A stretch of DNA of 14,352 nucleotides from an uncultured archaeon (GTDB lineage Archaea > Asgardarchaeota > Lokiarchaeia > Sigyniarchaeales > SOKP01): the NCBI GenBank assembly GCA_964583985.1, contig CAZOYD010000041.1:1-14352 (forward strand). Direction: 5' to 3'. Each line of letters starts with the position of its first letter. Positions within the stretch are counted from its first letter, which is position 1. Of this stretch, positions 1 to 14,352 are shown piece by piece. The position numbers and the translations under genes were made by a program. Below the pieces are notes generated by a model. That model was given only the letters and a program-made list of their open reading frames with translations, had not been told where the DNA came from and searched no databases.

Positions 1-1362
1 AAAGAAATTAAATCGTTACGAACTCCGCAAAATGGTCAAGAAATACCGGTCGAAAAAATCGATTCATTACTTAAAGAATTAGCCAAAATTTATCTTGAAT
101 CAAAGGAGTTTTATCCAGCACTGGAAAAAGCTTTGGAGCTCTCAGTTGAGAAGGAAAAAAACCAATTTTACTATAATTTAATCCGAGCATATGCAGTTGT
201 TGATTTTGATCAATGTATTCAAGTCATCGCAAAATTGAATGATAAACTTGAGAAATACCAGCTCATCCAAAACGTGGGTTTAGATTTTGTTTTAGTTTCA
301 ATTGACCAAATTGATAAACTTCTCGCTTTAGTTGATGATCCAGAAGAAAAGCAAAAAATTCTCATGAAAATAATGAGCAAGGTCTCTCAGAAAAACGTCG
401 AGATGACATTAAAATTATTGAAATATGTATCTGAAGAAATTATAAAAGTGAAAATTCTTTTTAATCTCGCCAAAATGCTCCACGATAATAAAAAAGATGA
501 TATTATTTCAACGTTAATAAATGACATCGTCACCATTCTCAAATCATCCAATCTTAATGAAAATAATTGTGAAAATCCCAGGTATCATCTCTTAAAAGAT
601 GCTATTGAATTGCTCGCAGAACTGGATCACCCTGAAACGGCTGATTCCATCATTAATGGAATAAGTGAAAAAGAGGTGAAAGACAAACTTACACGCGATC
701 TCTTTGATGATATATACCTGATGGTTGATGAAATTAAGACTAAAATTGAACCTTCTATCATCTTTTCTCAATATTACACGCTAAATGTATTAATTTCCCA
801 ATTATCGAAAGAAATCAAGGATTTCTCTTTTATTGGAGGAAATGTCAGCAATAATGTTCTCATGAATGATTATGACTTCAATATCACCTTCATTTCATTA
901 TTTAGCTTAGATTTTAGCATATTTCCTTTTATGGATCGTGTGTACACTGACTTGAAAACCAATTCTCGTAAATCCTTTGCATTCTATGTTTATCCTTCAA
1001 TCAGTAATCATGATGAAGAAGAACTCCAAATTATGCAATCCACGCTAACCCGATTCTTTCCAGTTACTAAAATGAATAATCCAAGCATCGTGTTTAACTT
1101 AGATTTCATTCCTTATCTGGGAATACCAACGATTATTTTATCATCACAGAATTCTCAATTAATAAGTTCTAAAATTCAAAACAAACTTGCAGATCGAGTT
1201 AAATTGATCGTTGATGATGATCTGTTTGAAGGAGGACAAGCTAAAGAATTTTTAAAGCGCGTGTTTAATTCTAATAACGTTGCGGTCATCAACCTAATTT
1301 TATCATATGAATTTATCAATGATTATAATATCCTTAAAGCATTTATAGAGGCTTTAATTTAG
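1..1362 (+). CDS. Hypothetical protein with N-terminal alpha-helical repeat-like (TPR/HEAT-like) region and C-terminal alpha/beta domain; 5'-truncated by the window edge
   Basis: Frame +1 is open from base 1 (KEIKSLRTPQNGQEIPVEKIDSLLKELAKIYLESKEFYPALEKAL...), so the track's TTG start at 133 is probably not the real start. The N-terminal half has amphipathic L/I/K/E helical periodicity. It ends TAG at 1360-1362, 31 bp before the next gene. Confidence 0.75.
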   Translation, partial: KEIKSLRTPQNGQEIPVEKIDSLLKELAKIYLESKEFYPALEKALELSVEKEKNQFYYNLIRAYAVVDFDQCIQVIAKLNDKLEKYQLIQNVGLDFVLVSIDQIDKLLALVDDPEEKQKILMKIMSKVSQKNVEMTLKLLKYVSEEIIKVKILFNLAKMLHDNKKDDIISTLINDIVTILKSSNLNENNCENPRYHLLKDAIELLAELDHPETADSIINGISEKEVKDKLTRDLFDDIYLMVDEIKTKIEPSIIFSQYYTLNVLISQLSKEIKDFSFIGGNVSNNVLMNDYDFNITFISLFSLDFSIFPFMDRVYTDLKTNSRKSFAFYVYPSISNHDEEELQIMQSTLTRFFPVTKMNNPSIVFNLDFIPYLGIPTIILSSQNSQLISSKIQNKLADRVKLIVDDDLFEGGQAKEFLKRVFNSNNVAVINLILSYEFINDYNILKAFIEALI

Positions 1363-1393
1363 CCACCTTAATCTAACCAAAAGTGAAATAATA

Positions 1394-3091
1394 ATGGGTA
1401 AAGACAAGAAAAAGAAAAAGAAAGATGTAGAACAACAAGATTATGGCACCTTCTCCCAGCTAATGGGAGGACCCTCTGAAACAAAACCTCAGAAAGGAAA
1501 AGATAAAAAATCAGTTAAAGCAGGGGGCATTCCTTTAGGAATACAAATTGGAAACCAAGTCGATAGATCCAATGATAATCTATTCCTTGGAACGGATTAC
1601 CGAGAAATCTTAATGCCTGATAGATCCTGGGCAGAAATTCTTGCGGATATCGAACATTGGACCCCATTACCGTTTACTCACGGCATCGAAATGGAATTAA
1701 TCATTGCGGATGATAATGGAGACTATCCACCAGGAGACGAAATGGTCTTTCGAATGAAAGAAATTGTAAAGGATGCCATAAAAATAATGGACCAAATATT
1801 ATATCAAGGAAGAACTGATTTCTTACCTGTTCCGGATTTCATTCGACAAAAAGTTATGGCGCGTCCGTGGGGTAGGGACGATCTAGAAAAAGGATATGCC
1901 ATGGATATCCGATATAGGTTACCCAATAATGCTGAAGTTGATATAGATACATTTGCTCGTGATGGTAATGTTACGGCCGTAACTTATATTTTAGAATTAG
2001 TGACTCCCCCTTGCGAATATGCTGAGGAACTCGCATTTTGGGCAAGCACTCTTTTCCTCCTTGCAAAAAATACTTTGCCTAATGATCTTCATATAATTGC
2101 CTCTGCTATTAATCCTGCTGCACGCGAATACATGCGTGGGCTGACCCAAGCCGATCATAGTCATTTGGGCTCATTTGGTTCAGACTTAGAGAAAATTCAA
2201 GCGTATTGTATGATAAGAAATTTTCTTCCCCACATAATTGCTTTAACGTGTAATTCTCCCATATTGAACAACCAGCCAACAGATGTAGTAAAAATCGTTG
2301 ATAGAAGGATTACTGCCCCCAATTGTGTACGATCTTTAAGATTGAAAAACAACACTACAATGCTAAGCAACAATGATCCGAAACACTTTATTCCGTATTT
2401 AACCTCTGGAGATGAAGAGTCGATTAATTATTTCCTCCAAGTAGTTCAAAAGGCAAGCCTGGAAGATGGCCGCTTCCAAGATGTGTTTCCCTTTACAGAT
2501 TGGGGAACTATTGAAATTCGAATTAGTGATGCCCAAATCTCGATATGTCGTAGGATTGGCATTGCTTTATTAATCCAAACGCTCTGTTATAAAGCGGTAA
2601 AGCTTTTGCAGAAAGGCGTATGGGTACCTGATGCTGGTTCTGAAACCATAGCCTATAACAGGAAAACATCAATTGAGCGAGGGCTTATTTCATTATTCCG
2701 CCCGCAAAACCTTACTCGCGAGCATTTGGCACAATATGATCCTGCATTTGCGGAACAATATCTTGGTCCTGAAAAGCAGCCTGTAAGATACATGACCCAA
2801 GCCGTCCAACGCATGTTCTTTTACTTAAAAGATGAGCTGAAAGAGCTCGGTTTTCTCTACTCGCCATTCTTGAAACCCGTGCTTCAATCTGTTTTTGGGA
2901 GCATAAGTTATGCGAAACCTCCGATAACAGAAGCTGAGTATCAATTAAGCTTATATCAATACAAATTAGAAAGAGGAGAAGATCCAAGCATTCTTTACGA
3001 TTTAATCTACTTTACCATTCAATACTGCCAAGATCCCTTGAATAATCCGTTAACCGGAACGTTGACGCTTCCGAAGGAAATGAGAGAATAG
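1394..3091 (+). CDS. Glutamate-cysteine ligase family 2 (GCS2/YbdK-like) ATP-dependent carboxylate-amine ligase
   Basis: Family motifs appear in the expected order: FTHGIEMELII (GxExE), LELVTPPC, DHSHLG (HxH), LPHIIALTCNSP, SLR, GTIEIRISDAQ (ExR). It has a Lys-rich N-terminal extension. The substrate cannot be determined from sequence. Confidence 0.85.
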   Translation: MGKDKKKKKKDVEQQDYGTFSQLMGGPSETKPQKGKDKKSVKAGGIPLGIQIGNQVDRSNDNLFLGTDYREILMPDRSWAEILADIEHWTPLPFTHGIEMELIIADDNGDYPPGDEMVFRMKEIVKDAIKIMDQILYQGRTDFLPVPDFIRQKVMARPWGRDDLEKGYAMDIRYRLPNNAEVDIDTFARDGNVTAVTYILELVTPPCEYAEELAFWASTLFLLAKNTLPNDLHIIASAINPAAREYMRGLTQADHSHLGSFGSDLEKIQAYCMIRNFLPHIIALTCNSPILNNQPTDVVKIVDRRITAPNCVRSLRLKNNTTMLSNNDPKHFIPYLTSGDEESINYFLQVVQKASLEDGRFQDVFPFTDWGTIEIRISDAQISICRRIGIALLIQTLCYKAVKLLQKGVWVPDAGSETIAYNRKTSIERGLISLFRPQNLTREHLAQYDPAFAEQYLGPEKQPVRYMTQAVQRMFFYLKDELKELGFLYSPFLKPVLQSVFGSISYAKPPITEAEYQLSLYQYKLERGEDPSILYDLIYFTIQYCQDPLNNPLTGTLTLPKEMRE

Positions 3092-3098
3092 TATTTAA

Positions 3099-3146
3099 CC
3101 AGTTAATAAGCTAATAATCCTTGATTATTCAATGATTATTGACTGG
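3099..3146 (+). terminator. Nested stem-loop just downstream of the ligase stop (terminator or other 3' RNA structure)
   Basis: CCAGTTAATAA (3099-3109) pairs with TTATTGACTGG (3136-3146) with one G-U pair. The inner stem is AATAATC (3113-3119)/GATTATT (3123-3129) with a CTT loop. Confidence 0.4.
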
Positions 3147-3241
3147 GATAATAATATTAAATTTCACAAAATATTATTTAAATAGAATAATGAACATGAT
3201 TAGTTTAGATAATCATCATAATTTATAATTTCTCGGTTCGA

Positions 3242-3991
3242 ATGCAAGAATTTCGGATCAATGAATATTTTTCATTACGGTTGGAAGAAGAAGGGACTTT
3301 TTACCTTGTTGATGAACAAGAAGGAGTTACCGTGCTTTATGTAGGAGGAGAGCGTTTTCTTCAGTGCAAATACTTGTTGTTAAATATTAAAGTTGACGAG
3401 ATGCATTCTTTGGAGGAAATCGAGTCGATTGATGAGGCATCGGAAAGATTGGATAATTCTCAAGAATATCCCGACTTAAAAAGGGCAGATATACCTCCCG
3501 AAGTAGAGTTCTGGGGGCATTGTTCGAACTTGCAGGCATAGTACGAGAATAATTACGATACGCGATTACTGCATAGCAATCTCGCGTTTCCGTTATTAAA
3601 GAGGCTAACGGAAGTGGGCGATCCTCTGGCACGAAAAGTGTTTAAAGAGGAAATTGCGAAACGATTTGCTGCGTGCATTCCAAATGTCATGATTTTTCTA
3701 CTAGAGCAGAAATTTTTGGATTTTTTTGATGATGAAGAAATTGAGCTCCTTATAAGAAGCGTAAAAGAAAAAGATCTACTAATTTATCGATATCTTCTTC
3801 CCATTCTAATGAAGCATAAATACGTGTATCAAGACTTCTCTGAAGTTAAAATTGAACGAAAGTTAATGGAATTATACGAGGATCTTAATAAGGGGCTTTT
3901 TGATGAAATGGACTTGGATGATTATTTCTGGAGGTTAAGAGAAAAAATCATTCTTCAGATGAAATTGGAGTATAAAAAGGAAAAAAAATAA
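3242..3991 (+). pseudogene. Lokiarchaeia-type 'EFWGHCSNLQ' family protein (domain often N-terminal to LRRs), interrupted by an in-frame TAG at 3539-3541
   Basis: Track ORFs 3242..3541 and 3614..3991 share a frame (offset 372 nt). The intervening DNA reads VEFWGHCSNLQA*YENNYDTRLLHSNLAFPLLKRLTEVGDPLARKVFKEEIAKRF. From memory, the family consensus has Trp at the * position, so this would be TGG->TAG. A read-through product would be 249 aa. Confidence 0.75.
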
Positions 3992-4156
3992 GTTCAGATA
4001 TAATCATTCATGTTAGGGATGGGAGTGGTATCAAAACTGTAGGGATTTAAGTATTCAAACACGAAGATCCATTTGATGATCTTATAAAATATATAAAAAT
4101 TTAAGAAAAGAACGATATTTCACTAGTAGAGTAATCGAAATTATACATTCTGGAAT

Positions 4157-4678
4157 ATGAAAACTAATTTTTCTCAAGGAAAAAGTTGGATCGTATCTGC
4201 TATTAGCGATCTGAAAATTGTCGTCAGTAGCATTCAGAATGAATTTTATTCTCTCGTCGCGTTTAGAAGTCAACTTGCTGTAGAAAAATTCAATAAAGCT
4301 ATTTTAAATTTTATGGGATTGAAAGTAGAGAAAACCTATTCTCCAACAGTTATATTGGAAGATTTTCTGAAAAACAAATCTTCTTTAACAATAGCATTAG
4401 ATATAAAAGAAGTAATTAATGATATTATAAAATATTCTAAATTTTTTGAGAATGAAGGGGTTCAAACTCGATACGGAACCTTTAAGAATGATAAATTAAT
4501 CACCGCTGAAGAAATTTATAAATCTTTCGAAGACGTCAAAGATTTTCTGATAAATCTAGAAAGGATATTAAATCTTTATTTAGAACTTTTAAAGAAGAGC
4601 TTAAACCTGACTACTGAAGGATTTAAAGATTTAGGTCAATTAGAATTATTACTCGGAGAATTAAAAAAATGGACTTAA
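4157..4678 (+). CDS. HEPN domain protein (putative toxin of a HEPN-MNT pair), possibly catalytically degenerate
   Basis: HEPN pattern: W..SA..DL, AFRSQLAVEKFNKAIL (cf. FxAQQAxEKxxKA), KTYS (cf. KTHD/N), TRYG (cf. xRYP). It overlaps the downstream nucleotidyltransferase gene by 10 bp. Confidence 0.75.
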   Translation: MKTNFSQGKSWIVSAISDLKIVVSSIQNEFYSLVAFRSQLAVEKFNKAILNFMGLKVEKTYSPTVILEDFLKNKSSLTIALDIKEVINDIIKYSKFFENEGVQTRYGTFKNDKLITAEEIYKSFEDVKDFLINLERILNLYLELLKKSLNLTTEGFKDLGQLELLLGELKKWT

Positions 4679-5157
4679 ATTTAAAGTTTTTAAAGAATGA
4701 ATATTTTTCGATAAAATTGGAGGACTACTTAACTCAAATATTTCAAACAGATAAAAAAATTGCGGGAATTGTTTTATTTGGCTCATTAGCAAGAGGAGAT
4801 GCAATTTATTCAGAAGAAAAGAGAAGTGATATTGATTTAATTATTATTTTTAAAGATAATGAGCTTCCAGAAGATCCTAGAAAAAAGAATGAATTGAAAT
4901 TAAAATTAATGCAACTCACATCCGCAGGAATAGATTCGCTCTGGATGACCGAAAGTGAATTTAAACGTCTTGTTCAAATCAAAACCGATATAATCCTATA
5001 TGCTCTCGATGAATGTAAAATTTTGTATGACCCGACGGGATTGATAAAAGAAGAAAAGGAGCATTTATTCAAAGAGTTAAAAGAAAAGGGCGTTAAAAAG
5101 AAAAAACACTATTGGATTTGGCCGATAAAGAACTTTGGGGAAGAAATCGAATGGTAA
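4669..5157 (+). CDS. Minimal nucleotidyltransferase (MNT, Pol-beta superfamily), putative antitoxin
   Basis: IVLFGSLARGD...SDIDLIII motif, a third Asp in GIDSL, and C-terminal ILYDPTG. GGAG lies upstream of the start, and the gene is translationally coupled to the HEPN gene. Confidence 0.88.
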   Translation: MDLNLKFLKNEYFSIKLEDYLTQIFQTDKKIAGIVLFGSLARGDAIYSEEKRSDIDLIIIFKDNELPEDPRKKNELKLKLMQLTSAGIDSLWMTESEFKRLVQIKTDIILYALDECKILYDPTGLIKEEKEHLFKELKEKGVKKKKHYWIWPIKNFGEEIEW

Positions 5158-5186
5158 AAAGATGACTGGATCAAAGATGAGATAGC

Positions 5187-6068
5187 ATGGTAGAAAAGAA
5201 GAAAATTGTTTTTATTGGGCCTTCTGGTGTGGGAAAGACGACAATAAAGAATGTTTTTTTTGAAATGGCTAATCCCTTTTATCTTTTACAAAATTCTCTT
5301 CCTCCTACAAGAGGCTTTAATACGGTCTCATACCAGTTTCAAGATGATGAAGTCGGTTTATTTGACTTAGCAGGACAAGAGAATGAAAATTGGTTTAATC
5401 AAGATCGAGAAATCTTTGCATATACTGATCTGATAATCTGTGTTTTCGATGTGAATAGTTATTTAAATGATCTCTTCGATTTTATAAAAAAGTTAATGAT
5501 TTTAATCAAGGAAATTGGGTTAGGTACTCTTTCTTTAGCGATCTTGTTACACAAGATAGATTTGACAGAGACGTTATATCTCCAACACAAGGTAAAAGCG
5601 ATTGAAGAATTTGTTGAAAAGGAAGTAACTGGAATTAAGAAAATTTCAATCCATACCACATCAATCTCAAAAGAATACTTCTTAGACACGTATGACAAAA
5701 TGGCAGAAATATTTCTTGATGTATTTCAAGACAAGTTAAATTACAAACAAAAATCCTTTATTCAAGATTTTCGAACGGATATGAGAATCATCCTCAAATA
5801 TGATGATTTAAAAAAACATTCACAAACTGAACTTTTTCATGATTTTAATTTACCATCAAAAGAATCAAGTTTACACCTCTCTAGATTAGAAAAATTAGGA
5901 TTTCTTGAATTCTTAGGGACTAATCAATTTTTTAAGATGACAGAACGCGCGATTTTCATTAAATCAACTATTGATACCTTGAAATTAGATGAAAGAGAAA
6001 GTAAAATTAATAAGGTTCTTGAATTTCTTTATTTATTTTCTAATTTCAAGCTAAAAAGTAATGATTAA
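5187..6068 (+). CDS. Rag/Gtr-like small GTPase with C-terminal winged helix-turn-helix-like domain
   Basis: G1 GPSGVGKTT, G2 PPTRG, G3 DLAGQ, G4 HKID and G5 TTSI; His in G4 and TSI are Rag hallmarks. The C-terminal segment SQTELFHDFNLPSKESSLHLSRLEKLGFLEF...FFKMTERA resembles an ArsR/MarR-type wHTH. Confidence 0.85.
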   Translation: MVEKKKIVFIGPSGVGKTTIKNVFFEMANPFYLLQNSLPPTRGFNTVSYQFQDDEVGLFDLAGQENENWFNQDREIFAYTDLIICVFDVNSYLNDLFDFIKKLMILIKEIGLGTLSLAILLHKIDLTETLYLQHKVKAIEEFVEKEVTGIKKISIHTTSISKEYFLDTYDKMAEIFLDVFQDKLNYKQKSFIQDFRTDMRIILKYDDLKKHSQTELFHDFNLPSKESSLHLSRLEKLGFLEFLGTNQFFKMTERAIFIKSTIDTLKLDERESKINKVLEFLYLFSNFKLKSND

Positions 6069-6096
6069 AAGAGATGAGAGAAATGTTCTATCTCTT
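6069..6096. terminator. Inverted repeat between convergent genes (possible bidirectional terminator)
   Basis: AAGAGAT (6069-6075)/ATCTCTT (6090-6096) with inner AGAA/TTCT, located in the 43-bp gap between the stops at 6068 and 6112. Confidence 0.35.
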
Positions 6097-6111
6097 CGAT
6101 AATTATCTTTC

Positions 6112-6777
6112 TCAATCTTTTTTGCGTTCTACAATTGCATATGTAATCAATCTCAGTACTATAAGACACAATGTAACAACTTGGTAAGTAATGGCTAGGG
6201 GTAATACCAGTTGATCTTGGGCAATTATTATGGCTAAAATATCTAACAACATCAGTATTCCTAATAACAAGAATGAATAGAGTACCATGCTAATATTTTC
6301 TTTTTTTATTCCCATACATGTCCATAATAAAAGCATGCTAAAAACAAAGGGTAAATATAGCAAGTTCATTGGAGAAAACCAATTCCATGGTGCAGCGAAT
6401 ACCATTAAGCCATAACCGAAAGTTGCAAAGAGGAAAGCAATGATTGAAATGCGTCTTAATATTCTACGCCATAACGGTGTTTTATCTTCCCATTCAATTT
6501 TATTAATGAGAGATGTAATGATCCTACTCCTTCCAATCTTTGCTTTAAACGCCATTCCTTTCTTTTTTAAAAGAACACCTGAGATTAAAAAAAGCAGTAA
6601 AATTTTAGCCAAACCATACTCCAGATATACCATGAATGGAAAATGATATATGGGAGGATCATCTGGAATCGGTACAACAAGTGTGACTATTATAATACAA
6701 GCTGTAATGATATTTATCGTGAGTATTAAACGAACAATGAAAGTTGTTCTTTTTCGAATGAATTCAGATAACGCCAT
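6112..6777 (-). CDS. Integral membrane protein of unknown function (about 6 TM helices)
   Basis: Six long hydrophobic segments with a basic loop (KKKGMAFKAKIGRSR...RRILRR) after the second, consistent with the positive-inside rule. Confidence 0.8.
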   Translation of the reverse strand: MALSEFIRKRTTFIVRLILTINIITACIIIVTLVVPIPDDPPIYHFPFMVYLEYGLAKILLLFLISGVLLKKKGMAFKAKIGRSRIITSLINKIEWEDKTPLWRRILRRISIIAFLFATFGYGLMVFAAPWNWFSPMNLLYLPFVFSMLLLWTCMGIKKENISMVLYSFLLLGILMLLDILAIIIAQDQLVLPLAITYQVVTLCLIVLRLITYAIVERKKD

Positions 6778-6961
6778 GATTATTTAATAAATCCATAATA
6801 GGATTTAAAAAGATTTTACTATGATTGAAATTATTAATGTTTTGACTTGTCTTAGCACAATTCAATTTACAAATTACAAAATATTAAATCTAATAATTTA
6901 GATATTTATAGCATATTAGCAATTTTTAGATTGTAAGATAACATCCCTACAAGGATAGAAA

Positions 6962-8497
6962 ATGTTAACGGCAACAATTGAACAAAATGGACTGAAAAAA
7001 ATCGAACACGTGTTTGTCATTGACGCTCATTCTCATCTTGGAGAAGACGTTGATGGTGCTAAAATGATGAATCCACTAGCACCCGGTACGGGAACTTTTG
7101 ATTTTTGGGGTAATGTTCAAGGAAGAATCCAAGCAGATTGGGAACATACGGGGGAACAGTCCTTTATGACCAGTATTGCAGGCATTCCAACCAGAATAAC
7201 CTGGTCTTTTAATCAATTTCCCTTCACGGATAAATTATACGTAGCCTTGGAGGAATTGGGTAAGAGATATTCTGATTTAAAGCAAAAATCAAAATTTTAT
7301 TCTTTTATCGATCAAGGAGTGGTATTTCCCTTCCAAGATATTTTTCGAGACAAGCATCCTGAAGCATTATATCGGGCGAGCAACATAAATATCTCCCGTT
7401 TTACGACACGCTTCCCTTTTTCGATGAAATTAATTGGATATGCACGTGTTGATCCCATGGAGGGAGATAAAGCAGTTAAAGAAGTAAAATATGCTCGCGA
7501 AGTATTGGGTCTTAGAGGATTGAAACTACATCCTCGATCTGAAGGATGGATTGATAATGTAAATGAAAATAGAGTAATTAATGTTTTAGTGGAAGCAGCA
7601 AAGCATTCTATGCCAGTCATTTTTGATACGAGAGGAAGAGGGACTATTTTGAGCATTGCTGAACTGATACGATCGACGCGAGCTTTTTTGATCCAGAATC
7701 ATCCCAATTTAGTTCCTTACTTCAAGGTCATCATCGCTCATTTTGCTCAGGGCAATATTGGAGATACAGAAGTATATAATGCCGTCGTTCAACCTAATGT
7801 ATACGGAGATCTATCAATGCTCCATGGTGAAGGCGCTGGAAACTTTTTTGAAGATTTTCGCCGCTGGTTTAAAGGAAATAATAAAATTACTGTAGATAAT
7901 AGAGATTGGTCCGAATATTTACTTTACGCTTCTGATTATCCTTATTTTGGAGATGTTCATGCTGAAAAACTTATGATTTACATAATCAATAAACGCTTTT
8001 TTGATTCAGGAGGAACAATAGTTGATACTAGAAACATTTTGGGATTAAATCTATTAAAAATACTGCCTGAATATAGTCTTTATCCTGAGCAAAAATACAA
8101 TAAAAGCCTTCCGACTACTATAATTTCTCAATCGAAAAATTTGATATCTCCTTATGAAATAGGAATAAAAGTGCTAGCAAAACTAATCATCACGAACAAA
8201 ATGGACATTAGGAAGTTTTGTATTCAATTTAATTCTGACTGGGATTATTTTAACAATGTTTTAATTGATACGGTAAAATCTAACACGAAGGAAGAAATTC
8301 TCTTAACTTTTATGGAATTAATAAAAGATCAAATTTCGATTTTAGCTCCTCTTGCTCAAAATTCAAAATGGAATTCATCAAAAATGAAATATTTCAATCC
8401 AAAAGATAGATCTTTTTTTGCTTCTCTCTTTAAACAAGCGTATATAGCAACTGATGAGACGCAAGCTACTAATTGTATGAATCAAATCTTCCATTAA
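6962..8497 (+). CDS. Metal-dependent amidohydrolase (Amidohydro_2-like TIM barrel) with about 140-aa C-terminal extension
   Basis: IDAHSHLG (HxH), YARVDP, GLRGLKLHP, PVIFDT, VIIAHF, VYGDLS and LLYASDYPY (catalytic Asp) occur in the canonical order. Confidence 0.85.
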   Translation: MLTATIEQNGLKKIEHVFVIDAHSHLGEDVDGAKMMNPLAPGTGTFDFWGNVQGRIQADWEHTGEQSFMTSIAGIPTRITWSFNQFPFTDKLYVALEELGKRYSDLKQKSKFYSFIDQGVVFPFQDIFRDKHPEALYRASNINISRFTTRFPFSMKLIGYARVDPMEGDKAVKEVKYAREVLGLRGLKLHPRSEGWIDNVNENRVINVLVEAAKHSMPVIFDTRGRGTILSIAELIRSTRAFLIQNHPNLVPYFKVIIAHFAQGNIGDTEVYNAVVQPNVYGDLSMLHGEGAGNFFEDFRRWFKGNNKITVDNRDWSEYLLYASDYPYFGDVHAEKLMIYIINKRFFDSGGTIVDTRNILGLNLLKILPEYSLYPEQKYNKSLPTTIISQSKNLISPYEIGIKVLAKLIITNKMDIRKFCIQFNSDWDYFNNVLIDTVKSNTKEEILLTFMELIKDQISILAPLAQNSKWNSSKMKYFNPKDRSFFASLFKQAYIATDETQATNCMNQIFH

Positions 8498-8513
8498 CGA
8501 GGTATATACTATA

Positions 8514-8575
8514 ATTCTTCTTTTTCTATTTAAAACTTAAATTGTTTTAAAAAAACTAAAAAAGGCTAAAAAAAA
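8514..8575. terminator. Oligo-T tracts on both strands between convergent genes (archaeal-type termination signals)
   Basis: TTCTTCTTTTTCT follows the amidohydrolase stop on the + strand. Three A6-A8 runs (T runs on the - strand) lie directly after the Rab-like gene stop. Confidence 0.45.
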
Positions 8576-8576
8576 C

Positions 8577-9131
8577 TTATCTTAATCCTGCTTTTGGGGA
8601 TTCTATATTATTTAAAGAAATTTTAGCAAGTAATTCTATAATCATTAATTCGAATACATGGTCTATGTTTAATCCTGTTTTAGAAGATGTTTTTATATTA
8701 GCTATTAATTTATTCTTAAGCATCAAATCAATTGCAACATCGTCATTAATAGTTTCAGGTTCTACCAAGTCATATTTCGTACCAACTAATATAATTGGCA
8801 GATTATTATCTTGAGATCTTACTAAATTTATCCATTCTTCAGCGCTATTAATAGATTTGGGTTCAGTTAAATCAAATAATAAAAGAGCTCCAGAAGCACC
8901 TGTTACATATTTACTGTGTAAAAATCTAAATTGTTTTTGTCCACCAAAATCCCAAAGTTGAAACGATACTTCATAAGTCTCATAAATTAATCGCTTCAAA
9001 TAAAAATCAACTCCAATAGTAATTTTTGGAACATTATAAAATAATCCCTCAACGTATCTTCTCAGAAGAGTAGTTTTTCCTACAAATCCATCTCCTACAG
9101 TAATTATTTTGAATAACACCTGTTTTAACAT
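8577..9131 (-). CDS. Rab-like small GTPase (Ras superfamily)
   Basis: FKIITVGDGFVGKTT, effector TIGVDF, LWDFGGQKQFR, GASGALLLFDLT, G4 GTKYD and G5 KTSSK. A Shine-Dalgarno-like AGGAG lies at 9147-9143. There is no C-terminal cysteine prenylation motif. Confidence 0.9.
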   Translation of the reverse strand: MLKQVLFKIITVGDGFVGKTTLLRRYVEGLFYNVPKITIGVDFYLKRLIYETYEVSFQLWDFGGQKQFRFLHSKYVTGASGALLLFDLTEPKSINSAEEWINLVRSQDNNLPIILVGTKYDLVEPETINDDVAIDLMLKNKLIANIKTSSKTGLNIDHVFELMIIELLAKISLNNIESPKAGLR

Positions 9132-9268
9132 AGATATCTTAACTCCTTGATAGACATAACTTACATGTAATATTTTTTAAGTTTCATAATTTTATTAACT
9201 ATTATTATCGTTTTAAGGACTATTTTGCTAATTTCACATTTTAATTCAATAAATTTAACAACGAACAA

Positions 9269-10300
9269 TTATATGGTGCTCAATTTTATAGATTTTTCAA
9301 AAAATTCTTTACTTAATGTATCATCTCCAATTTCTAAACAAATATCTGCAATTCTTTCAAATTTTTGAGCTGCTGAATGAAAATCACCATTTTCTAACGC
9401 AATTTGAGCTTCCTTCACTAAACCATCCCTTTCAATAATTGGTTTCAGTAATGGAGAAACTTCAGGGCTCATATCTAAAATATCAGCAATAATTTTAATC
9501 ATCTTTTCGCGATTATTAGGCTCAATCGCAATCATTGAATATGTTTTAACTCCCATTATTCTTTCTATTTCATCAACAGGTACAGAATCGGGTAAATCTT
9601 GTTTATTGCCTATTATCGCTGAATATGCATGAGGAGCTTCCTCACTAATTAATTCTAGGAAGAACTTGCTTTTTTCTAAATTCTCTAAAGTCGAATTGGA
9701 AATCAATAAAACCGCATCACTTCCTTGAATAAATTTGTTCCAAAGAAAACTAAACTGTTCTTGACCTGCAAAATCCCATAATAGGAAAATTAATTTGCCA
9801 ATTTTAACTGTTGCTACTTCACCCGTTATAGTTGGAACGTGCTGTAATGGAATTTCTCTTGCTAATATAAGTTGTGTAATTGTTGTTTTTCCAACTCCTG
9901 AAAATCCTACAAGCGATATTTTTGGTTTTAAATTCCTATGAATTCCATCCATTAATGGATCTAGCAATGTTAGAATCGTATTGTCCAATCCGGAACCAAT
10001 TGATTCTTGAAACAAGTTTAAAAATTCTTTCGCTAATTTCAACAGCTCGGTTCTAATACGAGTAAAATCATCACTCAACCCTGTTACTAAAATGAAAAGC
10101 AATTTTTTTTCGTTATTTGCCAAAAAATTTAATTTAAATTTAAAATAATCCCACGATCCTTGTTCTTCCCCAAGTCGAGAAAATACTGTTTCAATGAGAT
10201 TAGGAAGAATGCTATTTAAATCTTCAATACTTAAAGCTTTACCATATGATCGTTCATAAATAATCTTTCCATCATGAATAATATAAATCTGGCGTAACAT
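9269..10300 (-). CDS. Longin-like domain fused to Arf/Ras-like small GTPase with C-terminal helical hairpin (TPR-like)
   Basis: Start re-called to the ATG at 10300, which has GGAGG upstream and sits 1 bp after the upstream TAA. N-terminal MLRQIYIIHDGKIIYERSY...LLFILVT...LAKEF fits longin topology. The G domain has GFSGVGKTT, PTITG, WDFAGQ and GNKQD. The tail EAQIALENGDFHSAAQKFERIADI is TPR-like. Confidence 0.85.
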   Translation of the reverse strand: MLRQIYIIHDGKIIYERSYGKALSIEDLNSILPNLIETVFSRLGEEQGSWDYFKFKLNFLANNEKKLLFILVTGLSDDFTRIRTELLKLAKEFLNLFQESIGSGLDNTILTLLDPLMDGIHRNLKPKISLVGFSGVGKTTITQLILAREIPLQHVPTITGEVATVKIGKLIFLLWDFAGQEQFSFLWNKFIQGSDAVLLISNSTLENLEKSKFFLELISEEAPHAYSAIIGNKQDLPDSVPVDEIERIMGVKTYSMIAIEPNNREKMIKIIADILDMSPEVSPLLKPIIERDGLVKEAQIALENGDFHSAAQKFERIADICLEIGDDTLSKEFFEKSIKLSTI

Positions 10301-10301
10301 T

Positions 10302-11234
10302 TTATTGATTTCCCTCCGTATCAATAATTTGACTTATATTTTTTAAAAATTCTGACATTACCTCGTTAATTTCCTCCTTTTGAAGATTCTCCGAAAAGAT
10401 ATAAAGCGAACCAAAATCAGGATTATAATCATTTAAATATTCCATTTTCATGCTTAAGATCATTGGACCAGCATCAATAAAACGAAAATCTGTATCTGAT
10501 TTTTTCCCTTTACAGATTCGATTGTAGTGTGCAATCAACACATATATTTGGTAAATAATATCATGATTAAAGTCGGATGACATTGATTGAACAAATATTT
10601 GACCTTGTTTATTTGTGATTAAACAGATCATTTTTGAACTTTCACCAATAATTATATCAATATTGGATTTTAGTTTTTGAGATTCTAAAGAATAGCTACT
10701 TAAGATTTCAGAGAGAGCGTTATAAGATCGATATAATAAATTTGGATAAATACTAGTGAAAAAAATGGATATTTCCTTTGGTAGATCCAACCGATTTTTG
10801 ATTCTCCTTTCTATTCTATTAAAATTAGCGCAGATTTTTTGATTTATTAAATCTATTTTATGAAAGAATATAAAAAAAGTTCCATTTGCATTGAAGTCCT
10901 CGTAAATTCGGATTATTTCTCTGATTTCTTCAATAATTACTTCAGAATTTAAAACCCACCCTTTATAATCTATTATGTATATGATAGCATCAGCATTTCC
11001 AAAAATCTTTTCTTGTTCTTGAGAATCTATTAATAAATTTGATAATTCCTGTCCCGAAGTGTCAAATAATCCTATTTCTAAATCCATCCAAATACATGCT
11101 TTAGGATTTATTCCCCGCGTCGGTTCTAGTGGATGTATCATAAGTTCTTGTGGACTTATTCCTTCAAAAATGAGATTAATTATACTGGATTTTCCAACTC
11201 CTGCTTTTCCTAATAAGGAAATTTTATTTGCCAC
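10302..11234 (-). CDS. Rag/Gtr-like GTPase with probable C-terminal roadblock-like domain
   Basis: KISLLGKAGVGKSS, EPTRG, LFDTSGQ, IFGNADAIIYIID, FFHKIDL and FFTSIY parallel RagA/Gtr1 (IFRNVEVLIYVFD, HKMDL, TSIW). The C-terminal helix followed by ICLITNKQGQIFVQS fits a roadblock fold. The start is GTG. Confidence 0.85.
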   Translation of the reverse strand: MANKISLLGKAGVGKSSIINLIFEGISPQELMIHPLEPTRGINPKACIWMDLEIGLFDTSGQELSNLLIDSQEQEKIFGNADAIIYIIDYKGWVLNSEVIIEEIREIIRIYEDFNANGTFFIFFHKIDLINQKICANFNRIERRIKNRLDLPKEISIFFTSIYPNLLYRSYNALSEILSSYSLESQKLKSNIDIIIGESSKMICLITNKQGQIFVQSMSSDFNHDIIYQIYVLIAHYNRICKGKKSDTDFRFIDAGPMILSMKMEYLNDYNPDFGSLYIFSENLQKEEINEVMSEFLKNISQIIDTEGNQ

Positions 11235-11345
11235 GATAAGATAACCTATTTTTCAGATTTTTAAACTTTTCATGTATTAGGTTTACATATCAAAATTGTA
11301 CTAAAAGTTTAAACAAATTATCTAAAAAATATAAGAAAGTGTGAA

Positions 11346-11359
11346 TATAAATATTTATA
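11346..11359. promoter_or_regulatory. Palindromic TATA-like element upstream of the Rag-like gene
   Basis: Perfect 14-bp palindrome TATAAATATTTATA about 110 bp upstream of the 11234 start. The AT-rich background weakens its significance. Confidence 0.25.
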
Positions 11360-11500
11360 CATAACATCATTAAATAATTACGTAAAATTTCTATTTTGGA
11401 TAAAAATCCAACATTAAATTATTGGTTTATGTATCCATTAATATACAAGAATCTGAAGTCAAAGAATTTTGAGATAATGACTCTCAAATCTGAAGAATAT

Positions 11501-12304
11501 TTATATTATGAAATAATGATCGATAACTTCTTCAAAACTGTAATATCTTGAAATGTCGCCATTTAATTTTTCAACATATTTATTGTAGCGTCTTTGAAAT
11601 TCTAAAGTAATTAATTGCATGTATCTCTTATTGATAATCGATTTTTTATCTTCATCTACTAAATAAGCAAAGATCAAATTATTGATTGAATTAATGTAAA
11701 AATGTCTATTACCAAAATCTATTTCCCTTAACTGTGTATCAGGACCCTTGCCAATTAATTCTCTCGCAAAAGTTAATATTGCTGAAATGAAACCACTAAT
11801 TTGAATTTCATATTGAGCGAAACTAGATTTTTCCTTATTGATTTTAGTAAAAAATGTGTGTCCCGAAGATGCGATTATCAATATTGCTAAAACTCCCTCA
11901 GATTTAGGGACTACTACCAGCTTATTCGCACATTCCTTAATTTCCGATGGATCTTTTAATTTACTAATGCAATTAAATAATTCTTGAGATATTTTTTGCA
12001 ATTTTGAGTAAGCTATTATTTTTTCAGGTTTATCTAAATAAACAAACACGAAAAAATTATTTGATTTTTTAAAAAAGTGAATATAAACAGAAAAATCGCA
12101 GACTAAATCAATTAAAACTCCTGTTTTTTTATTGATTATTTTCTCTTTATGCATGTCAACTATTTTTTCTAATAAAGAATATCCGATGCCAATCTCATGA
12201 TGAATTTTCGTCTTGAAACTGGATTTTTCTTTATAGATTTGTATGATTCCCATTCCAGTAAGAATTAATGGTGATACCATATCTAAACAATTTTCACTTG
12301 ACAT
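11501..12304 (-). CDS. Longin-like domain protein (clear C-terminal domain, probable degenerate N-terminal copy)
   Basis: C-half VLAILIIASSGHTFF...QISGFISAILTFARELIG...LREIDFG...LIFAYLVD...LITLEFQRRY matches the longin/roadblock-type 'SGFxSAI' pattern typical of Asgard proteins. The N-half has a similar strand/helix order (YIHFFKKSNNFFVFVYLD followed by a helix). Confidence 0.7.
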   Translation of the reverse strand: MSSENCLDMVSPLILTGMGIIQIYKEKSSFKTKIHHEIGIGYSLLEKIVDMHKEKIINKKTGVLIDLVCDFSVYIHFFKKSNNFFVFVYLDKPEKIIAYSKLQKISQELFNCISKLKDPSEIKECANKLVVVPKSEGVLAILIIASSGHTFFTKINKEKSSFAQYEIQISGFISAILTFARELIGKGPDTQLREIDFGNRHFYINSINNLIFAYLVDEDKKSIINKRYMQLITLEFQRRYNKYVEKLNGDISRYYSFEEVIDHYFII

Positions 12305-12414
12305 GTGATTTATACACTTAAAAATAGGATATAGTGTAAATTTTTATTCTTTTTAATAGATAATTACATAAATAGTATTTAAATTTAAGTAAAACATAAA
12401 AACTAACTTTAGGT

Positions 12415-14352
12415 TCAGATTTTTTTTGGAATTGCAAAATAGAAAGTACTACCTTTACCAATTTCGCTTTCAAACCAGATCTTCCCCCTATGCAGATTAA
12501 TAATCCGACGTGTTAACGTTAATCCCAATCCAACACCAGGTATTTCATTTTTCGAATAATTCCCTACTCTTACAAATTCTTTAAACACGTGTTCAAAATC
12601 TTTTTCCAAAATCCCCATCCCTGTATCTTCTATTTGAAATTCCCAATTGTCCTTATTTTCAAGGAATCTAAGACAAATCATTCCTTTTTTTGTAAATTTT
12701 ATGGCATTTTCAAGCAAATTTATGAGGACCTGCTTTATTCTTAAGGAATCAGCATATATCATGGTATTTTTCATAATTCCTTCAACTTCAAAGCTAAGAT
12801 TTTTATTTAAATACAAGTGTTTAATGATATTATGAATTTCGTTGAATAAATCATATAAATTGAAATAACTGTAATTTAATTCAAATTTTCCAACTTCAAT
12901 TTGAGAAAAATCCAGAATCGCATCAATTAATTTCTTTAAATCATTTCCAGTTACTAATATATCTTCAAGAAATTCCTTTTGGGTGTCATTTAATTTCCCA
13001 TATGATTCCTCAATCAATAAAGACGTAAATCCTAAAATAGCATTTAGAGGAGTTCTGAGTTCATGAGACATTGTAGCCATGAAGTTTGCTTTAAAGTTTA
13101 TCGTTTGGATAAGATTATCTAGTAAGATCTCCAATTGCTTTTTATCTGCTTTCTTATCCGTTAAATCTAAGATATAAGATTGTATAATTTTAACTTGGTT
13201 TAGTTCTAACCCTAAAGAGGTCAACTCTATATCAAAATGATTTTCCTCCCGATTTAAAAATGATACTTCGATCACTGAAGTTGCATCATCATCATAGGAT
13301 ACTTTTATATAATGTTCTTCTATTAGTTTTTGAGCATTAGGATCAAATAGAGTATAAACTTTCGTTTTCATTAAATCATTTTGATTGATTTTCAATATAT
13401 CAATAGCTTTTTGATTTGCTTTTAAAATTTCTCCGGTTCGCTTGAGTATAATAATCCCTAAAGGAGCCCCTTCGATTAATGCTTCTAGACTACTCAAAGT
13501 ACGTTCCAAATTTTCCATTTCTAACTTGGATTTTTTAATTTCAGTGATATCTTGAAGTAAGATATATATCCAAGTCTTATTTTGCATATTAATCAAGGAA
13601 AAATACATTCTTACCCAAATTTCTAACCCATCCTTTATGGGTAAAGAAAATTCGAGTGATACCATATTAAATCCATTTAAAGTGTCATTTATACATTCAG
13701 CGACATGTTCCTGATTTGCTTTTTTAAATAAAGGGACTTTTGAATAATGTAGATTAATAAATTCATTCTTATGATAAGCTCCTAACTTCATTAATTTGGA
13801 GTTATAATCTAAAACGTTTCCGTTTTTATCTAAAATGATAATAGGATAGGGAGAATTTTCAAATAAATCCCTGTATTTTTGTTCAGAGTAACATAAATTA
13901 TTCTCATAATTTCTGCGTTCGGTAATATCTCGAAATATTAAGAGGAAAGCATTATCGCCTTCCCATTCGATTGTAGTAGTATTTTCCTCCACTATTGAAG
14001 GTTCATTGCCTTCTCGCATTATTCTGATTTCCTTTTTTCCAATTTCTAAAAGGTTTTCATCAATATGTCCAATACATTGATTTGTTTTCCATCCCAAATA
14101 CATTTCAGATCGAAGATTTAGAAACAAGATTTTTCCATTTTGGTTCACAATTGTGATACAGTCTAAAAATTTATCAATTACCTCTTTTAATCGATTTTCT
14201 TTATTCTGATATGTTTTTGCTGAAGTTTCAATTATTTTCTTTATATTATGTCTGTCTATAGCATATATTATAGATCTAATTAACGGATGGGCGTCAATTT
14301 GCCCTTTCACTATATAATCTTGAGCTCCAATATGAACTGCTTTACGTGCTAA
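12415..14352 (-). CDS. Cytoplasmic sensor histidine kinase REC-PAS-PAS-PAS-HisKA-HATPase_c; N-terminus truncated by the window edge
   Basis: The frame stays open to 14352 and reads LARKAVHIGAQDYIVKGQ...LIRSIIYAIDR, the end of a receiver domain, so GTG 14310 is not the start. Three PAS domains end RDIT, QDIT and LDLT. H-box SHELRTPL, N-box NLLENAIKFT, G1 DTGMGI, G2 GVGLGL. No TM segment is visible. Confidence 0.92.
   Translation of the reverse strand, partial: LARKAVHIGAQDYIVKGQIDAHPLIRSIIYAIDRHNIKKIIETSAKTYQNKENRLKEVIDKFLDCITIVNQNGKILFLNLRSEMYLGWKTNQCIGHIDENLLEIGKKEIRIMREGNEPSIVEENTTTIEWEGDNAFLLIFRDITERRNYENNLCYSEQKYRDLFENSPYPIIILDKNGNVLDYNSKLMKLGAYHKNEFINLHYSKVPLFKKANQEHVAECINDTLNGFNMVSLEFSLPIKDGLEIWVRMYFSLINMQNKTWIYILLQDITEIKKSKLEMENLERTLSSLEALIEGAPLGIIILKRTGEILKANQKAIDILKINQNDLMKTKVYTLFDPNAQKLIEEHYIKVSYDDDATSVIEVSFLNREENHFDIELTSLGLELNQVKIIQSYILDLTDKKADKKQLEILLDNLIQTINFKANFMATMSHELRTPLNAILGFTSLLIEESYGKLNDTQKEFLEDILVTGNDLKKLIDAILDFSQIEVGKFELNYSYFNLYDLFNEIHNIIKHLYLNKNLSFEVEGIMKNTMIYADSLRIKQVLINLLENAIKFTKKGMICLRFLENKDNWEFQIEDTGMGILEKDFEHVFKEFVRVGNYSKNEIPGVGLGLTLTRRIINLHRGKIWFESEIGKGSTFYFAIPKKI

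Follow-up and report, generated by a model that had tools for sequence, protein, structure and literature searches.

A double-longin protein family and a conserved Rag-like/longin-Arf gene pair at a candidate Lokiarchaeial signaling locus

Rag GTPases are obligate heterodimers (RagA/B with RagC/D, Gtr1 with Gtr2) that pair via their roadblock domains on Ragulator or EGO, and their signature is an HKxD sequence that replaces NKxD in the G4 motif. Longin domains are found in Mon1-Ccz1, Fuzzy-Inturned and HPS1-HPS4, the tri-longin-domain Rab exchange factors, in which each subunit carries three successive longin domains. GTPase-activating proteins (GAPs) with longin domains, of the FLCN, NPRL2 and SMCR8 type, use a catalytic arginine finger together with a GP motif in the first longin hairpin (PMC12290439). 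Sensory control of a small GTPase is described in the available text on two bacterial systems. In Myxococcus xanthus the Frz chemosensory pathway acts on MglA, a GTPase that has MglB as its roadblock partner (PMC13408092; PMC10329633), and the actinobacterial conservons (CvnA-D) bring a sensor histidine kinase, a roadblock-superfamily protein and a small Ras-superfamily GTPase into one cluster that is thought to be a kinase-controlled GTPase switch (PMC13343842, PMC13621833). For Asgard archaea, the portion of Liu et al. at hand (10.1101/2020.10.19.343400) already proposes that two-component systems act with eukaryote-like GTPase regulators, gives a precedent for longin domains fused to two-component domains, and leads one to expect no TOR kinase. 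GTPases and longin or roadblock proteins number in the dozens in Asgard genomes, and gene order, according to the part of Tran et al. available (PMC10933270), rarely shows which regulator serves which GTPase. How, then, might such partners be recognized? The locus described here and its relatives form a matched, testable set consisting of one double longin, a Rag-type and longin-Arf pair, and defined adjacent kinases and receivers.

The window, the whole 14,352-nucleotide stretch of Lokiarchaeial DNA that was analyzed, ends in five consecutive genes that an earlier note had read as a co-oriented cluster of a kinase, a longin-like protein and three GTPases. The open reading frames agree with it in position and all lie on the minus strand, and the spacers, re-measured from the kinase to the Rab-like gene, came out unchanged at 110, 266, 1 and 137 bp; those of 110, 266 and 137 bp are AT-rich and each has room for a promoter. 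The first gene (12415..14352, minus strand) encodes a REC-PAS-PAS-PAS-HisKA-HATPase_c hybrid sensor kinase of 792 aa in the contig, of which the window holds residues 148-792. HisKA (74 bits) and HATPase_c (86.6 bits) score above their Pfam cut-offs and PAS_9 gives 71.7 bits, as the label of REC-PAS-histidine kinase had implied; the receiver domain lies almost wholly past the window end, and Response_reg (67.5 bits, above cut-off) is found only in the full gene, which extends to contig position 14793. The kinase is intact. The motifs SHELRTPL, NLLENAIKFT, DTGMGI and GVGLGL are legible and the receiver Asp lies within ILDLNLP; SHELRTPL is the H-box, and the N box and the G1/G2 boxes are legible as well. 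The HisKA His, the N/G1/G2 boxes and the receiver Asp are all present, and judged by these motifs the protein classes as a sensor kinase with an N-terminal receiver.

The second gene (11501..12304, minus strand) encodes a 267-aa protein with no Pfam or NCBIfam match, known here through an AF2 model (pLDDT 83.3) and its fold matches. The earlier description of this protein as longin-like holds for the fold and fails for the number of domains: the model contains two tandem units of beta-beta-alpha-beta-beta-beta-alpha-alpha topology, domain 1 at about residues 12-129 and domain 2 at about 138-244 plus a C-terminal helix, and the protein is therefore a double longin rather than a single one. In structure comparisons (VIA), domain 2 resembles the VAMP7 longin (Z 12.2) and those of Sec22 and sedlin (both 11.6), while domain 1 resembles a Lokiarchaeota longin (8yqg, Z 11.2) and the NPRL and FNIP2 longins (Z 10.0); MglB scores lower than the longins do (Z 9.5-9.9). 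The best Foldseek matches are Fuzzy/Inturned, CPLANE, Mon1-Ccz1 and BLOC-3 (E 2.6e-6 to 1e-3), with TM-scores that are low (0.2-0.3) because the superposition covers single domains only. The tri-longin exchange factors among these matches share with the double longin the absence of an arginine finger, but they have three longins and are heterodimers of two subunits, whereas the double longin has two longins in one chain. A full tri-longin exchange factor was accordingly rejected as an identity for the 267-aa protein, whose model shows two domains, not three.

The double-longin family is Asgard-only, every one of its 32 relatives being either without a label or labeled Asgard. The window protein has no Pfam match even at E<=1, Fuz_longin_1 and Intu_longin_1 included; Fuz_longin_1 matches 10 of 29 family members, all below cut-off (best 9.2e-4), and 13 of 70 scanned profile-search matches (66 distant, 4 mid-range), 6 of them above cut-off. 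An alignment of 29 double longins contains no invariant or near-invariant arginine, and its conserved columns hold no GP pair, which rules against an arginine-finger GAP longin of the FLCN/NPRL2/SMCR8 type. When profiles were compared with each other, the double longin showed no similarity to the extra domains of either GTPase family. The family is not described in the available text of Liu et al. (10.1101/2020.10.19.343400) or Tran et al. (PMC10933270), whose supplements may list it as asCOG numbers.

The next two genes encode the GTPase pair. The Rag/Gtr1-type GTPase with a Rag-length C-terminal domain (10302..11234, minus strand, 310 aa) scores 92 bits against Gtr1_RagA (PF04670, cut-off 22) over residues 4-224, so that the profile search suggested in the earlier note upholds its Rag-like label. 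Its best solved relatives are RagA, Gtr1, RagC/D and Gtr2, and its family profile aligns unbroken with yeast Gtr1 at 7-289 of 310, into the C-terminal roadblock domain, and with Gtr2 at 4-281; an Atlas feature search with residues 178-310 returned Gtr1_RagA clusters at 0.84-0.87, under the 0.9 mark. Across 32 sequences of this family the P-loop, switch I Thr, DxxGQ and HKxD do not vary; the last is present as H125, K126 and D128, which align with HKMD of RagA. The ATG of the following gene, at 10300, lies one base past the Rag-like stop. Its product (9269..10300, minus strand, 343 aa from that ATG) is a longin, an Arf-like GTPase and a three-helix tail in one chain: Arf (PF00025) scores 63.6 bits against a cut-off of 22.3, with Arf1/Arf5 at 1e-14, and the AF2 model (pLDDT 81.6) shows a longin of beta-beta-alpha-beta-beta-beta-alpha-alpha topology and a helical tail. 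Structure comparison (VIA) confirmed the longin-fused GTPase that had been read from the sequence: for residues 1-126 it found the VAMP7 longin (Z 14.8; 117 residues superposed at rmsd 2.4), Sec22 (Z 13.9) and synbindin (Z 13.5), and for residues 125-277 Arf1 (Z 15.0; 150 residues at rmsd 2.6). A longin domain of 125 residues forms the N-terminus, and the Arf-type N-terminal amphipathic (myristoylated) helix is not present in this protein; Asgard Arf-like proteins with such longin N-termini are on record in the available part of PMC11914678.

The longin-Arf family occurs in 113 of 120 genomes of the class (E<=1e-60). The Rag-like and longin-Arf genes are adjacent in 22 of 30 loci, and two dozen further coordinate pairs were found besides these. 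The two genes are a conserved pair, probably co-translated, and their GTPase motifs are intact. In comparison with Rag heterodimers, the Rag-type gene is collinear with most of Gtr1 and encoded beside a second GTPase, but that partner is a longin-Arf-like protein rather than a second Rag, and the window contains no LAMTOR-type roadblock gene. The last of the five genes (8577..9131, minus strand, 184 aa) is Rab-like, as first described: it scores 125.9 bits against the Ras family (PF00071), and its nearest solved relatives are Rab11, Ypt31/32, Rab1 and Rab23 (1e-29 to 1e-26), together with Rab43. A C-terminal cysteine prenylation motif was not found in this protein, which ends in SPKAGLR and has no cysteine in its last 30 residues. 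Among relatives the Rab-like gene occurs only in L007/L084 and L005, the latter keeping it alone of the GTPases, and is absent from G074 (L085); it is an optional member of the cluster.

Which genes does the double longin accompany elsewhere? The earlier note had tied the longin to GTPases, and here the family speaks against it: two-component or chemotaxis genes lie within 3 kb in 60 of 79 family loci (background, 5.4% of the bases of the window's own genome), whereas a GTPase lies within 5 kb in only 3 of the 79, and the double longin therefore needs no neighboring GTPase in general. The strongest link is to chemotaxis genes and the commonest context is the cheW-cheY-cheA operon, of which one double-longin clade is the first gene, with spacers of 19-35 bp. 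The window locus leads to a family that is unstudied and, in Lokiarchaeia, stands first in chemotaxis operons; the window's own genome has no match to CheW or CheA. Free-standing proteins of 84 aa homologous to the longin-Arf tail adjoin the double-longin/che operon in 13 loci, and one such homologue, searched against the window's genome, matches the longin-Arf tail only (E 7e-8). In the orthologous clade of the window protein (7 rows, SH-aLRT 94), a kinase cluster adjoins the double longin throughout, in most relatives with a divergently transcribed REC-HATPase gene between kinase and longin gene. The order double longin, Rag-like, longin-Arf is found in the window, G037 (L007/L084), G074 (L085/L115) and G045 (L086); the spacers measure about 40 bp in L085 and L086. 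The adjacency of kinase and GTPases is in this way conserved in orthologous loci of two genera, contrary to the refuting outcome that the earlier note had named. L004, L006 and L076 (3 of 7) lack the GTPases and keep the double longin and kinases; L006 and L076 have an amidohydrolase gene directly after the double longin.

The pair has sensory neighbors of its own. Among 29 foreign Rag-like loci, histidine kinase, REC or HisKA-REC genes lie within 1.5 kb in 8 and a convergent PAS-GAF-PAS gene in 14, so that in 22 of 29 the pair has either a PAS-GAF-PAS sensor or kinase/receiver genes as neighbors. At G114 and G096 a co-oriented kinase/receiver cluster leads straight into the pair with the double longin absent. 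Adjacency also exceeds chance in the window's own genome: of 18 Rag-like genes, 5 have a HisKA site no more than 5 kb away, where 0.73 would be expected. This count comes from three contigs only, and kin loci are not independent of one another; two more mixed loci lie on C42 and C87. From the comparative counts (60/79, 22/30 and 22/29), the kinase-GTPase linkage is therefore recurrent rather than due to chance. The proposal that phosphorelay is wired to GTPases stands in so far as this linkage recurs, and the fixed five-gene unit does not, given the orthologous loci without GTPases.

What might such an arrangement do? Our favored reading, held at somewhat less than an even chance, is that the locus is one end of a Lokiarchaeial signaling island in which a small-GTPase module is linked genetically to PAS-sensing kinases and receivers. 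That phosphorelay and GTPase pair would be functionally coupled we consider marginally probable; that the double longin would be the specific link between them is a more doubtful proposition. In this mechanism the phosphorylation state of the kinases and receivers would be relayed to the double longin, which would offer the GTPase pair a platform, acting in an exchange-factor-like manner (Mon1/Fuzzy type) rather than as an arginine-finger GAP and perhaps docking on the longin-Arf helical tail, with the Rab-like GTPase as an accessory output. In logic the locus would be closer to the actinobacterial conservon and to the Frz-to-MglA/MglB switch of Myxococcus than to Rag-mTORC1. With the Frz system it would share Che-type or two-component steering of a small GTPase through a regulator of roadblock/longin fold, but it has no MglA/MglB orthologues. 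A conservon proper was rejected: the kinase is present, but a double longin replaces the MglB-type roadblock, the GTPases are of Rag, Arf and Rab type rather than MglA-like, and DUF742 (CvnC) has no Pfam match in any window protein.

The strongest alternative, which we regard as possible though the lesser prospect, makes the double longin a two-component/chemotaxis accessory only (scaffold, receiver-binding adaptor or output) and the Rag-like/longin-Arf(/Rab-like) genes a separate cassette, inserted by chance before the amidohydrolase gene in some lineages and engaged in no direct crosstalk. The family-wide counts of 60/79 and 3/79, the che operons opened at 19-35 bp, the amidohydrolase gene following directly in L006 and L076, and the other neighbors of the pair in many genomes all fit this explanation. 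It has more difficulty with an identical insertion site in four genomes of two genera, two of them tightly spaced (~40 bp), with a GTPase pair that is itself repeatedly beside two-component or PAS-GAF genes, and with a longin-Arf tail domain that recurs free-standing beside double-longin/che operons. Could the genes be neighbors without any functional link, in a variable region of kinase- and GTPase-rich Lokiarchaeial genomes? The window's genome has about 20 HisKA sites and 38 matches to the Rag profile, cluster content differs among close relatives, and in MK-D1, according to the text of Tran et al. 2024 available (PMC10933270), GTPase genes generally lie outside operons with roadblock or longin genes, such operons not being the rule there. 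However, 5 of 18 observed against 0.73 expected within 5 kb, independent arrangements elsewhere that unite the same gene families, and 60 of 79 double-longin loci against 5.4% make this explanation quite improbable.

Least probable, and in our judgment very unlikely, is the earlier note's own interpretation of a TOR-free precursor or analogue of Rag nutrient sensing, in which a Rag-Rab cascade would report nutrient state and the longins would be its Ragulator-, GATOR1- or FLCN-like scaffolds or GAPs. The absence of an invariant arginine from 29 double longins argues against it, GAP longins having an arginine finger and GP motif, as do the Arf-like rather than Rag partner, the cytoplasmic PAS/GAF domains of the sensors, the lack at the locus of any conserved transporter, amino-acid sensor or growth-related gene, and the predominant link of the family to chemotaxis genes. 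In its favor are a Rag-type GTPase that is a full-length relative of Gtr1/RagA, the similarity of double-longin domain 1 to the NPRL and FNIP2 longins (Z 10.0), and the two-component-centred growth pathway with such regulators proposed in the available portion of Liu et al. (10.1101/2020.10.19.343400).

If the coupling favored here is true, the locus shows how bacterial-style sensing fed GTPase switches before eukaryotes. A bolder and unlikely extension is that the double-longin family is the missing adaptor from Asgard chemotaxis and two-component systems to eukaryote-like GTPases: a Mon1/Fuzzy-type platform, switched by a phosphorylated receiver, would load or hold the Rag-like/longin-Arf pair via the helical tail, and the family would also be a candidate ancestor of multi-longin Rab exchange factors. 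In the lineage nearest eukaryotes, GTPase machinery of eukaryote type would then be steered by a prokaryotic sensory pathway. The general idea is already in print; new here are a double-longin family tied to chemotaxis and two-component genes and a Rag-like/longin-Arf pair that is conserved. With the Asgard sets in the available text of Liu et al. and Tran et al. the locus shares kinds of protein, namely longin-GTPase fusions, Rab-like GTPases and roadblock-tailed Rag-like GTPases, the tail being putative at this locus; the longin/two-component link in Liu et al. is a fusion, whereas at this locus it is one of gene order.

Outside the region covered by the earlier note, and with no membership in the five-gene unit implied, the window contains an additional Rag-like GTPase gene on the plus strand (5187..6068), whose 293-aa product scores 47 bits against Gtr1_RagA and carries an LLHKIDL motif.

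The Rag-like and longin-Arf GTPase genes of the window (genes 3 and 4) form a conserved pair that recurrently neighbours kinases, receivers or PAS/GAF sensors, and the double-longin family of gene 2 is linked to two-component and chemotaxis genes. The window covers bases 1–14,352 of a 32,980-base contig in a 3.8-Mb genome, and its relatives carry the labels Promethearchaeota/Lokiarchaeia in public records. As the earlier note had read it, the cluster consists of five consecutive open reading frames on the minus strand separated by 110, 266, 1 and 137 bp. Gene 1 (12415 to past the window end, minus strand) encodes, by its domain matches, a REC-PAS-HisKA-HATPase_c kinase of 792 aa whose H, N, G1 and G2 boxes and receiver aspartate are readable in the sequence, the receiver lying almost wholly outside the window. 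It is followed on the same strand by gene 2 (11501–12304; 267 aa), a double longin by predicted fold that has no match to any Pfam or NCBIfam model, and by gene 3 (10302–11234; 310 aa), a Gtr1/RagA-family GTPase scoring 92 bits against a cut-off of 22. Gene 4 (9269–10300, minus strand; 343 aa) starts one base past the gene 3 stop and is predicted to fold into a longin domain, an Arf-like domain and a three-helix tail. Gene 5 (8577–9131, minus strand) is Rab-like; its best relatives are Rab11, Ypt31/32 and Rab1, and its C-terminus lacks a cysteine. Inspection of the spacers by eye gave no callable promoters in this DNA of 26% G+C, a sigma-70 promoter scan being inapplicable to archaea, and the 24 listed sequencing runs are all DNA, mostly salt-marsh metagenomes, with no RNA among them.

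The best solved relatives of gene 3 are RagA and Gtr1, and its family keeps the P-loop, switch I Thr, DxxGQ and HKxD without change. A profile built from 32 relatives follows Gtr1 residues 7–289 of 310 in a single stretch, well into the roadblock domain, and an Atlas feature search of the tail returned scores of 0.84–0.87, which amount to no more than a lead. The domain calls made earlier for all five genes hold, with two corrections: the "longin-like" product of gene 2 has two longin domains in tandem, and gene 3 has a putative roadblock tail, read from sequence alignment.

The fold of gene 2, predicted from an alignment of 29 of its 32 relatives with three short fragments left out, comprises two tandem beta-beta-alpha-beta-beta-beta-alpha-alpha units (pLDDT 83.3). 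Foldseek placed multi-longin Rab exchange factors at the top, with Fuzzy-Inturned (2.6e-6) followed by CPLANE, Mon1-Ccz1 and BLOC-3, and ranked single longins and roadblocks below them. A structure search independent of Foldseek matched domain 2 to the VAMP7 longin (Z 12.2) and to Sec22 and sedlin (11.6). For domain 1, the same search returned Z 11.2 for a longin solved from Lokiarchaeota, Z 10.0 for an NPRL subunit and FNIP2, and Z 8.7–9.8 for two Rag-like Lokiarchaeota structures, matched through their C-terminal domains; no published description of these two structures was found. Could gene 2 instead be a PAS/Cache or a roadblock protein? Ligand-binding dCache domains do appear in Foldseek at ~1e-3, but the 50 best rows of the independent search hold nothing of the kind except one phytochrome at rmsd 15, and for this reason the PAS/Cache reading was rejected in favor of a longin. 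MglB, LAMTOR and MK-D1 roadblocks reach Z 8–10, under the longin scores. For gene 4, a prediction from 34 of 120 listed relatives (pLDDT 81.6) resolves the longin domain, the Arf-like G domain and the three-helix tail; residues 1–126 match the VAMP7 longin (Z 14.8, rmsd 2.4 over 117 residues) and the G domain matches Arf1 (Z 15.0). Profile-profile comparison of the double-longin family found nothing in the longin-Arf family (probability 0.35%) or in the Rag-like family (0.11%).

A word-indexed search returned 32 relatives of gene 2, every one nameless or from Asgard MAGs. Searching 1.84 billion representatives with a profile gave 28 matches at E≤1e-30, rising to 490 at E≤1e-3, and those past the family proper cover domain 2 only. 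When 70 matches of the latter kind, out of 150 listed, were scanned with Pfam, Fuz_longin_1 was found in 13 (six above cut-off), longin-GTPase fusions in five, and a roadblock domain elsewhere in the protein in three. Fuz_longin_1 is also seen below threshold in 10 of 29 members of the double-longin family, with no such match in the window's own protein. Rag/Arf-GAP longins are described as carrying an arginine finger together with a GP motif (PMC12290439); the 29-sequence double-longin alignment contains no invariant arginine.

A scan of one genome per species yielded 79 double-longin loci, in which genes were called by our own open reading frame calls and neighbours were typed by BLAST against window proteins and Pfam-checked neighbours. 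A two-component or Che gene lies within 3 kb in 60 of the 79, kin loci not being independent, against a background of 5.4% of the bases of the window's own genome that are equally near a comparable match. A quick maximum-likelihood tree of 77 rows (the window, two fetched loci and the 74 loci aligned over 180 residues or more), taken together with gene context, resolves three groups. The largest is a 44-row clade (support 98) in which the double longin is followed by cheW, cheY and cheA in 37 rows, with spacers of 19, 35 and 29 bp in locus L014; a divergent 157-aa gene is commonly found upstream, and 13 loci have in addition a gene of 84–96 aa. The second comprises 27 rows (two tree groups of 22 and 4, plus one row within the che clade), where the double longin precedes a 117-aa gene and a winged-helix/zinc-ribbon gene. 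Before the double longin there is often an RHH-HisKA-REC gene, whose architecture Galperin et al. (PMC5847659) pointed out in Lokiarchaeum. The third is a 7-row clade (support 94) that includes the window, whose branch is long. The window's own genome has one further double-longin member, of the second group; neither CheW nor CheA was matched there.

None of the neighbours of 157, 84 and 117 aa has a Pfam match even at E≤1; the first (L014, 9124–9597, minus strand) and the last (L017, 10927–11280, plus strand) are conserved beside double-longin paralogues. The 84-aa gene beside the che operons is a free-standing homologue of the gene 4 tail: it matches gene 4 residues 266–338 in 13 loci, has that tail as its sole match in the window's genome (E 7e-8), and matches the tail region in 30 of 30 gene-4 relatives tested. 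Two che-linked double longins filed under Bathyarchaeota (L077) and Odinarchaeota (L025) nest among Lokiarchaeial ones.

At the seven orthologous loci that make up the window's clade, a REC-PAS-kinase cluster is kept on one side in all seven, and the downstream side, where readable, carries amidohydrolase-like and carboxylate-amine-ligase-like genes as in the window. A divergent REC-HATPase gene lies between kinase and double longin in six of the seven; on the window's contig its orthologue lies 5 kb further on. Four genomes have genes 3 and 4 next after the double longin: the window's own, G037 (L007/L084), G074 (L085/L115) and G045 (L086, a short contig outside the seven), with spacers of ~40 bp in the last two. 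Gene 5 is restricted to the window, L007/L084 and L005. The kinase-GTPase adjacency noted earlier recurs in relatives, where the pair is found repeatedly beside kinases, receivers or PAS-GAF sensors; L004, L006 and L076 have no GTPase at the locus. L007 is filed under an actinobacterial name, and its contig is probably mis-binned because it is syntenic gene for gene with Lokiarchaeial loci. Between its double-longin and Rag-like genes is a 138-aa antisense reading frame (7694–8110, minus strand) that in part resembles the double longin (34%, 54 bits) and may be a duplication remnant.

Of 120 genomes sampled from the class, 113 carry between one and six members of the gene 4 family (E≤1e-60), and 44, all from one family-level group, carry the gene 3 family (E≤1e-55). 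A gene-4 relative directly follows gene 3 in 22 of 30 fetched gene-3 loci, and some two dozen further pairs are visible from the coordinates of the genome scans for both families. In five of the eight loci that lack the pair, two Rag-like genes stand in a row, the first being a longer paralogue; contig C42 of the window's genome shows this arrangement too. Kinase, receiver or HisKA-REC genes lie within 1.5 kb in 8 of the 29 foreign gene-3 loci, and 14 of the 29 carry a convergent PAS-GAF-PAS gene of 552–561 aa, identified by Pfam in three loci and by BLAST in the remainder. In G114 and G096, a co-oriented kinase/receiver cluster runs straight into the pair without a double longin. Within the window's own genome, five of the 18 strong Rag-like genes have a HisKA site within 5 kb, against a mean of 0.73 (20 HisKA sites, 5,000 random placements), although independent events are few because these five are spread over just three contigs.

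Most often the pair lies (L125, L132–L145) between a 411–417-aa CCG/4Fe-4S (HdrD-like) gene and the convergent PAS-GAF-PAS gene, flanks that hint at redox-linked sensing. The longin-Arf copy with the widest distribution is a 620–715-aa form (L087–L112, e.g. L097, 1522–3597) with an extra C-terminal half of ~300 residues that has no match among our queries. On C42 (L113, 2525–11273), a roadblock/LC7 gene, a 404-aa coiled-coil gene and a receiver face two Rag-like GTPases (439 and 504 aa), after which come GAF-PAS and PAS histidine kinases. Contig C87 (L114, 3723–7871) has a co-oriented series with short spacers: an ArsR-type regulator, a 199-aa Rag/Arf-like GTPase, a MASE3-PAS histidine kinase and a receiver.

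How might kinase and GTPases communicate? We infer that a phosphorelay would control the Rag-like/longin-Arf pair and that, in the window's clade, the double longin would serve as the link, as an exchange-factor-like platform that perhaps acts through the gene 4 tail. Against such a link stand the family's usual lack of GTPase neighbours, with a GTPase within 5 kb in only 3 of the 79 loci, and the ability of the pair to adjoin kinases where no double longin is present. The earlier reading of the locus as a TOR-free precursor or analogue of Rag nutrient sensing finds no specific support. Liu et al. (10.1101/2020.10.19.343400) described Asgard Rag-, Arf- and Rab-like GTPases, longin-GTPase fusions, and NPRL2-like longins fused to two-component domains, and proposed that growth control stays two-component-centred with eukaryote-like regulators. 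Tran et al. (PMC10933270) described longin- and roadblock-GTPase fusions and reported that MK-D1 GTPase genes are generally outside operons with roadblock/longin regulators. A search of the literature by topic found no paper on the conserved pair, or on the double-longin family or its che-operon linkage; none was found describing Asgard multi-longin proteins, and one paper covers longin domain and chemotaxis in Asgard as separate topics. The nearest working analogues, as described in the sources cited, are the actinobacterial conservons (PMC13343842, PMC13621833) and the Frz/MglA-MglB system (PMC13408092, PMC10329633).

The window also encodes a sixth GTPase (5187–6068, plus strand), which is Rag-like (Gtr1_RagA, 47 bits) with an HKID motif and a 120-residue tail; among its longer relatives that stand next to a second Rag-like gene as a pair, there is a weak winged-helix match (L142). 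Beside it, at 4157–5157 on the plus strand, a 173-aa HEPN-domain gene and a 162-aa Pol-beta-type nucleotidyltransferase gene overlap by 10 bases and make up the usual HEPN/MNT pair, which is kept beside the ligase-like gene in L005 and L076.

Follow-up and report, generated by a model that had tools for sequence, protein, structure and literature searches.

A conserved gene pair of a Rag-like and a longin-Arf GTPase in Lokiarchaeia

Asgard genomes hold dozens each of small GTPases and of longin and roadblock proteins, and genome layout rarely reveals which GTPase, longin and roadblock go together (Tran et al. 2024, PMC10933270). The locus described here raises the question whether two abutting GTPase genes, one encoding a roadblock and the other a longin domain, specify such partners and what kind of complex they might form. 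Both genes lie in the window, as we call the whole stretch of 14,352 nucleotides of lokiarchaeial DNA that was analysed, and they were originally predicted to be a translationally coupled pair encoding a possible proto-Rag heterodimer. The two genes and the signals around them are:

10302..11234, minus strand: gene of a Rag/Gtr-family GTPase (P0001, 310 aa), GTG start at 11234, TAA stop at 10304-10302
9269..10300, minus strand: gene of a longin / Arf-like GTPase / TPR-like tail protein (P0002, 343 aa; the longin-Arf gene), ATG start at 10300, TAA stop at 9271-9269
10298..10304, minus strand: stop-start junction TAAAATG with a 1-nt spacer (a single A at 10301), read from the sequence
10313..10317, minus strand: GGAGG Shine-Dalgarno-like motif within the Rag-like open reading frame, 12 nt before the P0002 ATG, read from the sequence
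11258..11265, minus strand: TATA-like box TTTAAAAA, read from the sequence, about 27 nt before the GTG of the Rag-like gene

As predicted, the TAA of P0001 is 1 bp from the ATG of P0002 when read on the minus strand, and the GGAGG lies inside the upstream gene. The GTG start at 11234 agrees with the homolog consensus MAxKIxLIG. For P0002, the TTG at 10324 given as start by the database gene call was ruled out; the N-termini of 40 homologs show M1-L2-R3 with a conservation of at least 90%, which identifies the ATG at 10300 as the real start. GGAGG occurs 20 times on both strands of the window compared to 9.7 expected occurrences, and the chance of finding one within 15 nt of a given start is therefore about 1%. 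Two further genes in the window, an NTase gene starting at 4669 and a Ras-like gene starting at 9131, have GGAG 10-12 nt ahead of the start, and inspection of the sequence upstream of the Rag-like GTG revealed no Shine-Dalgarno (SD) sequence. The TATA-like box, to which archaeal promoter geometry assigns a putative promoter function, would yield a leaderless or near-leaderless bicistronic mRNA. Thus far the features of the window locus, its TAAAATG junction and internal GGAGG, agree with the proposed translational coupling, but coupling is not a trait of the family. A conserved SD sequence as a common property of the pair was rejected because a GGAG-type motif precedes the second gene in only about one third of the orthologous pairs, many of which have no SD sequence, and most gaps measure 21-54 nt. 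One lineage of the pair carries a TTTATA in the intergenic spacer that could be an internal promoter.

The product of the upstream gene consists of two domains:

10695..11234, minus strand: Rag-type G domain (residues 1-180) with P-loop GKAGVGKS, T39, DTSGQE and TSI; structure match to RagD
10851..10862, minus strand: G4 motif HKID (H125-D128), the Rag-type variant of NKxD, with H125, K126 and D128 invariant in the alignment
10305..10694, minus strand: C-terminal roadblock domain (residues 181-310), alpha-beta-beta-alpha-beta-beta-beta-alpha in the AF2 model

Its assignment to the Rag family, with a G domain followed by a roadblock, is well founded. P0001 scored 92 bits with Pfam Gtr1_RagA (PF04670), whose curated cut-off is 22, and the match extends over positions 1-219 of the 232 in the profile. 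The best sequence match in the PDB was human RagA (E 2e-9), followed by Gtr1, RagC/D and Gtr2, and HKID aligned to the HKMD of RagA. Full-length RagA, Gtr1 and RagC were the top Foldseek matches of the AF2 model (pLDDT 86, pTM 0.85), which shows the roadblock topology at residues 183-308. In VIA structure comparisons, the G domain superimposed on that of RagD with Z 21.2 (rmsd 2.1, 166 aligned residues) and the whole model on RagC (6nzd_G; Z 19.1, 279 residues), Gtr2 (Z 17.5) and LokiRagO (8yl2; Z 20.2, 282 residues), the latter with an identity of only 18%. G9, G14 and K15, T39, D58, G61 and Q62, and H125-K-I-D128 are invariant in 42 homologs.

The downstream gene encodes a longin domain and an Arf-like G domain and, in addition, a C-terminal tail:

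9929..10300, minus strand: N-terminal longin domain (residues 1-124), beta-beta-alpha-beta-beta-beta-alpha-alpha according to the AF2 model and VIA
9461..9928, minus strand: Arf-like G domain (residues 125-280) with GFSGVGKT, T157, WDFAGQ (175-180) and NKQD
9596..9607, minus strand: G4 motif NKQD (residues 232-235), invariant in homologs
9272..9445, minus strand: conserved three-helix TPR-like tail (residues 286-343; helices 286-303, 307-324 and 327-341)

Pfam Arf matched residues 123-254 of P0002 (E 2e-17, 63.7 bits), ahead of Roc (51.5) and Ras (48.4). The roughly 30 top Foldseek matches of the G domain are Arf and Arl proteins with Arf1 among the first (VIA Z 15.4), and the match to HodArfR1 (8oul; Z 13.2) was no better than that to many Rabs. 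An N-terminal amphipathic helix as in Arf, which in eukaryotes bears a myristoylated Gly2, is not found in P0002, whose N-terminus is a 124-residue longin domain starting with MLRQ; the protein is therefore Arf-like rather than a canonical Arf. In Pfam searches with Longin (PF13774), 12 of 41 homologous N-domains matched, all below the cut-off (best E 9e-4), and P0002 itself did not match. As a profile of the longin domain found nothing relevant among PDB sequences, the longin fold was established by structure comparison. VIA matched it to the longin of VAMP7 (Z 14.6, rmsd 2.4, 117 aligned residues), to Sec22 (13.8), synbindin (13.5) and Fuzzy (13.1), and to small and medium subunits of AP2, AP3 and COPI (12.5-12.8; AP2 12.8). 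All matches to solved longins span residues 1 to about 126 of the model, with the topology taken from DSSP. A look-up of the longin part by features in the ESM Atlas gave no usable match, and an Atlas shape search matched the whole P0002 architecture only in Promethearchaeota and Thorarchaeota. The homologs number more than 1,100; those named come from Promethearchaeota, Thor- and Hodarchaeota, and the best 120 are 56-73% identical.

Both accessory folds are thus present in the AlphaFold models, and the predicted mirror arrangement (G domain plus roadblock, longin plus G domain) is real, although it overlooked the tail of P0002. The tail helices are modelled with pLDDT 80-94 and give a weak TPR_8 match; F314, C321, G325, D326 and K336 are invariant, and longin-Arf proteins of other Asgard families lack the tail. 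The predicted difference in the G4 motifs, HKID at 10862-10851 and NKQD at 9607-9596, was borne out as well, both motifs being invariant in homologs. G1-G5 residues are invariant in 41 homologs of P0002 and in 42 of P0001, and WDFAGQ of P0002, a G3 of the WDxGGQ type, is invariant save for its variable position. Judged by their motifs, all of which are kept, both G domains are catalytically intact.

Neither architecture is new, as both were published between 2016 and 2024. Lokiarchaeal Arf-like GTPases fused to a longin domain have been described (Klinger et al. 2016, cited in Dey et al. 2016, PMC4917890; Liu et al. 2020, 10.1101/2020.10.19.343400), and P0002 has exactly the architecture they describe. 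The parts of these reports drawn on here name no conserved gene partner, and relative to them the TPR-like tail and the upstream roadblock gene are additions. On the Rag side, an operon pair of Rag-like GTPases in the cultured Promethearchaeum syntrophicum MK-D1 was predicted to dimerise via roadblock domains (Tran et al. 2024, PMC10933270). This pair, LokiRagO (8yl2) and LokiRagM (8zla, 9m28) share family and G-plus-roadblock architecture with P0001; no paper on 'LokiRag' turned up in the literature search. Like the window pair, the MK-D1 pair is operon-encoded, but it combines two Rag-like proteins and has its counterpart on contig C42 of the source genome, whereas the window combines a Rag-like with a longin-Arf protein, a pair missing from MK-D1.

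What had been left to be seen was whether the two genes stay together. Our survey comprised 46 loci from species-representative lokiarchaeial genomes, with 19 assessable Rag-like genes of about 300 aa. A longin-Arf gene follows 9-54 nt downstream on the same strand in 15 of these 19, and further paired loci are L017, L021 and L024. Besides the window, the Rag-like gene precedes a longin-Arf gene in 19 non-redundant loci. L024 has the two genes in reversed order, abutting nevertheless at an identical TAAAATG junction. Same-strand adjacency with a spacing of 1-54 nt has been kept across two deep lineages, in which identity of the Rag-like proteins falls to 33-38%. When paired loci were labelled on the Rag-like tree, the label required 4 changes compared to a mean of 13.4 after shuffling, and none of 500 shuffles gave a value as low. 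The Rag-like gene of the window belongs to a supported clade of seven rows, six of which are paired, and the clades of the longin-Arf tree match those of the Rag-like tree. The two genes thus form a conserved two-gene module of Lokiarchaeia (Promethearchaeota).

Independent assortment, which would have refuted the original prediction, is thus not what the two genes show, but their linkage is not obligatory. At 73% identity, the closest ortholog of P0002 shares the neighbourhood of the window, with no Rag-like gene between itself and the 269-aa gene, and in genome G151 the two genes of the window type are found on different contigs. MK-D1 has no close Rag-like ortholog of the window class. In other Asgard families we did not find a Rag-like gene beside longin-Arf genes; their neighbour encodes a 360-400-aa protein with weak wHTH matches. 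A search for fused Rag-like/longin-Arf proteins of more than 543 aa found none, which is weak evidence. Open frames of about 580-700 aa in relatives, considered as Rag fusions, turned out to belong to a paralog whose C-terminus extends into a long low-complexity tail. The pair is restricted to part of the Lokiarchaeia and is not evidently on the line to the eukaryotic Rags. Might the two genes simply be neighbours within the paralog-rich set of lokiarchaeial small GTPases, co-inherited by chance and functionally uncoupled? Such GTPases number dozens per genome and are often clustered, with four in the window, and the linkage is broken in some genomes. Chance co-inheritance is nevertheless very improbable in view of the close same-strand spacing in two deep lineages at about 35% Rag-like identity, the renewed adjacency in reversed order, the congruent trees and the strong clustering of the paired label.

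Other genes of the neighbourhood might belong to the same system:

8577..9131, minus strand: gene of a Ras/Rab-like small GTPase (184 aa), 137 nt downstream of the pair; Pfam Ras E 1.5e-36
11501..12304, minus strand: gene of a 267-aa protein of no Pfam family, conserved and syntenic in L018-L027 and L065
11516-11884, minus strand: longin domain of the 267-aa protein (residues 141-263, its C-terminal half), longin HMM 38 bits
12415..14352, minus strand: gene of a PAS-PAS-HisKA-HATPase sensor kinase (Pfam), running past the window end

The Ras-like gene has its own TATA-like box and GGAG; its ortholog follows the pair in L021, L025 and L024 and the longin-Arf gene in L018-20. Orthologs of the sensor kinase are 742-751 aa long with an N-terminal receiver domain, and their position is kept in L018-L023. 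The longin domain of the 267-aa protein was recognised by an HMM built from longin domains of distant longin-Arf proteins (38 bits, E 5e-13); hhalign of the 267-aa family against the lokiarchaeial longin alignment gave no signal, and a wider profile did. A second longin of the same type so close to P0002 allows a different reading, in which the two longins form the core of the system as in Mon1-Ccz1 or Nprl2-Nprl3, offering a platform to a GTPase of the Ras-like or Rag-like kind, with the Rag-like gene as an accessory insertion. The closest relative fits this picture, as 28 nt separate its ortholog of the 267-aa gene from the longin-Arf gene downstream and no Rag-like gene intervenes; several loci also show synteny of the 267/269-aa gene and of the Ras-like gene. 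We consider a longin-longin core distinctly unlikely all the same: the 267-aa gene is limited to one sub-lineage and absent from L017, L028-L063 and L024, the adjacency of the Rag-like and longin-Arf genes reaches far wider, and in the window 266 nt with T-runs and a TATA-like box separate the 267-aa gene from the Rag-like gene.

A roadblock also accompanies longin-Arf paralogs outside the pair. The long-tailed paralog is preceded by a 163-aa gene, 34-59 nt upstream, in all five loci examined. A profile of the 163-aa family matched 7yh1, a solved Roadblock/LC7 protein, with E 3.2e-5; hhalign against the roadblock alignment of the Rag-like proteins gave no signal, and a wider profile did. In L024, an extra roadblock-only open reading frame (RB HMM 2e-26) is located directly upstream of the longin-Arf gene. 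The arrangement in the window and in the paralogous locus resembles MglA-MglB of Myxococcus and the actinobacterial conservon, where a roadblock gene lies directly upstream of a small-GTPase gene; unlike in these systems, the roadblock in the window is fused to a Rag-type GTPase and the client is an Arf-like protein with a longin of its own. Both kinds of domain, roadblock and longin, dimerise and provide platforms for small GTPases, examples being RagA-RagC, Ragulator, MglB-MglA, SRX-SRbeta, Nprl2-Nprl3 and Mon1-Ccz1 (Levine et al. 2013, PMC3747258).

We give an even chance to the reading that the two proteins act together, most likely as a complex, with the roadblock of the Rag-like protein as partner of the longin-GTPase. 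One promoter upstream of the Rag-like gene would drive transcription of both genes, and in the genome of the window P0002 may be translated by re-initiation or from the internal SD sequence at the TAAAATG junction, resulting in near-equimolar products. The roadblock of P0001 could either pair with the longin of P0002, giving a platform of the roadblock/longin type, or bind to the Arf-like G domain in the manner of MglB on MglA; one GTPase would then read or set the nucleotide state of the other. The PAS sensor kinase, the longin-containing 267-aa protein and the Ras-like GTPase probably provide the input and further components. A 1:1 complex of P0001 and P0002 is plausible. Prediction of the complex from the full-length proteins, each with its alignment (score 0.06, mark 0.32), counts neither way.

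Would such a complex resemble a Rag heterodimer? P0001 shares with the eukaryotic Rags (RagA/B-RagC/D; Gtr1-Gtr2) an HKxD G4, an extended switch II and a TSI G5 followed by a roadblock, aligns with RagC, RagA, Gtr1 and Gtr2 over about 280 residues, and is co-encoded with a second GTPase bearing a platform domain of related fold. In contrast to the Rags, P0002 is Arf-like, has an N-terminal longin in place of the C-terminal roadblock and adds a TPR-like tail; the pair has neither a Ragulator nor a TOR context. An obligate Rag-style 1:1 heterodimer held by roadblock-longin beta-sheet pairing, an ancestor-like form of RagA/B-RagC/D, is in our view unlikely. It would account for mirrored architectures with related alpha/beta platform folds, for the tight stop-start junction of a conserved pairing, and for the roadblock-encoding gene that always precedes the longin-Arf paralogs examined, but it calls for a Rag paralog with a roadblock where an Arf-like protein with a longin is found, and the linkage has been lost in some genomes. 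To our knowledge, no heterotypic roadblock-longin dimer has been described. With the G domains controlled, the divergence of the roadblock did not co-vary with that of the longin in 19 pairs (partial rho -0.05), although the roadblock distances are saturated. Moreover, the source genome encodes a Rag-like/Rag-like operon elsewhere (C42, 25402-26936), which matches the published candidate for a Rag-heterodimer analogue in MK-D1 (PMC10933270). According to their PDB titles, solved lokiarchaeial Rag-like GTPases are homotetrameric (8yl2) or monomeric (8zla, 9m28); an Asgard Rag-like protein thus need not have a hetero-partner. The label 'proto-Rag heterodimer' is unsupported for this pair.

The two proteins may instead be related as regulator and substrate, a tentative possibility in which the longin of P0002 would be a GAP, a GEF or an effector platform for the Rag-like G domain, the roadblock may act on the Arf-like G domain, and each protein may homodimerise, as the homotetrameric crystal structure of a Loki Rag-like GTPase (8yl2 title) would allow. 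The longins of FLCN and Nprl2 act on Rags, SRX reads SRbeta, and longin GAPs for Rag GTPases are established. In a domain-wise mirror-tree comparison among 19 paired loci, the divergence of the longin tracked that of the Rag G domain best, with a Spearman coefficient of 0.67 in the 12-locus non-redundant set, above that of any within-protein pair, and a partial rho of 0.55 (permutation p 0.0005) when the Arf G and roadblock domains were taken into account. This signal is only a hint because it is confounded by shared phylogeny, by the similar rates of the longin and Rag G domains, and by saturation of the roadblock distances. Asgard longins with GAP-like motifs have been described (PMC12290439), but the longin domain here has no obvious conserved GAP arginine: R3 of MLRQ, considered as an arginine finger, was rejected as a general feature as it is H in several other Asgard families.

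The SRP receptor offers a further comparison, since P0002, like SRalpha with its SRX longin and SRbeta, combines a longin with an Arf-family G domain, and both G domains have SRbeta among their fold matches (2fh5_B with Z 12.5 for P0002; 1nrj_B and 2fh5_B for P0001). However, longin and GTPase reside in one chain in P0002, which has no SRP-type NG domain, transmembrane anchor or link to translocation genes.

In summary, the new element here is the conservation of the Rag-like and longin-Arf gene pair, a pairing that we did not find in the literature searched. Its reach is limited to part of the Lokiarchaeia, and it is missing from the cultured MK-D1. The window pair and the pair of stand-alone roadblock and long-tailed paralog offer concrete matched partners for expression and assays, and the same neighbourhood contributes a longin protein along with a Ras-like GTPase and a sensor kinase. 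The pair thereby allows tests of how eukaryote-style GTPase switches work in archaea. If the two GTPases bind each other, they would represent a cross-family variant of the Rag design and bear on the diversification of platform-domain switches before eukaryotes. The most far-reaching version, a stable roadblock-longin heterodimer that joins a Rag- and an Arf-family GTPase into a two-nucleotide switch wired to the PAS sensor kinase, is doubtful; if true, it would be the first such heterotypic dimer and the first cross-family Rag-type GTPase dimer, and would mean that the design of two GTPases on a platform dimer was recombined in Asgards before eukaryotes fixed the Rag-Rag form.

The pair studied here lies in a 3.8-Mb Lokiarchaeial (Promethearchaeota) MAG of ~30% GC, on contig C41, and its surroundings, with reading frames and motifs read from the sequence, are:

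12415 to window end: PAS-HisKA-HATPase kinase, upstream of the pair
11501-12304, minus strand: 267-aa protein without a Pfam family, upstream of the pair, synteny kept in relatives
11265-11258, minus strand: TATA-like box TTTAAAAA, ~27 nt upstream of the Rag-like GTG
11234 (GTG) to 10304-10302 (TAA), minus strand: Rag-like ORF, 310 aa
10317-10313, minus strand: GGAGG within the Rag-like ORF, 12 nt before the longin-Arf ATG
10300 (ATG) to 9271-9269 (TAA), minus strand: longin-Arf ORF, 343 aa
8577-9131: Ras-like GTPase, downstream of the pair

The Rag-like protein scored 92 bits against Pfam Gtr1_RagA (cut-off 22), and among solved structures its sequence comes closest to human RagA (2e-9), Gtr1, RagC/D and Gtr2. 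Its AlphaFold model (pLDDT 86, pTM 0.85) comprises a G domain (residues 1-180) and a C-terminal alpha-beta-beta-alpha-beta-beta-beta-alpha domain (183-308). Full-length RagA, Gtr1 and RagC took the top Foldseek ranks, and VIA aligned the protein with the RagD G domain (Z 21.2) and over two domains with LokiRagO (8yl2; Z 20.2, 282 residues), RagC (Z 19.1, 279 residues) and Gtr2 (Z 17.5). The P-loop, T39, DTSGQ, HKID and TSI are invariant across 42 homologs. Likewise, GFSGVGKT, T157, WDFAGQ and NKQD are invariant in the homolog alignment of the longin-Arf protein, whose residues 125-280 form an Arf-like G domain (Pfam Arf 2e-17; best fold matches Arf1 and Arl). Its modelled residues 1-124 have the topology beta-beta-alpha-beta-beta-beta-alpha-alpha and align structurally with the longin of VAMP7 (Z 14.6, rmsd 2.4, 117 residues), followed by Sec22 (Z 13.8), synbindin (13.5), Fuzzy (13.1) and adaptor small/medium subunits (~12.7). 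Among the N-domains of 41 homologs, Pfam Longin was the sole family with repeated matches (12, every one below the cut-off). Because profile, fold and motif results agree in this way, the original prediction of a Rag-like protein with a roadblock domain and of a longin joined to a G domain was right; it overlooked a TPR-like tail at residues 286-343, made of three conserved helices that match TPR weakly. The Rag-like and the longin-Arf protein both appear to be functional GTPases. The window encodes a second protein with a Rag-type G domain (5187-6068, plus strand, 293 aa; Gtr1_RagA 2.9e-12, Rag G HMM 1e-31), in whose C-terminal part a roadblock HMM found no roadblock domain; a similar 290-aa gene lies near a Rag-like gene in locus L013.

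A single A (10301) separates the two reading frames. This spacing and the GGAGG inside the upstream gene, from which translational coupling had been proposed, were both found on the minus strand of the window, but neither the SD nor the 1-nt gap characterises the pair family. The database gene call (P0003) starts the longin-Arf gene at TTG 10324; since the N-termini of 40 homologs read MLR (at least 90% conserved), ATG 10300 is the start. GGAGG occurs 20 times on both strands of the window versus 9.7 expected, and GGAG-type motifs stand 10-12 nt before three of its 12 starts, two of them second genes of tight pairs, namely the longin-Arf gene and an NTase gene behind HEPN. The latter pair (4157-5157, plus strand; HEPN 173 aa, nucleotidyltransferase 162 aa) has a 10-nt overlap and a GGAG ahead of its second start, and also occurs near the GTPase cluster in L022. 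No SD precedes the Rag-like GTG. TTTAAAAA is placed as the TATA box of a leaderless archaeal mRNA would be, which suggests promoter function. One promoter and one mRNA would serve both genes, with near-equimolar synthesis of the two proteins in this genome and their joint action.

Longin-Arf proteins are 56-73% identical among the best 120 matches, and Rag-like relatives less so (37-48%); several matches share contigs. Searching species-representative genomes with the alignment of Rag-like proteins yielded 46 loci, annotated by ORF and BLAST/HMM, with Rag-like genes of two kinds (~300-320 aa and ~430-460 aa). Fifteen of the 19 assessable short genes (G + roadblock) are followed 9-54 nt downstream by a same-strand longin-Arf gene (343-350 aa). 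Of the four unpaired ones, L029 falls within the window's clade and the other three into a paralog clade of their own with good support. On the Rag-like tree the label 'paired' requires 4 changes compared with 13.4 on average after shuffling (none of 500 shuffles reached so low a value), and the sub-clades of the longin-Arf tree match. The pair forms two deep lineages, between which Rag-like identity is ~35%. Two loci (L021, L022) keep the cluster kinase/269-aa protein/Rag-like/longin-Arf/Ras-like. Contig DATKTW010000113.1 likewise carries a full Loki-type cluster (269-aa, Rag-like, longin-Arf, Ras-like), with identities of 47% and 63% to the window; public records assign this contig to a 'Candidatus Nanopelagicaceae bacterium' MAG, where it was probably misbinned. 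L024 has the opposite order: longin-Arf comes first and Rag-like second, again joined by TAAAATG as in the window. Directly upstream of its longin-Arf gene, L024 has a roadblock-only ORF (2543-2914, 123 aa, RB HMM 2e-26), apparently left over or split off from a Rag-like duplication.

The conservation expected of the pair is thus borne out by most short Rag-like genes and by both trees, but the linkage is dispensable. The closest longin-Arf ortholog (73% identical, L018-20) has the same neighbourhood with the 269-aa counterpart of the 267-aa gene 28 nt upstream, and the Rag-like gene is absent from this locus. In another genome (G151) the window-type genes lie on separate contigs and a second-lineage pair is intact. 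Outside this Loki family, longin-Arf proteins lack the TPR-like tail and have another upstream neighbour. In ten loci from other Asgard families (L071-L080; longin-Arf ~285 aa, tailless), six have a 360-400-aa protein immediately before longin-Arf, four of these with weak winged-helix (TrmB/ArsR-like) matches near residues 270-340; it may be a different conserved partner there.

A longin-Arf gene was present in all 24 sampled genomes of the family, most best matches being ~560-780-aa open frames of a long-tailed paralog. This paralog (~620-660 aa, its C-terminal tail of low complexity) has a 163-aa gene 34-59 nt upstream in all five loci examined (L001-L004 and L007; e.g. L004 1175-1669 and 1-1135). 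Its flanking genes are a divergent, conserved one of ~262 aa and one for a ~500-aa membrane protein. The profile of this 163-aa family (21 members) matched the solved Roadblock/LC7 protein 7yh1 (E 3.2e-5; second such protein 0.11). Thus, a roadblock-encoding gene regularly precedes longin-Arf in these archaea, alone or fused behind Rag G, an arrangement that speaks for the longin-GTPase having the roadblock domain as its functional partner.

A direct complex of the Rag-like with the longin-Arf protein is the most likely reading, with moderate confidence. Pairing of roadblock with longin fits the architectures and the roadblock-gene parallel of the long-tailed paralog, but we know of no heterotypic dimer of this kind, and longin divergence does not track that of the roadblock domain (partial rho -0.05). 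Action of the longin platform on the Rag G domain would fit the divergence of these two domains (partial rho 0.55, p 0.0005); both values derive from domain-wise distances of 19 pairs, with phylogeny, rate class and saturation as confounders. A further option for the window's sub-lineage is that the longin of longin-Arf pairs with that of the 267-aa protein: residues 141-263 of the latter scored 38 bits against an HMM of distant longin-Arf longins, by which its C-terminal half is a longin domain related to theirs. The gene pair itself stands, and the original interpretation of it is supported in part.

As an analogue of the Rag heterodimer, a better candidate lies elsewhere in the same genome (C42:25402-26936; L008 1519-4349), where a 439-aa gene (extension, Rag G, roadblock) overlaps one for a 504-aa Rag G protein; such operons occur in ~20 related loci. 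With its N-terminal extension before G and roadblock domains and a ~510-aa Rag-like gene after it, the longer Rag-like kind represents the Rag-Rag operon type published for MK-D1. In cultured P. syntrophicum MK-D1, GTPases are fused to longin and/or roadblock domains, and one Rag-Rag operon is predicted to yield a roadblock-mediated heterodimer (PMC10933270); GTPase genes generally lie outside operons with roadblock or longin genes (Tran et al., PMC10933270). Of longin-Arf genes, MK-D1 has the long-tailed paralog alone, and the short paired class of Rag-like genes has no close member there, which probably explains why the pair went unseen by Tran et al. 2024. In Lokiarchaeum, roadblock is fused to Rag-like GTPases and longin to five Arf-like GTPases (Klinger et al. 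2016, as cited through PMC4917890); longin-GTPase fusions (Liu et al., 10.1101/2020.10.19.343400) and a longin-GTPase-roadblock architecture are also published. PDB titles of Loki Rag-like structures (8yl2, 8zla, 9m28) name homotetrameric and monomeric forms; our literature search found no accompanying publication, nor any description of a conserved Rag-like/longin-Arf gene pair in the searchable literature. Both single architectures are thus already published. The MK-D1 Rag-Rag operon likewise encodes a platform-domain GTPase pair, whereas the operon-encoded Asgard pair described here spans two GTPase families. Narrow in phyletic range and not bound to linkage, the Rag-like and longin-Arf proteins would represent matched, testable GTPase partners.
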